This document shows, piece after piece, positions 1-64,000 of a stretch of 64,000 nucleotides of DNA. The stretch spans positions 424 through 64,423 of the forward strand of contig JBBIIC010000006.1 in assembly GCA_037446725.1 (NCBI GenBank), written 5' to 3'. Every line of letters begins with the position of its first letter. Within the stretch, counting starts at the first letter, position 1. This stretch comes from Actinomycetota bacterium (GTDB lineage: Bacteria > Actinomycetota > Coriobacteriia > Anaerosomatales > SLCP01). The position numbers were made by a program, and so were the translations under genes. Under the pieces are notes generated by a model. That model was not told the origin of the DNA. It worked only from the letters and a program-made list of their open reading frames with translations, and did not search any database.

Positions 1-558
1 GAGCACGTCAAGGACCTTGCCGACCACGAAGTTGACCTGATCATCCAGGGTTTCCGGGTGGTGGTAGAACGCCGGCATCGCAGGCACGATTACCGCGCCC
101 GCCTCCGCAAGCGTGGTGAGATTGCGCAGATGGATGAGGGAAAGCGGGGTCTCCCGCGGAACGAGGACGAGGGGCCGCCGCTCCTTGAGGGCCACGTCGG
201 CAGCCCGTTCGGGCAGGTCCGACGCGAGCCCGGCCGCAACACTCGCACAGAAGCCCATCGATGCCGGAATGACGACCATCGCGTCGGTGGGGTGTGAGCC
301 CGAAGCGAGCGGGTCGAAGAGATCGCCGTGACAGGCGACCCTCAGCGGAGCATCCAGCGGGAGCTCGAGATAGCGAAGCAGAGCGCGTGCCGTCTCCTCG
401 GTGGGAAGATCGATCTCGAGCTCGTAGGACAGCACATCGCCCCCGGCAGGCGTTGTGATCAGAGAGACCTCGTGGCCGGCGGCGAGTAGGCGCTCGATGA
501 GGCGCATCCCGTAGACGCTGCCTGACGCTCCGGTGATGACGACGGCGTAGCGGCTCAT
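1..558 (-). CDS. ubiX: Flavin prenyltransferase UbiX (gene 3' end runs off the left edge)
   Basis: My own minus-strand translation from the ATG at 558-556 reads MSRYAVVITGASGSVYGMRLIERLL ... PAFYHHPETLDDQVNFVVGKVLDVL. The frame is open to base 1. It is absent from the ORF track because it is truncated. Confidence 0.85.
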   Translation of the reverse strand, partial: MSRYAVVITGASGSVYGMRLIERLLAAGHEVSLITTPAGGDVLSYELEIDLPTEETARALLRYLELPLDAPLRVACHGDLFDPLASGSHPTDAMVVIPASMGFCASVAAGLASDLPERAADVALKERRPLVLVPRETPLSLIHLRNLTTLAEAGAVIVPAMPAFYHHPETLDDQVNFVVGKVLDVL

Positions 559-576
559 CGGTCCCCTCTTCTTAGT

Positions 577-1446
577 CTAGGCCGACAGCCGGTCGGCCAA
601 AGCGCCTGCAAAGACCACCATAGCGATGACTCCGTTGACCGTGAAGAAGGCAGCATTCACGCGCGAGAGGTCCCTCGCGCTGACGATGGCGTTCTCGTAG
701 GCCAGCAACGCGGCCGCCATGGCGACCCCGACGAACCACGGCCACCCCGCGCCCGCCAGCCAGCCCCCGGCGGCGAGCAGCGCGACCGTGAGCGCGTGCG
801 CGACGCGAGTCTGGACGAGCGCCGCGGCGATGCCCAGGTCTGCCGGCATCGAGTGCACTCCGTCGCGCGCGTCACACTCGACGTCCTGGGTTGCATAGAT
901 GATGTCGAAACCCGCGGTCCACAGGGTGACGGCGAGTCCGAGGACCCACGGCGCAGGATCGGCGATCGGGCCGCCGACGGCCACCCACCCGCCCACCGGC
1001 GCCAGACCGAGACACAGTCCGAGCCAGTAGTGACACAGTGGCGTGAACCGCTTCGTGTACGGGTAGATGACGAACGCAGCGAGCGGGATCGGCCAGAGCA
1101 CTCTGGTGATCGGGGCGAGCTGCCAGACACCGTACAGGTACGCTCCAAGCATCACGGCGGAGAAGAGCCAGAGCTCCCACGCTTTCACGAGCCCTGCAGG
1201 GATGGCGCGGCCGGCCGTCCGCGGATTGCGAGCGTCGATCTCCTTGTCGACCGCCCGGTTGACAACGAACGCGAACGCCCGGGCACCGACCATGACAACG
1301 GTGATCCAGAGCAGATCGGCGAGCGAGGGCCACCCCTCCCCGACACCGTACAACGCCCCGATGTAGGCGTACGGCAGCGCGAATATGCTGTGCTCGAACT
1401 TGACGAGCTCGAGGAAGACACGGGCCTTCTCGGCGGCCTTACCCAA
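577..1446 (-). CDS. UbiA-family aromatic polyprenyltransferase (UbiA/MqnP-like)
   Basis: 289-aa multi-TM protein starting ...LELVKFEHSIFALPYAYIGAL, with Asp-rich NRAVDKEIDARNPRT and DIIYATQDVECD motifs typical of the UbiA superfamily. It overlaps ubiD by 8 nt. Confidence 0.85.
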   Translation of the reverse strand: MGKAAEKARVFLELVKFEHSIFALPYAYIGALYGVGEGWPSLADLLWITVVMVGARAFAFVVNRAVDKEIDARNPRTAGRAIPAGLVKAWELWLFSAVMLGAYLYGVWQLAPITRVLWPIPLAAFVIYPYTKRFTPLCHYWLGLCLGLAPVGGWVAVGGPIADPAPWVLGLAVTLWTAGFDIIYATQDVECDARDGVHSMPADLGIAAALVQTRVAHALTVALLAAGGWLAGAGWPWFVGVAMAAALLAYENAIVSARDLSRVNAAFFTVNGVIAMVVFAGALADRLSA

Positions 1447-2932
1447 GTCCGAGCTCGCCCCACATCGCGTCGACCCGGGCCTTCACTGCCGCATCCATCT
1501 CGAGCGCATCCGGCCACTCACGCTCATGGCCCTCGTTCGCAATCGGCCGGGTCGCGTCGATACCCATCTTGAAGCCGAAGCTCTCGTAGTTGCTCGTATG
1601 GTCGAGGCGGTCGAGCGGGCCCTTGCTGATGAGGATGTCCCTGCTCGGATCGACGTTGTTGAAACAACGCCACGCCACCTGTGAGTAGTCGTGGCAGTCG
1701 ACGTCCTCGTCGACGACGATCACGTACTTCGTGAACATCATCTGCCCCATCGACCATGCGAAGTTCATGACCCGGAACGCCTGGCCGGCGAACTCCTTCT
1801 TGATCTGGAAGATCGCGCAGTTGTGGAAGACGCCTTCGAGCGGCAGGTCGTAGTCGATGACCTCGGGGAGCATGGCGCGGATGACCGGCAGGAAGATGCG
1901 CTCGGTCGCCTTGGCCATGTAGCAGTCCTCCATCGGCGGGCGGCCGACGATGGTGGTCGGGTAGATGGCGTCGCTGCGCATGGTGATCGCCTCGACGTGG
2001 AAGACCGGGAAGTCGCCGGCGAGCGAGTAGTAGCCCGTGTGGTCGCCGAACGGTCCCTCCCACCGCATCTCGGACGGGTCGCACCAGCCCTCCAGCACGA
2101 TCTCGGCATGTGCGGGGACGAGCAGGTCGTTGGTGAGGCACTTGACGACCTCGACCGGCTCGCCGCGCAGGATGCCCGAGAATAGGTACTCGTCGATCAT
2201 CGGAGGCACGGGTGCGGTGGCCGAGAAGATGGTGACCGGATCGCCGCCGAGCGCCACGCTCACCGGCACGCGGGAGAGGCCCGCTTCCTGCCAGGCCCGC
2301 AGGTTCTTCGCCCCGTCATGGTGTTCGTGGATGTGAAGGCCGGTCGTGTTGCGGTCGTAGACCTGCAGGCGGTACATGCCGACGTTGGGCCGCCCCTTCA
2401 GGTTGCTCGTGACCACAAGTGGTAGGGTGATGAACGGGCCGCCGTCCTCGGGCCAGGTCGTCAGCACCGGGAACTTCGTGAGATCGACCTCGTCGCCGCG
2501 CAGCACGACCTGTTGTACCGGCGCTTTGCCCTGTTTGACCTCCTTGGCACCCGCTGTTGCGAGGTCTTTGAGCCCCATCAGCACGTCCAGTTTGCCCTTC
2601 ATGCTCGCAGGCATGTCGAGCGGCAGGAGCTCCATGAGCTCCTCGGCCTTGATGTCCAAATCGCGCCACGTGCCCGTCTCCGCATCGGCCCCGAGTGCCC
2701 ACGCCATGCGGTCGTAGCTGCCCATGAGGTTGATCGCGACCGGCATCGCGTAGCGCTCGCCCGTCTCGCGGTTCACCGGGTTCTCGAAGAGCAAACCCGG
2801 GCCGACCCGCTTGCTCACGCGGTCGGTGATCTCGCCGATCTCCAGCTTCGGGTCCACTTCGGCAGAGACCCGGGCCAGCTGGCCCTTCTCTTCGAGCAGT
2901 GCGATGAACTCACGCAGGTCCTTGATCGCCAT
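1439..2932 (-). CDS. ubiD: UbiD-family (prenyl-FMN dependent) decarboxylase
   Basis: 497 aa with an N-terminus MAIKDLREFIALLEEKGQLARVSAEVDPKLEIGEI that is typical of UbiD. It sits next to ubiX and the ubiA-like gene. Confidence 0.9.
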   Translation of the reverse strand: MAIKDLREFIALLEEKGQLARVSAEVDPKLEIGEITDRVSKRVGPGLLFENPVNRETGERYAMPVAINLMGSYDRMAWALGADAETGTWRDLDIKAEELMELLPLDMPASMKGKLDVLMGLKDLATAGAKEVKQGKAPVQQVVLRGDEVDLTKFPVLTTWPEDGGPFITLPLVVTSNLKGRPNVGMYRLQVYDRNTTGLHIHEHHDGAKNLRAWQEAGLSRVPVSVALGGDPVTIFSATAPVPPMIDEYLFSGILRGEPVEVVKCLTNDLLVPAHAEIVLEGWCDPSEMRWEGPFGDHTGYYSLAGDFPVFHVEAITMRSDAIYPTTIVGRPPMEDCYMAKATERIFLPVIRAMLPEVIDYDLPLEGVFHNCAIFQIKKEFAGQAFRVMNFAWSMGQMMFTKYVIVVDEDVDCHDYSQVAWRCFNNVDPSRDILISKGPLDRLDHTSNYESFGFKMGIDATRPIANEGHEREWPDALEMDAAVKARVDAMWGELGLG

Positions 2933-2938
2933 CGTGGC

Positions 2939-4621
2939 CTACTCCTCGGCAGTCCGGGTACGGGTCTTCGGATGATACCGGCCGACCAGGTACGTCGCCA
3001 GCGGCGCGAGAAGCGCAACTGCACCGACGGCCGTCATCTGGGTAAGGTCGAGGTCGTACTTGAAGCCCCAGCGCAAGTCTGGCAGACGCCACTCCACTGC
3101 AGCGCCCCATGCCCATAGGAACCAGGCCACCTGCAAGGCGAGCGTGGCGAGTATCGCGAACACAGTCGCGGGACCGAGCGCAAGCCAGCCGGCAAGGTAT
3201 CCCGGTTCCCGCGGCCCCTTCGGGCGTTCCCGCAGGAAAGGATAGACGACCGCCGCCGCCACAACTCCGAGCAGGGCCGCGACGGCGGCTTCGGCCATGC
3301 GCAGGTAGAAGAACTGCTGGACGTAGGTCTCGGTGTTGAACGCCGAGAGCGACCACCGGTAGCCGTGCACGACGAAGTACAGGCCGTTGTAGACAGCGTA
3401 GTAGACCACGACGCCGAGAAGCGCGGCTGCCGCGGCCCTCCAGGAGAGTGCGACGAGGGCGGCCAGAGCGACGAGGGCGGCCGCGGCGAGAGCGAGTGCG
3501 GCCGGCAGACGTGAGGCGCGGTCCTCGTCGAGACGGGTGCTGCGCGCTTCGGCGAGCACGGCCTCGACCTCGCCGACACTCCGGGCCGATCGCGCGGGCT
3601 CCGGATCCTGCCCGAGCGCCGTGAGGTACCGCTCCGCGAAGTCCTGTGCGTGCTCGAAACCGTCACCTACCTCGCCCAGCAGGAGCTCCTCACGCACGCG
3701 CCCTTCGGCATGTGCGGGGATCGGTATCCCCAGGAACGCAGCGACGGTGGGCGCGATGTCCGTCTGCGATATCGGTGCCCGCTCCAGCATCGCCGCCTGC
3801 CCCACGAACAGTGCCGGGACCCTCGTCGCGACGGGTTCGGGGCCTCCGTGGCCACCCTGATCGATGTGGCCGTGATCCGCAGCGATGACGAACAGTGTCC
3901 GGTCGTCCTGCAACGCCTTCACCAGCCGGAGTATCTCGGCGTCGACGCGACGCGCCATCTCGACGTACGCATCCGAGGCACCTCCCGAGGCGTGACCCGC
4001 CTCGTCGATATCGGGCAGGTGCACAACGAGCAGGGACGGCGAGGCGGTCTGCGCCAGCCCGATGGCCGCGTCCACGTACTCCGCCGACATGTACTCCTTG
4101 GTCCAGGGGCGCAGGTACGACCCCTGGGCTCGACCTGCGTCGTAGAGTTCCCCAAAGTCCTCGGGCGCGCTGACCGCTACGCTGCGTCCTGACGCGAGTG
4201 CGCTGTCGATGAGCGTCTCTACCGGCACGGGGCCCTCGAACCAGTTCGTCGTAACTCCCGAGACGTCCGGTGTCGCTCCCGAGAGGATCGTCGTCCACGT
4301 GGGATAGGACAGCGAGGGTTGCGGTGTCACGGCGACCATGTCGGCGCCGTACTGCCGGAGCGTCTGGTAGCCGGGCATCTGGTCGGTGACGTCGAGCCTC
4401 AGGCCGTCGACGATTACGACCACCGCTCGTGGAGCATCCTCCGAAGTGGCCGGGGCATCAGCGGGCGCCCCGGCCCACGGGCGGTCGTAGTCGCCGAACG
4501 GCGTGCGGTACTCGACGACCTGGTTCCAGGAGTAGCCCGCGAGAAGGTACGCCCCGTACGCGGCGCCGAGGCAGATCACGAAGGCCACGGCAGCCGCGAT
4601 CCACAGCGAGGTGCGCTTCAT
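2939..4621 (-). CDS. Membrane-bound alkaline-phosphatase-superfamily enzyme (nucleotide pyrophosphatase/phosphodiesterase-like)
   Basis: Motifs VVVIVDGLRLD, PSLSYPTWTTILSG, HLPDIDEAGH and ADHGHIDQGGHGG. There is an N-terminal TM and about 6 C-terminal TM helices. The start was moved to the ATG at 4621 (MKRTSLW), which has a GGAGG RBS and removes the overlap with the HAD gene. Confidence 0.75.
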   Translation of the reverse strand: MKRTSLWIAAAVAFVICLGAAYGAYLLAGYSWNQVVEYRTPFGDYDRPWAGAPADAPATSEDAPRAVVVIVDGLRLDVTDQMPGYQTLRQYGADMVAVTPQPSLSYPTWTTILSGATPDVSGVTTNWFEGPVPVETLIDSALASGRSVAVSAPEDFGELYDAGRAQGSYLRPWTKEYMSAEYVDAAIGLAQTASPSLLVVHLPDIDEAGHASGGASDAYVEMARRVDAEILRLVKALQDDRTLFVIAADHGHIDQGGHGGPEPVATRVPALFVGQAAMLERAPISQTDIAPTVAAFLGIPIPAHAEGRVREELLLGEVGDGFEHAQDFAERYLTALGQDPEPARSARSVGEVEAVLAEARSTRLDEDRASRLPAALALAAAALVALAALVALSWRAAAAALLGVVVYYAVYNGLYFVVHGYRWSLSAFNTETYVQQFFYLRMAEAAVAALLGVVAAAVVYPFLRERPKGPREPGYLAGWLALGPATVFAILATLALQVAWFLWAWGAAVEWRLPDLRWGFKYDLDLTQMTAVGAVALLAPLATYLVGRYHPKTRTRTAEE

Positions 4622-4634
4622 ACCCTGACCTCCT

Positions 4635-5336
4635 TCAGGCCGTCTTCCAGCCGAGGAACGACTCAAGCGCGTCGAGCGTCTCGATCGCCCGGCCGAGGGG
4701 CGCGGTTCCGTGACGGTCGATGAGCACCGGCGTCATGCCGACCGCCGACGCCCCGAGCACGTCGGCATAGTGGTGATCGCCGACATGGACCGCCTCGCGC
4801 GGCTCGACATCAACCCTGTCGCATGCCAGCTCGAAGATCCGCGGGTCGGGCTTGTGGAGGCCGACGTCGGCTGAGGAGACGATCGTGTCGAGCAGCTCGG
4901 CTACCCCCAGGCCCTGCAGAAGAGCGGACAGCCGTGCATCCCAGTTGGAGATCACGCCCACCCGGTACCCTGCCTCCTTGAGCCTCATGAGTGCGGGAAT
5001 GACGTCATCGTACGCGCGCCACCGGTCCGCACGCCCGAACTCGTCGTAGACACGGCGCGCGAGGTGCTCGGCGTCCTCCTCCAGACCCAGCCTGCGGGCA
5101 AGCAGGGAGTACATGCCGACCCATACGCTGCTCGTCTCGCCCTCGTCCGTCCAGAAGGTGTCGTCCTCGCGGTAGCGGTCTTCGTAGTACGCGTCCACGA
5201 GCGGCATGAGCGAGTCGATCGCATCCAGGTCGCGGACGTGGCCTGCCTCGGCGAGGACCTGGCGGCAGACCTCGGACACGCTCGGATACGGATAGAGAAG
5301 CGTGTTCCCCACATCGAAGAAGACCGCGCGTGCCAT
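4635..5336 (-). CDS. HAD-superfamily hydrolase
   Basis: FFDVGNTLL (DxD-type motif I variant), VISNWD and HVGDHHYADV motifs. Confidence 0.8.
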   Translation of the reverse strand: MARAVFFDVGNTLLYPYPSVSEVCRQVLAEAGHVRDLDAIDSLMPLVDAYYEDRYREDDTFWTDEGETSSVWVGMYSLLARRLGLEEDAEHLARRVYDEFGRADRWRAYDDVIPALMRLKEAGYRVGVISNWDARLSALLQGLGVAELLDTIVSSADVGLHKPDPRIFELACDRVDVEPREAVHVGDHHYADVLGASAVGMTPVLIDRHGTAPLGRAIETLDALESFLGWKTA

Positions 5337-5339
5337 CGG

Positions 5340-5909
5340 TCAGTCGAGGAAGACGGCGATGTCGGTCTGGTGTGCAGGAGGTTCAGGCTGCGCCTCGTGC
5401 GGATAGCCGACAGCGACGATCGCGACAACCTGCCGGTCCTCCGGGATGCCGAGCGTCTTGGCGAGCTCATCGCGCACGTAGAACGAGAATGTTATGTTGC
5501 AGGCTCCGAGGCCCTGGGCGGTGGCGGCCAGCAGGATGTTCTCGATCGCAGCACCGATGGATAGATGCGTGTTGAGCCGGCGGAAGTCATCTTCGTTCAC
5601 CGGCATCGTGCAGACTATGACCACCGGGGCGTTGCCGAGCTCGGAGTACCACTCGACGGCCTGCGCGTGAAGCTCGGGACCCATCACCTCGATGAACTCC
5701 TCGAGGTGCGTCGTGCCCTGAGCCATCGTCTCGCCCACACGCCTGCGCGTCTCCCCTGCCGTGACGTAGAAACGCCACGGCTGCTCGTTCATCGCAGATG
5801 GGGCGAGCGAGGCCGCCCTGATGATGCGCTCCAGCATCTCCAGCGGAACGGGGTCGGAGAGAAACGAGCGTACCGAGTGGCGCCTCTCGAGCGCCTCGAA
5901 CACGTCCAT
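5340..5909 (-). CDS. Nitroreductase-family oxidoreductase
   Basis: MDVFEALERRHSVRSF... is a typical nitroreductase N-terminus. The start is set at the ATG at 5909, preceded by a GGAGTGAGG RBS. Confidence 0.8.
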   Translation of the reverse strand: MDVFEALERRHSVRSFLSDPVPLEMLERIIRAASLAPSAMNEQPWRFYVTAGETRRRVGETMAQGTTHLEEFIEVMGPELHAQAVEWYSELGNAPVVIVCTMPVNEDDFRRLNTHLSIGAAIENILLAATAQGLGACNITFSFYVRDELAKTLGIPEDRQVVAIVAVGYPHEAQPEPPAHQTDIAVFLD

Positions 5910-5999
5910 CTGACGCACCTCACTCCGTTCCCACGTCGGCCCGAGTCCGCTCCACATCATTCTAGGCGTTCGGCCGCCGACCGGAAACTCGGAGGACTT

Positions 6000-6785
6000 C
6001 TAGCGCGACACGCTGACGGATCGGTGCTTCACGAGGGTGACCTCGGTACCCCCGCCCTCCAGCGGACAGAAGCTCACCTGGTCCATGAGAGCGCGCATGA
6101 ACATCACTCCGCGCCCTCCGACCGCATACAGGTCGTCGCTACACGCATGATCGCCGTCAAAGCCGCTGCCTGAGTCGGTCACCCTGACGGCGACCCTGTC
6201 CGAGTACGCCGTTACGTTCACCTGAATGCCCGTGTCAGCGTCGCTCGGCGATCCGTGCCTGATGGCGTTGGCGAGAGCCTCCCCCACGGCCACCTTGATG
6301 TCGAACAGCGCCGAATCGGCAAAATCGAGGTCACCGACCATCCGGTACACCTCGTCCCTGACCGAGGCGAGTTCGCGCACATCAGCCGCCATGTGAAGCG
6401 AGCGGGACCACTCGACCACCGACCCCGTACCGACCACGTCGAAGCAGGCTACCGCGCTCTCCACGTCGGCACCCTCAGCTACGCAGCCCGCCACGCTCAG
6501 GAGGCCCGAGAGCTCGAAGATGCGCGAGACATCGGCGTTGGCGCCGGCCAGTATCGCCTTGCCCTCACGGGTCTGGAGACGATGGTCGAGCCAGACGAGC
6601 AGCCCGAGAGCGGAGCTGTCCGCATACGTGACGTCTGCGAGATCGAGCACGATGTTCTCGCATCCGGTCTCGATGACCTGGTCGAGCGCGTCGCGGAGGT
6701 CCGGCACAACGGCAACGTCGATGTCGCCCGCAATGTGCACGACGCATGCGCGCTGTTCCTCGCGTCGCTCTATGTCCAGATCCAT
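6000..6785 (-). CDS. Fused anti-sigma-factor antagonist (STAS) and RsbW/SpoIIAB-type serine kinase (HATPase_c)
   Basis: The N-terminal half carries DLADVTYADSSALGLLVWL (STAS with a phosphorylatable DSS). The C-terminal half has an N-box (GEALANAIRHG), G1 (DSGSGFD) and G2 (GGRGVMFMRAL). The start is ATG 6785 (MDLDIERRE), 13 nt after the upstream stop. Confidence 0.8.
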   Translation of the reverse strand: MDLDIERREEQRACVVHIAGDIDVAVVPDLRDALDQVIETGCENIVLDLADVTYADSSALGLLVWLDHRLQTREGKAILAGANADVSRIFELSGLLSVAGCVAEGADVESAVACFDVVGTGSVVEWSRSLHMAADVRELASVRDEVYRMVGDLDFADSALFDIKVAVGEALANAIRHGSPSDADTGIQVNVTAYSDRVAVRVTDSGSGFDGDHACSDDLYAVGGRGVMFMRALMDQVSFCPLEGGGTEVTLVKHRSVSVSR

Positions 6786-6798
6786 CGGTGCAGTCCAA

Positions 6799-9700
6799 TC
6801 ATCTGTCGTCAGCCGGCGGTGCCGCGGACCGCACGATCTCGACTGCGAGCACGGCGGCATCGTCACGTATCGCACCGGGTACGAAACGGTCGAGGGTCGA
6901 AAGGAGACGTTGCGTCACATCACCGGCGTTCTTTCCCTGGCGCAACACGCGCTGCACGCGGCCCTCACCGAAGAATGTATTCCCACGTCGGGCCTCGGTC
7001 ACTCCGTCGGTGTAGAGGAGGATCAGATCACCGACATCGACGGCAACGGTCTCGAGGTCATAGTGTGCGAGCGCCGTGGCACCGAGGAGCGGACCGGTGG
7101 GCGGGAATCGCACGATCGATCCGTCCTCGTGTCGCCTCATGAGCGCCGGCGGATGGCCTCCGTTCGCGTAGGACAGCGTCCCGGCCGTGACGTCGAGGCA
7201 TCCGACCCACAGGGTGACGATGTCGCTCGTCTCCCCCGTCTCGGCCACCATCCGGTTGACCTCCGAGACGATCTGGGCCGGGCCGAGCCCCGCGGCGGCA
7301 AGTCCCCTGACCGTGTACTTGATCCTCGACGTCTTGGTCGCCGCCACCACGCCCTTCCCGCAGACGTCCCCCATGACCATCAGGATGCTGCCGTCGGGAG
7401 TCCTGAGCACGTCGTAGTAGTCGCCGCCGATATCGGCCTCGACCCCCGCGGGGAGGTACACGCTGCTCGACTCGATCTCGGGGAAGTCCGGCAGCGTCTT
7501 GGGCAGGATCGACGCCTGCAGCACCGAGGCCACCAGATGCTCCTTGCCATACATCTTCGCGGTGTCTATGGCGAGCGCCGCCTGGAAGGCGAAGGTGTGC
7601 AGCAGGCCGAGGTCCTCGTCGGAGAACGCGTCTCGTTCGGTCGAGAAGACTGTGAGGACCCCGATGCTTCGGCCGCGCGCGAGCAGCGGGACCGCCAGCA
7701 TCGAGTGAAGTCCCTGCTCAGTGGCGAGCGCACCGACACCGCCCCGGTCGGCATCAATCTCGGCGACCCGAAGCGGCTGACCGCTCGCGAACACCTCGCC
7801 CGGCAAATCGACGTCCGGTTCGACCGCGAAGTGCAGCATCTCGGAGGAGACCATGCCGCGTGCCATCTCCGTCGAAATCGTTCCCGACTCGGTGTCGTGC
7901 GTCATGAGTGAGACCGCATCGGCGGCGAAGATCTTCTGGACCACGTCGAGTACGCGGTTCAGCACGACCTTCGTCTGCAGCGACGAGCTCACAGCCTGAC
8001 TGATCCGGAAGATGGTCTCGAGATTGACCGCGCGCGTGCGGGCACGCTCGAAGTTGAGCGCGCTCTCCAGCGCGAGGGAGAGCTGACTCGCCAGCGCCGC
8101 CGCGAGTCGATGCTCCCGGGCCGTGAAACGGCGATCGCCAGCCCTCAGGAATGCGAGGGCCGCACACGGCTCCTCGTCGATGGTTACCACCGCAAGCAGC
8201 GCACACCGCGCTGAGACCCCGTCGAGCATGCGACGAGCGGCGTCACCGGACGTCGTCTCCACGACCGTCGTGGACTCGTCCGCGTGACCGCTCTCACACC
8301 ATGCGGCGATGATCGCGTCCTCTTGTGCGGCCCGCGGCGTGGAGGGTAGGCCGAATGCCGCGCGGTCGAAGACCGCCACAGTTGCGGCGGCCGCTCCGAG
8401 CAGCACGGCGGTGGCCTCCTCAACGCGTTCGAGTGCGACATCGAGCTGCTGTGGCTGCGAAAGCTGCTCCGCGACGGCTCTGAGCACCTCGGCCTCGGCG
8501 CGCGAGCGTGACTCAATCTCAAAGAGACGCGAGTTGTGGACCGCGACCGCAGCCTGAGCTGAGAACGTGCGGACCATCTCCAGTTCGGCCTCGCTGAACG
8601 TCCGCGAACCGTCCTCGATGACGACCACGACACCCAGCGGTTCGGTCCCGACAGCCAGAGGCGCGGTCAGCACCGTGACGGTGGGGCCCCACTCGCCCGG
8701 AACGTGCGGCGCTATCTCGAGTCCGGGTGCGACCCGCACCACGGGGTCGTCAGCGCGCAGAGCGTTGATCAGCCACGAGTCGTCCTCGAGCGGAACCCCT
8801 TTCGAACCCTCGGCCACCAGATCCCGCGCCCGTGCGAGCGAGAGCATGCCCGACTGCTCGTCGACGAGGAAGACCGCCACCGTCGCCGAGCCGACAATAT
8901 GCCCCATCGCCGACATGATGCCGTCGAGCACCTGGTCGAGCCTGGAGGAGGACGCGAGCAGCTGCGACAGGTCGTGGAGCGCGTTGAGGCGCAGCGCGAT
9001 GGCGTTGAAGGCCGCTGCCAATCGCCCCACCTCGTCGGTCCGGTCGCTCTGAAGGGGGCGCACATAGGCCCCGGTCACCGCCTCGCGAGCACGCTCCTCG
9101 AGGTGCGTGAGGGGCGCGACGAGACGCCGGGCGAACACCGCAACCACGAGCAACGTGATCACCCCGGCCGCGACCAGAGCCACGACCGCGGGGGTCAGCG
9201 AGCCCACGGTGGCCATGATGATCGCCGAGCGCGGCTCGACGATGATGCTGCGCCACGGCAGGCCGGGATAGCCCCGAATATCGGCGTACTGACCCCATAC
9301 GACCGCCTCGTCCTGGGCCACCGCCGACACGGTACCGTTGCCCGCTACCTCACCGGACGGCTCATATACGATGCTGTCTTCCACGAGTTGAGAAGCGCCT
9401 ACGCTCGTTATCACGACAGGGCCACCGCGCTCCACCAGAAGCACCCAGCGGCCGATTTCGGGGTCCGCGAACCGATCGACAGCCGGCCGCAGGAAGCCCG
9501 AACGTACCCGCACCATCATCACGAGCCCCAGTTCGCCTTCGACTGCCTGGGCGACCCACAGCCGGGCGTCCACTCCCCCCTCGACCCGTTCGTAGTAGTA
9601 GGTCGGAGAGTCCGTCGTCGCCTCCGAGACGAGCGGGTTGTCCGCTACGCTGCGCGGCGTGCGAAACGTCGGATAGCCGCTCACGACGCTCCCGTCACGT

Positions 9701-10029
9701 CTGACCAGGAGGAGTTGGTCTGCGTACTCGACGCCGGTGTCGAACTGAGCTGCGAGCACCGCACGGTCGACCTCACCGGTCACCGGGTCCACGCCGACGG
9801 CGATCGACCGGGTCACGAGCTTGCCGGCGGGATCGAGACGGAGCGCGATATCGCCGACCAACGCCTGAAGGTAGGCCTGGTGGCGCTCGCTCACCTGGCT
9901 TCGAGCCAGGTCGTACACGCCGAACAGCGCGGAAAGGCTCACGATGCTGACCGCGAGCATCGCGAGCACGAACGTCAGCAGTACGACGTTTGCCGCCAGA
10001 CTGGACGTCCGGCCCCGTCGCTTCATCAT
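6799..10029 (-). CDS. Membrane sensor PP2C (SpoIIE/RsbU-type) phosphatase with HAMP and multiple GAF domains
   Basis: 1076 aa. Two TM segments flank an extracytoplasmic region of about 250 aa, followed by a HAMP-like DEVGRLAAAFNAIALRLN segment and about three GAF-like repeats. The C-terminal PP2C motifs are GGDYYDV, GDVCGKG and LYTDGVTEA. Confidence 0.85.
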   Translation of the reverse strand: MMKRRGRTSSLAANVVLLTFVLAMLAVSIVSLSALFGVYDLARSQVSERHQAYLQALVGDIALRLDPAGKLVTRSIAVGVDPVTGEVDRAVLAAQFDTGVEYADQLLLVRRDGSVVSGYPTFRTPRSVADNPLVSEATTDSPTYYYERVEGGVDARLWVAQAVEGELGLVMMVRVRSGFLRPAVDRFADPEIGRWVLLVERGGPVVITSVGASQLVEDSIVYEPSGEVAGNGTVSAVAQDEAVVWGQYADIRGYPGLPWRSIIVEPRSAIIMATVGSLTPAVVALVAAGVITLLVVAVFARRLVAPLTHLEERAREAVTGAYVRPLQSDRTDEVGRLAAAFNAIALRLNALHDLSQLLASSSRLDQVLDGIMSAMGHIVGSATVAVFLVDEQSGMLSLARARDLVAEGSKGVPLEDDSWLINALRADDPVVRVAPGLEIAPHVPGEWGPTVTVLTAPLAVGTEPLGVVVVIEDGSRTFSEAELEMVRTFSAQAAVAVHNSRLFEIESRSRAEAEVLRAVAEQLSQPQQLDVALERVEEATAVLLGAAAATVAVFDRAAFGLPSTPRAAQEDAIIAAWCESGHADESTTVVETTSGDAARRMLDGVSARCALLAVVTIDEEPCAALAFLRAGDRRFTAREHRLAAALASQLSLALESALNFERARTRAVNLETIFRISQAVSSSLQTKVVLNRVLDVVQKIFAADAVSLMTHDTESGTISTEMARGMVSSEMLHFAVEPDVDLPGEVFASGQPLRVAEIDADRGGVGALATEQGLHSMLAVPLLARGRSIGVLTVFSTERDAFSDEDLGLLHTFAFQAALAIDTAKMYGKEHLVASVLQASILPKTLPDFPEIESSSVYLPAGVEADIGGDYYDVLRTPDGSILMVMGDVCGKGVVAATKTSRIKYTVRGLAAAGLGPAQIVSEVNRMVAETGETSDIVTLWVGCLDVTAGTLSYANGGHPPALMRRHEDGSIVRFPPTGPLLGATALAHYDLETVAVDVGDLILLYTDGVTEARRGNTFFGEGRVQRVLRQGKNAGDVTQRLLSTLDRFVPGAIRDDAAVLAVEIVRSAAPPADDR

Positions 10030-10068
10030 GCGGTCCTCACAGCTCGCGGAAGGTCACGGCCAGCACCC

Positions 10069-10097
10069 ATCGTAAAGCACGGCCAGCCCCCGACCAA
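10069..10097 (-). promoter_or_regulatory. Candidate sigma-70-type promoter for the PP2C gene (TTGGTC-N17-TACGAT)
   Basis: The minus strand reads TTGGTC (10097-10092), a 17-nt spacer, then TACGAT (10074-10069), about 40 nt upstream of the ATG at 10029. It is flanked by a direct repeat GCTGGCCGTG. Confidence 0.35.
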
Positions 10098-10100
10098 ACG

Positions 10101-10826
10101 CTACAGCGCCACCTCCGGCAGCAGGCGTGCGAGGCGTCCGGTGAGCACGGCGAGTTGACCGGTGAGTATGAGAGCGCCGACCGCGATGAGCAGAATGCCC
10201 GCCACCCGGTTGATCACGAGCGCGTGTCGGTTCATGCGCGACAGCAGCGGTCCCATCGTCCCGAACAGAAGCGCGGTGAGAACGAAGGGAAGTCCGAGGC
10301 CGAACGAGTAGACGAGCAACAGAGCGGCCCCCTGGCCGACGCTCTGCGTGGTGCCTGCGAGCGCGAGAATCGCACCGAGCACCGGTCCGACACACGGAGT
10401 CCAGCCGAACGCGAAGGCCGCCCCCATCACAAACGCCGCGCCGCGGCCGAACGAGCGCGTCTTCCCGAGGTCCATGCGAGCCTCGCCGTAGAGCCACGGT
10501 ACCTTGATGATGCCGAGCAGAAGGACACCGAACCCGATGACCAGCACTCCAGCAACGATCTCGAGCGCCCCGCGGTACTCCATCAGGAACGAACCGAGCA
10601 CCGACGCGGACGCGCCGAGAGCAGTGAAGACACTCGCGAAACCGGCAACGAACAGGAGAGCGGGAACGAGTACCACCTTGGTCGGGCGTCCCGCACCGAG
10701 ATCGCTCACCGCCATGCCGGTCATGAACGAGAGGTATCCGGGGATCAGGGGCAGCACGCAGGGCGAAAGAAACGAGACAACGCCCGCCGCGAACGCAGCC
10801 GCGAAGCCGATCGACCCGACATCCAC
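10101..10826 (-). CDS. ccdA: Cytochrome c biogenesis / thiol-disulfide electron transporter CcdA (DsbD family)
   Basis: The FLSPCVLPLIPGYLSF motif and 6 TM helices. GTG start at 10826 with a GGGAGG RBS. Confidence 0.85.
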   Translation of the reverse strand: MDVGSIGFAAAFAAGVVSFLSPCVLPLIPGYLSFMTGMAVSDLGAGRPTKVVLVPALLFVAGFASVFTALGASASVLGSFLMEYRGALEIVAGVLVIGFGVLLLGIIKVPWLYGEARMDLGKTRSFGRGAAFVMGAAFAFGWTPCVGPVLGAILALAGTTQSVGQGAALLLVYSFGLGLPFVLTALLFGTMGPLLSRMNRHALVINRVAGILLIAVGALILTGQLAVLTGRLARLLPEVAL

Positions 10827-10864
10827 CTTAAGCGCCTCCCGGTCCGTCGGAAACCATGCACTTC

Positions 10865-10893
10865 ACTATACCCCTATGGGTATATGAGCGCAA
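10865..10893 (-). promoter_or_regulatory. ccdA promoter with embedded CsoR-type operator (TTGCGC-N17-TATAGT; palindrome TATACCC-CTAT-GGGTATA at 10867-10884)
   Basis: The minus strand reads GCTTGCGCTCATATACCCATAGGGGTATAGTGAAG. The same architecture recurs at 17842-17870 and 19226-19254. Confidence 0.6.
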
Positions 10894-10908
10894 GCTGAAG
10901 AGCCAGAC

Positions 10909-11130
10909 CTACTTAACCGTGGCGTCGTAGCCTGCAGAGCGGACCGCCACGACAAGGTCGTGCTCGGACAGGAGCGCCGGGTCGTACGTCACCGAGGTTG
11001 CGCCGGACACGTAGTCGGTCTTGACCTCCTCGACCCCCTCGAGGTCCCCGAGCGTCATGTCGATGAGCATCGCGCACGAACCGCAGTGCATACCGGTCGT
11101 CTTCAGCGTCACCGTCCTGGCCTCAGCCAC
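10909..11130 (-). CDS. copZ: Heavy-metal-associated (HMA) metallochaperone, CopZ-like
   Basis: VAEARTVTLKTTGMHCGSCAMLIDMTLGDLEGVEEV... carries the MxCxxC motif. GTG start at 11130 with a GAGAGGAG RBS. The 129-aa track ORF is over-extended. Confidence 0.85.
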   Translation of the reverse strand: MAEARTVTLKTTGMHCGSCAMLIDMTLGDLEGVEEVKTDYVSGATSVTYDPALLSEHDLVVAVRSAGYDATVK

Positions 11131-11529
11131 TGAGACGCTCCTCTCGCATCGGCAACGGGACCCCGCATTCGAGCATCTGCCCGCAGTACGGGCACAGCCG
11201 CCACTCCTCAAGCGTCGGCTTACCACACGTGCCGCACGGCGATGTTGCGGAACTCGGGACCTCCAGGTCCCGCTGCGGTTCGAGAAGGAGCAGCGCAACG
11301 AGTGCCACGAGCGTGCCCACTATCAAGGCCAGTCCCCACACCAGCGTCACAGGACCCGTGTGGGACAGAGTAAGCATCAGAGCGACGACCGCGAGTGCTA
11401 CGAGCGCGCTGAAGGCCGCGTTGGCGAGAACGCTTCTGTTCGTGTCACGGTTGCGGGCCACGGCACGCTCCACGGTGGGCGGTGAGGTGCCTATGGAGCG
11501 TGCAACCGCTGTGCCAAGGGCGCCGGGCT

Positions 11530-11533
<4 letters not shown>
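11123..11533 (-). CDS. Membrane protein with C-terminal zinc-ribbon (CxxC...CxxC), function unknown
   Basis: Two predicted TM helices, then CGTCGKPTLEEWRLCPYCGQ. GTG start at 11533 overlaps the upstream stop (GTGA), and the gene overlaps the copZ start by 8 nt. Confidence 0.55.
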
Positions 11534-12875
<1,342 letters not shown>

Positions 12876-12879
<4 letters not shown>

Positions 12880-14417
12880 CGAGCGCCCTCCATCGGTCCG
12901 TCGTCGATCGCTGTCGGTATCCATACCCGGAACGTCGTCCCGTCCGGGCTGCTTTCCACCTCGATATGCCCGTCGTGCTCGTCGATGATGCGGTGCACGA
13001 TCGTCAGACCGAGCCCCGTCCCCGCGTCACGCGTCGAATAGAACGGATCGAATACCTTGCCGATGTCCTCGCGCGATATGCCCGGCCCGTCGTCGCGCAC
13101 GGTCACCACCACGAAATCGCCCTGCTCGACGGCGCCCAGGTCGATGTTGCCGCCGGTGTCCTCCATGGCCTGGACCGCGTTTGTGATGAGATTGAGGAAT
13201 ACCTGCTTGAGCTGGTCCGGGTCCGCAAGGACGCGAGGGAGGTCGGAAGCGTACTCCTCGGCTATCGTCACCTTCGACTGCGCGGCGAACCGGCTCGTGA
13301 ACAGCACGACATCGCTCAACACCTCGGCCAGGTCGGTGTGCATCATCGTCGGCTTGCTCGGCCTGCCGAAGTCGAGCAGCGCCTTGATCACCTTGTCGAG
13401 CCGGTCGATCTCCTGCTTGATGACCTCCCCCGCCTGCTGCACACGCGCAGCGTCGCACTCGGCGTCCTCGAGCAACTGGACGCTCGCGCGGATTACACCG
13501 AGCGGGTTGCGCACCTCATGCGCGACGCCTGCGGTGAGCTCACCCATCGCTGCGAGACGGTCCGCCCGAATGAGTTGCTCGGTGAGTGCCTTGACCTCCG
13601 AGATGTCCTCGATCGTCACCACCGCGCCCAGGATGCGACCGCCGACCGCCCGCATGCGTGAAGTCGAGGCCTGGACGTGAATCTCGTGCCCCTCGGCGGT
13701 CGCCATGCGCACTTCGCGCAGCGTGAGCGGGATGCGACCCGACAACACCCTGCGCACGTCTTCGCCCAGCCCGCCGTCGTCGCGGAACAGCGCCCCGATG
13801 CTGCGGGGAACCATCTCGTACTCGGACATGCCCAGGAGACGCTCTGCAGCGGGATTGGCCGTGGTGATCGATGCGTCAGGACCGACGGTGATGACACCTG
13901 AGGTGATAGAGCGCAGGATCGACTGGGTGTAGTCCTGGATGTTGATCAGCTGTATCGCGCGCTCTTCGAGTCGCTTGTATGCCTCCTCGAGCCGCGCGCT
14001 GACCTGGCGCAGGTCGGAGGTCTTGCGCTCCTCCATGTCGCGCAGGGCACCGAAAAGGACACCGATCGCGAAGTACATGAGGACTTCGAGGCTGCTGTCG
14101 ACGGTGCGGCCGGTGAATCCACCGAGAGTGATCTGCGCGTTGATGGCGAACGGTACGGACGCGGCGAGCGCGGTCAGGAAGCCACCCCGTTTGCCGAAGA
14201 CGAACGCCGCGTAGAGGATCGGCACGTAGTACAGGCGCCGGTACAGGACGTGGAGCATGACCGCTCCGCCGACGCTCGTCGTGTAGAAGTGCAGGATCGT
14301 CACGACCGCCAACATCGCGACGATGATAGTGACGGCCCGAATCCGCCCCATTCGCTGTCTATGCTCGGCCTCTTCGCCCGGGCGCGGTTCGTCGGTCACC
14401 GCCGCCTCCTCGCCCAT
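12876..14417 (-). CDS. Sensor histidine kinase (multi-TM N-terminus, PAS, HisKA, HATPase_c)
   Basis: H-box AHEVRNPL, N-box LNLITNAVQA, G-boxes DDGPGI and GTGLGL. An alternative start at 14351 (MGRIRAV) is possible. Confidence 0.85.
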
Positions 14418-15790
14418 GACGGCTCGATGCCGAGCTCTTCGCGGTACTTCGCGACGGTCCGCCGGGCTACGGTGACCCCCTCGGCCGATAGCAGCTCGGC
14501 GAGTTTCTGGTCCGAGAGGGGCTTGGCAGCGTCTTCCTCGGCAACAAGTTCTCTCAGGCGCTGCTTGATGCTCGTAGAGGCGATGTCGATGCCGGTCGAG
14601 GTGCGATAGCCGCCGGCGAAGAAGTGCTTGAGCTCGAACAGGCCGTACGGGGTGGCCATGTACTTCCCCGTCACGCCACGACTCACGGTGGACAGGTGCA
14701 CGCCGAGCTCGATCGCAACGTCTTCGAGACGCAGCGGCCTCAGAGGGCCCTTGCCGTCCTCGAAGAACTCCGCCTGCACCTCGAGGATGATCTGCGTGAT
14801 CCGGCTCACGGTGTCCTTGCGGCGATCGACGTTCTTGATGAAGCTCTCGGCCGAGCGGATCTTATCCTTGAGGTAGCGGCGGGTCTCGTCGTCCGCACGT
14901 GACCCCGCACGCAGCATCGATCTGTAGCGGGGGCTGACTCGCAGCGTGGGTATCGAGTCGCTGTTGGGGATGATGAGCCATTCATCGTCGAAGCGGCGGA
15001 TGGTGACGTCGGGAACGATGTAGCCGGGAGACGGTCCCGGGGAATAGGCGCCGGCCGGACGAGGGTTAAGCGAGCGCAGCAGCGCGACCGCGTCACGCAC
15101 CTGTTGTTCGGGTGCCTTCAGCGCGCGGGAGATCTTGCGGAAGTGGTTGGCCGCGACGTCGTCCAGATGATCGACGATGATCTTCTCGAGGAGCGAGTCC
15201 TCCAGGCCCAGGTAGTCCATCTGGATCATGAGGGCCTCGGCAAGGGAACGCGCGCCCACTCCGGGCGGATCGAGCTGCTGGACGACGCGAAGGCCCTCTT
15301 CGGCCTCGTCGAGACCGACCCCGACGAGGGCTGCGACCTCCCCGCAGTCCCCGCGGAAGAACCCGTCCGCATCCAGCGAGCCAATGACGGCGCGGGCAGC
15401 CGCCTCGACCGGATCGGTCAGGTCCATCATCGCAAGCTGCTGTTCGAGGTAGTCCGAGAAGCTCACCGCACCGCCGACGAACTCCTCGGTGTTCGCCGCC
15501 TGATCGTTGGGGTCGCGCGGGGCGCTGAACTCGGTCGAGTCTAGCTCGTCGTACATGTCGAGCCACTCATCCCACGCGCGCTCCTCTTCGGAGCTCTCCG
15601 CACGTGTGTCGTCGGCTTCCGCGGGCTCCGGCTCGATCTCGTCGACCTCGAGCAGCGGGTTCTCGAGCATCTCGGCCTCGATGAGCTGCTGCAGATCTGC
15701 GATGGGCATCGCGAGGATGCTGAGCCCCTGGTAGACCTGGGGCGAGAGCGTCACCCTCTGTTTGAGTTCGACCCTGTGACCGAGCTCCAT
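14396..15790 (-). CDS. rpoN: RNA polymerase sigma-54 factor RpoN
   Basis: N-terminus MELGHRVELKQRVTLSPQVYQGLSILAMPIADLQQLIEAEMLENPLLE, a C-terminal HTH and the RpoN box ARRTVAKYREELGI. Confidence 0.9.
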   Translation of the reverse strand: MELGHRVELKQRVTLSPQVYQGLSILAMPIADLQQLIEAEMLENPLLEVDEIEPEPAEADDTRAESSEEERAWDEWLDMYDELDSTEFSAPRDPNDQAANTEEFVGGAVSFSDYLEQQLAMMDLTDPVEAAARAVIGSLDADGFFRGDCGEVAALVGVGLDEAEEGLRVVQQLDPPGVGARSLAEALMIQMDYLGLEDSLLEKIIVDHLDDVAANHFRKISRALKAPEQQVRDAVALLRSLNPRPAGAYSPGPSPGYIVPDVTIRRFDDEWLIIPNSDSIPTLRVSPRYRSMLRAGSRADDETRRYLKDKIRSAESFIKNVDRRKDTVSRITQIILEVQAEFFEDGKGPLRPLRLEDVAIELGVHLSTVSRGVTGKYMATPYGLFELKHFFAGGYRTSTGIDIASTSIKQRLRELVAEEDAAKPLSDQKLAELLSAEGVTVARRTVAKYREELGIEPSWARRRR

Positions 15791-15849
15791 CGCATGTGCC
15801 CTTTCCCAGGTGCGCCTGCCCCGCGACCTGCGAGAACTCGGGCGCGCCT

Positions 15850-15865
15850 AGCAAAGAATATACCA
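15850..15865 (-). promoter_or_regulatory. Candidate -24/-12 (sigma-54) promoter upstream of rpoN: TGGTAT-ATTCT-TTGCT. It can also be read as an extended -10 (TGGTATATT).
   Basis: The minus strand reads CCGGTGGTATATTCTTTGCTAGG. GG and GC are separated by exactly 10 nt, as in TGGCAC-N5-TTGCW. It lies 60-75 nt upstream of the rpoN ATG and is an AT-rich island in GC-rich DNA. Confidence 0.45.
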
Positions 15866-15902
15866 CCGGAAGGGCCTTTCCCCGCGTGGAGGTTGTGTGA
15901 GG

Positions 15903-16898
15903 TCAGGTCGCCGGGGGCACCTTGAAAGGTTGCGCGGGTTCGGCGATGCCGGGGGCCTGTATCACGATGATCGCGACCAGGACGAGCACGGCACCGAGCA
16001 GCTGGACCGTCCCGAAGACCTCACCGAACACGACGAACGCGGCGATGCCGGCGATGACGGGCTCGAGGGTCGCGACGATGGTCGCCCGCGTCGGGTCTAC
16101 GTAGTGCAATGCTTTGAGAAACGCTGCGAAAGGGATGATGGTGCTCATCACCGCGATGAACAAGACCGCCGCCGTCGATGCCGGGGTCGCGAATGCCGAT
16201 GACACACCCGTAGGTCCTCCGAGGTAGAGGAACCAGAAGACGGATGCGAAACCAAGCCCGAACACCAGCAGTGTCCAAGGCGAGAAGCGCGGCGCCGCGT
16301 ACCGGCCCATGAGCGAGTACGCGGCGAAGAAGACCGCGGAAGCCAGACCCCACGCGATTCCTTCGAAGCTGACGGCCAACCCGTCACCGCCGATGGCACC
16401 GACGACGAGCGCGCAGCCGACAACCGACAGCAGAACGCCGCTCGGGAGCGTCCACGTGAGTCGTTCGCCGAGGAACAGCACGGAGAACAGCAGCACGATC
16501 ACCGGCGCGAGGTACTCGAGCAGGATGGCGGTGGCCACGTTCGTGTACGAGATGGCCTTGAAGTACGTGAGATGGACGCCCGCCAGACCAACGACACCGA
16601 AGACGGCCAAGAACGGGAAGTGACGGCGTTCGACGCTCAACGCGCCGCGCCGCGACACCAGCAAGTAGACGAGCAGGATCGAAAAAGCGCTGAATGCACG
16701 CGCGCCCGAGAGCACGACCGGGTCGACCGTGATGCCGAGGGCGGACACCCGCCACGCGGCCGTCTGCGAACCTTCGGGTGTGAACAGCCACTTGGCGGTC
16801 AGGCCCCCCGTGGCCCAACACGTCGCCGCGAGTCCGGCGAGCGCATAGCCGCGCCAGGCATGTTCTCGATCGTCGCCACCCTCACGCGAGCCCTTCAT
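15903..16898 (-). CDS. EamA/DMT-family transporter
   Basis: 331 aa with about 10 TM helices and a duplicated EamA-like architecture. Confidence 0.75.
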   Translation of the reverse strand: MKGSREGGDDREHAWRGYALAGLAATCWATGGLTAKWLFTPEGSQTAAWRVSALGITVDPVVLSGARAFSAFSILLVYLLVSRRGALSVERRHFPFLAVFGVVGLAGVHLTYFKAISYTNVATAILLEYLAPVIVLLFSVLFLGERLTWTLPSGVLLSVVGCALVVGAIGGDGLAVSFEGIAWGLASAVFFAAYSLMGRYAAPRFSPWTLLVFGLGFASVFWFLYLGGPTGVSSAFATPASTAAVLFIAVMSTIIPFAAFLKALHYVDPTRATIVATLEPVIAGIAAFVVFGEVFGTVQLLGAVLVLVAIIVIQAPGIAEPAQPFKVPPAT

Positions 16899-17826
16899 CG
16901 ATCTCCTTCGCCGTCTTGCTCGCCTGGTAAACGTCGTAGGGCTCGAGGTGGGCTACGACATCGACGACCTCGTCGAACGAATCGCATATCGCGCGTTCAA
17001 CGACTTCGGCGACCGCATGGCCACTCGTCACGCTCCATTCCGGGTCAACCTGGACGTGGAGGTCGACGTAGACCTCGGCCGCCGTACCCCGCGTCCGGAT
17101 GCTATGACAGCCGAGCACTCCCGGGATGGCATGGCAGACGCCCGCAATGAGGGCCGGTTCGATGCGCGCGGTATCTGACAGGCTCACTGTCGCCTGCCGA
17201 AACACGTTGAACGCCGTAGACGCGATGACGCCGGAGACTGCGAGCGCGATGAGAGGATCGGCCGCGGGATAGCCTGCACGCACTGCGATCAGCCCGAGGA
17301 CAACGCCCACGCTCACGAGCGCATCGCTCGCGGTGTGGCTCGCGTCGGCGACGAGGATCTCGCTTCCGAGGCGCATCCCTACCGACCGCTCGTAAAGGGT
17401 GACGCCGACGTTGACGGAGAGAGTCCCGAGCATCACCGCAAACGCCATGGCGTCGACGCGCGGTGGCGGACTGCCCTCCAGGAGCCGGTGAACGGCGGTG
17501 TTGCCGACGTTGTAGGCGGCAAATGCGAGCATCGCACCGATCGCCGCTGATGCGTAAGTCTCGTACTTCGCGTGGCCGTAGGGGTGGTCGCGGTCTGCCG
17601 GACGGGCCGCGAGACCCAGGCCGACGAGACCTACAACGTTCGAAGCGCCGTCGAACAGCGAGTGAAAGCCGTCGGCCACCATCGCCACCGATCCGGCGAA
17701 GTAGCCCCATCCCATCTTCGCGAACGCCACGGCCACGTTGAGTGCGAGGATGATCACGAGGACGCGCCGGATACGCCTGATGCGCTCACGCGTTGCTGAG
17801 CCGCCACTGTCGACCCGGTAACCCAC
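16882..17826 (-). CDS. Cation diffusion facilitator (CDF) family metal efflux transporter
   Basis: VADGFHSLFDGAS (TM2 HxxxD), DASHTASDAL (TM5 HxxxD) and a C-terminal cytoplasmic domain. GTG start at 17826 with a GAGAGG RBS. The 458-aa track ORF is over-extended across csoR. Confidence 0.8.
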   Translation of the reverse strand: MGYRVDSGGSATRERIRRIRRVLVIILALNVAVAFAKMGWGYFAGSVAMVADGFHSLFDGASNVVGLVGLGLAARPADRDHPYGHAKYETYASAAIGAMLAFAAYNVGNTAVHRLLEGSPPPRVDAMAFAVMLGTLSVNVGVTLYERSVGMRLGSEILVADASHTASDALVSVGVVLGLIAVRAGYPAADPLIALAVSGVIASTAFNVFRQATVSLSDTARIEPALIAGVCHAIPGVLGCHSIRTRGTAAEVYVDLHVQVDPEWSVTSGHAVAEVVERAICDSFDEVVDVVAHLEPYDVYQASKTAKEIDEGLA

Positions 17827-17841
17827 GTCGTCGCCTCTCAG

Positions 17842-17870
17842 TTGCGGCCTATACCCCCCAGGGGTATATT
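17842..17870 (+). promoter_or_regulatory. Divergent csoR/CDF control region: TTGCGG-N17-TATATT with the palindrome TATACCCC-CCA-GGGGTATA (17850-17868) in the spacer
   Basis: Read directly from the sequence. The palindrome has 8-bp perfect arms. It lies 24 nt upstream of the CDF GTG and 59 nt upstream of the csoR GTG. Confidence 0.65.
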
Positions 17871-17926
17871 GAACGCACACGAACCATGTCTGGAGATGAT
17901 ACCCTACCGGAATGAGGTGACGGCTC

Positions 17927-18223
17927 GTGGCCGATACGCTTGGACCCCTCGCCGCCGACGCCGAGCGCACGCGCATACTCAACCGTCTGCGCCGGCTCGA
18001 AGGCCAGATCAGAGGTCTGCAGTCGATGATCGAGTCCGGCAAGGACTGCGAGGACGTTCTGACCCAGATCATGGCGGCGAAGTCCGCACTCAACCAGGTG
18101 GGGCTACACATCGTCGGCCACTCGATGAAGCGGTGCCTCATCGACGACGAGGAGAAGTCGCGCGACGAGCTGATCGACGAGGCTATCGCGGTGTTCCTGA
18201 AGTACTCCTCCTGCGTCAGCTGA
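17927..18223 (+). CDS. csoR: CsoR/RcnR/FrmR-family (DUF156) metal- or thiol-stress-sensing repressor
   Basis: RILNRLRRLEGQIRGLQSMIESGKDCEDVLTQIMAAKSALNQVGLHIVGHSMKRC has the family signature, with a conserved Cys and a His/Cys pair. Confidence 0.85.
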   Translation: MADTLGPLAADAERTRILNRLRRLEGQIRGLQSMIESGKDCEDVLTQIMAAKSALNQVGLHIVGHSMKRCLIDDEEKSRDELIDEAIAVFLKYSSCVS

Positions 18224-18229
18224 CCGGGC

Positions 18230-18598
18230 TTAAGCGGTCGCCGAGTCGACGATACCAATCACCGTCTCCTCGATCCCTTGTGCCAGCTTATCGAGGCGAT
18301 GCTCGGGGTAGATGGCGCCGAAGATCGTGGGTCGGAGCGCCGCCACGATGACCGCACCGTCCTCCTCGTAGATGTTGACGCGGCATGGGAGAACCAGTGA
18401 GAGCGGGCTGCCGACCTCCTCGACCGGGCTGATCTCCATGATCACGAGCGGCCGGATGGCGAACCCTTTCGCCACGACGGTCCCGCCGATATCGTACTTG
18501 TTCTCAATCACGAAGCCGTGGTCGCGCACGGCGCGCTCCACGGCTTCGATGGTCTCCTCGAATCCCCCGGTCCGTGCACGTTTGTATGCGTGATCCAC
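18230..18598 (-). CDS. DUF302-domain protein
   Basis: 122 aa with a FEETIEAVERAVRDHGFVI... pattern typical of DUF302. Confidence 0.65.
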   Translation of the reverse strand: MDHAYKRARTGGFEETIEAVERAVRDHGFVIENKYDIGGTVVAKGFAIRPLVIMEISPVEEVGSPLSLVLPCRVNIYEEDGAVIVAALRPTIFGAIYPEHRLDKLAQGIEETVIGIVDSATA

Positions 18599-18643
18599 CG
18601 GGGTCCTTCCGTCTATCTCGCCCGACCGGGCGACCCTCTACGT

Positions 18644-18844
18644 TCAGGTGAACACTCCCCGACCGCACCCGGAGGACGAGCCTCCTGTGGAACGGCCGAA
18701 CGATACGGAGCCGCCGCCCGGTCCGGTCGTCACGCTCACGGACCCGCACCTGGGACAGACCCGATCCTCGTCGCGGATGATCCGCATCAGGAAACGCTCG
18801 AACCGCTCACCGCAATCCTGACACTTCAGGTCGTACGTGGGCAA
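18644..18844 (-). CDS. FmdB-family zinc-ribbon protein
   Basis: MPTYDLKCQDCGERFE...CPRCGS followed by a Gly/Ser-rich tail ending in CG. Confidence 0.75.
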   Translation of the reverse strand: MPTYDLKCQDCGERFERFLMRIIRDEDRVCPRCGSVSVTTGPGGGSVSFGRSTGGSSSGCGRGVFT

Positions 18845-18847
18845 CCG

Positions 18848-19195
18848 TCACACCCCCAGACCAAGCTCTTTCGAGAGCGCATCGGCGCTCTTGGCACCCA
18901 CGGCCCGCGCGACGACGGAACCTCTCTCGAACTTGGCGATCGTCGGTATGCTCATGACGCCGTACTTCATGGCGACGTCTCGATTGTCGTCTATGTTGAC
19001 TTTCACGAACTTCACAGTGCCGTTCGCCCGGTCGGCCAGCTTCTGTACCTCGGGTGCGACCACCCGGCACGGCCCACACCACGGCGCCCAGAAGTCGACT
19101 ACCACCGGGACGCTGGCGTCGAGCACCTCTTCCCGGAAGAGCGCTTCGCTCACGTCCTTGACCTTGTCCGACATCCTTCTCCCCTTTCCCGTCAT
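18848..19195 (-). CDS. trxA: Thioredoxin
   Basis: WAPWCGPCR active site in a 115-aa protein. Confidence 0.9.
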   Translation of the reverse strand: MTGKGRRMSDKVKDVSEALFREEVLDASVPVVVDFWAPWCGPCRVVAPEVQKLADRANGTVKFVKVNIDDNRDVAMKYGVMSIPTIAKFERGSVVARAVGAKSADALSKELGLGV

Positions 19196-19225
19196 CCGCT
19201 ACGGTGGCCATCTACAATCGCTCTC

Positions 19226-19254
19226 ATGATACCCCCTGGGGTATGTCTCGTCAA
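19226..19254 (-). promoter_or_regulatory. trxA promoter with embedded CsoR-type operator (TTGACG-N17-TATCAT; palindrome ATACCCC-CT-GGGGTAT at 19229-19244)
   Basis: The minus strand reads CGTTGACGAGACATACCCCAGGGGGTATCATGAG. It lies 34 nt upstream of the trxA start and 69 nt upstream of the divergent chelatase-like gene. Confidence 0.65.
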
Positions 19255-19312
19255 CGCGCGCACACCGGTCGGCTCGGGGTATCATCGGTGCGTCGGACAT
19301 GAAGGAGGGTCG

Positions 19313-20539
19313 ATGGCGCCGCTGCTGTGGGCCGGCCTGGTCGGAGGAGCGATGGGTGCGGGTGCGAGCCTCGCACTCCTGCTCGTCGTGGTCCGGCCAC
19401 GCGAGGCGCTCGTCGCGCTCGGGGGCATCGTCTCCATGGGATTCGCGGTCGTGGCCGGCAGCAGGCTGGTCGCCGCGTACGATACGACCACCTTCACGGT
19501 CGTTGCTGGTCTTCTTGCAGTGGCCGGGCTTGGCGGCGGTTTCGCGCTGGTGTCGGCCGTGCTCTCGTACGTCGCGCCTCGCGCCCCCCGCGCACGGATA
19601 CCTCTTCCCGGTATTTCGGTCCGCACACTTGCCGTCTTGCTGGTCGACACGGAATCCGAGACCTACCGCCCGAGCGAGACGACTCGGGAGATCGCAGAGC
19701 TCGTCGCCGCCGGCCTGCCCGAGCCCTCAATCGCCATCACCCCCTTCCATTATGCGGCTCAGAAGGCCCGGTACCGTGCCGTGGGTGGCAGGAGCCCCGA
19801 ACATGCCGCAGCGAGGGCCTGCGCCGAGAACGTGGAATGTCGCCTCGCGTCCAGTCGATTCGCTGGCCCCGTGACCGTCCGCTGCTCTGAGCCCTCCGCG
19901 CTTCTCGACCTAGTCGAGCAGGCGCTGGACGCGGGCTACACCCGCGCCATCGTCGCGGGCGCCCACATCGCACAGAGCAGCCGGGCCGTTACTCAACGCC
20001 GCGATCTCGAGGAGGCAGGAGACCTGCTCGCGTCGATCAGCGTGGGCTTCACCCGGCCCCTTTGGACATCAGACGAGCTCGCCCGGCTGATCGCCGAGCG
20101 TACGCTTGCCGTCGCCGACGGACCCTCTGACTCAGGCGTGGTGTTGCTCGTCCACGGCCAGCCCGGGCTGCAGGCCGATTCGAATCCCACCTTCGACATC
20201 CAGGAGAACGCGTTCGCGAACCGGGTCCGGACACTGCTTCAGGAGGGGGGCCTGGACGAGGCGAACATACGTGTGTGTGCTGCGGAGTGGCGCGATCCGG
20301 GGATCGCAGAGACGGTCCGCCACCTCGCGGCACTCGGTTCCCGGCGCATCATCGTCGTGCCCACGTGTTTGCCCTTCGCAAACCTGCAGGTCCTGCTCGA
20401 CGTGCCCGCGGCCGCACGCGACGCCCGCGTCCCGGATGACGTGCGCATCGTGCACGTCGCTCCATGGGGTGAAGACGAAGTGTTCTCCGAGGTGATCGCG
20501 CGGGAGATCGAGCTGGAAGCCGGGACGCGCGCGTCCTAG
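19313..20539 (+). CDS. Membrane-anchored ferrochelatase/CbiX-like (class II chelatase fold) protein
   Basis: ATG 19313 with a GGAGG RBS. About 3 N-terminal TM helices, then segments I align by eye to ferrochelatase motifs: KARYRAVGGRSPE, VLLVHGQPG and RIIVVPTCLPFANLQVLLD. The 673-aa track ORF is an artefactual extension. Confidence 0.5.
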   Translation: MAPLLWAGLVGGAMGAGASLALLLVVVRPREALVALGGIVSMGFAVVAGSRLVAAYDTTTFTVVAGLLAVAGLGGGFALVSAVLSYVAPRAPRARIPLPGISVRTLAVLLVDTESETYRPSETTREIAELVAAGLPEPSIAITPFHYAAQKARYRAVGGRSPEHAAARACAENVECRLASSRFAGPVTVRCSEPSALLDLVEQALDAGYTRAIVAGAHIAQSSRAVTQRRDLEEAGDLLASISVGFTRPLWTSDELARLIAERTLAVADGPSDSGVVLLVHGQPGLQADSNPTFDIQENAFANRVRTLLQEGGLDEANIRVCAAEWRDPGIAETVRHLAALGSRRIIVVPTCLPFANLQVLLDVPAAARDARVPDDVRIVHVAPWGEDEVFSEVIAREIELEAGTRAS

Positions 20540-20543
20540 CGTG

Positions 20544-21269
20544 CTACCCGGCGCGGCCGGGCTTGCAGACGGCCCTGTTCCACTCGCGCTGGCGCTGGAT
20601 ACGCGGGAAGTGGAATGCGTAGCGCAGGGCGATACCGAGCCCGCCGCGGCCGGTCTCGGCCCGGGTCTCGAGAGCGTCGATGCTGGCCCGCAGATCATCC
20701 GCGCTGGTACCGCGGAACACGGTATAGCCCTTACCGATGCCCTGGAGCACGTGGGCGTCAGAGCCGCCGGTCGCCGCGATGCCCTGGCCGCCCGAGAAGA
20801 CCCTGGCAGCGACCCTGTTCGCGTAGACGAGGAAGGGCATCGAGTTGTAGACCTCGAGCGCATGGAACGCGAAATCGTTCAGTGCCGCACCGAAGCCCTT
20901 GACGCCGAAGGGTCCGAAGACGCCCTGTGCGGAGAACGGATGCGGGATCATCGCCACCCCGCCCTGCTCGTCGATGGCGCGGATGGTGTCGGTCACACTC
21001 ATCCCGGCGTGGATGTGCTCCTGGATGAACAGACCGATGACGTGCCCCGACTTCGTGGAGACCTCTTCGCCCACGACGACCTCGAGCTCGAAATCGCTCT
21101 CAAGGGACTTGGCGAGAAGGGCTCCCTCGATGGTGTTGTGGTCGGTGATCGCGATGACAGAAAGGTCGGTGTTGTCCTGGACGTGACGCATGATCTCGGG
21201 GATGGTCGCTAGACCGTCGCTATGGGTGCTGTGGATATGCAGATCGGCCTTGCTCCACGTCTTGCTCAA
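20544..21269 (-). CDS. PHP-domain metal-dependent phosphoesterase
   Basis: ADLHIHSTHSDG...VIAITDHNT motifs. I prefer the TTG start at 21269 (GAAGGGGA RBS). The longest ORF would start at 21395. Confidence 0.7.
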   Translation of the reverse strand: MSKTWSKADLHIHSTHSDGLATIPEIMRHVQDNTDLSVIAITDHNTIEGALLAKSLESDFELEVVVGEEVSTKSGHVIGLFIQEHIHAGMSVTDTIRAIDEQGGVAMIPHPFSAQGVFGPFGVKGFGAALNDFAFHALEVYNSMPFLVYANRVAARVFSGGQGIAATGGSDAHVLQGIGKGYTVFRGTSADDLRASIDALETRAETGRGGLGIALRYAFHFPRIQRQREWNRAVCKPGRAG

Positions 21270-21438
21270 GTGAGGTCCCCTTCTGAGGATCGTGCGCCCC
21301 GCGGCGCAACATCGAATCAGGTAGTGCAATAAGCGTGCCGTCGCATCCACGAGACGACGGTCGACAGGCTCGTTGTATGTTTCGGCCGTGGACACGACGC
21401 GCGTGAGTGCCGCATCGCCCGGACGTCACTCTGAGGCC

Positions 21439-22605
21439 TCACCTCGAAGCCCACGAGCGAAGCCGGGCGACCCCTTCGGCGAGTCGCTGGAGGGAGGTCG
21501 CGTAGCTGAACCGGAGGAAACCCTCGCCGCCGGGACCGAAGTCGATACCCGGAGCGACCGAGACGTGAACCTCCTCGAGAATGCGGCGCGAGATCTCGAG
21601 AGAATCGTCACCCCAGGCACGGGCGTCGGCGAAAACGTAGAAGGCCCCGGTGGGCTCACACGCCACCGTGAGTCCGATGTCGCGCAGCGCAGGTATCAGA
21701 TAGCGCCGACGCTGGTCGTAGATCTCGCGCATCCGTACGACCTCGCCCTGCGCCTCAGTGAGTGCGACGGTCCCTGCGACCTGGACGAAGTGGTTCGCGC
21801 ACAGGAAGAAGTTCTGCTGTATCTTCTCGCATGGCCTCACGAAGGGGCGCGGGGCGATGAGGTAGCCGAGGCGCCAACCGGTCATCGCATAGACCTTCGA
21901 GAAACCGTTGAGAACGAACGCCCTGTCGGTGAACTCGAGAATCGACCTGCTTCGACCGGAGAAGTCCAGGCCGTGGTAGATCTCGTCGCTGACGATCCAG
22001 ATGCCGTGCTCCTCGGCGATCGACGCGAGTCCCGCAAGGTCCTCGGGGGGCAGAACCGTTCCGGTGGGGTTGCACGGCGAGTTCACCATGATCGCGCGCG
22101 TCTTCGGCGTGATCGCGGCGCGTATCTCTTCGGGGCGGAAGCGGAATCCCTCCTCCGGCCTGACGCGCACGGTCACTGGAACGCCGCCGAGGAAGTTCAC
22201 GTAATTCGGATACGCCGGATAGCAGGGGTCGGAGACGATGACCTCGTCACCGGGGTCTAGCAGGGCACCGAAGACCAGAAGCATCGCGGGGGAAGTCCCC
22301 TGTGTCACCACGATGTCTTCGGGATCGACCGCCACACCGTAGGCGGCCGTGTAATGTGCCGAGACGGCCTCGCGCAGACCGGGCAGTCCCGCCGACTGCG
22401 TGTAACCGGTATCGCCCTGCTCCATCGCCTTTTCGGCAGCGCGGGTGATCACCACGGGTGTCGGCAGATCGGGGTCACCGATCTCGAGCCGCACCACGTC
22501 ATGGCCCATCGCGGCGAGCTCCTTCGCGCGCGCCACGACGTCCATGACCACGAAGGGCCGTATGGCCTCGGCCCGCCTCGAGACGTGCTGTTCTTCTGTA
22601 TCCAC
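21439..22605 (-). CDS. Class I/II pyridoxal-phosphate aminotransferase (aspartate aminotransferase-like)
   Basis: NSPCNPTG and SKVYAMTGWRLGY (PLP lysine) motifs. GTG start at 22605 with a GAGGAG RBS. Confidence 0.8.
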   Translation of the reverse strand: MDTEEQHVSRRAEAIRPFVVMDVVARAKELAAMGHDVVRLEIGDPDLPTPVVITRAAEKAMEQGDTGYTQSAGLPGLREAVSAHYTAAYGVAVDPEDIVVTQGTSPAMLLVFGALLDPGDEVIVSDPCYPAYPNYVNFLGGVPVTVRVRPEEGFRFRPEEIRAAITPKTRAIMVNSPCNPTGTVLPPEDLAGLASIAEEHGIWIVSDEIYHGLDFSGRSRSILEFTDRAFVLNGFSKVYAMTGWRLGYLIAPRPFVRPCEKIQQNFFLCANHFVQVAGTVALTEAQGEVVRMREIYDQRRRYLIPALRDIGLTVACEPTGAFYVFADARAWGDDSLEISRRILEEVHVSVAPGIDFGPGGEGFLRFSYATSLQRLAEGVARLRSWASR

Positions 22606-22621
22606 CCGACTCCTCACCGCA

Positions 22622-23893
22622 TCAGATGCGGGCCTGATAGTGCTCCATGAGCGCGTTGCCCATGACTTCGAGCCGTCGCAGGTCTGCAAAGCCTATCTCA
22701 CCGGTGCTGACGACCTCATGTGGCGGCGCGGGATCGAACGCAAGCCCAACCTCCTCGGCGCGCTGCCACAGGTCGGTGCCCGGCAGGACATGCAGGGTCG
22801 ACATCTGAAGCATGCCCGGATCGAGCTCGGCGACGAACCGCATGCCTTCCACCACATCGGCCGGCCTGTCACCCGGCAACCCCACGATGAGGTCGCACTC
22901 GACGCGTATGCCGGCGCTTCGGAGCGCCTCGACACCAGCCATGAACCGCTCCCTGTGGAAGGAGCGACGACAGACCTCCAGCGCCCGCCCCCCGATGGTC
23001 TGGGGACCCGTTTCGACAGAAGCCACTCCCGCGCGGCTCAGAAGCTCGGCTTGCATGGGCCCGATGCGCTCTATGTCGACCTCGACGGTGTGTAGCCGTA
23101 CTCCCCGGGAAGCGTAGGGCTCCATCACGCCCGACAGCCACTCGAGACGCTCGGGAGTCAGATTGAAAACGGGGTCGATGAAGGTGAAGGAACCGAGTCC
23201 TGCCGTCTGCGCGAGATACGCTGCCTCTGCCTCGACACGCTCGCGGGAGAACGACCTGATCCGCCCGAACCCTTTGCCCTCGAAGCAGTACCCACACCGG
23301 TGCGGGCAACCCCGGTAGGTCTCGAGATACGCGGTGCCCTCCACCGGTTCGACCGCCCCGGTGAGGTACGGTGAAGGGATCGCATCCAGGTCGGCGATCA
23401 GGGGCCGGTCGGGGGCGGAGACGACCTCGCCGTCACGTCGCGCTGTCACGCCCTCGACTCTCCAGGGCGAACGATCCCTCAGTAGGGTCGCCAGCAGCTC
23501 GGCGAACGTCTCTTCCCCCTCCCCGCGAACCACCGCGTCTATCGCGGGCTGGGAGCGAAGAACGTCCTCCGCGATCGGGGAGACCTCCGGTCCCCCGACC
23601 ACGATGTAGGCAGCCGGGAGCACCTGTCGGACGATCCGGCAGGCATCATAGACCGAGCGCGCGTTCCAGCAGGTCACGGAGAACCCGACGACGTCGGGAG
23701 CAAGCCCGGCGACGCGGTACGCGACCCACCATGGGTCGACGTTCACGTCGAGATCGAGCGTCATGAACCCGCTCTTGCCGGCGAGTCGGCCGTCGTGCTG
23801 TGCGTACGCGCGTACGTAGCCGAGAGCGAGCGAACGGTAACCTGGCGAGTTAAGGCCGACGAGCGCGACCTTCTGTGCCGGACCCCGACTCAC
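22622..23893 (-). CDS. B12-binding-domain radical SAM enzyme
   Basis: An N-terminal Rossmann-like B12-binding region and the cluster motif YRGCPHRCGYC (CxxxCxxC). GTG start at 23893 overlaps the upstream stop (GTGA). Confidence 0.75.
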   Translation of the reverse strand: MSRGPAQKVALVGLNSPGYRSLALGYVRAYAQHDGRLAGKSGFMTLDLDVNVDPWWVAYRVAGLAPDVVGFSVTCWNARSVYDACRIVRQVLPAAYIVVGGPEVSPIAEDVLRSQPAIDAVVRGEGEETFAELLATLLRDRSPWRVEGVTARRDGEVVSAPDRPLIADLDAIPSPYLTGAVEPVEGTAYLETYRGCPHRCGYCFEGKGFGRIRSFSRERVEAEAAYLAQTAGLGSFTFIDPVFNLTPERLEWLSGVMEPYASRGVRLHTVEVDIERIGPMQAELLSRAGVASVETGPQTIGGRALEVCRRSFHRERFMAGVEALRSAGIRVECDLIVGLPGDRPADVVEGMRFVAELDPGMLQMSTLHVLPGTDLWQRAEEVGLAFDPAPPHEVVSTGEIGFADLRRLEVMGNALMEHYQARI

Positions 23894-24606
23894 GCGACAC
23901 CCTCCGTCAGCGAGATCACGTCGAGGGCGTGCAGGGCCTTGTCGCCGAGCGCGCCGTCGGGCATGCCGGTCACGGCGACCCACACCCGATTGACGGTACC
24001 CGTGTCGCACGCCGCCGCAACCCACTCGGCCGAGCGCCGCACGTCAAGACGCGGATCACACTCCAGCACGATGCTGGTGACGCCCATCTCGGCCAGGCGC
24101 ATGACGGCCGCCGGGGCATCGTGCAGGTTGTGCGCACACAGACGGATCCTTCCCCGGACCGCAACCTTCACCCCGAGTTCGCCCGCCGCCTCCGAGCACG
24201 CGTGGATCGCACCGACCGCGCGGTCGAAGCCGCCGGGAGTGCCGACCAGAGCATCATGGAGCTCCGGGCCGGAGCCGAGGAAGACCACCTCGATCACACG
24301 GACTCCGCTCTCCAGCAACAGACGCATCGGGGTCGAGTCCGTGGAGTTTCCACCCGAGATACGCACTCCGATGCGACCGACTCCGAGCGCTGCCAGGCGA
24401 GCGGCGTACTCGACCAGGCTGCCGGGATCGAGAGAACCGGTGCCCGTCAGCAACGCCCCCGCGGAGTTCGCCGCCGTCAGCTCGATGTCGAGCACTGCTG
24501 AGGAACCGGCCGCGGGTTCGACTGGCTCGATCTCGCTCGCGGAGGCGCACCGGCGGCACGCGGCCTCCTCGCCGGCTCCCAGACGAACCTCGTGAAAACG
24601 CAGCAT
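23890..24606 (-). CDS. Hypothetical protein (possible TIM-barrel / radical-SAM-like partner lacking the CxxxCxxC motif)
   Basis: 238-aa ORF translationally coupled to the rSAM gene. Its only Cys pair is CRRC near the N-terminus. I recognise no family. Confidence 0.4.
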   Translation of the reverse strand: MLRFHEVRLGAGEEAACRRCASASEIEPVEPAAGSSAVLDIELTAANSAGALLTGTGSLDPGSLVEYAARLAALGVGRIGVRISGGNSTDSTPMRLLLESGVRVIEVVFLGSGPELHDALVGTPGGFDRAVGAIHACSEAAGELGVKVAVRGRIRLCAHNLHDAPAAVMRLAEMGVTSIVLECDPRLDVRRSAEWVAAACDTGTVNRVWVAVTGMPDGALGDKALHALDVISLTEGVA

Positions 24607-24793
24607 AGCGCGGGACTCCTCACAATGACGTTCTCCACAGCATAGCGGATGGTCCGCAGCGCTTCAGCTCGTGCCCCGGTTGCCGTACCCGCGGCCGAGT
24701 GCGACGATGCCACAGCCGGGCCACGTCGCGAGACGATGCCGCGACTATCGTCCTGCGCTACAGTGCACAGGCCGACATGCGGCAGAGCGCTGA

Positions 24794-25414
24794 CGGTCCA
24801 CCGGCGCCGTAACGAGCCTCATCCGCAAGTACTACAACCTCAAGCTGAGCGAGGTCGACACGCGCGAGCTGCTGTTCGAGATCATGACGCTGATAGGGCG
24901 GCGCGGTCTCACGCTTGACTCCGAGTTCGCGCTGCTCCTGACCACACTCGCAACGATCCAGTCACTCGGCACGAATGTCGATCCCGAGTTCCGCTTCGTC
25001 GACTCCGTGACCCCGTTCGCCAAACGTATCATCGAGGAGCAGACTCACCCCGCGACGATGGCGAAGGGCTTCACCTCTACGGTACGGCGCACGATGAAGG
25101 CACTGCAGGGCCTACCCGACAACGTGAACCGGGCCCTCAAGCGCATCGCAGACGGGGACCTGCGCATGACGGTGCGGCCCGGCGGGTTCGACCCGCTGAT
25201 GTCACGCATCGAGCAGGCCGTCGACCGGCTCGCGTTCGCACTCGTCGTCTCCGCGTTCGTCCTAGGGTTCTCGTGGCTGCTCGGCCCCACCGAGTTGCCG
25301 TGGTGGCTCGAGGCGATCGCAGCGTTCGCGCTCGTGTGTGCCGCCGGCGTCGGGGTCTGGTTCTTCCTGTCGATCGTCTTCAGACGCTGGCGGAGGCGAC
25401 ATCACGAGCACTAG
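24794..25414 (+). pseudogene. C-terminal remnant of a UbiB/ABC1-family kinase (kinase core missing)
   Basis: The frame opens right after a TGA at 24791-24793 and reads ...LIRKYYNLKLSEVDTRELLFEIMTLIGRRGLTLDSEFALL..., ending with two TM helices. There is no start codon before the M at 24884. A complete paralog core lies at 57136-58497. Confidence 0.6.
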
Positions 25415-25466
25415 CGACGCAACGCAACTCGGGATGCGCTACGCGAGATCGGCTGCACACGAGAAA

Positions 25467-25488
25467 GGAGCCGCCCGAGGGCGGCTCC
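25467..25488 (-). terminator. Intrinsic terminator hairpin (GGAGCCGCC-CGAG-GGCGGCTCC) after the LPXTG gene
   Basis: A perfect 9-bp stem followed on the minus strand by TTTCTC. It sits between convergent genes. Confidence 0.7.
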
Positions 25489-25512
25489 TCATCGAGGCTT
25501 ACAGCGGCTACG

Positions 25513-26487
25513 CTAGTGTCGGCGCCGACCGAGCCTGCGCAGATGCCCACCTGTGATGGACGCACCGAGCGCCAGGCCCAGCAGGAGCGCGGCGGGATCT
25601 CCTGTGAACGGAAGGTAGTCCTCCTCGAGAGCCGTCTTCTCGACTGTTGACGGCTTCTTCGCCTCGTCGGGCTTGTCCTCGTCGTCGGGCTTGTCCTCGT
25701 CGTCGGGCTTGTCCTCGTCGTCGGGCCTGTCCTCGTCGTCGGGTGGCGACTGGTACGAGACATGGCTCAACACCAGCTTCCCGACTCCCTGGCTGCACAC
25801 GACCGCTGACGCCGAGCGAATCACATCGTGATCGGGTGTGCCGACGTAGAAGTGCTGAGTCGAGCCGTTACCCACAGGCCGACCAGTAGCCGTCAGTTCC
25901 CCGGCGTCCTTGAAGGTCACGGTGAGCTGTGCCGGCTCCGTGCCGTGGTCGAGACCGTTGAGCACGAAGTGCCACACCACCGCGTCTGTGAGCCCGCCAT
26001 CATCCGGCTCACTGCCGGACGTTTTGCTGTCAGCTCCCACGTGCGGATCGTGCAGGTGAACGATCGTCTCACAGGGTTCCGGGTCGGACGAGGCTATGGG
26101 ACTCCCCTTGCCGGACGGGGGTGCGCCGACAGGCTCGAGCGGCGTCGGATCGTGGGTCTCCCCTCCCGCAGATACCTTGACCTTGGCGGGTTTGACCTTC
26201 GCCTGGCCCGGAGGGGTCTTGGCCGAGCCGGCTGGCACTCCTTCCACCGTGCCGCGTTTCGTCTTCCCCTGGCCCGGAGGCGTCTTCGCCGAACCGGCAG
26301 ATGTTCCATTCCCCTTAGCGGAGCCGCCCGCTTCGCTTGCGTTCTGAACGCCCTCATCACCGGCCGCTACCTCACCGGCCCGCTCATCGACCGCGTCTAC
26401 TCGTGATGCGCCGGCCGCGAGGGCTGTCTGCGCAGGAAGCAGAAGGGTGAGCGCTACGAGGAGGGTCAGAACCAGCCCTCGCTTCAT
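25513..26487 (-). CDS. Secreted LPXTG-anchored surface protein with acidic PDDEDK repeats
   Basis: Signal peptide MKRGLVLTLLVALTLLLPAQTALA. C-terminal LPFTG (25600-25614), a hydrophobic stretch and an RRLGRRRH tail. Internal repeats GSAKTPPGQxK (x2) and (D/E)DKPDD (x4). Confidence 0.8.
   Translation of the reverse strand: MKRGLVLTLLVALTLLLPAQTALAAGASRVDAVDERAGEVAAGDEGVQNASEAGGSAKGNGTSAGSAKTPPGQGKTKRGTVEGVPAGSAKTPPGQAKVKPAKVKVSAGGETHDPTPLEPVGAPPSGKGSPIASSDPEPCETIVHLHDPHVGADSKTSGSEPDDGGLTDAVVWHFVLNGLDHGTEPAQLTVTFKDAGELTATGRPVGNGSTQHFYVGTPDHDVIRSASAVVCSQGVGKLVLSHVSYQSPPDDEDRPDDEDKPDDEDKPDDEDKPDEAKKPSTVEKTALEEDYLPFTGDPAALLLGLALGASITGGHLRRLGRRRH
25663..25743. repeat. 18-bp tandem repeat, about 4.5 copies (GTCGTCGGGCTTGTCCTC), coding the PDDEDK repeats
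   Basis: Copies at 25663, 25681, 25699 and 25717 plus a partial copy at 25735. Copies 2 and 3 are identical. Confidence 0.9.
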
Positions 26488-26877
26488 GGCCTATCGCCTC
26501 TCAATCTCCACTTGTCAAAGATCAGTGCGCACGAATGCACAACGACATGTACCAGCGTGGCACGTCGTGGTTGTGCTGGATCTGCTGCGGATTGCCTCTG
26601 CGACATCCCCTGTGTTGCCTCGGTGCCCCGCTCCGCTGTGGTACAAGGTCGGCACCGGGCTGCCGTGGATGGCTCGGCAGTGGTGAGTGTGCTGCGTCTG
26701 CGCTGCCGCGCGTCCGTCGATTCGGAGACGGTGCGCGCTCGTGCACGCTGCTACAGTCCTTCGCGGGTATTCTAGCCTGCGGCGAGACTGATTGACACCC
26801 CAGGGCGCCGCGCGCACGCACGCCCACTCCGGGCGGTGTGGTGTCCCGGCCATACTGACCGTCGGATTCCGGGTACG

Positions 26878-27240
26878 CTATTCGGGCAGCGGCGGCATGG
26901 GCCAGCTACTGACTATGCCCTCCTCGACGATGGCGTCAGCTTGCGCCTCCGACACGTCGTACTTCTCGCGGACTGCCGACTCGTACTTCGCGGTCAGCTC
27001 CAGCCACAGCCGAACGTATTCGTCTACCTGAGGAGGGTCTGAATCCATGGGGTGCGCTGCCTCAGCCTCGGCAACAGCGCGGTCCTGAGCCTCGATGAGC
27101 TCCCAGTAGAACGCCTTACGCTCCTCAAGACTGAGGTTAGTTGGCGGTGGTCCAGGGCTCGGCGTCGGAGAGGGCACCGCACCATTGGTCGCATCCGGCT
27201 TGTCATCCACTCCCGAGGAGGGGGCGTCGCCCTGGGCCAC
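26878..27240 (-). CDS. Hypothetical protein (probably the C-terminal part of a gene interrupted by TGA at 27256-27258)
   Basis: 120-aa ORF with a GTG start, in the same frame as 27256-27486 and only 5 codons away from it. Confidence 0.45.
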   Translation of the reverse strand: MAQGDAPSSGVDDKPDATNGAVPSPTPSPGPPPTNLSLEERKAFYWELIEAQDRAVAEAEAAHPMDSDPPQVDEYVRLWLELTAKYESAVREKYDVSEAQADAIVEEGIVSSWPMPPLPE

Positions 27241-27255
27241 CCGCGCCTGTCGCTC

Positions 27256-27486
27256 TCACACGCTGTTCGCGAGCGGGGCGAGCGCCGTCCGTGTCTCCGT
27301 GACGGAAGAGGCGGCGAGTTCGCCACCGACAACCGGATCGCCTGCCGACGACTCCTCGACCGCAGGATCGAGCTCTGGAGCATACCGTGTGCTCTGGGGA
27401 GTATCCCGAAGTACCGACAGAGCCGTCACGGCAGCAACGACGACGAGCATCGTGATGACGGACAGCGTGAACCTGTTGAGTCTCAT
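27256..27486 (-). CDS. Hypothetical signal-anchored protein (N-terminal part)
   Basis: MRLNRFTLSVITMLVVVAAVTALSVL is a signal/TM segment. AGGAGG RBS lies 6 nt upstream of the ATG at 27486. Confidence 0.5.
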   Translation of the reverse strand: MRLNRFTLSVITMLVVVAAVTALSVLRDTPQSTRYAPELDPAVEESSAGDPVVGGELAASSVTETRTALAPLANSV

Positions 27487-27508
27487 CGAACCTCCTGAGG
27501 ACGGACCG

Positions 27509-27514
27509 ATTATA
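27509..27514 (-). promoter_or_regulatory. Perfect TATAAT -10 box upstream of the 27486 gene
   Basis: The minus strand reads GCGCGGTATAATCGGTCCGTCCTCAGGAGGTTCGATG. Confidence 0.4.
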
Positions 27515-27603
27515 CCGCGCCATCAGCAAGCACAGCGGCGGCCAGTGTGTCGATTCTGTGGAGGACCGGAAGCCGCGACCAGCCCGCGCCCCGCAACGAC
27601 AAA

Positions 27604-27631
27604 GGGCCCCATCCCAATTGGGAAGGAGCCC
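27604..27631 (-). terminator. Intrinsic terminator downstream of tRNA-Leu
   Basis: The minus strand reads GGGCTCCTTCCCAATTGGGATGGGGCCC followed by TTTGTCGTT. It contains the perfect palindrome TCCCAATTGGGA. Confidence 0.65.
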
Positions 27632-27641
27632 TGTCCAGTCG

Positions 27642-27727
27642 TGGTGTCCGAGGCGAGAGTTGAACTCGCACGTCCCTAAGGACACTAGGCCCTCAACCTA
27701 GCGCGTCTGCCATTCCGCCACTCGGAC
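27642..27727 (-). tRNA. tRNA-Leu (anticodon GAG)
   Basis: Hand-folded sequence GTCCGAGTGGCGGAATGGCAGACGCGCTAGGTTGAGGGCCTAGTGTCCTTAGGGACGTGCGAGTTCAACTCTCGCCTCGGACACCA. Acceptor stem is 7 bp. Anticodon stem is CTAGG/CCTAG with loop TTGAGGG. It has a long variable arm, a T-loop GTTCAACT and an encoded CCA. Confidence 0.9.
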
Positions 27728-27783
27728 ATGACCGCGCCCTGGAGCGCGACGGACGACAGTATAGCGCACTCATACAGGGTGCG

Positions 27784-28866
27784 CTATACGGAATCCCGGC
27801 CGGGAGCAGTGGGTCCTTCCGGCTGGTCACCGCTGCCGGAGGGCGCCGCCGCGGTCCTTTCGGCGGCATCTCCGATCGCGATCGGGAAAGGCTTGGCGAA
27901 GTGGCACGCGGCCTGGTGTCCCGGCGCCACGTCGGCCAGAGGTGGCTCCTCCTCCTCGCACTTCGGGAACTGCGCGATCGGGCATCGTGTGTGGAACCGG
28001 CAGCCGCTCGGGGGGTCGATCGGACTCGGGACATCCCCCTTGAGGATGATGCGCTCCCTCGAGCGCTGCTTCGCCGGATCGGGCACAGGAACCGCCGACA
28101 GCAGCGACTGGGTGTAGGGATGGTGAGGTACGTCGTACAACCCCCTCCAGTCTCCGATCTCCACGATCCTGCCGAGGTACATGACTGCGACACGGTCGGA
28201 AATGTGTCTGACGACGGAGAGGTCGTGTGCAATGAACAGGTAGGTGAGCCCGAACGTGTCCTGGAGCTCATCGAGAAGGTTCACGACCTGGGCCTGGATC
28301 GAGACATCAAGAGCCGAGACCGGCTCGTCGCAGACAATCATCTTGGGCTGAAGCGCCAGGGCTCGTGCGATGCCGATGCGCTGGCGCTGGCCGCCGGAGA
28401 ATTCGTGGGGGTAGCGGTTGATATGCTCGGGATTGAGTCCCACGACCTCAAGCAGCTCTTTCACCCGGATGCGCCGGCTCTCCCGATCGCCGATACCGTG
28501 CACAAGTAGTGGCTCCCACACGATCTCCCCGATAGTCATCCTCGGGTTGAGCGACGCATAGGGGTCCTGGAAGATGATCTGGACGTCGCGCCGAAAGGTC
28601 TTGAGCGCCGAGCGCTTCATCACGCCGACGTCCTGCCCGTCGAAGGTGATGGTGCCCGACGACGGCTCGAGAAGCCTCATCACGCATCGACCGGTAGTGG
28701 ACTTCCCGCATCCTGACTCGCCCACCAAGCCGAGCGTCTCTCCCGCATTCACCGAGAACGACACGTCGTCGACCGCGTGCACCTTCTGGCCGATACGGCT
28801 GCTCAGCACTCCCTTCTCGACCGGGAAGTACTTCGTCAGGTTCTCGACGCGCAGCAGCTCACTCAT
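27784..28866 (-). CDS. Oligopeptide/dipeptide ABC transporter ATP-binding protein (OppF/DppF-type)
   Basis: Walker [10 protein letters not shown], signature SGGQRQR and the C-terminal oligopeptide-ABC Cys motif CRFHTRCP. Confidence 0.9.
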
Positions 28867-29882
28867 CGCGCGTCACCTCGCCCGGCGAGTACGCCGCAAG
28901 CCTCGGGAGTCAGGCCCGCGGAGTAAGGACACGCTGCAACGTGGGTGCTGCCGGCCGAGAGCAGTTCGGGCACCTCTACGCTGCACTCCGGTCGCGCATG
29001 GACGCATCGCGGGTGAAAGGCGCATCCCGGCGGGACGTTGATTAGACTCGGGGGCTGCCCGGCGATCGGGTTCAGGCAGGCCTTCTCGTCGACGTCGTGA
29101 CGAGGCAGGCTGGCGAGGAGGCCCCATGTGTACGGGTGTCGCGGCCGGTAGAAGACATCGTCAGCCGTCCCGTACTCAACCTGCTTGCCCGCGTACATGA
29201 CCATGACGTCGTCGGCCATGTCGGCGACGACCCCGAGATCGTGGGTGATCATGATGATGGCCGCACCGGTGCGATCCTGCATCTCGATCATGAGTTCCAG
29301 GATCTGGGCCTGAATCGTCACGTCGAGCGCGGTCGTGGGTTCGTCGGCGATGAGGATGTCCGGATCACACGCGAGCGCCATCGCGATCATCGCGCGCTGC
29401 CGCATGCCACCCGAGAACTGGTGCGGGTAGTCCTTCGCCCGCTCGCGGGCATGCGGTATACCGACCATGTCGAGCAGTTCGACGGTCCGCTCGAACGCCT
29501 CGCTCTTGCTCATGCCCTTGTGGAGCATGAGCGACTCCCCGATCTGACGGCCGACCCGATACACGGGGTTCAGGGATGTCATCGGGTCCTGGAAGATCAT
29601 CGCTATGCGGTCACCGCGCAGGGCGCGAACCTTGGCGTCGTTCATCTTCACAACGTCCTCACCCTTGAAGAGGACCTCCCCATGAACGATCCGACCTTGT
29701 GGTTCCTGGACGAGACGCATGATCGAGAGCGCTGTGACCGACTTCCCGGAACCGGACTCGCCGACAACGCCGAGCGTCTTTCCGGCCTCGAGAGTGAACG
29801 AGACTCCGTCAACAGCCTTGACGATGCCGTCTCGGGTGGTGAAGTGGGTAGCGAGTCCCTTGACCTGCAGGAGCGGCGGCAT
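28863..29882 (-). CDS. Oligopeptide/dipeptide ABC transporter ATP-binding protein (OppD/DppD-type)
   Basis: Walker A GESGSGKS, signature SGGMRQR and CAFHPRC. It overlaps the downstream gene by 4 nt. Confidence 0.9.
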
Positions 29883-29885
29883 GGA

Positions 29886-30884
29886 TCAGTCCTTCATCTT
29901 CACGTCGAGCGCGTCACGGAAGCCGTCGCCCAGCAGCACGAATGCGAGCACGGTGGTCAGGATGGCAAAGCCGGGCCAGATGGTGAGCCACGGCGCGACG
30001 AACATGAGCGACTTCGCGTCGGAGAGCATGAGGCCCCATGACGGCGTCGGCGGCTGAACGCCCATGCCGAGGAAGGACAGTGCCGCCTCGGTGATAATCG
30101 CTCCCCCGACACTCATCGTGCCGTACACGATGATAGGCGCGATGGCATTGGGCATGACGTGTCGGAACATGATGCGGAAGTCAGACGCACCCATGGCGCG
30201 CGCCGCGTCGATGTACTCATTCTCCTTCACGGAGAGGATCGAGCTCCGGAACACGCGCGCGATGCTCGGCCAGCCGAGGATGCCGATAGCGATGAACACG
30301 TTGCGGTAGCTCGGTCCGAGGACCGCGATGAGGGCGATGGCGAACAGTATGTAGGGGAAGGCGAAGAAGACGTCGGCCGTTCGCATGACGAAGGTGTCGA
30401 CCGCGCCTCCGCGGTATCCCGACAGGGCACCAAGCAGGAGTCCGATGACCAGCGAGATCGAGACCGCAAGCACGCCGACCGCAAGCGAGACCCGTGCACC
30501 GTAGATGACGCGAGAGAAGACATCGCGGCCGAGTTTATCGGTCCCGAAAGGGTGCTCCCACGACGGCGACTGAAGACTCGCCCCCGGCTCCGTGTTGACC
30601 GCAATCGGGTCGGCGAAGAAGAGTGGCACCCACAGGTCGGCGGTGAGGGTCATGGTCACGACGATCATGATCCACACGAGACCGGTGATGGCGAGCTTGT
30701 TCTTGCGAAGCCTGCGCCACGCGTCGCCCCACAGCGTGCGGCTAGCCGTGACCGCACTGTCGTAAACGTGCGCGTTACCGGGAAGTGTCGGCAGCGTCGT
30801 GCCCTCGGTCTTCACCTCGTGCCCGCACACATCGACCGGGCCGTTGACAGGGTGATCGCGAGGGTCATGCGGCCTGGGGCTCAT
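29886..30884 (-). CDS. ABC peptide transporter permease (OppC/DppC-type)
   Basis: BPD-transporter permease with the EAARAMGAS-type motif (IDAARAMGASDF). Start ATG 30884 overlaps the upstream stop (ATGA). Confidence 0.85.
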   Translation of the reverse strand: MSPRPHDPRDHPVNGPVDVCGHEVKTEGTTLPTLPGNAHVYDSAVTASRTLWGDAWRRLRKNKLAITGLVWIMIVVTMTLTADLWVPLFFADPIAVNTEPGASLQSPSWEHPFGTDKLGRDVFSRVIYGARVSLAVGVLAVSISLVIGLLLGALSGYRGGAVDTFVMRTADVFFAFPYILFAIALIAVLGPSYRNVFIAIGILGWPSIARVFRSSILSVKENEYIDAARAMGASDFRIMFRHVMPNAIAPIIVYGTMSVGGAIITEAALSFLGMGVQPPTPSWGLMLSDAKSLMFVAPWLTIWPGFAILTTVLAFVLLGDGFRDALDVKMKD

Positions 30885-31858
30885 TCGGCAGCACCCCCGT
30901 ACCTGATCCGCGGATCGAGCCACGCGTAGCTGAGGTCGACGATGAGGTTCGTGATCATTACGAGGAACACGATGATGATCGTGCCGCCCATGACGATCGG
31001 CCAGTCGCGCTGTCCGACCGCCAGGAAGATTTCACGGCCGACTCCCGGCCAGCTGAACACGGTCTCGGTGAGGATCGCCCCTCCCATCATCACACCGAAG
31101 TCGATTCCGATGAACGTCACGACGGGGATGAGCGCGTTCTTCATCTGGTGCCTGAAGATGACCGCCCGGCGTGTGAGGCCCTTGGCCTCGGCGGTCCGTA
31201 TATAGTCCTGGCTTCCGGCCTCGAGCATCTGGCTGCGCATGATGCGCGCAACGTAGGCGGTCGAGACGGAGGCTAGGGTGATGGCCGGAAGGATCAGGTG
31301 CGCCCAATCAGGGAAGTCGGCCGATGACATCTGAGACATCGGTAAGTAGAACGCTCCCCCGGTCCACTCTTTCATTTTGATGCCGAAGAGTATCTGGAAC
31401 AGCATTCCGAGCCAGAACACCGGCACTGAGACCAGGATCGAAGTGGAGAGAGTCACGAGCACATCGCTGAATGAGTACTGTTTGACGGCCGAGATGATGC
31501 CGGCACTGAGGCCGATCACCGCCTCGATGATGATTGCTGCTATCGCGAGCCTAATGGTGTTCGGAAACTTCTCCGCGAAGATATCGCGGACGGGACGCCC
31601 CCGCTGGTACGACTCACCGAGGTCGCCCTGAAGCAGGCTGGTGAGGTACATCCGGTACTGCACGAGAAGCGGCTGATCGAGCCCGTGCTTCTCGATAATC
31701 TGCTGGCGCAGCGTGTCGGAGATCGCGCGCTCGCCGGTGATCATCCGCACCGGATCGCCCGGGAGCACGCCCGGAGCCCGTAGGATGAAGAGGATAAGGG
31801 TCACGCCGATGAAGACAGGGATCATCTGAAGGACACGGCGGACTGTGTACTTGAGCAT
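30881..31858 (-). CDS. ABC peptide transporter permease (OppB/DppB-type)
   Basis: MLKYTVRRVLQMIPVFIGVTLILF is a typical N-terminus. It also has a RTAEAKGL motif. Confidence 0.85.
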   Translation of the reverse strand: MLKYTVRRVLQMIPVFIGVTLILFILRAPGVLPGDPVRMITGERAISDTLRQQIIEKHGLDQPLLVQYRMYLTSLLQGDLGESYQRGRPVRDIFAEKFPNTIRLAIAAIIIEAVIGLSAGIISAVKQYSFSDVLVTLSTSILVSVPVFWLGMLFQILFGIKMKEWTGGAFYLPMSQMSSADFPDWAHLILPAITLASVSTAYVARIMRSQMLEAGSQDYIRTAEAKGLTRRAVIFRHQMKNALIPVVTFIGIDFGVMMGGAILTETVFSWPGVGREIFLAVGQRDWPIVMGGTIIIVFLVMITNLIVDLSYAWLDPRIRYGGAAE

Positions 31859-31974
31859 GGCGCTACTTCCCCGCTGTGAGATCGAGTGGCGGTTCGGACG
31901 AGTGGTGCCGGGGCACCCGGGCGGGTGCCCCGGCACTCGTCACGTGGCGACTCTATCAGTCAGCCATACGGCCG

Positions 31975-33624
31975 TTACTGCTCCAGCCAGACTTTCTGGA
32001 AGTCGAACAGGCCGGTGGCGCTGTAGACACCCTCCATGACGCGATCCGAAGCCACGTGGCGGTGGCGATAGAACATGAGCGGAACCAGAGGCGTGTCCTC
32101 GCCAACCTTCATCTCGATCTCGCGGTACATCTCGATGCGCGCATCATCGTCGACCGTGGTGCGCGCCTCCTCGAGCATCGCGTCAACCTCGGCGTTGCTG
32201 TAGCCGGTGTAGTTGTCGCCCGAGCCGGTCTTGAAGAGCGGATAGAGGAAGTTGTCCATGATCGGGTAGTCGGCGATCCAGCCGAGGCGACCGATCTGGT
32301 AGTCCTTCGCATCGAGCTTGTCAAGGTACGCTGCCCACTCGGTGCCGGCCAGCTCCGACTCGATCCCAATCTCGGCAAGATCAGCCTGCACCAGCTGCAT
32401 GATGTCCTCGTGACCGGCGCCGCTGTTGAACTCCAGGGTGATCTTCGGGAAGCCTTCACCCTCCGGATAGCCGGCCTCGGCAAGCAGGGACTTGGCCTCC
32501 TCGACGTCGTAGCGCGCGTACTCGAATCCGCTCTCCTGGAACCCGAAGATGCCCTCGGGCGCGATACCCGTGGCTGGCTCGCGGGTGTCCTCGAAGACGG
32601 TGGTGCAGATGGCCTGACGGTCGATGGCGAGCGAGAGTGCCGCGCGCACGACCGGGTCGCTCAGGACCTCGTCTCCGTTGTTCATGAGCAGGAAGTAAGT
32701 CGCGAGCTCGGTGCCAAGCGAGACCTGCTCACCCGGGTTGAGAGTGTAGCCGTCCGGGCTCTCTCCCCACTCGTCGATCGTCGTCTGGATCTGCCCGGAC
32801 GGGATGCTCGTGAAGTCCACGTTGCCCGCCTGGAACTCGAGGAACGCGGTGTCCTCATCGGCGAAGATCTTGAACTCGATCCCGTCAATGTACGGAGCAT
32901 CACCGTAGTAGTCGGCGAACTTCTCGACCTTGATGTACTGGTCGTGTGCCCACGCTTCGGTCATCTTGAACGGGCCGTTCCCGATGGGCATCTCGCCGAA
33001 GTCACCGGCCTCCACGGCCTCGGCGGGAACCGGGGCGAGAGCCGGGTGGCCGACGACGGACTCGAAGTCGGCGAAGCCGTAGTTGAGGGTGACCTCGAGC
33101 GTGTAGTCGTCGATGACCTTGACGCCCTCGAGCTCGGTCGCCGAGCCGTCCTGCATCTTGTCATAGCCCTTGACGGCCGAGAGGTGATACGAGATCTCGG
33201 ACTCGTTCACGGGGTTGCAGATGCGTTCCCACGCGTACTTGAAGTCCTCTGCCGTAACGTCAGTGCCGTCGTGGAACTTCGCGCCCTCAACGAGATTGAA
33301 CGTCCACACGGTTGCGTCGTCATTGGACTCCCAGGTCTCGGCAGCAGCCGGCATGACCTCGGAAGTGATCGGATCGAAGGCCACGAGGCTGTCGAAGAGC
33401 ACCTGGCCGACCTGGGTACCCTCTGATTCCTGCAGGTTCACGGGATCTATGTAGGCGGGCTCGCTGATGAAGTAGTTGAACGTGCCGCCCTCAACGGGAC
33501 CCTCGGAGACCGGTTCCTCCGAGACCGGCTCCTCCTCGCCGCCGCACCCAGCCAGACCGAGCACTGAGAGCGCGAGCCCGAGCACAAGGAGAAGCGCGAT
33601 AGACTTGCGCCATCTCTCTGACAA
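31975..33624 (-). CDS. ABC transporter substrate-binding lipoprotein, family 5 (OppA/DppA-type)
   Basis: Lipobox LGLAGCGG. The TTG start at 33624 with a GGGAGG RBS is preferred over the upstream ATG at 33660. Confidence 0.85.
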   Translation of the reverse strand: MSERWRKSIALLLVLGLALSVLGLAGCGGEEEPVSEEPVSEGPVEGGTFNYFISEPAYIDPVNLQESEGTQVGQVLFDSLVAFDPITSEVMPAAAETWESNDDATVWTFNLVEGAKFHDGTDVTAEDFKYAWERICNPVNESEISYHLSAVKGYDKMQDGSATELEGVKVIDDYTLEVTLNYGFADFESVVGHPALAPVPAEAVEAGDFGEMPIGNGPFKMTEAWAHDQYIKVEKFADYYGDAPYIDGIEFKIFADEDTAFLEFQAGNVDFTSIPSGQIQTTIDEWGESPDGYTLNPGEQVSLGTELATYFLLMNNGDEVLSDPVVRAALSLAIDRQAICTTVFEDTREPATGIAPEGIFGFQESGFEYARYDVEEAKSLLAEAGYPEGEGFPKITLEFNSGAGHEDIMQLVQADLAEIGIESELAGTEWAAYLDKLDAKDYQIGRLGWIADYPIMDNFLYPLFKTGSGDNYTGYSNAEVDAMLEEARTTVDDDARIEMYREIEMKVGEDTPLVPLMFYRHRHVASDRVMEGVYSATGLFDFQKVWLEQ

Positions 33625-33824
33625 CGTAGTGCCTCCCTTCCAGCATCGTACGGTTATCACGGCCGCGACCTACGACACACGCAGGCGACCACTGCGCGCC
33701 TCGCGGCCTTTTCGCAGCCGTTCCAGCCGCTTCACCACACGCGGCACTATTCAGTCTCCGCCTGTTTGGGCACGATGGCAAGCGGCACAAGCAGGTATGT
33801 TCCGTGAAGTGAGCCCGGCGAGAA

Positions 33825-33846
33825 GCGGGTCCTGAGTAGGGCCCGC
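33825..33846 (-). terminator. Possible terminator hairpin after secG
   Basis: The minus strand reads GCGGGCCCTACTCAGGACCCGC followed by TTCTC. The stem is imperfect. Confidence 0.35.
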
Positions 33847-33882
33847 CCGGCAATTCAAGATTCTGCGAGGCGCGTTGTCGCG

Positions 33883-34128
33883 CTATGCGCCCGGAGAGTA
33901 GGTGACCATCAGCAGCAAGGTTGTCACGGCGAAGGTGATCGCGGCCGCGATGGTGAAGCGGTCCAGGTTCTTCTCTATGATGCCCGTTCCGGCGGAGGTC
34001 GGTGACATGACGCCGGTGAACATCGAGGAGACCCCGGTGCCCTTCCCGGAGTGCAGCAGTATGAGCACCACGAGCCCGACGCTAGCGAGCACGTGGATTA
34101 CGAGCAGGAAGCCGACAAGCACGTTCAC
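33883..34128 (-). CDS. secG: Preprotein translocase subunit SecG
   Basis: 81 aa with two TM helices (LLVIHVLASVGLVVLILLHSGKG). It sits in the conserved position after tpiA/gpmI. Confidence 0.85.
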   Translation of the reverse strand: MNVLVGFLLVIHVLASVGLVVLILLHSGKGTGVSSMFTGVMSPTSAGTGIIEKNLDRFTIAAAITFAVTTLLLMVTYSPGA

Positions 34129-34177
34129 CGAGGATTCTCCTTACGTTGGTTCGCGATCACCCCGACCGCGCGACCAT

Positions 34178-35716
34178 TCAGTATAGCAGGAGGTTGTGGC
34201 CCGTCCACTCCCGGGGCCGCTCCACGCCAATCAGCGCGAGTACCGTCGGTGCGACGTCGGCAAGGATGCCGCCTCCCACGAGACCGGAGATCCGATCGTC
34301 AACGACGATGAGCGGCACATCCGACGTAGTGTGCGCGGTGAACGGCCCTGAACCATCGGGTTCGACCATGCGCTCCGCATTGCCGTGATCAGCCGTGATG
34401 ACGACAGTCCCACCCTTTCCCATCACGGCGGCAACGACCCGCCCGACGCCCTCGTCCACCGCCTCCACGGCAGTCACCGCGGCATCGAAGACGCCCGTAT
34501 GTCCGACCATATCGCAGTTCGCGTAGTTCACGATGTAGACGTCGGCACGCTGCTCTTCGATGGCACGGACGAGCTCCTCGGTGACCCCGGGCGCGCTCAT
34601 CTCGGGCTGCAGGTCATACGTGGGCACGCGCGGACTCGGGACGAGGACCCGTTCCTCCCCCGCTTTGGGTGCCTCGGCGCCCCCGTTGAGGAAGAACGTG
34701 ACATGTGCGTACTTCTCCGTCTCGGAGATGTGGAGCTGGCGAAGACCCGACTCGGCGAGCACGTCGGCGAGCACACAGCACGGGAGGTCCTTCTCGAACG
34801 CAACGGGCGCGGGGATGGTCGGGTCGTACTCGGTCAGGCACACGAAATGAACCGCGGGCCAGGCGTGCCGGGCGAACCCGGAGAACGCCGGATCGACGAA
34901 CACCCGCGTTAGCTCACGCGCTCGGTCGGGGCGGAAGTTGAAGAACACGACAGCGTCTCCGTCCGAGACCGTACCGACCGCTCCCTCACCCGTGCAGATC
35001 ACCACCGGTTCTACGAACTCGTCGGTGACGCCTGCCGCGTGCGACGCGGCGACGGCGGCCGGCGCGCTCGTCGCGACGGCCCCTTCCCCCTCGACGAGCG
35101 CCTTCCACGCCTTCTCGACTCGCTCCCAACGGTTGTCACGGTCCATCGCGTAGTAGCGGCCTGCGACGCTGGCGATACGCCCGACACCCTCGGCAGCGAG
35201 GAAGCTCTCGACCGCCTCGACGAAGCCGAGGCCCGAGTCGGGCGCTACGTCGCGGCCGTCCAGGAAGGCGTGCACGAAGATGCGGGTTGCACCACGGGCC
35301 TTGGCGAGGCGCACCAGAGCGTAGAGGTGGTCGAGATGGCTGTGCACCCCGCCGTCCGAGAGCAGGCCCATGAAGTGGACGGCTCTGCCCGCGGAGACAG
35401 CGGCGTCAACCGCGGCGCTCAGGACGGGGTTCTCGAAGAAGGTCCCTTCCTCGATCGCCTTCGAAATACGCGTGAGCTCCTGATACACGATGCGGCCCGC
35501 CCCGATGTTGAGGTGGCCGACCTCCGAGTTCCCCATCTGTCCGTCCGGGAGGCCGACGGCCTCGCCTGAGGCCCTCAGGGCTGCATGGGGCCAGCGGTCG
35601 AACAGCTCGTCGAGCACCGGCGTGTTCGCAGCGGCGATGGCGTTGCCCGGCCCGGGTCCGGCCAGCCCGTACCCGTCCATGATGACGAGACAGAGCGGCA
35701 GGCCTGTCGCACTCAC
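34178..35716 (-). CDS. gpmI: 2,3-bisphosphoglycerate-independent phosphoglycerate mutase
   Basis: 512 aa with MDGYGL, NSEVGHLNIGAGR and ADHGNAE motifs. Confidence 0.9.
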   Translation of the reverse strand: MSATGLPLCLVIMDGYGLAGPGPGNAIAAANTPVLDELFDRWPHAALRASGEAVGLPDGQMGNSEVGHLNIGAGRIVYQELTRISKAIEEGTFFENPVLSAAVDAAVSAGRAVHFMGLLSDGGVHSHLDHLYALVRLAKARGATRIFVHAFLDGRDVAPDSGLGFVEAVESFLAAEGVGRIASVAGRYYAMDRDNRWERVEKAWKALVEGEGAVATSAPAAVAASHAAGVTDEFVEPVVICTGEGAVGTVSDGDAVVFFNFRPDRARELTRVFVDPAFSGFARHAWPAVHFVCLTEYDPTIPAPVAFEKDLPCCVLADVLAESGLRQLHISETEKYAHVTFFLNGGAEAPKAGEERVLVPSPRVPTYDLQPEMSAPGVTEELVRAIEEQRADVYIVNYANCDMVGHTGVFDAAVTAVEAVDEGVGRVVAAVMGKGGTVVITADHGNAERMVEPDGSGPFTAHTTSDVPLIVVDDRISGLVGGGILADVAPTVLALIGVERPREWTGHNLLLY

Positions 35717-36480
35717 CGGGCGGCCTCACAGATCTCGGCGAACGAGGCCGCCTCGAGCGCGGCCCCGCCGACGAGTGCACCGTCGATGTCCGGCTCCGCG
35801 AAGAACATCGCGGCATTCTCGGGCTTGACCGAACCTCCGTAGAGGACGCGCGTCGACATCGCCGCAGGTGGGCCGAACGTCGCTCCGACCGTCGCCCTGA
35901 TGGACCGGGCGACGTCGTTCGCACCTTCAGGGGTCGGTGTGCGCCCAGTGCCGATCGCCCAGATCGGTTCGTATGCGATGACCAGACGGGCGGCGTCCTC
36001 GGCGGACACGCCCTCGATCCCCGCACGGACCTGCGCCCGCACGAACTGCTCGGTCTCCTCCGCCTCGCGGACCGCAAGCGACTCGCCGACACACACGATC
36101 GGCACCATGCCGGCCGCGAAGACCGCGTGGACCTTCTTGTTGACGGTCTCGTCGGTCTCGCCGAAGTACTCCCGGCGCTCGGAGTGACCCACGATGACGT
36201 AGCCGCAGCGCAGGTCGACGAGCATGCGGGGCGCGATCGCACCGGTGTAGGCACCCTCGGCCTCCCAGTGCACGTCCTGCGCACCGAGGCCCATTGTCAG
36301 CCGGTCAAGCTCGATCACGGTCGACACGCTCTTCAGCGCCGTGAACGGCGGGCAGACCACGACCTCGACTTCCTCCCAGAGCCCGGAGACGAGCGGCTCG
36401 ATGTTCTGGGTGAGGATCGCGCCCTCCCCGGCGGTCTTGTACATCTTCCAGTTGCCCGCGACCATCGGTCGGCGTGCCAT
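35713..36480 (-). CDS. tpiA: Triosephosphate isomerase
   Basis: MARRPMVAGNWKMYKT..., VIVGHSERR and AYEPIWAIGTG motifs. Confidence 0.92.
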   Translation of the reverse strand: MARRPMVAGNWKMYKTAGEGAILTQNIEPLVSGLWEEVEVVVCPPFTALKSVSTVIELDRLTMGLGAQDVHWEAEGAYTGAIAPRMLVDLRCGYVIVGHSERREYFGETDETVNKKVHAVFAAGMVPIVCVGESLAVREAEETEQFVRAQVRAGIEGVSAEDAARLVIAYEPIWAIGTGRTPTPEGANDVARSIRATVGATFGPPAAMSTRVLYGGSVKPENAAMFFAEPDIDGALVGGAALEAASFAEICEAAR

Positions 36481-36491
36481 ACGCACCCTCC

Positions 36492-37679
36492 CTATCTGTC
36501 GAGCAGGGCCTCGAGGCCCGGCAGACTCGATCCTTCGAGAAGCTTCATCGAGGCGCCGCCACCGGTCGATACGAAGGTGACCCGCTCCTCCAGGCCGAAC
36601 TTCTTCAGCGCCGCTACCGAGTCACCCCCGCCGATGACCGACACGGCGCGGTTGTTGCGCGCAACGGCCGCCGCCACCTCGCGGGTCCCCGCTTCGAAGG
36701 GCTTGAGCTCGAACACGCCCATCGGCCCGTTCCAGAAGATTGTGCGCGCCCCGGCGATCGCCTCCTTGAAGAGCTCCACGCTCGTCGGCCCGATGTCGAG
36801 CCCCATCATGCCGGCCGGGATCTCCGCACGCCCGACGATGCTGGTGTCCGCGTCCTCCGCGAGGTCGGCAGCGGCGACGAAATCGACCGGCAGCAACAGG
36901 TCGACGCCGTTGCCCGTCGCCTTGTCGAGCATGGCCTTGGCCGGTTCGACCCACTCGGCCTCCACGAGGCTCCGCCCGACGTCGATCCCCTTCGCCACAA
37001 GCGGGGTGAAGCACATCCCGCCACCGATGATGAGAGTGTCGACGCACTCGAGCAGCCGGTCGATCACACCGAACTTGTCCGAGACCTTGCTGCCACCGAG
37101 GATCGCCACGAACGGCCGCTCGGGGTCGGCCAGCATCCCGGTCAGCGTCTCTACCTCACGGGCGAGCAGCAGGCCGGCATACGCGGGCAGGTACCCGGCC
37201 ACACCGGCGGTCGAGGCGTGGGCGCGATGCGCCGCGCCGAACGCGTCGTTGACGTATACGTCGCCGAGAGACGCCAGCTCGCGCGCGAAAACGGGATCGT
37301 TCGCCTTCTCACCCGGGTGGAAGCGAACGTTCTCGAGCATGAGGATCTCCCCGTCCACCATGCGGTCGACCGCTTCGTGGGCCTCCCTGCCGACGATGTC
37401 GTCGACGAAGACCACGTTGCGGCCGAGCAGCCGCTGCAGCACGCCGCGCACGGGGCGCAGCGAGTAGCGCGGGTCCGGCTCGCCCTTCGGCCGGCCCAGG
37501 TGGCTCATGATGATGACGCGCGCGCCGTGGTCGACGAGGTAGCGAAGGGTGGGCAGTGCCGCGCGCACACGCGTGTCGTCGGTGACCGAACCCTCCTGTA
37601 GCGGAACGTTGAAGTCAACGCGCACGAGCGCGCGCCTCCCGCGGACATCGGCATCTTTCACGGTCAGCTTCGCGAACAT
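36492..37679 (-). CDS. pgk: Phosphoglycerate kinase
   Basis: RVDFNVPL, SHLGRPKG and STGGGASMKLLEG motifs. Confidence 0.92.
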   Translation of the reverse strand: MFAKLTVKDADVRGRRALVRVDFNVPLQEGSVTDDTRVRAALPTLRYLVDHGARVIIMSHLGRPKGEPDPRYSLRPVRGVLQRLLGRNVVFVDDIVGREAHEAVDRMVDGEILMLENVRFHPGEKANDPVFARELASLGDVYVNDAFGAAHRAHASTAGVAGYLPAYAGLLLAREVETLTGMLADPERPFVAILGGSKVSDKFGVIDRLLECVDTLIIGGGMCFTPLVAKGIDVGRSLVEAEWVEPAKAMLDKATGNGVDLLLPVDFVAAADLAEDADTSIVGRAEIPAGMMGLDIGPTSVELFKEAIAGARTIFWNGPMGVFELKPFEAGTREVAAAVARNNRAVSVIGGGDSVAALKKFGLEERVTFVSTGGGASMKLLEGSSLPGLEALLDR

Positions 37680-37745
37680 ACACCCTCCCTGCGCACGGCC
37701 GCCGGGAGCCCGGGATGCGGCCGCCGGCGGGCCAGACGGAGCGGA

Positions 37746-39789
<2,044 letters not shown>

Positions 39790-40761
39790 CTACGCGACCA
39801 GCCTCCCGAGGACGCGACGCAGTTTGTGATACGAGTGGTGACGATGGTCGGCGGGGTCGACGACGTCCGCTGCGACCACGCGCACCCCCATCGCCTCGAT
39901 GCGCGCGATGACAACCGGCCCCGCCTCGACGGCCTCGACCGGTTCGTCCCTATCTTCCCACATCACGCAGCGGCCGGGGTGCGCCGGCGAGCACTCCGGC
40001 TCGTGGACCACGACGACGTCGAGCGCCCCTTCCAGCCCGTGATCGAGCAGCGCCTGCACGTGATCGGCCGCGTCCATGCCATTCGTCTCGCCTCGCATGT
40101 TCGCGACGTTGCACACGTAGACGCGCCGGGCAGAGGTCTGCCGGAGCGCTTCGGAGATTCCGGGCACGAGCAGGTTGGGCACGACGCTCGTGAAGAGACT
40201 GCCCGGGCCCATCACCACGGCCGACGCGCCGAGCACCTCGTCGACGGCCGGAGCATACGCGGTCGGGTCGCGCGGCTCGAGACGCACGTGGGTCACCGGC
40301 CCGTCGCTCACCGCGATGCGTGCCTGGCCCGACACGGGCTCCCCGAGCGCGTCGGTCGCGTGCAGCCACACGTCATCCAGGGTGGACGGGAGCACCCTGC
40401 CACGAGCGCCAAGCAGTCGTCCTGCCTCCTCGATGGCCTCTGGGAACCCCCCGGTGATGTCGGACAGAGCGGCGATCACGAGGTTGCCGAGCGCGTGGCC
40501 GGCGAGCCCCTCGCCGTGCGGGAAGCGGTACTGGAAGAGTCGCCCGAGGACACTGTCGGCGTCTGAGAGGGCCACCAGGCAGTTGCGTACATCACCCGGT
40601 GGCAACATGCCGAGTTCGCGCCGAAGCAACCCGGACGACCCGCCGTCGTCTGCCATGGTGACGACGGCGGACGTCTCGAAACCAAGCTCGACGAGACAGC
40701 GCAAGACGTTCGGCAGGCCGGTGCCGCCGCCGACCGCGACCGCGCTGCGCATCTCGCTCAC
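39790..40761 (-). CDS. yvcK: Gluconeogenesis factor YvcK (CofD-like, UPF0052)
   Basis: VAVGGGTGLPNVLRCL, TMADDGGSSG and GPGSLFTSVVPNLLV motifs. Confidence 0.88.
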   Translation of the reverse strand: MSEMRSAVAVGGGTGLPNVLRCLVELGFETSAVVTMADDGGSSGLLRRELGMLPPGDVRNCLVALSDADSVLGRLFQYRFPHGEGLAGHALGNLVIAALSDITGGFPEAIEEAGRLLGARGRVLPSTLDDVWLHATDALGEPVSGQARIAVSDGPVTHVRLEPRDPTAYAPAVDEVLGASAVVMGPGSLFTSVVPNLLVPGISEALRQTSARRVYVCNVANMRGETNGMDAADHVQALLDHGLEGALDVVVVHEPECSPAHPGRCVMWEDRDEPVEAVEAGPVVIARIEAMGVRVVAADVVDPADHRHHSYHKLRRVLGRLVA

Positions 40762-41705
40762 CGGGCCTCACGGTCCTTCCCGATGTCCCGGTGACTTACC
40801 GCGACACGGAATCCGTGGGTGGACAGGAAGCGGGCCGTCTCCTCCGCCAGCGCGACGCTGCGGTGCATGCCGCCGGTGCACCCCAGTGCGATGACGAGGT
40901 GGGTCTTTCCCTCCATGAGGTAGCTCGGCACGAGGAGCTCGAGGAGGTCGAACCACTTCGCAAGGAACTCACCGGCCTCCTCGCGCTCGAGCACGAACCT
41001 GCGGACGGGGTCCTCGAGTCCGGTTCGTCCGCGCAGCGCCGGGATGTAATAGGGGTTGGGCAGGAAACGGACGTCCATCACGATGTCGGCGTCGGTCGGC
41101 AGCCCGTACTTGAAACCGAAAGAGACAATGGTCACCGCGAGCGAGTCCGCGAGACTGCCGGTGAAGAACCTCTCACGAATGGTCGTGCGCAGCTCGGCCG
41201 GCTTGAGCTCGGTCGTGTCGATGATCAGGTCGGCCCGTTCGCGGATGTCCTCGAGCGCCTGACGCTCTGCGGCGATCGCGTCGACCACCGAGTCGCCCTC
41301 CGCACACAGCGGGTGCAAACGACGGGTCTCCTTGAACCTTCGGACGAGTGCCTCGTCGTCCGCCTCCAGGAAGAGCAGGTGGTACGGGACACCGGCGGCC
41401 TCGAGGTCGCGAAGCTCGCCCTGGAGCTCCTCGAAGAACTCCTTGGCGCGCACGTCGCAAACGACAGCGATACGCGCGATCCGGCTGCCGGGGAGCCGCG
41501 TCAGATCGACGAGCTGCCGGATGAAGGCGGGAGGCAGGTTGTCGATGCAGAAGTAGCCGAGGTCTTCGAAGGTGTGGATCGCCTCGCTGCGCCCCGCTCC
41601 GGACATACCCGTGATGACGACGAGCTCTTTCTCGGCGGTGGTGCCGCCACGGGCACCCTCGGTTTCTGCGGTATCGGCGCACTCCTCGCGCTTCTCGGAC
41701 ATCAA
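40758..41705 (-). CDS. rapZ: RNase adapter / nucleotide-binding protein RapZ (YvcJ)
   Basis: Walker A GMSGAGRS, plus FLEADDEALVRRF and GCTGGMHRSV motifs. Confidence 0.9.
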   Translation of the reverse strand: MMSEKREECADTAETEGARGGTTAEKELVVITGMSGAGRSEAIHTFEDLGYFCIDNLPPAFIRQLVDLTRLPGSRIARIAVVCDVRAKEFFEELQGELRDLEAAGVPYHLLFLEADDEALVRRFKETRRLHPLCAEGDSVVDAIAAERQALEDIRERADLIIDTTELKPAELRTTIRERFFTGSLADSLAVTIVSFGFKYGLPTDADIVMDVRFLPNPYYIPALRGRTGLEDPVRRFVLEREEAGEFLAKWFDLLELLVPSYLMEGKTHLVIALGCTGGMHRSVALAEETARFLSTHGFRVAVSHRDIGKDREAR

Positions 41706-41725
41706 CGCCTCCTTGCCGGTCGAGG

Positions 41726-42073
41726 TCAGTCCTTGTCGATGGCCTTCGAGATGAGTGACGTCACCACCGAGATGATGATCGCCGCGAGCACGGTGCGGAA
41801 GAAGCCGACCGTGTCCACCCCGGGCACGATCCAGCTGACGAGATAGGGCATGAGCGCGTTGACCACGAGCGAGAACAGTCCGAGGGTGATCACCGTGATC
41901 GGCAGGGTGAGCAGCTTGACCACCGGCTTCACCAGGGCGTTGACGACGCCGAGCACGAGGGCCGCCCAGAGCGCCGCGACTGGACCATCCACCTGGAGTA
42001 GGCCGCCGTCGGAAAGGTAGTAGACGCCGAAGATGACGACGGCGGACATGACGAGCCTCAGCACGAACTTCAC
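41726..42073 (-). CDS. DUF360 / phage-holin-4_2-family small membrane protein
   Basis: 115 aa with 4 TM helices and NALVKPVVKLLTLPITVITLGLF. Confidence 0.65.
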   Translation of the reverse strand: MKFVLRLVMSAVVIFGVYYLSDGGLLQVDGPVAALWAALVLGVVNALVKPVVKLLTLPITVITLGLFSLVVNALMPYLVSWIVPGVDTVGFFRTVLAAIIISVVTSLISKAIDKD

Positions 42074-42133
42074 GGCTGCCCCTTCCCTACGGTCGCGTGC
42101 CCGGTGACGAGAGTATACCCGCGAGACGGCGTG

Positions 42134-44011
42134 CTAGCTGCCGTGCTCGCCCGCCTGACGCAAGACCGCCGCGACCTCCTCGGCGACCTCACGCGGCACG
42201 CCGGGGACCGCGGCGATGGCGTCCACGTCGGCCTCACGCAACCGCTTGACCGAACCGAACGCCCTGAGCAGCAACTTCTTGCGCCCGGGTCCGACCCCGG
42301 GGATGTCGTCGAGCGCGCTCGCGGTCATGGCCTTGCCGCGGAGCTCCCGGTGGTATGTGATGGCGAAGCGGTGCGCCTCGTCCCTGACACGTTTGATCAG
42401 GTAGAGCGATGCCGAGCCCGCGGGGAGCGTGACCGGTTCGTCCCACCCCGGCAACCACAACTCCTCCTCGCGCTTCGCAAGGGCCGCGAGCGGCACCTCA
42501 CCCGCGCCGACCTCCACGAGCGCCGCGCGCGCGGCCGAAAGCTGAGGTCTCCCTCCGTCGACGATCAGCAGATCGGGCCGGGAGGCCGCGAATCGCTCGT
42601 CCGATTCACGCGTGGCGGCAAACCGGCGGCGCAGCACCTCGGCCATCATCGCGACGTCGTTGGAGTGCCCCTCGTCCATGCGCACGCGGAACCGGCGATA
42701 GGCAGACGTATCCGGTCTACCGTTCGTGAAAACGACCATCGAACCGACGGAGTGGCGCCCGTGCAGGGTGGAGATGTCGAAGCACTCGATGCGAAACGGG
42801 CTGCGGGGAAGCGCGAGTGCGCTCTCGAGCTCGAGAAGCGCCGTGTTCAGACGCTCGTCATCGTAGCGTGTGCGTACTTTGTGCCGCATGAGCGTGTGGC
42901 GTGCGTTGAGCTCGGCCATCTCGAGCAACCTGCGCTTCTCGCCGCGCCTGGGGATGACGAGCCGCACCCTCGAGCCACGCAGACCGCCGAGCCACTCCTC
43001 GACAGCCTCCGCGCTCTCGGGCAGCTCCTCCACGATCACCTCTCGCGGAACATGACCGGCCTCATCGTAGTAGCGCAGGAGGAACCCCTCGACGAGCTCG
43101 GCGATGGGCACATCGAGGCCTTTGTCGAGCACGAACTCGTTCCCGATGAGTACTCGCCCTTCCCGCACGACGAAGACGTGCACCCCTGCGATGGTCTCCT
43201 CGCGGTGAAAGCCGATGACGTCGATGTCGAGCGGCCGGTTGGAGACCACCGTCTGGCGCTGCTCGATCCGGCGTATCGCATCGAGCCGGTTCCTGAACCG
43301 GGCGGCGCGCTCGTAGTCCAGGTCCGCGGCGGCCGCGCGCATGCGCGCCTCGAGTTCCTCGGCCACTCCCCGGTGCCGGCCTTGCAGGAACGAGATCACC
43401 TTGGCGACGTTCTCTGCGTAGCACTCGCGGGTGACCGCACCCACGCACGGCCCCGGGCCTTTGCCGACGTTGTAGTCGAAGCAGGCCTTGCCGCTCGGTG
43501 CCCCGCCTTTGGCGTTGACGCGTTTCCACTCGACGCACTGCGCGCTGCAGATGGGGTAGATGCGGCGCACCACGTCGACGGTCTCGCGGGCGGCCCGGGC
43601 GTCGGTGTACGGACCGAAGTACCGCGTGCCCTGCCGGTGGCGCTCGCGGGTGAACTTGATCGCCGGGAACGGATCGCCCGTGGTGACCGCGATGAAGGGG
43701 TAAGACTTGTCGTCCCGGTAGTCGACGTTGTAAGGCGGGTTGAACTGGCGTATGAGGTTCTTCTCGAGGATGAGGCTCTCGACCTCGTTCTCCGTGACCA
43801 CGTAGTCGAACGATCCGACCTGCGCCATCATCAGCGGGACCTTCTCGCGGTCGTCCTGGCCCGAAACGTACTGACGCATCCGCTTTCGTAGCGACTTGGC
43901 TTTGCCGACGTAGAGGACGCGGCCGCCCTCCTCTTCTTTCCAGAGGTAGACGCCGGGCTCGTCGGGGACCCCGGTGACCTGTTCTGCGAGTGTCGGTCGA
44001 TCCTCGGCCAT
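42134..44011 (-). CDS. uvrC: Excinuclease ABC subunit C
   Basis: GIY-YIG N-terminus (PGVYLWKEE...VLYVGKAKSLRKR), UvrBC domain and C-terminal HhH. Confidence 0.92.
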   Translation of the reverse strand: MAEDRPTLAEQVTGVPDEPGVYLWKEEEGGRVLYVGKAKSLRKRMRQYVSGQDDREKVPLMMAQVGSFDYVVTENEVESLILEKNLIRQFNPPYNVDYRDDKSYPFIAVTTGDPFPAIKFTRERHRQGTRYFGPYTDARAARETVDVVRRIYPICSAQCVEWKRVNAKGGAPSGKACFDYNVGKGPGPCVGAVTRECYAENVAKVISFLQGRHRGVAEELEARMRAAAADLDYERAARFRNRLDAIRRIEQRQTVVSNRPLDIDVIGFHREETIAGVHVFVVREGRVLIGNEFVLDKGLDVPIAELVEGFLLRYYDEAGHVPREVIVEELPESAEAVEEWLGGLRGSRVRLVIPRRGEKRRLLEMAELNARHTLMRHKVRTRYDDERLNTALLELESALALPRSPFRIECFDISTLHGRHSVGSMVVFTNGRPDTSAYRRFRVRMDEGHSNDVAMMAEVLRRRFAATRESDERFAASRPDLLIVDGGRPQLSAARAALVEVGAGEVPLAALAKREEELWLPGWDEPVTLPAGSASLYLIKRVRDEAHRFAITYHRELRGKAMTASALDDIPGVGPGRKKLLLRAFGSVKRLREADVDAIAAVPGVPREVAEEVAAVLRQAGEHGS

Positions 44012-44014
44012 GCT

Positions 44015-45388
44015 TCACTCCGCCGTGAAGAACGCCTGAACGCGGCCGCATCGTACCGCGTCGACCACCGCGGCCCGCCGCGCGGAGAACGCCCATCCGA
44101 GGACCGAGGCGTCCGTGAGTGCTACCGTGCCATCGTCGCCGGCGAGCCAGTACGTACTACCGTCGGCACGCCGGAAGGCCTGCCATGCCCCGGGAGCAGC
44201 CGTCTGGCCCCCCGCGGGTGTCGACCAGCCGAGCGCCGGTGGCGTCCCGGTCCGCGCGTGGAGTCGCAACACGACGGCGGGCAGTTCCGTGCCGCCTGCC
44301 GAGAGGCCCGATCCCACATCCCGGTCGGGCATGCGCTCGAAAGCGCGCACCTCGACCGCGTCGCGTGGCGCGTCATCGCTGTCCGCCGCGGCCAGCACCG
44401 CGTCCGACGGCGCGCCCGGCTCGAGCGGCGTCTCGGCGACCCGCCGCGCGAGGTCCGCGCATCCCCTGAGCATACCTGGCGCACTTCGCACAGCATCCAG
44501 CGCCTCCGCGCAGATAACCAGGGCCCTGAGCCGGGCGACCGCATCCCGGTCACCGCTGCCGGCCAGTGCCTCGGCCTCGGCGAGCAGGCTCTCTGTTCCG
44601 CCGGCCGCAGACGCGCCGATCGCGGCGCCGAGTCGCTCCACGTAGCGGGTGACCACGGACTCGCCGGGTCCCGGCGCGGCAACCGGCGGCGCGGAGCGGC
44701 GCGCCGCCGCCGCGGCACCGGACAGCGGCCCTTCGTCTCCAAGAAGGCCGGCCGCGCGGTTCTTCGCATCCAGGTAGCCGCCGGCAAGGTCAACGTCGAT
44801 CGCGACGGCACCGGCCGGAAGGGCCATCGCGCCTTCCGGCGCCGCGCCGACCAGCGATTGCGCGACGGCGAGCTCAGGCGCGGGGACGACGCGGGCGACG
44901 TCCCCGGAGACCTCGGCAGGCCCGGTCTCATCCCCAAACCGAGCGATGTAGCGCGGATCGACGGCCGATCTCAAGGCCGCGGGGTCGTCGGCGTCCACCG
45001 CGGCACGCGCATCGGTACCCGCGGCGCGCAGCTCGATGAGCGGACGGGTGTCAGTGAAGAGCTGGACGACGTATTGCTCGGCGTCGGGGAAAGCCTCAGC
45101 AAGCGCCGCGAAGCCTGCCTGCCAGGCGATCTCGACGTCAGGGGCCGAGGTGATGGCCGGGACGTCAAGCCGCAGCACCGCGGTGCCCTCGGCAACACCG
45201 ACCACCGCACGCTCGATGCCTGCGAGCCGGACCACCCGTAGCACCGTCTCCTCGGGACCCGAGGGCTCGAGCGGCCCTCCCGCGTCAGTCAGAGCGTGGA
45301 AGACCAGCGTCCCTGCGAGCACCGCTCCGAGAGCCATGGCTGCGAGCCAGACCGGGCGGGGCAGAGATATGCCGCGGGGAGCGCTCAC
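44015..45388 (-). CDS. Hypothetical Ala-rich membrane-anchored protein
   Basis: 457 aa with an N-terminal TM ([19 protein letters not shown]). GTG start at 45388 overlaps the uvrA stop (GTGA), and its stop lies 3 nt before the uvrC start. I recognise no family. Confidence 0.5.
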
Positions 45389-48252
45389 GACCGAGTGGAT
45401 GATGCGACGCGGTCGGGGTCGACGGTAGCCGCGCGGCCTTCGAGCACCGGGCGCAGGAAACGCCCCGTGTGGGAGTGTCCGCAGCGCGCGATCTCCTCCG
45501 GCGTACCGGTCGCCACGATCTCGCCACCGGCGTCCCCGCCCTCCGGTCCCAGGTCGATGATGAAGTCCGCGCTCTTGATGACGTCAAGGTTGTGCTCGAT
45601 CACGAGCACGGTGTTGCCGCTGTCCACGAGCCGCGTCAGCACGATCAGGAGCTGCCGGACGTCGTCGAAGTGCAGGCCGGTGGTGGGCTCATCGAGGATG
45701 TAGAACGTGCGGCCGGTCGAACGCCGCTGCAGCTCGCTCGCGAGCTTGACGCGTTGCGCCTCACCACCCGAGAGCGTGGTCGCGGGCTGGCCGAGCCGCA
45801 GGTAACCCAGCCCGACGTCGTAGAGGGTCTGGAGCTTGCGCCTGATCGGGGGGATATTCTCGAAGAAGTGGAGCGCCTCTTCTACGGTCATGTCGAGGAT
45901 GTTGCTCACCGTCTTGCCCTTGTAGGTGACCTGGAGCGTCTCCCGGTTGTACCGCGCTCCTTTGCACACCTCGCACGGCACGTACACGTCGGGCAGGAAG
46001 TGCATCTCGATCTTGATCTGGCCGTCGCCTTTACACGCCTCGCAGCGGCCGCCTTTCACGTTGAACGAGAAGCGGCCCGGGGCATAGCCGCGAGCCTTCG
46101 ACTCGGGGGTGGACGCGAAGAGCGAGCGGACATCGTCCCACACACCGGTGTAGGTGGCCGGGTTCGAGCGCGGCGTTCGCCCGATGGGCGACTGGTCGAT
46201 GTCGATGACCTTGTCGATGGCCTCGAGCCCGGTCAACGAGCGGTGGCGCCCGGTGCGTTTGCGTGCGCGGTGGACCTTGTTCGCGAGCGCGGGCGCAAGC
46301 GTGTCCGTGACGAGTGAGGACTTACCCGAGCCCGACACGCCGGTCACCAGGATGAGAGAGCCGAGCGGCAGCTCGACGTCTATGTCCTTGAGGTTGTGCT
46401 CGCTCGCGCCGGTGAGGACGATGGCACCGCGTTCCGGCGTGCGACGCTCTTCGGGACGGGGTATCTCCCTGCGGCCGGACAGATAGGCCGCGGTGAGCGA
46501 GTTCTCACACGACAGCATCTCCTCCGGAGGACCGGCACACACGATGTGGCCTCCGTGCTCCCCGGCCCCCGGGCCCATGTCCACCACGAAGTCCGATGCG
46601 CGGATGGTCTCCTCGTCGTGCTCGACGACGATGACGGTGTTGCCGAGGTCCCGCAGCCGCTCCATCGTCGCGATCAGGCGGGCGTTGTCTCGCTGGTGCA
46701 GGCCGATCGACGGCTCGTCGAGGATGTAGAGCACCCCCATGAGCCCCGAACCGATCTGCGTCGCAAGCCGGATGCGCTGCGCCTCCCCTCCCGAGAGGGT
46801 GGCGGTTGCGCGCTCGAGCGTTAGGTAGTCGAGCCCCACGTCGACGAGGAAGCGAAGCCGCTCGACGATCTCCTTGATGACCCGCCTGGCAATGTGCTCC
46901 TCCCGCTCGGTGAGCTCGACGCCCTCGAAGAACGCGAGCGAGGCCTTCGCGCTCATCACCGTGACCTCGTGGATGTTCTTCCCGCCGAAGGTGACGGCGA
47001 GGATCTCAGGCTTGAGACGGGTTCCTCCGCACGCCTTGCACGGGATGACCGCCATGTACTCCTCGAGCTTGTCCCTGACCGCCTCGGACTCACTCTCCTC
47101 GAAGCGCCGCATCACGCTGGCCAGTGCGCCTTCGTACCGGGAGAACCAGTGCGTCTCCCGGCCGTCACGCGTGAGATAGTCAATCCGGATGCGCTCTTCG
47201 CCCAGCCCTTGCATGAGCGCGGTGCGCGCGGGCTCCGGCAGCTCGTCCCACGCGATATCGGTCGGGATGCCGAGGTGCTTGGCGGCCGCGCTCAGCAGCT
47301 GAGGGTAGTAGTTGGTGCCGCTCGCGAACGGCTTGATCGCGCCCTCGTTGAGCGAGAGCGACCCGTCCGGTACGACGAGGTCCGGGTCCACCTCGAGCCG
47401 CGAACCGAGACCCGCGCACTCCGGGCATGCGCCGTACGGCGCGTTGAACGAAAAGTCACGAGGAGCGAGCTCGTCCATCGACACACCGTGGACCGGGCAC
47501 GCGAGCGCCTGCGAGAAGGAGAGCTCCTCGCCATCGACCACCGAGACCAGCACGGTGCCTCCGGCGAGCCGCAGCGCTGTTTCCACGCTGTCTGCAAGGC
47601 GCGTGCGGATACCGTCCTTCATGACGAGCCGGTCGACCACGACCTCGATGTCGTGCTTGTACTTCTTGTCGAGCACGATGTTCTCGTCGAGCGTGCGCAT
47701 CTCGGTGTCGACGCGTACGCGCGCGAAGCCCTCGCGGCGCAGGTCCTCGAAGAGCTTGCCGTGCTCTCCCTTCCGACCCTTCACCACCGGCGCAAGGACC
47801 TGGAACTTCGTGCCCTCCGAAAGCTCGAGGATGCGGTCGACGATCTGGTCGGGGGTCTGACGTTCGATGGGCCTGCCGCACACCGGGCAGTGCGGGATCC
47901 CGACCCGGGCGAACAACAGACGCAGGTAGTCGTAGATCTCGGTGACGGTGCCCACGGTCGAACGCGGATTGCGCGAAGTGGTCTTCTGGTCGATGGATAC
48001 CGCGGGCGAGAGCCCTTCGATGTGGTCGACGTCGGGCTTGCTCATCTGCCCGAGGAACTGCCGCGCGTACGCGGAGAGCGACTCGACGTAGCGACGCTGG
48101 CCCTCCGCGTAGATGGTGTCGAACGCGAGCGAGGACTTCCCGGAACCGGACAGGCCGGTGATCACGACGAGCTGGTCGCGCGGGATATCGAGATCGAAGC
48201 CCTTGAGGTTGTGCTCGCGGGCGCCGCGGATCGAGATGGATTCGAGAGACAC
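45385..48252 (-). CDS. uvrA: Excinuclease ABC subunit A
   Basis: [10 protein letters not shown], two ABC modules ([18 protein letters not shown]) and zinc-finger Cys pairs. GTG start at 48252 (GGAAGG RBS) is preferred. The longest ORF starts with TTG at 48294. Confidence 0.9.
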
Positions 48253-48300
48253 TGGACGGACCTTCCTGAGGGCGAAGACGGCGTTTCCGGCCAAGTTTCT

Positions 48301-48306
48301 ATTGTA
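48301..48306 (-). promoter_or_regulatory. TACAAT -10 box upstream of uvrA
   Basis: The minus strand reads GGCGGGTACAATAGAAACTTGG, about 45 nt upstream of the preferred GTG start. Confidence 0.35.
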
Positions 48307-48356
48307 CCCGCCTCGACCAGAGGGCGCAGGATAGCCAGGTGCCCCGCGTCGTCCGA

Positions 48357-49331
48357 CTAGCCGAGCACTATGGCCAGGGTTGCAGCCTGCAGGGATCCGA
48401 CGTGCGCCGCGACTCTCGTGAGGAATGCGATGGCACCACTGAGCACCGTCAGGGCATGTGCGTCATCGCGCGATGCGAACGGAGAGTCCACCGGAAGCCG
48501 GGCGATGTGCAACTTGGAACCACTCGACGCGCCGTAGGATTCCCAGACAACCGTGTCGTCGTCGATCGCCGGAGCATACGCGCACCTTGCGCCCGACACC
48601 AATGTTGCGGAGACGCCGGTGGCAAGGTCGAGGGCGCATATCTCTCCGAGCGATTCACCCCAGCGGGCGTACACGACGGTATCGCCGTCGAAATCGGGGA
48701 ACTCGGTCCGATGCGGGGAGTCGAGGATGGTCTCCTGCTCGGCGCTGCGCAGATCAAGGAGGTGGAGGTTGCCGCCACTGTCGTGAACGGCTCTGCCGTC
48801 GCACAGTGCAGCCACGGTGCCGGACTCGACCTCGATGAGCGTGCCTTGGTAGCCAGTCCGGAGGTTCTTGTACATCAGGAGACTGTCGAAGACGGACTCA
48901 CGCGTCCAGACGACGTCATCACCCCAGATGGATGGGGCGCAGTCTCGGTGACCCTCGGTCAGTGACTGCTTCTCCAGTGTCCGGAGATCACACAGCACTA
49001 TGACGCTTCCGTCGTGCCGCCATTCCTGCCACACGACGTAACGATCGTAGATGTCAGGCATGTCCGCGCTGACGTTCGGATCCGAGAGCATCCGGACACG
49101 GCCGGTATCAAGCTCCTCGAGCCACACCGAATGCACTCCGGCTTCGGAGCGCACGTAGACCATACGGTTGCCGTGGATCGCGGGCTTGAGGACGAAATGC
49201 GCTGCTTCGATCGTGCGATCGGTCCTGAGCGGCAGCGCGAACGCCGACGTCGCATGTGAGATGAGGATCGCGAAGGCACACAACAGCACTGCCGCGATCC
49301 CAACGGGCGTATGCAGTGACTTCGTGTTCAT
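48357..49331 (-). CDS. Secreted beta-propeller-like repeat protein with a C-terminal TM anchor
   Basis: ATG 49331 with an AAGGAG RBS. Signal peptide [32 protein letters not shown]. Recurrent D..VVW / D.VVY strand motifs and a hydrophobic C-terminus. Confidence 0.6.
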
Positions 49332-49518
49332 CGAGCTCCTTGTGACCCGAGCGCATCGTGCGCGCACCCGCGAAGAAGACCCCCGCGTGTGATGACGCTC
49401 ACAGTAAGCCAGTATAGCTGTCGGCATGCCCCAGGCCCCCCTTGAGCATCCTGGCCCCCGGTTCCGCTCAGCCGACGATCCAGTCCGCGCCAAGGCCCCG
49501 ATTCTCTCGTCTCTCGAT

Positions 49519-49546
49519 GTTCACTCCCCCGCAACACCGCCGAAAC
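49519..49546 (+). promoter_or_regulatory. Phased 5-nt boxes GTTCAC-n6-GCAAC-n6-GAAAC upstream of amt (GlnR-box-like)
   Basis: Three boxes with 11-bp periodicity, 63-90 nt upstream of the amt ATG. They resemble the actinobacterial GlnR consensus gTnAc-n6-GaAAc. Confidence 0.35.
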
Positions 49547-49608
49547 ATGGGGCGCCCACCATCGTCTGCAAGCCGCACGGCGGCACGTCGTCACGGAAGG
49601 GAGTGGCA

Positions 49609-50910
49609 ATGGATCTGAAGATCGCGCTGGACACCGTCTGGGTCCTCGTGGCCGGGATGCTGGTGTTCTTCATGAACCTCGGCTTCGGACTCGTGGAGTC
49701 GGGATTCACCAGGGCAAAGAACACGGTCAACATCATCTCGAAGAACTTCATCGTCTTTGCGGTGGCGACCATCGCCTTCTTCGTCGTCGGCTGGGGGCTG
49801 ATGTTCGGGGACGGCAACGGGTTCTTCGGCACTCAGGGGCTCTTCATGCTGAGCGGGGCGGACAACAGCCCCGCGGTCGCCGAGGCCTACGAAGGAGTCT
49901 ACTCGGCCATCAGCTGGACCGGCGTACCGCTGCTGGCGAAGTTCTTCTTCCAGCTCGTGTTCGCGGGGACGGCGGCGACCATAGTGTCCGGTGCCGTGGC
50001 AGAGCGCATCAAGTACGTGTCGTTCATCGTCTTCTCGTTCGTGCTCGTCGCGTTCGTCTACCCGGTCGTCGGCCACTGGATCTGGGGCGGCGGATGGCTC
50101 GCTGAGCTTGGCTTCTGGGACTTCGCCGGCTCGACCGTGGTGCACTCGACCGGTGCGTGGGCCGCGCTCGCGGGCGTGCTCGTACTCGGGCCGCGTCTGG
50201 GCAAGTTCGGCAAGGACGGCAAGGCGCGTGTCATCCCCGGGCACAACATGACCTCGGCGATGACCGGCGCGATGGTCCTGTGGTTCGGCTGGTTCGGCTT
50301 CAATCCGGGCAGCACGATGGCGGCCGACCCCGGCGCCATCTCGCACATCATCGTGACCACGACTTTCGCGGCGGCGGCCGGCGCGCTCGCCGCCACGGTT
50401 CTCGCCTGGACCATCCTCGGCAAGCCCGATATCGGCATGACCATCAACGGCGCTCTCGGCGGGCTCGTGAGCATCACCGCCGGTTGCGCCTTCGTGAGCC
50501 CCGGCAGCTCGCTCATCATCGGCGCGATCGCAGGTGCGATCATCGTGCTGGGTGTCCTGCTGCTCGACCGGGTCAAGATCGACGATCCCGTCGGCGCCAT
50601 CGCCGTGCACGGGATGGGTGGCATCTTCGGCACGCTGGCAGTCGGCCTGTTCGCCCAGGACGCCATCGCTCCGGGCACGACCGGCAACGGACTTCTCTTC
50701 GGTGGCGGTTTCGGTCTGCTGTGGAATCAACTCATTGGTGTCGCGGCGGTCGGCGCCGCGGTCTTCGGCGTCTCGCTCGTGGTCTGGCTCGCCATCAAGG
50801 CGACGATCGGCGTGCGCGTCTCCGAGGAAGAGGAGATGGAAGGTCTGGACATCGGCGAGCACGGCAACCGGGCGTACCCCGACTTCGTCGTCACCGAGAC
50901 CACCTTCTAG
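49609..50910 (+). CDS. amt: Ammonium transporter
   Basis: MDLKIALDTVWVLVAGMLVFFMNLGFGLVESG, AGSTVVHSTGAW and DPVGAIAVHGMGGIFG motifs. Confidence 0.92.
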   Translation: MDLKIALDTVWVLVAGMLVFFMNLGFGLVESGFTRAKNTVNIISKNFIVFAVATIAFFVVGWGLMFGDGNGFFGTQGLFMLSGADNSPAVAEAYEGVYSAISWTGVPLLAKFFFQLVFAGTAATIVSGAVAERIKYVSFIVFSFVLVAFVYPVVGHWIWGGGWLAELGFWDFAGSTVVHSTGAWAALAGVLVLGPRLGKFGKDGKARVIPGHNMTSAMTGAMVLWFGWFGFNPGSTMAADPGAISHIIVTTTFAAAAGALAATVLAWTILGKPDIGMTINGALGGLVSITAGCAFVSPGSSLIIGAIAGAIIVLGVLLLDRVKIDDPVGAIAVHGMGGIFGTLAVGLFAQDAIAPGTTGNGLLFGGGFGLLWNQLIGVAAVGAAVFGVSLVVWLAIKATIGVRVSEEEEMEGLDIGEHGNRAYPDFVVTETTF

Positions 50911-50959
50911 GCATCTGCCTGCAGCAGCAACGACTCATCTGGCCATCGAGGTCGAGTGA

Positions 50960-51310
<351 letters not shown>

Positions 51311-51324
51311 CGCACGGCTTGCCC

Positions 51325-53484
51325 ATGCGCCGCTACACGACAGAGCGGCAGGAGCTGCTGCGAGCCGCCGTGCCGGGGACCCCCTCGGCGCGGCGGCTCG
51401 CCCGGCTCACCGACGAGATGCTCGCGGAGCTGGCCGAGGGGCCGGCCGCCGTCACGCTCCCCCGCCGCACCAGGTGGTGCCTCATCGCTCTTGGTGGATA
51501 CGGCGCCGGTGCACTCCTGCCCGAGTCCGACCTCGACCTGCTCATCGTCTCGGCCGCGGCAAGCAGCACCCTCAAGCCCTTCGTCGAGGTCTTGCTCTAC
51601 CCCCTCTGGGACGCCGGCCTGAGCGTGGGACACCAGGTGCGTTCGAGACGCGAGCAGCTGGCTGCCGTCCGCAGCGATCTCACGATCCTGACTGCCACCC
51701 TCACCGGGCGTGTCATCGCGGGAGACGAGGATCTCGGCATCCGTTTGCTCCGGGAGTGCGCCGCGGATGCGGCCAGCCGTTCGAACGCAATGCTGACGCA
51801 GTTGCGCGAGCGCCGCCGGACCGGATCGCCCTACCTGCTCGAGCCGGACCTGAAGGAGGGCGCGGGCGGGCGGCGCGACTTCGACGAACTCACGTGGACG
51901 GCGGCGGTCCTCACGGGAGCTCCCCAGTCGGACCCTTCGCCGCTCGTCTCGCTCGGTCTGCTCGGCAGCGAGGAGTACGACCGCCTCCGTCGGGCTTCCG
52001 ACACTGTGTGCTCCGCACGCTGGGAACTGCAGCTCGACGGCGCCGCCTCCCTCATGACAGAGGAAGCCGCCGGACAGCTGCGGACCGACCCCGAAGACGT
52101 CCAGCGCGCGATCGCGGACACGCACCATCTGCTTCTCCGGACCCGACGAAGGACCGCTGGCCGGGGACTCCCCGATGACGCCCCAGTATCCCCGCGCGCC
52201 TTCTTCGATCTGGTCGGTCACGGCGAGGGGGGACTGTCCGAGCTTGAGGATGCAGCCTGGGCCGGCCGACTGGACCACCTCGTTCCCGGCATGAAGGAAC
52301 TCATGACCCTGCGGCGTCCGGGCATCGCGCACACGCTGACGGTAGGTGCACACTCTCTCGTGTGTGCAACCACGAGCGCCGACATCCTTTCGAGCGCGTC
52401 ACAGGGCGGGAGCGGTGACCGGATCCTTGCCGCGTCCGCCCGCCGGGTGCTCGATCGCGAGGTGCTGTGGACCGCTGCACTCGCCCATGACGTCGGCAAG
52501 GCCCAGCCCGGACCGGATCATCCCCGGCGAGGTGCAGGATCGGCGCGGGCGGCCGCGGAACGCTTCGGGCTCGGGAGCGAGCGATCGGCACGGGTCGGTG
52601 CGCTGGTCGGGCACCATCTGCTCCTCCCTCAGGCAGCATCCGGGATCGACCTCGACGACCCGCATGCCGTCGCCGAAGTAGCCCGGGCTCTCGAAGATCC
52701 GGATCTGCTCGCGCCGCTGCACGTGCTCACGGTCGCGGACTCCCGCGCAACGGGGCCGGGCGCCTGGACGCCCTGGCACGCGGCGCTCGTCGGCACCCTC
52801 GTCAGCAGACTCGACGAGGCCTTCTCCACCGGCGCGCCCGATACCGCGATGGCAGGCCCCATCGACGCGGCCCGCCTCGATCAGCTCGCAGCACGGCTTG
52901 CGGGGGACCGGGCTCCCGGCGCTCACGTGCTGGATGTGAGCGCCGGCCCGATCGAGGGCACGTTCCTCCTGCATGTCGCCGCGGTCGACCGCCCCGGTCT
53001 GCTTGCGACCTTCGCGGGCGCGATCGCGCTCGCCGGGCTCGACATCCTCTCCGCACGCTCGGTCCCCGCGCCGCGGGAGGTCGCCGTGGACACCTTCGTC
53101 GTCACCTCGGCCACCCTCGCGCCCGTGGCAACCGAGACCTGGAGCCGCCTCGAACGGCAGCTCTCGGCGGCGCTCTCGGGACGCTTCGCGCTCGGCGTGC
53201 GACTTGCCGAGCGCAGACGCCATTACGCTCCGCGGGTGTCGGGCTCTCCGGACATCCGGATCGAGCACGAGGGGGATGGCGCGCTGCTCAAGGTGCGCGC
53301 TCCGGACCGCGTCGGGCTGCTTCACGACATCGCACGTGCGATCTCGGAGAGCGGGCTGAGCGTCCGGTCGCTCACCGCTACCTCCCGTGCGGGCTGGGCG
53401 GAAGACACCTTCCGGCTGCGTTTCGCCTCCTCGAACGGGGCGGGCGCACTCGGCCAGCTGGCGATGCGGCTGCGGGAACTCTGA
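51325..53484 (+). CDS. glnD: [Protein-PII] uridylyl/adenylyl-transferase GlnD
   Basis: Nucleotidyltransferase domain (GGYGAGALLPESDLDLLIV), HD domain (AALAHDVGK) and two C-terminal ACT domains. Conserved amt-glnK-glnD order. Confidence 0.85.
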   Translation: MRRYTTERQELLRAAVPGTPSARRLARLTDEMLAELAEGPAAVTLPRRTRWCLIALGGYGAGALLPESDLDLLIVSAAASSTLKPFVEVLLYPLWDAGLSVGHQVRSRREQLAAVRSDLTILTATLTGRVIAGDEDLGIRLLRECAADAASRSNAMLTQLRERRRTGSPYLLEPDLKEGAGGRRDFDELTWTAAVLTGAPQSDPSPLVSLGLLGSEEYDRLRRASDTVCSARWELQLDGAASLMTEEAAGQLRTDPEDVQRAIADTHHLLLRTRRRTAGRGLPDDAPVSPRAFFDLVGHGEGGLSELEDAAWAGRLDHLVPGMKELMTLRRPGIAHTLTVGAHSLVCATTSADILSSASQGGSGDRILAASARRVLDREVLWTAALAHDVGKAQPGPDHPRRGAGSARAAAERFGLGSERSARVGALVGHHLLLPQAASGIDLDDPHAVAEVARALEDPDLLAPLHVLTVADSRATGPGAWTPWHAALVGTLVSRLDEAFSTGAPDTAMAGPIDAARLDQLAARLAGDRAPGAHVLDVSAGPIEGTFLLHVAAVDRPGLLATFAGAIALAGLDILSARSVPAPREVAVDTFVVTSATLAPVATETWSRLERQLSAALSGRFALGVRLAERRRHYAPRVSGSPDIRIEHEGDGALLKVRAPDRVGLLHDIARAISESGLSVRSLTATSRAGWAEDTFRLRFASSNGAGALGQLAMRLREL

Positions 53485-53577
53485 GCCGCTCGGGGGCGTG
53501 CTGTGCCATCCTGCGTCGACGTGCCTGACGGGACGGGTATAGTCGTGCCGTGACCATCGGCGACGCGGGAGGCTGCT

Positions 53578-54159
53578 GTGACGAAGATCTACACCCGGAC
53601 CGGGGACACCGGCCAGACCTCGATCGTCGGCGGGACACGCGTACCCAAGAACAGTCCTCGCGTCGAGGCCTACGGCAGTGTGGACGAGGCGAACAGCTGC
53701 GTCGGCCTGGCGCGCGCGGCGCTCGAGGTCGCGGCCGAGGAGGATCTGCGTCTCGACGTCATCCTCGACTTCGTTCAGCATCGGCTCTTCGACTGCTCGA
53801 GCCTGCTTGCGACGCCAGCGTCGGTCCGAGCGGAGCGCGCGGACGGCCCGGCCATCGTCCCGGGGGACATCGAGCGCCTCGAGGCCTGGATCGACGAGCT
53901 CGCCGACGCCGTCGGCGAGATCGACCACTTCGTGTTGCCCGGAGGCTGCGAGGAGGCGTGCCGGCTGCACGTCGCCCGCACCGTCGTCAGGCGGGCCGAA
54001 CGCCGGATCCACGACCTCGCCGCCGAGCAGCCGGGCGAGGTGGACCAGCAGGTACTCAAGTTCGTCAACCGGCTGTCGGACCTGCTCTTCACGATGGCGC
54101 GCTACGCGAACCACGCCTACGGCGCGGGCGACGTGTTCTGGGACGCGCGCACGAGCTGA
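53578..54159 (+). CDS. PduO-type ATP:cob(I)alamin adenosyltransferase
   Basis: MTKIYTRTGDTGQTS...RVEAYGSVDEANS signature. GTG start with a GGGAGG RBS. Confidence 0.88.
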   Translation: MTKIYTRTGDTGQTSIVGGTRVPKNSPRVEAYGSVDEANSCVGLARAALEVAAEEDLRLDVILDFVQHRLFDCSSLLATPASVRAERADGPAIVPGDIERLEAWIDELADAVGEIDHFVLPGGCEEACRLHVARTVVRRAERRIHDLAAEQPGEVDQQVLKFVNRLSDLLFTMARYANHAYGAGDVFWDARTS

Positions 54160-54180
54160 GCGGCGTGTCGTCTCGCCGGG

Positions 54181-56178
54181 CTAGTACGTGTCCCCTCCTT
54201 CGAGGAGCTCCTTCACCACCTTAGGATCAGCGAGCGTCGACAGGTCGCCGAACGCCTCGGTGTCCCGCTCCCCGGCGGCTATCTTGCGCAGGATCCGCCG
54301 CATGATCTTGCCCGAGCGGGTCTTGGGCAGGTCCCGTGAGAACTGGATGTGATCGGGCTTTGCGATCGGACCGATGAGCTTGCGGACGTGGCCCGACAGG
54401 ATGGTCGCGAGGTCCTCGGACGGATGGTGCCCGTCGCGCAGGATGACGAACGCGTGGATACCCTCGCCCTTGACCGGGTGCGGGAATCCGACGACCGCCG
54501 CCTCCGACACGGCCTCGTGGCTGACGAGCGCGCTTTCGATCTCCGCGGTACCGAGGCGATGACCGGAAACATTGATGACGTCGTCGACCCGGCCGAGCAG
54601 CCAGTAGTAACCGTCGGAGTCCACACGCGCGCCGTCACCGGTGAAGTAAACGCCCGGGAACCGCTCGAAGTACACCTCTCGCATTCGCGTGTGGTCCGGG
54701 TCGCCCCAGGTCCCCCGCATCATTCCCGGCCAGGGCTCCTTGACGACGAGATACCCGCCCTCCCCCGGCTCGGCGTCGCTGCCGTCCTCGCGCAGCACCC
54801 TGGGCACCACACCGAAGAACGGCACCGTAGCGCTGCCCGGCTTGAGCGGAGTCGCACCCGGGAATGGCGTGATGAGGAATCCGCCGGTCTCGGTCTGCCA
54901 GTACGTGTCGACGACCGGCAGCTCGTCGCGGCCGATCGTGCGCCGGTACCACTGCCAAACCTCGGGATTAATGGGCTCCCCGACCGTGCCGAGAAGGCGG
55001 AGGCTCGACACGTCGTAGCGCTGCGGCCATCCTTCGCCGTGCCGCATGAGCGCGCGGATCGCCGTCGGGGCCGTGTAGAACGAGTTCACCCGGTACTTCT
55101 CGACGACCGCCCAGAACCGCCCCGGGTCCGGATAGGTCGGCACGCCCTCGAACATCAGCGCGGTGGCACCGGCCGCGAGCGGGCCGTAGACGATGTAGGA
55201 GTGCCCGGTCACCCATCCGATGTCAGCCGTGCACCAGAAGACGTCCTCGTCACGATAGTCGAACACCGTCTTGAACGTGTACAGGGCGTAGAGGAGGTAC
55301 CCCGCGGTCGTGTGCAGAACGCCCTTCGGGGTGCCGGTCGAACCGGACGTGTAGAGGATGAACAGCGGATCCTCCGCTCCCATCTCCTCGAGCACGCAGG
55401 GCCTGCGCACCTCCGGCGCCGTGATCTCCTGCTGCCACCAGGTGTCGCGCCCCGGCTCCATGTCGACGTCACCGGCGCCGCGCTTGACGACAATGCACGC
55501 TTCAACGCTCGGGCACTCGAACAGGGCCTCGTCGGCCGCAACCTTCAGCGGCACCTTGCGCCCGCCACGGATCCCCTCGTCGGCCGTGATGAGCAGCTTC
55601 GCCCCGCAATCCTGGATGCGCCCGCGCAGGGCCGAGGAGGAGAAGCCGCCGAAGATGACCGAGTGGATGGCCCCGATGCGCGCGCACGCGAGCATCGAGA
55701 TGGGCAGCTCGGGGATCATCGGCAGGTAGATGGCGACGCGGTCTCCCCGTCCGATGCCCTTCTTGCGCAACACGTTGGCGAACCTGCTGACCTCGTGGTG
55801 AAGTTGCTGGTAGGTGTAGGTCCGCGATGAACCGTCGTCGCCTTCCCAGATGAGAGCGGCCTTGTTGCGGCGCCACGTCGACAGATGGCGATCGAGGCAG
55901 TTGGCCGAGACGTTGAGCGTCCCGTCCGCGAAGAATGTGTAGTCGAGGTCGTCGAATCCGCCCCGAAGGCCGACGGTCGGCTCCTTCATCCAGTCGAGAT
56001 GCTCGCGGGCCATGTCGAGCCAGAAGCCGTCGCGCTCGGTGACCGAGCGGTCGTAGAGCTCGCGGTACCGCTCCATCCCGCCGATGACGGCATCGGCGGC
56101 GAACCCGGGCGGCGGCACCACGACGACCTCGTCTGTTGCCAGGTGTTCGATACCGCTGTCGGCGTTCTGTTCGGCCAT
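54181..56178 (-). CDS. acs: Acetyl-CoA synthetase
   Basis: 665 aa with [20 protein letters not shown] and [11 protein letters not shown] motifs. Confidence 0.92.
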
Positions 56179-56286
56179 GAGTCCTCCCGGGGTCGACTAC
56201 AACGACTACAACGTGACGCTTCCTTCAGTTCATACCCGACCAGGAATCTCGGGCTATACTCGAACTCCACCTTCGAGAGGACGGGT

Positions 56287-57117
56287 GTGGAAGCGGCGGC
56301 CAAGTACGACCTTCTTCGGGCACGTCTGAAGAACCTCAGCAGCGTGCTCGTCGCCTTCTCGGGCGGCGTCGACTCGACACTGCTTGCGGTGACCGCTCAC
56401 GCGGTGCTGGGTGAGCGGTGCCTGTCGGTGCTGGCGCGCTCGGACACCTATCCGGAGAGCGAGTGCGCATACGCCCGCGAGATCGCGGCCACGCTCGGTA
56501 TACCGCTCGTCGAGGTCGAGACGCACGAGCTGGTCGACCCCCGGTTCCGCGCGAACGAGCCCGACCGCTGCTACCACTGCAAGCATGAGCTGTTCGGCCT
56601 GCTCAGAACGCTTGCCGACCACCGGGGCCTCGCGTACGTGGCAGACGGATCGAACGCTGACGACCTGCGCGACCACCGGCCAGGAGCGACGGCCGCGCGC
56701 GAGCTCGGCATCGTCAGCCCGCTCCAGGACGCGGGCATGAACAAGGCGGACGTCAGGGCCATCGCCCGCGATCTGGGACTGCCCAACTGGGACAAGCCGT
56801 CGATGGCGTGCCTGGCGTCCCGCTTCCCCTACGGCGAGCGAATCACGGAGGACGGTCTTGCCCGGGTCGGGATCGCCGAGGACGCGCTGCGCGCCCTCGG
56901 GCTTCAGCAGTTCCGCGTTCGTTCGCACGGACCCGTCGCCCGCATCGAGGTGGACGGCGGTGAGATGGAGCGCGCGTGGCTTCTGCGCGATGCGATCGTC
57001 TCGGCCGTCCGCGCCGCCGGGTTCACGTATGTCGCGCAGGACCTCGAGGGGTACCGGAGCGGCAGTCTCAACGAGACGCTCGACGACACCCAGCATCTCG
57101 GCCGGCAGAAGACCTGA
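56287..57117 (+). CDS. larE: PP-loop ATP-dependent sulfur transferase LarE-like (TIGR00268 family)
   Basis: SGGVDS PP-loop and PSMACLASRFPYG motif. GTG start at 56287 with a GAGAGG RBS. The upstream part of the track ORF is antisense to acs. Confidence 0.75.
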   Translation: MEAAAKYDLLRARLKNLSSVLVAFSGGVDSTLLAVTAHAVLGERCLSVLARSDTYPESECAYAREIAATLGIPLVEVETHELVDPRFRANEPDRCYHCKHELFGLLRTLADHRGLAYVADGSNADDLRDHRPGATAARELGIVSPLQDAGMNKADVRAIARDLGLPNWDKPSMACLASRFPYGERITEDGLARVGIAEDALRALGLQQFRVRSHGPVARIEVDGGEMERAWLLRDAIVSAVRAAGFTYVAQDLEGYRSGSLNETLDDTQHLGRQKT

Positions 57118-57135
57118 GGCTTCGAGCGACGCGGC

Positions 57136-58497
57136 TCAGGCCGTGAGCTCGCGAATCGCTGCTCGCAGGGCGGTCGGCAGGCGCTCGGCGAGCCGGTCCG
57201 GGCGGGCCATCTGCGCAGCGATCAGGCGGGTTGCGAACGGCTTCGCAGACTGCGTGATGTCGATCTCCGGATAGATCGCCCTCGCGACACCCTCCACCGT
57301 GACGAGCGCCTTGACGAGAAGGCCGTACCCGGCGGGAATGGGCACGCGGGCATCGGCCATGATGGCGAGGAACCCGGTCGCGAAGCCCTTGATGTCCGCC
57401 GGCTTGCCCGGCACGTTCAGTGTGCGCCCCATCAGCTCCCCCACGCGCTGGCGCACCTCGCGCTGCTTGTGGTCCGGCACGACGAGTCCCAGCTTCGCGG
57501 AGTAGCAGAGCGCACGGTCCGCGTCACCGTACACGGTGGCCGCAAGCACCTGCGCGATGTGCACCCGCTCGGCCGGCTCAGTGGTGCCGACGATGCCGAA
57601 GTCGAGGTAGCAGATGCGCGAATCAGGCGTCACGAAGAGGTTCGCCGGGTGCAGGTCGGCGTGGTAGCGGCCCAGGACGAGCACCTGGCGCATGAAGACC
57701 TCCGCGCCGTGAAGCGCGAGCCGAAACGCGTCGACCCCGGCCCGGGCGGCGTCGTCGATCTCGGTCAGTCTCCAACCCTCGACGAACTCCATCGTCAGCA
57801 CGCTGCGTGCGGAGTGCGTCCAGGCGATGCGGGGCGTCATGACGAGCGGGTCGTCTCTGAAGTCGTAGGCGAAGCGATCGGACACCCGGCCTTCGTTTCG
57901 TAGGTCGAGCTCGCTCGAGAGAGAGCCTGCGAACTCCTCGAGCAGCGCGGGTGCATCGATCCGCCTCGAGAGCCCGAGCCGGTCGAGTCGCGCGAGGAGC
58001 CGGCGCGCCTCAGCGAGATCGGCCTCGATGGTCTTGGCGGCACCAGGACGCACGACCTTGACCGCGACCGGTGTGCCCGCAGGCATAACCTCACCGATGA
58101 CCGGCCTCACGTCACGCGCCAGCGTGGCCCGGTGCACCTGAGCGATCGAGGCCGCCGCGACCGGCTCGCGGTCGAAATCAGCGTACAGCACGGACAGCGG
58201 ATGCCCGAGTTCGCGGGTGATCACCGCCTCGATCTGGGCCGTCGGCGAAGGCGGCACGCGCTCTTGAAGCTGCTCGAACTCGAAGACGTACTCGGGTGGC
58301 ACCAGGTCCGGACGCACGGACGCGACCTGGCCGAGCTTGACGAAGGCAGGACCGAGGTCTTCGAGTGCCATGCGGGTAGCAGCCGCGAACGCCGCGCGGC
58401 GGGCCGAGCGTGGTGCGAATCCGAATCGCGCCGCCGGCGCGCCTGCGGCCCAGCGCCGAGTGAACGTCCGGACGATGACGCGACCGCGCCTCGACAC
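57136..58497 (-). CDS. ABC1/UbiB-family atypical protein kinase (no C-terminal TM helices)
   Basis: LGPAFVKLGQVASVRPDL, ASIAQVHRA and HADLHPANLF motifs. Confidence 0.85.
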   Translation of the reverse strand: MSRRGRVIVRTFTRRWAAGAPAARFGFAPRSARRAAFAAATRMALEDLGPAFVKLGQVASVRPDLVPPEYVFEFEQLQERVPPSPTAQIEAVITRELGHPLSVLYADFDREPVAAASIAQVHRATLARDVRPVIGEVMPAGTPVAVKVVRPGAAKTIEADLAEARRLLARLDRLGLSRRIDAPALLEEFAGSLSSELDLRNEGRVSDRFAYDFRDDPLVMTPRIAWTHSARSVLTMEFVEGWRLTEIDDAARAGVDAFRLALHGAEVFMRQVLVLGRYHADLHPANLFVTPDSRICYLDFGIVGTTEPAERVHIAQVLAATVYGDADRALCYSAKLGLVVPDHKQREVRQRVGELMGRTLNVPGKPADIKGFATGFLAIMADARVPIPAGYGLLVKALVTVEGVARAIYPEIDITQSAKPFATRLIAAQMARPDRLAERLPTALRAAIRELTA

Positions 58498-58506
58498 GGA
58501 TGCCCC

Positions 58507-58878
58507 CTATCCGGTCTCGGAGCCGTCGTCTGCGGCGAGGGTTGCGTCGAGCGTCGCCTGCATCGACTCGAGGCGGCCTCTCAGCTCGCTGACCTCGAAG
58601 AGGAGGTCGTCGAGTTTGGACTCCAGATCGGCCTTCGAGCCGGGGGGCTCCATATCGCCCGCTGCGAGCGCGGCCTTAAGGCGCTCCTTCTCCTCGGCGA
58701 CCATGGCCGAGAGACCGTCGACGAAGGCTTCCGGTCCAGCCTGCATGGCTCCCGGCTGCTGGTCCTCCCCGCGTACTACAGCCGCCTTCCAGCCCTCGTC
58801 GGCGGTCTCGTGCACGAGTGCCCACGCTGCGAGGAAACGCATGAAGCTGTCCTCCGCCACCCTGTCCACCTCCGTCAT
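58507..58878 (-). CDS. Hypothetical acidic coiled-coil protein
   Basis: 123-aa ORF located 10 nt upstream of the ABC1 kinase start. I recognise no family. Confidence 0.45.
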   Translation of the reverse strand: MTEVDRVAEDSFMRFLAAWALVHETADEGWKAAVVRGEDQQPGAMQAGPEAFVDGLSAMVAEEKERLKAALAAGDMEPPGSKADLESKLDDLLFEVSELRGRLESMQATLDATLAADDGSETG

Positions 58879-58938
58879 CGCGCCTCGGGTTGCTGCGCGC
58901 CCACCGAACAGATTATGCCCCGTACGACGGCGCGCTGC

Positions 58939-61035
58939 TCACGGGCGCCGTGCGAGCAGTCGCATCCCGTTCAACGTGACGAGCAGCGAGATCCCGGTGT
59001 CCGCGAACACCGCCATCCAGAGCGTGGCGGTCCCGGTCGTCGCGAGTCCGAGTACGGCGAACTTGACGATGACGGAGAGTGCGACGTTCTGCCGGATGAC
59101 AGACACCGTCCGCCTGCCGAGCTCGAAGAAGCGCGGGAGCTGCATCAGGTCGTCGGACATGAGTGCGACGTCGGCGGTCTCGAGTGCCGTGTCGCTGCCC
59201 GCTGCGCCCATCGCGATGCCGAGGTCGGCAGCTGCGAGCGCGGGAGCGTCGTTGATCCCGTCGCCGACCATGGCAACCGCTCCGTAACGGGCCCTGAGCC
59301 GGTGGACCGCGTCGACCTTCTGTGCGGGAAGCAAGCGCGCCTCATGCTCGGGGACACCCGCGCGATCGGCGACGGCGGCCGCCGTCCGCTCGTTGTCCCC
59401 AGTGAGCATCACCAAATGCTCGATAGAGCTGCCGAGCAGCCGCGAGACAGCCTGCGGGGTGTCCCGGCGCACCTCGTCAGCCACCCCGATGACTCCTGTG
59501 GCGCGCCCGTCTTCGACAAGCACGAGCGCGCTGCGGCCCTCACTCTCAAGGCGATCGACGACCGGACGGGCCGCGTCTGTGCTCGCCCCCTCTGACGCGG
59601 CGAACGCCGCGCTGCCGATGGCCATGCGGACACCGCCTACTGTGGCCCTCACCCCGCCGCCCGGGACATCTTCGAACGCGGTCACGCGCTCCCGTGCGCG
59701 CTCGCCCCCGTCGGCGCGGACCACCGCGCGCGCGACCGGGTGGTTGCTGTGGGCCTCGAGTGCAGCCGCGGCGCCGAGCACACGAGCGGTGTCTCCGCCA
59801 TCGAGCGCGATCACATCGGTGACTTCTGGACGACCCCACGTCAGCGTACCGGTCTTGTCGAACGCCACAACGCGCACGCGCGCCGCCGTCTCCAGGTGCG
59901 CGCCACCCTTGACGAGCACTCCGTCGCGGGTCGCGCGCGTGATCGCCGAGACGATCGAGACCGGAGTCGATATGACGAGCGCGCACGGACACGACACCAC
60001 GAGAACGACGAGGGCACGGTAGAACCACTCGCTCCACGAGCCCCACTCGGCTCCGAGCAGCACTCCTGCCGCGGGCGGGAGGACTGCAAGTGCGACGGCG
60101 AGCACCACGACCGCCGGGGTGTAGGAGCGACTGAACCGGTCCACGATCTGTTGTGATGGTGCGCGCGTCGTCTGCGCCTCCTCGACCATGAAAATGATAC
60201 GCGCGAGCGTCGAGTCCTCGGCCACCGCCGTGACGCGGATCTCGAGACGACCGGTGGTGTTCATAGAGCCCGCGAACACGGGATCACCGATCGACTTGTC
60301 CGCCGGGACGGACTCTCCGGTGATCGGCGACTCGTCCACCGCCGACGCGCCGTCGACGATCCGCCCGTCAAGCGCGATCCGCTCGCCCGGCCGGACCACG
60401 ACGACATCGCCCACCCCGACGTCAGCGGCGAAGACCTCCGCCTCCACCTCGCCCTCGAGCACGCGGGCGACCGGCGGACTGAGATCCATGAGATCTCGAA
60501 TCGAGCGTCTCGTACGCTCCAGCGAGCGCGACTCGAGCAGCCCGCCGAGCGAGAACAGGAACAAGACTATCGCGCCCTCGGCCCACTCCCCGATGAGAGC
60601 GGCACCGATGACCGCGATGGTCATGAGGACGTTCATGTCGAGCGAGCGGGCCCTGACCGACACGAGCGCCCGGCGGAACACGAGCCAGCCACCACTGACA
60701 ATGGCTGAGGCGTACGCCGCGACGGGGACTCCGCCCGCAATCGCCTCCCCGGAGCGGTCGAGCAGCCATCCGACGGTCACGAACACACCCGCCGCCGCGG
60801 TGGTTGCGGCGTGTCCGTTCGCCGCCCACCACCCCGGAACGACGGAGACACCGGGTCTCTTTCCCGGGGTCGCCGGAGCGCCGAGTGGCTCGGCGTGGTG
60901 ACCGCTCGCCCGCAGCACCGCGAGCGCTCGCTTGCGCGGATCGGTCGCGGGATCGTACTCAATCACCATGACGCCGCTCGCGAAGTTCACGTCGGCGCGC
61001 ACGACGCCCGGTATCCGCTCGACGGACGTGGCCAC
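58939..61035 (-). CDS. P1B-type heavy-metal ATPase, Zn/Cd/Pb subtype (core downstream of an in-frame TGA)
   Basis: CPC in TM6 (VSCPCALVISTP), DKTGTLT and GDGINDAPAL. A TM7 Lys (VIVKFAV) and TM8 ADTG are typical of ZntA/CadA-type pumps. The reading frame continues upstream through the TGA at 61054-61056. Confidence 0.85.
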   Translation of the reverse strand: MATSVERIPGVVRADVNFASGVMVIEYDPATDPRKRALAVLRASGHHAEPLGAPATPGKRPGVSVVPGWWAANGHAATTAAAGVFVTVGWLLDRSGEAIAGGVPVAAYASAIVSGGWLVFRRALVSVRARSLDMNVLMTIAVIGAALIGEWAEGAIVLFLFSLGGLLESRSLERTRRSIRDLMDLSPPVARVLEGEVEAEVFAADVGVGDVVVVRPGERIALDGRIVDGASAVDESPITGESVPADKSIGDPVFAGSMNTTGRLEIRVTAVAEDSTLARIIFMVEEAQTTRAPSQQIVDRFSRSYTPAVVVLAVALAVLPPAAGVLLGAEWGSWSEWFYRALVVLVVSCPCALVISTPVSIVSAITRATRDGVLVKGGAHLETAARVRVVAFDKTGTLTWGRPEVTDVIALDGGDTARVLGAAAALEAHSNHPVARAVVRADGGERARERVTAFEDVPGGGVRATVGGVRMAIGSAAFAASEGASTDAARPVVDRLESEGRSALVLVEDGRATGVIGVADEVRRDTPQAVSRLLGSSIEHLVMLTGDNERTAAAVADRAGVPEHEARLLPAQKVDAVHRLRARYGAVAMVGDGINDAPALAAADLGIAMGAAGSDTALETADVALMSDDLMQLPRFFELGRRTVSVIRQNVALSVIVKFAVLGLATTGTATLWMAVFADTGISLLVTLNGMRLLARRP

Positions 61036-61056
61036 GGTCCGCGCGCAATCCGGTCA

Positions 61057-61347
61057 ATCGAGACCGGTGAGGCGGTATGACGCGTGCGCGACCGCCGCCC
61101 CGATCTCGAGCCCGAACTCCCGTGCGGCCAACTCCACGTCCGCGGCCGCGAGCACCCCGGGGTCGAAGGTGACCGCCATCGTCCACGTCCGGGGGTCGAC
61201 GATCACGGAGTGCACGCCCGCCACTCCCCCGATCGCGGTCCTCAGCCGCTCGATGCATTCGGCGCAGCGTTCAGCGTCGGGCATGGCGACCGGAAGCCGG
61301 ATCTCACCGACGCGCTCGGCGCTGCTGGTTGCCGGCCCGACGTTCAC
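61057..61347 (-). CDS. N-terminal metal-binding region of the same P1B ATPase (upstream of the in-frame TGA)
   Basis: A first HMA-like domain with CAEC, then YRLTGLD-[TGA]-PDCARTVATSVERIPGV, which is an interrupted GxDCxxC HMA motif. The ATG at 61347 overlaps the arsR stop (ATGA). Confidence 0.7.
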
Positions 61348-61718
61348 CGGCGCTCCCCGGCATGTTCGAGGCCCTGGGCGAGCAGGCTCTCGACATGGGA
61401 GTCGGCCAGACGGTAGACCACGCGCTTCCCGGCGCGCTCGAAGGTTACGAGCCGCCTGTCACGCAACACCCGGAGCTGGTGGCTCACGGCCGACTGGCTG
61501 GCAGCGGTCACCGCGGCGAGATCGCAGACGCAAAGCTCCTCCCGCGAGAGGGCAAGAAGGATCCTCAGCCTGGTCGGCTCAGAGAGAGCGGCGAAGATCT
61601 CCGCGAGCATGAGCAGGTCCCGCTCGTCCGGGAGTGCGTCAGCGGCGCGCGTGACGGCGCGCGCGTCGACGATCCGCGCCGCGCACAGGTCCGAGGCTTC
61701 ATATGCACGCCTGCTCAT
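61344..61718 (-). CDS. ArsR/SmtB-family metalloregulator (CadC-like)
   Basis: LSEPTRLRILLALSREELCVCDLAAVTAASQSAVSHQLRVLRDRRLV is a winged helix-turn-helix with a CVC metal site. The 251-aa track ORF is over-extended. Confidence 0.85.
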   Translation of the reverse strand: MSRRAYEASDLCAARIVDARAVTRAADALPDERDLLMLAEIFAALSEPTRLRILLALSREELCVCDLAAVTAASQSAVSHQLRVLRDRRLVTFERAGKRVVYRLADSHVESLLAQGLEHAGERR

Positions 61719-61734
61719 ACGTTCATATGTACCG
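61699..61734. promoter_or_regulatory. Imperfect 12-2-12-like inverted repeat with two TTCATATG boxes (candidate ArsR/SmtB operator)
   Basis: The plus strand reads CTTCATATGCACGCCTGCTCATACGTTCATATGTAC and spans the arsR start codon. It is an AT-rich island. Confidence 0.45.
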
Positions 61735-61823
61735 TCCTCCGGCCACGCCGTCAATCCTCCCTGCCCGCGCGGGAATAGTCTGTTGTGAGATCGACCCGCG
61801 GTTCTCCGGTACGGGAGGCAGAC

Positions 61824-63977
61824 ATGGGCCATCCAAACGTTGTGACCCTCTCGCAAGCGGCTGACCTCGACGCGTCCATCGTGGGCGGGAAGGCGGCGCA
61901 CCTCGCCCGGCTGGCGGCACACGGACTGCCGGTACCGGATGCGCGGGTCGTCACGACGGTCGCATTCGACGCCTTCCTGTCGGACTCGGGCGCCGCCGCG
62001 TTGGTGGACGATCTCGCGTCCCTGCCGCGACACAGGGTGACGGTCGAGGAGGCGGCTGCCCGCGTCCGCGCGGCGATCATCGGGTATCCGCTCGCTCAAA
62101 CGCTCGCCGGTGAGCTCGCTACCGCATTCGTAGAGCTGACGGAGGCGGGCGGCACCGTCGTTGTCAGGAGCTCGGCGACGGTCGAGGACAGTGCGTCATC
62201 GAGCTTCGCCGGGATGCTCTCGTCGATCCCTGCGGTGGCGAGCGCCGAAGAGATGTACTCGGCCGTGAAGCGATGCTGGGCCTCGGCGTTCGAAGCGAGA
62301 GCGGTCCTCTACGCGCTCGAGCGGGGCGTGGAACCCGCGGACGTCCGGGTCGCGGTCGTGCTGCAGCGCCAGGTTCTCTCGGAGCGCTCCGGTCTCGCCT
62401 TCGGCCGCGATCCGGCACGACATGAAGCCGACATCGTCATCGTCGAGGCGATACAGGGTGCCGGTGAGGACATCGTCTCAGGCGAGGTGACGCCCGAACG
62501 CTACGAGTACTTCCCCGCCGACGGTCGTGTAACGGTGGTAGGCAGACCGAGCAAGTCCCTCTCGGTCGAGCGCAAGCTCACCGAACGCGAGGTGGCGCTC
62601 CTGGCGACCTGGGCGCGCGAGGCAGAACGCCTCTTCGGCTCTCCGCAGGACATCGAGTGGGCATCGGTCGGTGACCGGTTCTTCTTGCTCCAGTCCAGGC
62701 CGCTCGTGTTCTCCTCAACCGATTCGATGGTCTTCCCCGAGATCGCCGAGCACACAGTGCTCCTGCGGGGAGTGGGGGCGAGCCCTGCCGTCGGCACGGG
62801 CGAAGTCGTCAGGCTCATCGGCGAACAGGTGCAGATCCTGCCGCCCGGGGCGGTGGCCATCGTCAGCCGGCTGACCAACGATCTCGCGGTCCACCTGCGT
62901 GGGGCCTCGGCCGTCGTCGCGGACGAGGGCGGAGCGACGAGCCATGGTGCCAACATACTGAGAGAGTTCGGAGTCGCGTGCGTTCTCGGCACCGGAACGG
63001 CGACTTCGACGCTGACGGACGGGCAGCGCGTCACGGTCGACGGATATCGTGGCGTGATCTACCTCGGTGACCTGTCGTTGCGCCCCGCCGACGTCGAGGA
63101 GACTCCGCGCACGCGCACCCGGGTCTTCGTTTCGGTGCTCGTCCCGGACCAGGCACGTGTCGTCGCCACGCACGCCGATGGGGTGAGCTCCCTGAGAAAC
63201 GACTACCTCCTCCTGCAGTCCGGGGTGCATCCGGCGAAGATGGTCCGCTCCGGTCGGAGCGAGCAGCTCCTGGGCACCATCGCGTCCGGCATCGTCCAAA
63301 CCGCCGAACTCTTCGCAGGGCGACCGGTCTGGTACAAGACACTCGATGCGCCCACCGATGAGTTCAGGCGTCTGGTCGGGGGGGACGAGGAGCCGACCGA
63401 GCGCAACCCGCTTCTGGGATGGCGCGGCCTCGGTCGCGAACTGGAGGAACCCGAGCTCTTCATGCTCGAGCTCCGGGCTGTGATGCGCGCACTGGAGTCC
63501 GGTGCCGAGAACGTTTCGCTCAAGCTGCCGTTCGTGCGCTTCCCCGAGGAATACGAGCGCGCGAAGCGCTTCATCGAGCGTGCGGGGTTGCGCCCGCACG
63601 AAGACGTCGGAATCGGCGTGTCGGTCGAAACGCCGGGGATCGCTGCACGCCTTCAGGTCCTGTGCGATCTCGGGGTGGACTTCATCAGCGTCGGCGTGAG
63701 CGACCTCGTGATGTGCATCCTCGCGCTGGACCGTGAGAGCGAACGCGTCGCCTCGCTCTTCCAGCCCGCACACCCCGCGGTGCTCGATGTCCTCGGCCAT
63801 ATCGCAGAGACCTCCCGGACCAACGACGTATTCCTGTGCGCGTGCGGAGAGAGCGCGCACGACGAAGCGCTCCTGCCCGAACTCGTTGCGCTCCGGTACG
63901 ACGCGGTCGGGGTCTCGCTGCCCTACTTCGCGCCCGTCAGACGGCGCATCGCCGGAATCGAGCGCACCTCGATCTAG
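61824..63977 (+). CDS. PEP-utilising enzyme (phosphoenolpyruvate synthase / pyruvate phosphate dikinase family)
   Basis: N-terminal PPDK_N ATP-grasp (VGGKAAHLARL), phosphohistidine swivel domain (GGATSHGANILREFGVACVLG) and a C-terminal PEP/pyruvate TIM barrel. ATG 61824 with a GGGAGG RBS. Confidence 0.8.
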   Translation: MGHPNVVTLSQAADLDASIVGGKAAHLARLAAHGLPVPDARVVTTVAFDAFLSDSGAAALVDDLASLPRHRVTVEEAAARVRAAIIGYPLAQTLAGELATAFVELTEAGGTVVVRSSATVEDSASSSFAGMLSSIPAVASAEEMYSAVKRCWASAFEARAVLYALERGVEPADVRVAVVLQRQVLSERSGLAFGRDPARHEADIVIVEAIQGAGEDIVSGEVTPERYEYFPADGRVTVVGRPSKSLSVERKLTEREVALLATWAREAERLFGSPQDIEWASVGDRFFLLQSRPLVFSSTDSMVFPEIAEHTVLLRGVGASPAVGTGEVVRLIGEQVQILPPGAVAIVSRLTNDLAVHLRGASAVVADEGGATSHGANILREFGVACVLGTGTATSTLTDGQRVTVDGYRGVIYLGDLSLRPADVEETPRTRTRVFVSVLVPDQARVVATHADGVSSLRNDYLLLQSGVHPAKMVRSGRSEQLLGTIASGIVQTAELFAGRPVWYKTLDAPTDEFRRLVGGDEEPTERNPLLGWRGLGRELEEPELFMLELRAVMRALESGAENVSLKLPFVRFPEEYERAKRFIERAGLRPHEDVGIGVSVETPGIAARLQVLCDLGVDFISVGVSDLVMCILALDRESERVASLFQPAHPAVLDVLGHIAETSRTNDVFLCACGESAHDEALLPELVALRYDAVGVSLPYFAPVRRRIAGIERTSI

Positions 63978-64000
63978 GCTCTGCGCTACTCCGCCTCCAT

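Follow-up and report, generated by a model that had tools for sequence, protein, structure and literature searches.

Can a stop codon that falls on a metal ligand of a heavy-metal pump be read as an amino acid? The question is raised by a minus-strand gene in the window, by which we mean the whole stretch of 64,000 nucleotides analyzed here. The frame opens at GTG 61347, closes with the TGA at 58941-58939 and holds 802 sense codons; it is interrupted by one internal stop, the TGA of codon 98 (61056-61054), in the context YRLTGLD-TGA-PDCARTVATSVERIPGVVRADVNFASG. We take the gene to encode one 802-residue P1B-2-type Zn/Cd/Pb efflux ATPase in which UGA 98 is decoded as selenocysteine (Sec) by way of a SECIS, a reading to which we assign a probability of roughly 0.88. 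Selenium insertion, SelB binding and metal specificity are parts of this reading that we infer from the sequences.

The list of open reading frames breaks the gene into a 97-aa piece (61054..61347) and a 698-aa piece (58939..61035) that begins at a GTG, and the public gene calls for the genome give the same two pieces. An earlier note on this DNA had described the 802-codon frame with its single TGA, the split with a GTG at 61035, and the lack of a Shine-Dalgarno sequence before that GTG. Translation bears out the frame, and the other two observations hold as well: GTG 61035 has no GGAG-like sequence upstream, whereas GTG 61347 has GGGGAG 5 nt upstream. The public annotation as two genes is wrong. 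The features of the locus are collected in Table 1.

Table 1. Positions of the pump gene, its motifs, the proposed recoding elements and the neighboring regulator gene in the window
Feature	Position	Strand	Basis or detail
P1B-2-type heavy-metal ATPase gene, proposed complete selenoprotein gene	58939..61347	-	802 codons + TGA stop
TM7 N(x)7K, 59053-59088 (NVALSVIVK from residue 754), and TM8 DxG, 58993-59007	58993..59088	-	motif search
DKTGTLT phosphorylation motif, residues 497-503	59839..59859	-	motif search
TM6 motif SCPCALVISTP, CPC metal site, residues 452-462	59962..59994	-	motif search
HMA domain with the proposed Sec codon, residues 92-149	60901..61074	-	Pfam PF00403; alignment to ZntA N-terminal domain
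Possible extended SECIS	61015..61048	-	lower 4-bp helix, 61048-61045 UUGC with 61018-61015 GCGG, around the core
Core of proposed SECIS	61022..61042	-	upper stem GCGGAC/GUCCGU, 61042-61037 with 61027-61022, + apical loop
Proposed selenocysteine codon, in-frame TGA, codon 98	61054..61056	-	first Cys position of GxDCxxC, here GLD-U-PDC
Additional N-terminal HMA-like domain, ~residues 16-82	61102..61302	-	second Pfam HMA stretch; TIGR00003 residues 28-82
ArsR/SmtB-family metalloregulator gene, 136 aa, ELCVCDL	61344..61754	-	NF033788, 98 bits vs cut-off 55

The pump, its metal-binding domains and its neighbor

Comparison with protein-family models places the protein among the heavy-metal P1B-type ATPases, with 587.7 bits for TIGR01525 (cut-off 346.25; residues 238-797) and 505 bits for TIGR01512 (cut-off 313.5), and Pfam E1-E2_ATPase and Hydrolase are matched as well. 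Signatures of P1B-2 (Zn/Cd/Pb) pumps are CPC in TM6, N(x)7K in TM7 and DxG in TM8; all three are present, the last as FADTG at residues 781-785. The best solved relative is ZntA (PDB code 4UMV; E = 1e-120, residues 88-801). Scores for the ZntA equivalog models stay below their cut-offs (NF033775, 494.5 vs 1240 bits; NF008262, 563.2 vs 1005), so the ATPase is not a ZntA equivalog; it is predicted to work like ZntA or CadA but is not filed as ZntA.

The internal TGA lies in an HMA domain that scores 53.9 bits with PF00403 (cut-off 24.8) when Cys is put for the TGA in the query. In a phmmer alignment to ZntA, GLD[TGA]PDCARTV runs over GMDCAACARKV, in agreement with the earlier note, which had placed the stop exactly at the first metal-ligand Cys. 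An additional HMA-like domain, with a CxxC of its own (CAEC, 61255-61266), precedes the TGA. Purifying selection acts on this domain, and Cys-form relatives conserve it too. Residues 87-153 give a sub-threshold match to NF041115, UxxU_metal_bind, the NCBIfam model of a metal-binding (seleno)protein (42 bits vs cut-off 95). The likeness to this family is an HMA-fold domain with Sec, here proposed, in the metal loop; its members are stand-alone proteins of ~74 residues with UxxU, whereas the domain here is fused to the pump and has UxxC, and it is not a member.

The GTG start of the ATPase gene overlaps the stop of the ArsR-family gene (GTGA), an arrangement from which the two genes are predicted to be translationally coupled. 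The pump would be co-transcribed and translated together with an ArsR/SmtB metal sensor, and this gene order is common to three orthologous loci (L082, L083 and L084).

ZntA of E. coli and Shigella sonnei (4UMV) and the CadA-type Cd/Zn/Pb P1B-2 ATPases have in common with the gene here the HMA motif GxD-C/U-xxC, in which Asp precedes the first ligand, as well as the CPC of TM6, N(x)7K of TM7 and DxG of TM8, and an operon with a metal-sensing regulator. The gene here differs by the proposed Sec in place of the first Cys and by the extra HMA-like domain (CAEC) in front. Its regulator is of the ArsR/SmtB type, whereas that of ZntA is the MerR-type ZntR.

The internal TGA among orthologues

The in-frame TGA is real. 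Among orthologues from independent assemblies, 37 distinct sequences have TGA at this codon, and seven relatives have TGC or TGT there; the 37 are phylogenetically related, and their counts are not counts of independent events. This is the opposite of a set of orthologues with Cys codons throughout and no conserved hairpin, which the earlier note had named as grounds for rejection. The context in the TGA forms is GLD-TGA-PDCARTV, and protein identity to the ATPase here is 58-75% where measured. It is found in 35 of 44 metagenome loci, in the syntenic orthologues L082 and L083 (73-75% identical), in a shorter variant (L084/L085), in two GTDB genomes (L004 and L005) and in L132 (58% identical). 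The scan of GTDB genomes with the full-length protein gave, among the matches listed, mostly distant relatives, with L002-L005 usable (two of the TGA form, two of the Cys form). The closest relatives that carry a name are metagenome-assembled genomes of Coriobacteriia/Anaerosomatales. Sixty of the 120 nearest protein clusters begin just past the motif, which is the signature of the same gene split, and TGA forms appear to make up at least 60 of these nearest 120.

Purifying selection acts in frame on both sides of the TGA, and also in the six codons before the annotated restart. Between orthologues, dN/dS is ~0.2-0.35 over codons 14-97, upstream of the TGA. From the TGA to the annotated GTG (codons 99-104), nine of the ten pairs compared have a dN of 0 with dS of 0.2-1.2, and the remaining pair is identical over these codons. 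Residues P99, D100, C101 and A102 show synonymous changes only, except for one Thr at 102.

A second constraint, at the level of nucleotides, is specific to the TGA forms. In these sequences, and only in these, the stretch GCG-CGG-ACC-GUG...UCC-GU is nearly invariant, synonymous sites included. Codon use in the TGA forms is GAT for D97 (37/37), CGG for R103 (34/37), ACC for T104 (35/37), GTG for V105 (36/37) and TCC for S108 (33/35), and the four-fold codons close by (G95, G114, V115 and A118) vary freely. The Cys forms use CGC, CGT or AGG at R103 and ACG at T104, and never GTG.

A candidate SECIS downstream of the UGA

The constrained nucleotides can form a hairpin, the core of the proposed SECIS (nucleotides are numbered from the U of UGA). 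The upper stem of 6 bp starts 11 nt after UGA and closes an apical loop of 9 nt, CGUGGCCAC (61036-61028). G22 and U23 (61035-61034) are unpaired in this loop, are invariant in 37 of the 37 TGA forms, and are part of the GTG at which gene callers restart the frame. A somewhat different hairpin, GGAC-C-GU[GGCC]AC-GUCC at 61040-61024 with C-G and G-U extensions, had been drawn in the earlier note. It is present, but its two inner pairs are limited to the sequence here and to L111, the sole other one with Thr107 (ACG), and the orthologues favor the 6-bp upper stem and 9-nt loop with G22-U23 unpaired. The lower helix of the possible extended element is CUGC/GCAG in most orthologues, with U-G here where others have C-G or U-A, and its pairs 9-42, 10-41 and 11-40 are formed in 32 of 37 sequences; it is weaker evidence than the core hairpin.

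The consensus model of the bSECIS, as given in the legend to Fig. 2 of PMC13188914, has an upper stem of 4-16 bp that carries an apical loop of 3-9 nt, a G at loop position 1 or 2 with G or U as the next nucleotide, a spacing of 16-37 nt from UGA to the apical loop, a minimum free energy of -7.5 kcal/mol or lower, and a structure maintained in evolution (covariation). In the gene here, the 9-nt loop and 6-bp stem fall within these ranges, G22-U23 supply the loop G and its following U, and the spacing is 17 nt, the loop starting at nt 21. The energy is just inside the limit for the upper hairpin alone (-7.6 kcal/mol), and reaches -13.8 kcal/mol with the lower helix. With the loop at nt 21/22, the model fits 34 of 37 TGA forms and none of the seven Cys forms, against control rates of 3.8% for synonymous recodings and 2.2% for other codon positions of the gene.

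Divergent sequences build their stems from other nucleotides. Alternative stems at the same place are found in four divergent sequence types (five loci): CGCAC/GUGCG in L089/L090 and in L110, CGCGC/GCGCG in L004, and GCGCGG/CCGCGC with the loop GGUC in L121. The structural argument rests on the comparison of orthologues, with these alternative stems and the synonymous sites frozen in the TGA forms only, because the stability of the single-sequence fold (61056-61010) is not above that of shuffled sequence (z = +1.05), and because 18% of codon positions in the GC-rich ATPase gene match the generic bacterial SECIS pattern by chance. RNAalifold on the 37 sequences did not return the proposed hairpin as the consensus, but a different weak fold. 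The covariation score is 0.063 vs 0.053 in shuffles, a value reached by 15 of 500, with one double-change pair; since the stem hardly varies, formal covariation is weak.

The SECIS of E. coli fdhF offers the closest comparison for the loop. In both genes the hairpin is part of the coding sequence, follows the UGA directly and leaves a G-U unpaired in its loop, at nt 22-23 here and at nt 23-24 in fdhF. The fdhF loop is GGUC (nt 22-25), as is that of L121. Most members here differ from it by a loop of 9 nt instead of 4 nt and by no evident bulged U, and the sequences are otherwise unrelated. SelB carrying Sec-tRNA(Sec) would bind the hairpin, which has its unpaired loop G-U at nt 22-23, and the hairpin inside the coding sequence would direct UGA 98 to be read as selenocysteine, so that D-U-x-x-C would replace D-C-x-x-C as the metal site of a regulatory HMA domain.

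Alternative readings, known systems and significance

Among the other explanations of the TGA, a split gene that makes no use of Sec survives best, and is itself very improbable. Translation would stop at the TGA to leave a 97-residue protein and would re-initiate 18 nt downstream at GUG 61035, giving a pump with no functional HMA domain; the conserved nucleotides would be a re-initiation signal and not a SECIS. In favor of this reading, P1B ATPases can transport without their N-terminal metal-binding domains, as the earlier note pointed out. The GUG (nt 22-24) is kept in 36 of 37 TGA forms, and gene callers start there or close by, yet no Shine-Dalgarno-like sequence precedes it. Codons 99-104 would be untranslated, yet dN is 0 and their changes are synonymous only. 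The HMA fold would be destroyed in both products, one ending before and the other starting after the metal loop, yet both sides are conserved. Further, the stop falls exactly on the Cys that relatives encode as TGC or TGT, and the conserved nucleotides make a hairpin of the SECIS model, for which four divergent types have alternative stems.

We give even less credence to Sec-independent read-through, in which a near-cognate tRNA (Trp or Cys) would read a leaky UGA-C, whether or not the downstream hairpin assists. Among bacterial stop contexts, UGA with a C after it is the leakiest, and this C is invariant in the TGA forms. Trp as a metal ligand would, however, inactivate the site, and Cys would be obtained far more efficiently from TGC; the relatives do use TGC or TGT. 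The geometry of the hairpin matches that of a SelB-dependent SECIS, down to the GGUC loop that L121 shares with fdhF, and this ATPase family is among the selenoproteins catalogued for Sec-decoding bacteria. It can be counted in favor of read-through that the Sec genes of the source genome are not demonstrated by a search covering the 64-kb window and the fetched loci. In these sequences, tblastn with E. coli SelA, SelB and SelD, together with ARAGORN and Rfam, found no selA, selB, selD or tRNA-Sec; this absence is uninformative, not negative, because the window and the loci are a small part of their genomes. A general reassignment of TGA is ruled out. Among 35 long coding ORFs of the window, 16 end with this codon, the ATPase gene included, and the ArsR gene ends with it too; this ordinary use implies the standard genetic code.

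A recent nonsense mutation (a pseudogene), or an assembly or sequencing error, would take one change from TGC or TGT in what is a metagenome-assembled genome, but both are ruled out by the same TGA in 37 distinct sequences of the divergence given above, from independent samples and assemblers, and by purifying selection on both sides of it. The earlier note had left three readings side by side, of which the orthologues (37 TGA vs 7 TGC/TGT) favor the selenoprotein P1B-ATPase and exclude the fresh nonsense mutation and the sequencing error.

A scan of the window for in-frame TGAs flanked by coding signal found no second selenoprotein gene. One other candidate, at 30055 on the plus strand, was rejected, its first-position GC content marking an antisense frame.

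With the selenocysteine reading preferred, the gene almost certainly adds a member to a selenoprotein family that had earlier been predicted elsewhere among bacteria, the heavy-metal P1B ATPases, reported in 2016 with 25 organisms and 32 genes. The likeness lies in Sec in the UxxC of a heavy-metal P1B ATPase that scores above the TIGR01525 cut-off, in the pairing of Sec with Cys in homologues, and in a SECIS directly downstream of the UGA. The lineage here differs (Coriobacteriia/Anaerosomatales), as do the numbers, the 32 genes of 2016 standing against at least 60 apparent TGA-form clusters among the nearest 120; the comparison is with the description of the family. Because the family is already catalogued, the finding adds no new kind of system. 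We know of no member of the family that has been experimentally verified.

The UGA and SECIS could in addition act as a selenium-dependent switch between a full-length pump with the Sec/Cys site and an unregulated, active truncated pump, an idea that we regard as improbable. If it were true, the Sec/Cys HMA site made when selenium is available would bind soft metals, for instance Cd, Pb or Hg, more tightly or exchange them faster, and lack of selenium would lead to termination and then re-initiation at the invariant GUG of the SECIS loop. That GUG would be both a SelB contact and a back-up start codon, and selenium status would be tied to metal efflux across a clade of subsurface Coriobacteriia.

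For the databases, the consequence of the split is that the metal-binding domain is lost, here and in about half of the 120 nearest protein clusters. Our search of the open literature found no report of Sec use in Anaerosomatales/OPB41, and none usable for Coriobacteriia. In this Coriobacteriia/Anaerosomatales-like clade the TGA form is the usual one, which implies that the clade decodes Sec. With synonymous sites frozen in the TGA forms but not in the Cys forms, the gene offers a clear-cut case of a SECIS whose selenocysteine would act as a metal ligand and not in redox chemistry. Such a Sec ligand, in an HMA domain that senses Zn/Cd/Pb, would be a tractable case in which the role of selenium in metal binding can be set against its role in redox catalysis.

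The internal TGA and its occurrence in relatives

Reading of the minus strand from 61347 to 58939 gives the 802-codon frame with a single TGA that the earlier note had described (see the table of coordinates). The ORF list cuts this frame in two, and the public gene calls of the source contig, which belongs to the metagenome-assembled genome GCA_964392675.1, make the same 97 aa/698 aa split. With Cys put in place of the stop, residues 92-149 match Pfam HMA. The best solved relative, ZntA (PDB 4UMV, E = 1e-120), aligns with the whole pump from residue 88 onwards, its GMDCAACARKV lying over GLD[TGA]PDCARTV; the stop therefore falls exactly at the first metal-ligand Cys, as had been claimed. The Asp ahead of this ligand (D-U-x-x-C) is invariant, and the same Asp is found in the Zn site of the ZntA N-terminal domain.

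Coordinates of the features discussed (window positions unless a locus is named)
Feature	Position (strand)	Detail
Pump frame	GTG 61347 to TGA 58941-58939 (-)	802 sense codons, one internal stop
Internal stop, codon 98	TGA 61056-61054 (-)	YRLTGLD-TGA-PDCARTVATSVERIPGVVRADVNFASG
Listed ORF, first part	61054..61347	97 aa
Listed ORF, second part	GTG start at 61035	698 aa
Codons 96-97	61057-61062 (-)	codon 96 CTC in 33/37 TGA forms
Upper stem	61042-61037 with 61027-61022	nt 15-20 with 30-35, GCGGAC/GUCCGU
Lower helix		nt 9-12 with 39-42, 4 bp, weaker
Extra HMA-like domain	61102-61302 (-)	CAEC; CxxC placed differently (LPVAMPDAERCAECIERL)
ArsR/SmtB regulator	61344-61754 (-)	thiolate motif ELCVCDL
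Conserved gene order	57136-64000	
Rejected in-frame TGA	30055 (+)	
Gene antisense to it	29886-30923 (-)	
Divergent hairpin, locus L121	nt 907-970	Ga0209014_10090600; PDCARSVGRAV
Pump with second HMA domain, locus L132	9719-12307	

The ~20 closest protein relatives (65-75% identity, 87% query coverage) all measure ~695 aa and have no HMA domain; those with a name come from MAGs of Coriobacteriia or Anaerosomatales. Farther relatives (~55% identity) reach ~860 aa and do contain HMA domains. Among the 120 nearest protein clusters, 60 start inside the HMA domain, right behind the metal motif, and 56 carry G[LMF][DNS]CxxC. The fetched DNA of relatives explains this truncation, since a TGA lies ahead of the pump ORF: in the syntenic loci L082 and L083, a 97-aa ORF, the TGA (GLD-TGA-PDCARTV) and the pump ORF stand in a single frame. 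Metagenomes scanned with a pattern taken from the sequence immediately 3' of the metal motif gave 44 loci, 35 with TGA at codon 98 (TGA forms) and the remainder with TGC or TGT (Cys forms). TGA also stands at this codon in two GTDB genomes among the matches listed (L004 and L005) and in L132, whose pump is 58% identical. In total, the comparison of orthologues at codon 98 that the earlier note had proposed comprises 37 distinct TGA-form sequences, which share kinship and are not to be counted as independent events, and 7 Cys forms.

The pump scores well above the cut-offs of TIGR01525 (heavy-metal P-type ATPase) and TIGR01512 (Cd family), and below those of the ZntA equivalog models. It carries SCPCALVISTP (TM6), DKTGT, N(x)7K (TM7) and DxG (TM8); CPC in TM6, DKTGT, N(x)7K and DxG mark Zn/Cd/Pb (P1B-2) pumps. 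An additional HMA-like domain precedes the putative Sec domain. Its motif LPVxMPxxxxCxxC is kept in both Sec and Cys relatives (clusters P0022-P0068), and this first N-terminal domain is wholly absent from loci L084, L085, L089 and L090, which retain the same TGA. In L132 and clusters P0069, P0071, P0073, P0081 and P0086-P0088, the putative Sec-HMA domain is followed by a second, Cys-containing one (CADC ~68 residues past the annotated start), so that Sec and Cys versions would coexist in one protein. Residues 87-153 match the NCBIfam model NF041115 ('UxxU_metal_bind, metal-binding (seleno)protein') below threshold (42 bits, cut-off 95); the model indicates that a stand-alone HMA-type selenoprotein family exists.

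The pump start overlaps the stop of the ArsR/SmtB regulator (GTGA), with a GGGGAG Shine-Dalgarno 5 nt upstream of the start. The annotated regulator ORF has a long N-terminal extension, ~50 residues ahead of the HTH core. Gene order is conserved in loci L001, L082, L083 and L084 at a pump identity of only 65-75%: a PPDK-like PEP-utilising enzyme (opposite strand), ArsR, the Sec-ATPase, a small protein of 113-123 aa without Pfam match, UbiB/ABC1 kinase, acetyl-CoA synthetase, GlnD, P-II and Amt.

Translation across codon 98

Between orthologues, codons 14-97, 5' of the TGA, show dN/dS of ~0.2-0.35. For the six codons from the TGA to the annotated GTG restart, nine of ten pairwise comparisons give dN = 0 at a dS of 0.2-1.2, and the remaining pair does not differ in these codons. 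Throughout the 37 sequences nearly all changes at P99 (CCC/CCT/CCG), D100 (GAC/GAT), C101 (TGC/TGT) and A102 are synonymous; one sequence has Thr at position 102. Judged from these substitutions, translation continues through the TGA. If translation stopped there and re-initiated at the GTG, codons 99-104 would go untranslated, yet they show dN = 0; re-initiation therefore cannot explain their synonymous-only change. A fresh nonsense mutation or a sequencing error, the readings that the earlier note had set beside selenocysteine, is ruled out by TGA at the same codon across the orthologues.

The genetic code is standard, and TGA terminates the pump gene, the upstream regulator gene and 16 of the window's 35 long ORFs of coding composition. 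A scan of the window gave no further convincing in-frame TGA. One on the plus strand, flagged by the scan for high third-position GC on both sides, is most likely an artefact, because its first-position GC of 0.43-0.48 fits the antisense frame of a minus-strand gene.

The conserved hairpin

In TGA forms the stretch 3' of the stop is nearly invariant, synonymous sites included, and all synonymous codons are used freely at the four-fold codons nearby (G95, G114, V115, A118). The alignment suggests that codon context may be constrained on both sides of the putative Sec codon, beyond the hairpin. Codon 96 is frozen like GAT at 97, and the base 3' of UGA is always C in TGA forms.

Codon use around codon 98
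Codon	TGA forms	Cys forms
D97	GAT 37/37	GAT 4/7 (GAT/GAC 4/3)
R103	CGG 34/37	CGC, CGT or AGG
T104	ACC 35/37	ACG 5/6
V105	GTG 36/37	never GTG
S108	TCC 33/35	TCC 4/6

The hairpin that had been drawn at 61040-61024 is present. The frozen bases form a hairpin whose upper stem is capped by a 9-nt loop beginning CGUG (nt counted from the U of UGA). The bacterial SECIS model in the Fig. [quoted passage not shown] It was passed by 34/37 TGA forms, with the loop always starting at nt 21 or 22, and by 0/7 Cys forms. Controls were needed because this GC-rich gene satisfies the generic model by chance at 18% of its codon positions; once the loop is required at nt 21/22, the rate is only 2.2% of codon positions, and 3.8% when the same peptides are recoded synonymously. 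In five loci, representing four divergent sequence types, a hairpin stands at the same site on other stems: CGCAC/GUGCG (L089/L090, L110), CGCGC/GCGCG (L004) and GCGCGG/CCGCGC with loop GGUC (L121). In L121 an 8-bp stem built on this pairing replaces the common hairpin; the 4-nt loop has the loop sequence of the E. coli fdhF SECIS (nt 21-24 vs 22-25).

G22 and U23 are invariant in 37/37 TGA-form sequences, and the apical loop GGUC of fdhF (MG1655 record) lies at nt 22-25; the two elements therefore differ in geometry by no more than one nucleotide. Taken by itself, the hairpin of the window does not exceed shuffled sequence in stability (z = +1.05). RNAalifold did not recover the hairpin as a consensus, and the stem varies so little that formal covariation is weak.

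Family membership and annotation

Orthologue TGAs, frame conservation and the fit to the SECIS model support selenocysteine at codon 98, one of the three readings first offered, with a probability of roughly 0.88. The predicted family of heavy-metal P1B ATPase selenoproteins counted 25 organisms and 32 genes in 2016. The pump has the sequence traits of this family (TIGR01525 core, UxxC Cys/Sec pair, TGA homologues elsewhere, bacterial SECIS) and is a new member of it, the family being already catalogued and still predicted only. Sec machinery was not found in the 64-kb window and the fetched loci, too small a fraction of the genome to be informative, and the literature yielded no report of Sec use in Anaerosomatales/OPB41.

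In a rough neighbour-joining tree without support values, built from the 119 nearest relatives of alignable length, presumed Sec and Cys forms are intermingled and at least 11 changes are needed, the states being read from truncated gene calls. This suggests that Sec and Cys may have been exchanged repeatedly, as in other selenoprotein families.

The public starts inside the HMA domain in 60 of the 120 nearest relatives are inconsistent (VAKSVEQ..., MKQIPG..., VVRADV..., MVLEYDP...), and thus point to a systematic annotation error, in which a selenoprotein gene is called as two ORFs, a short one with HMA sequence and a truncated ATPase. The practical value of the finding is that a widespread split-gene annotation is corrected and a clean SECIS example supplied.
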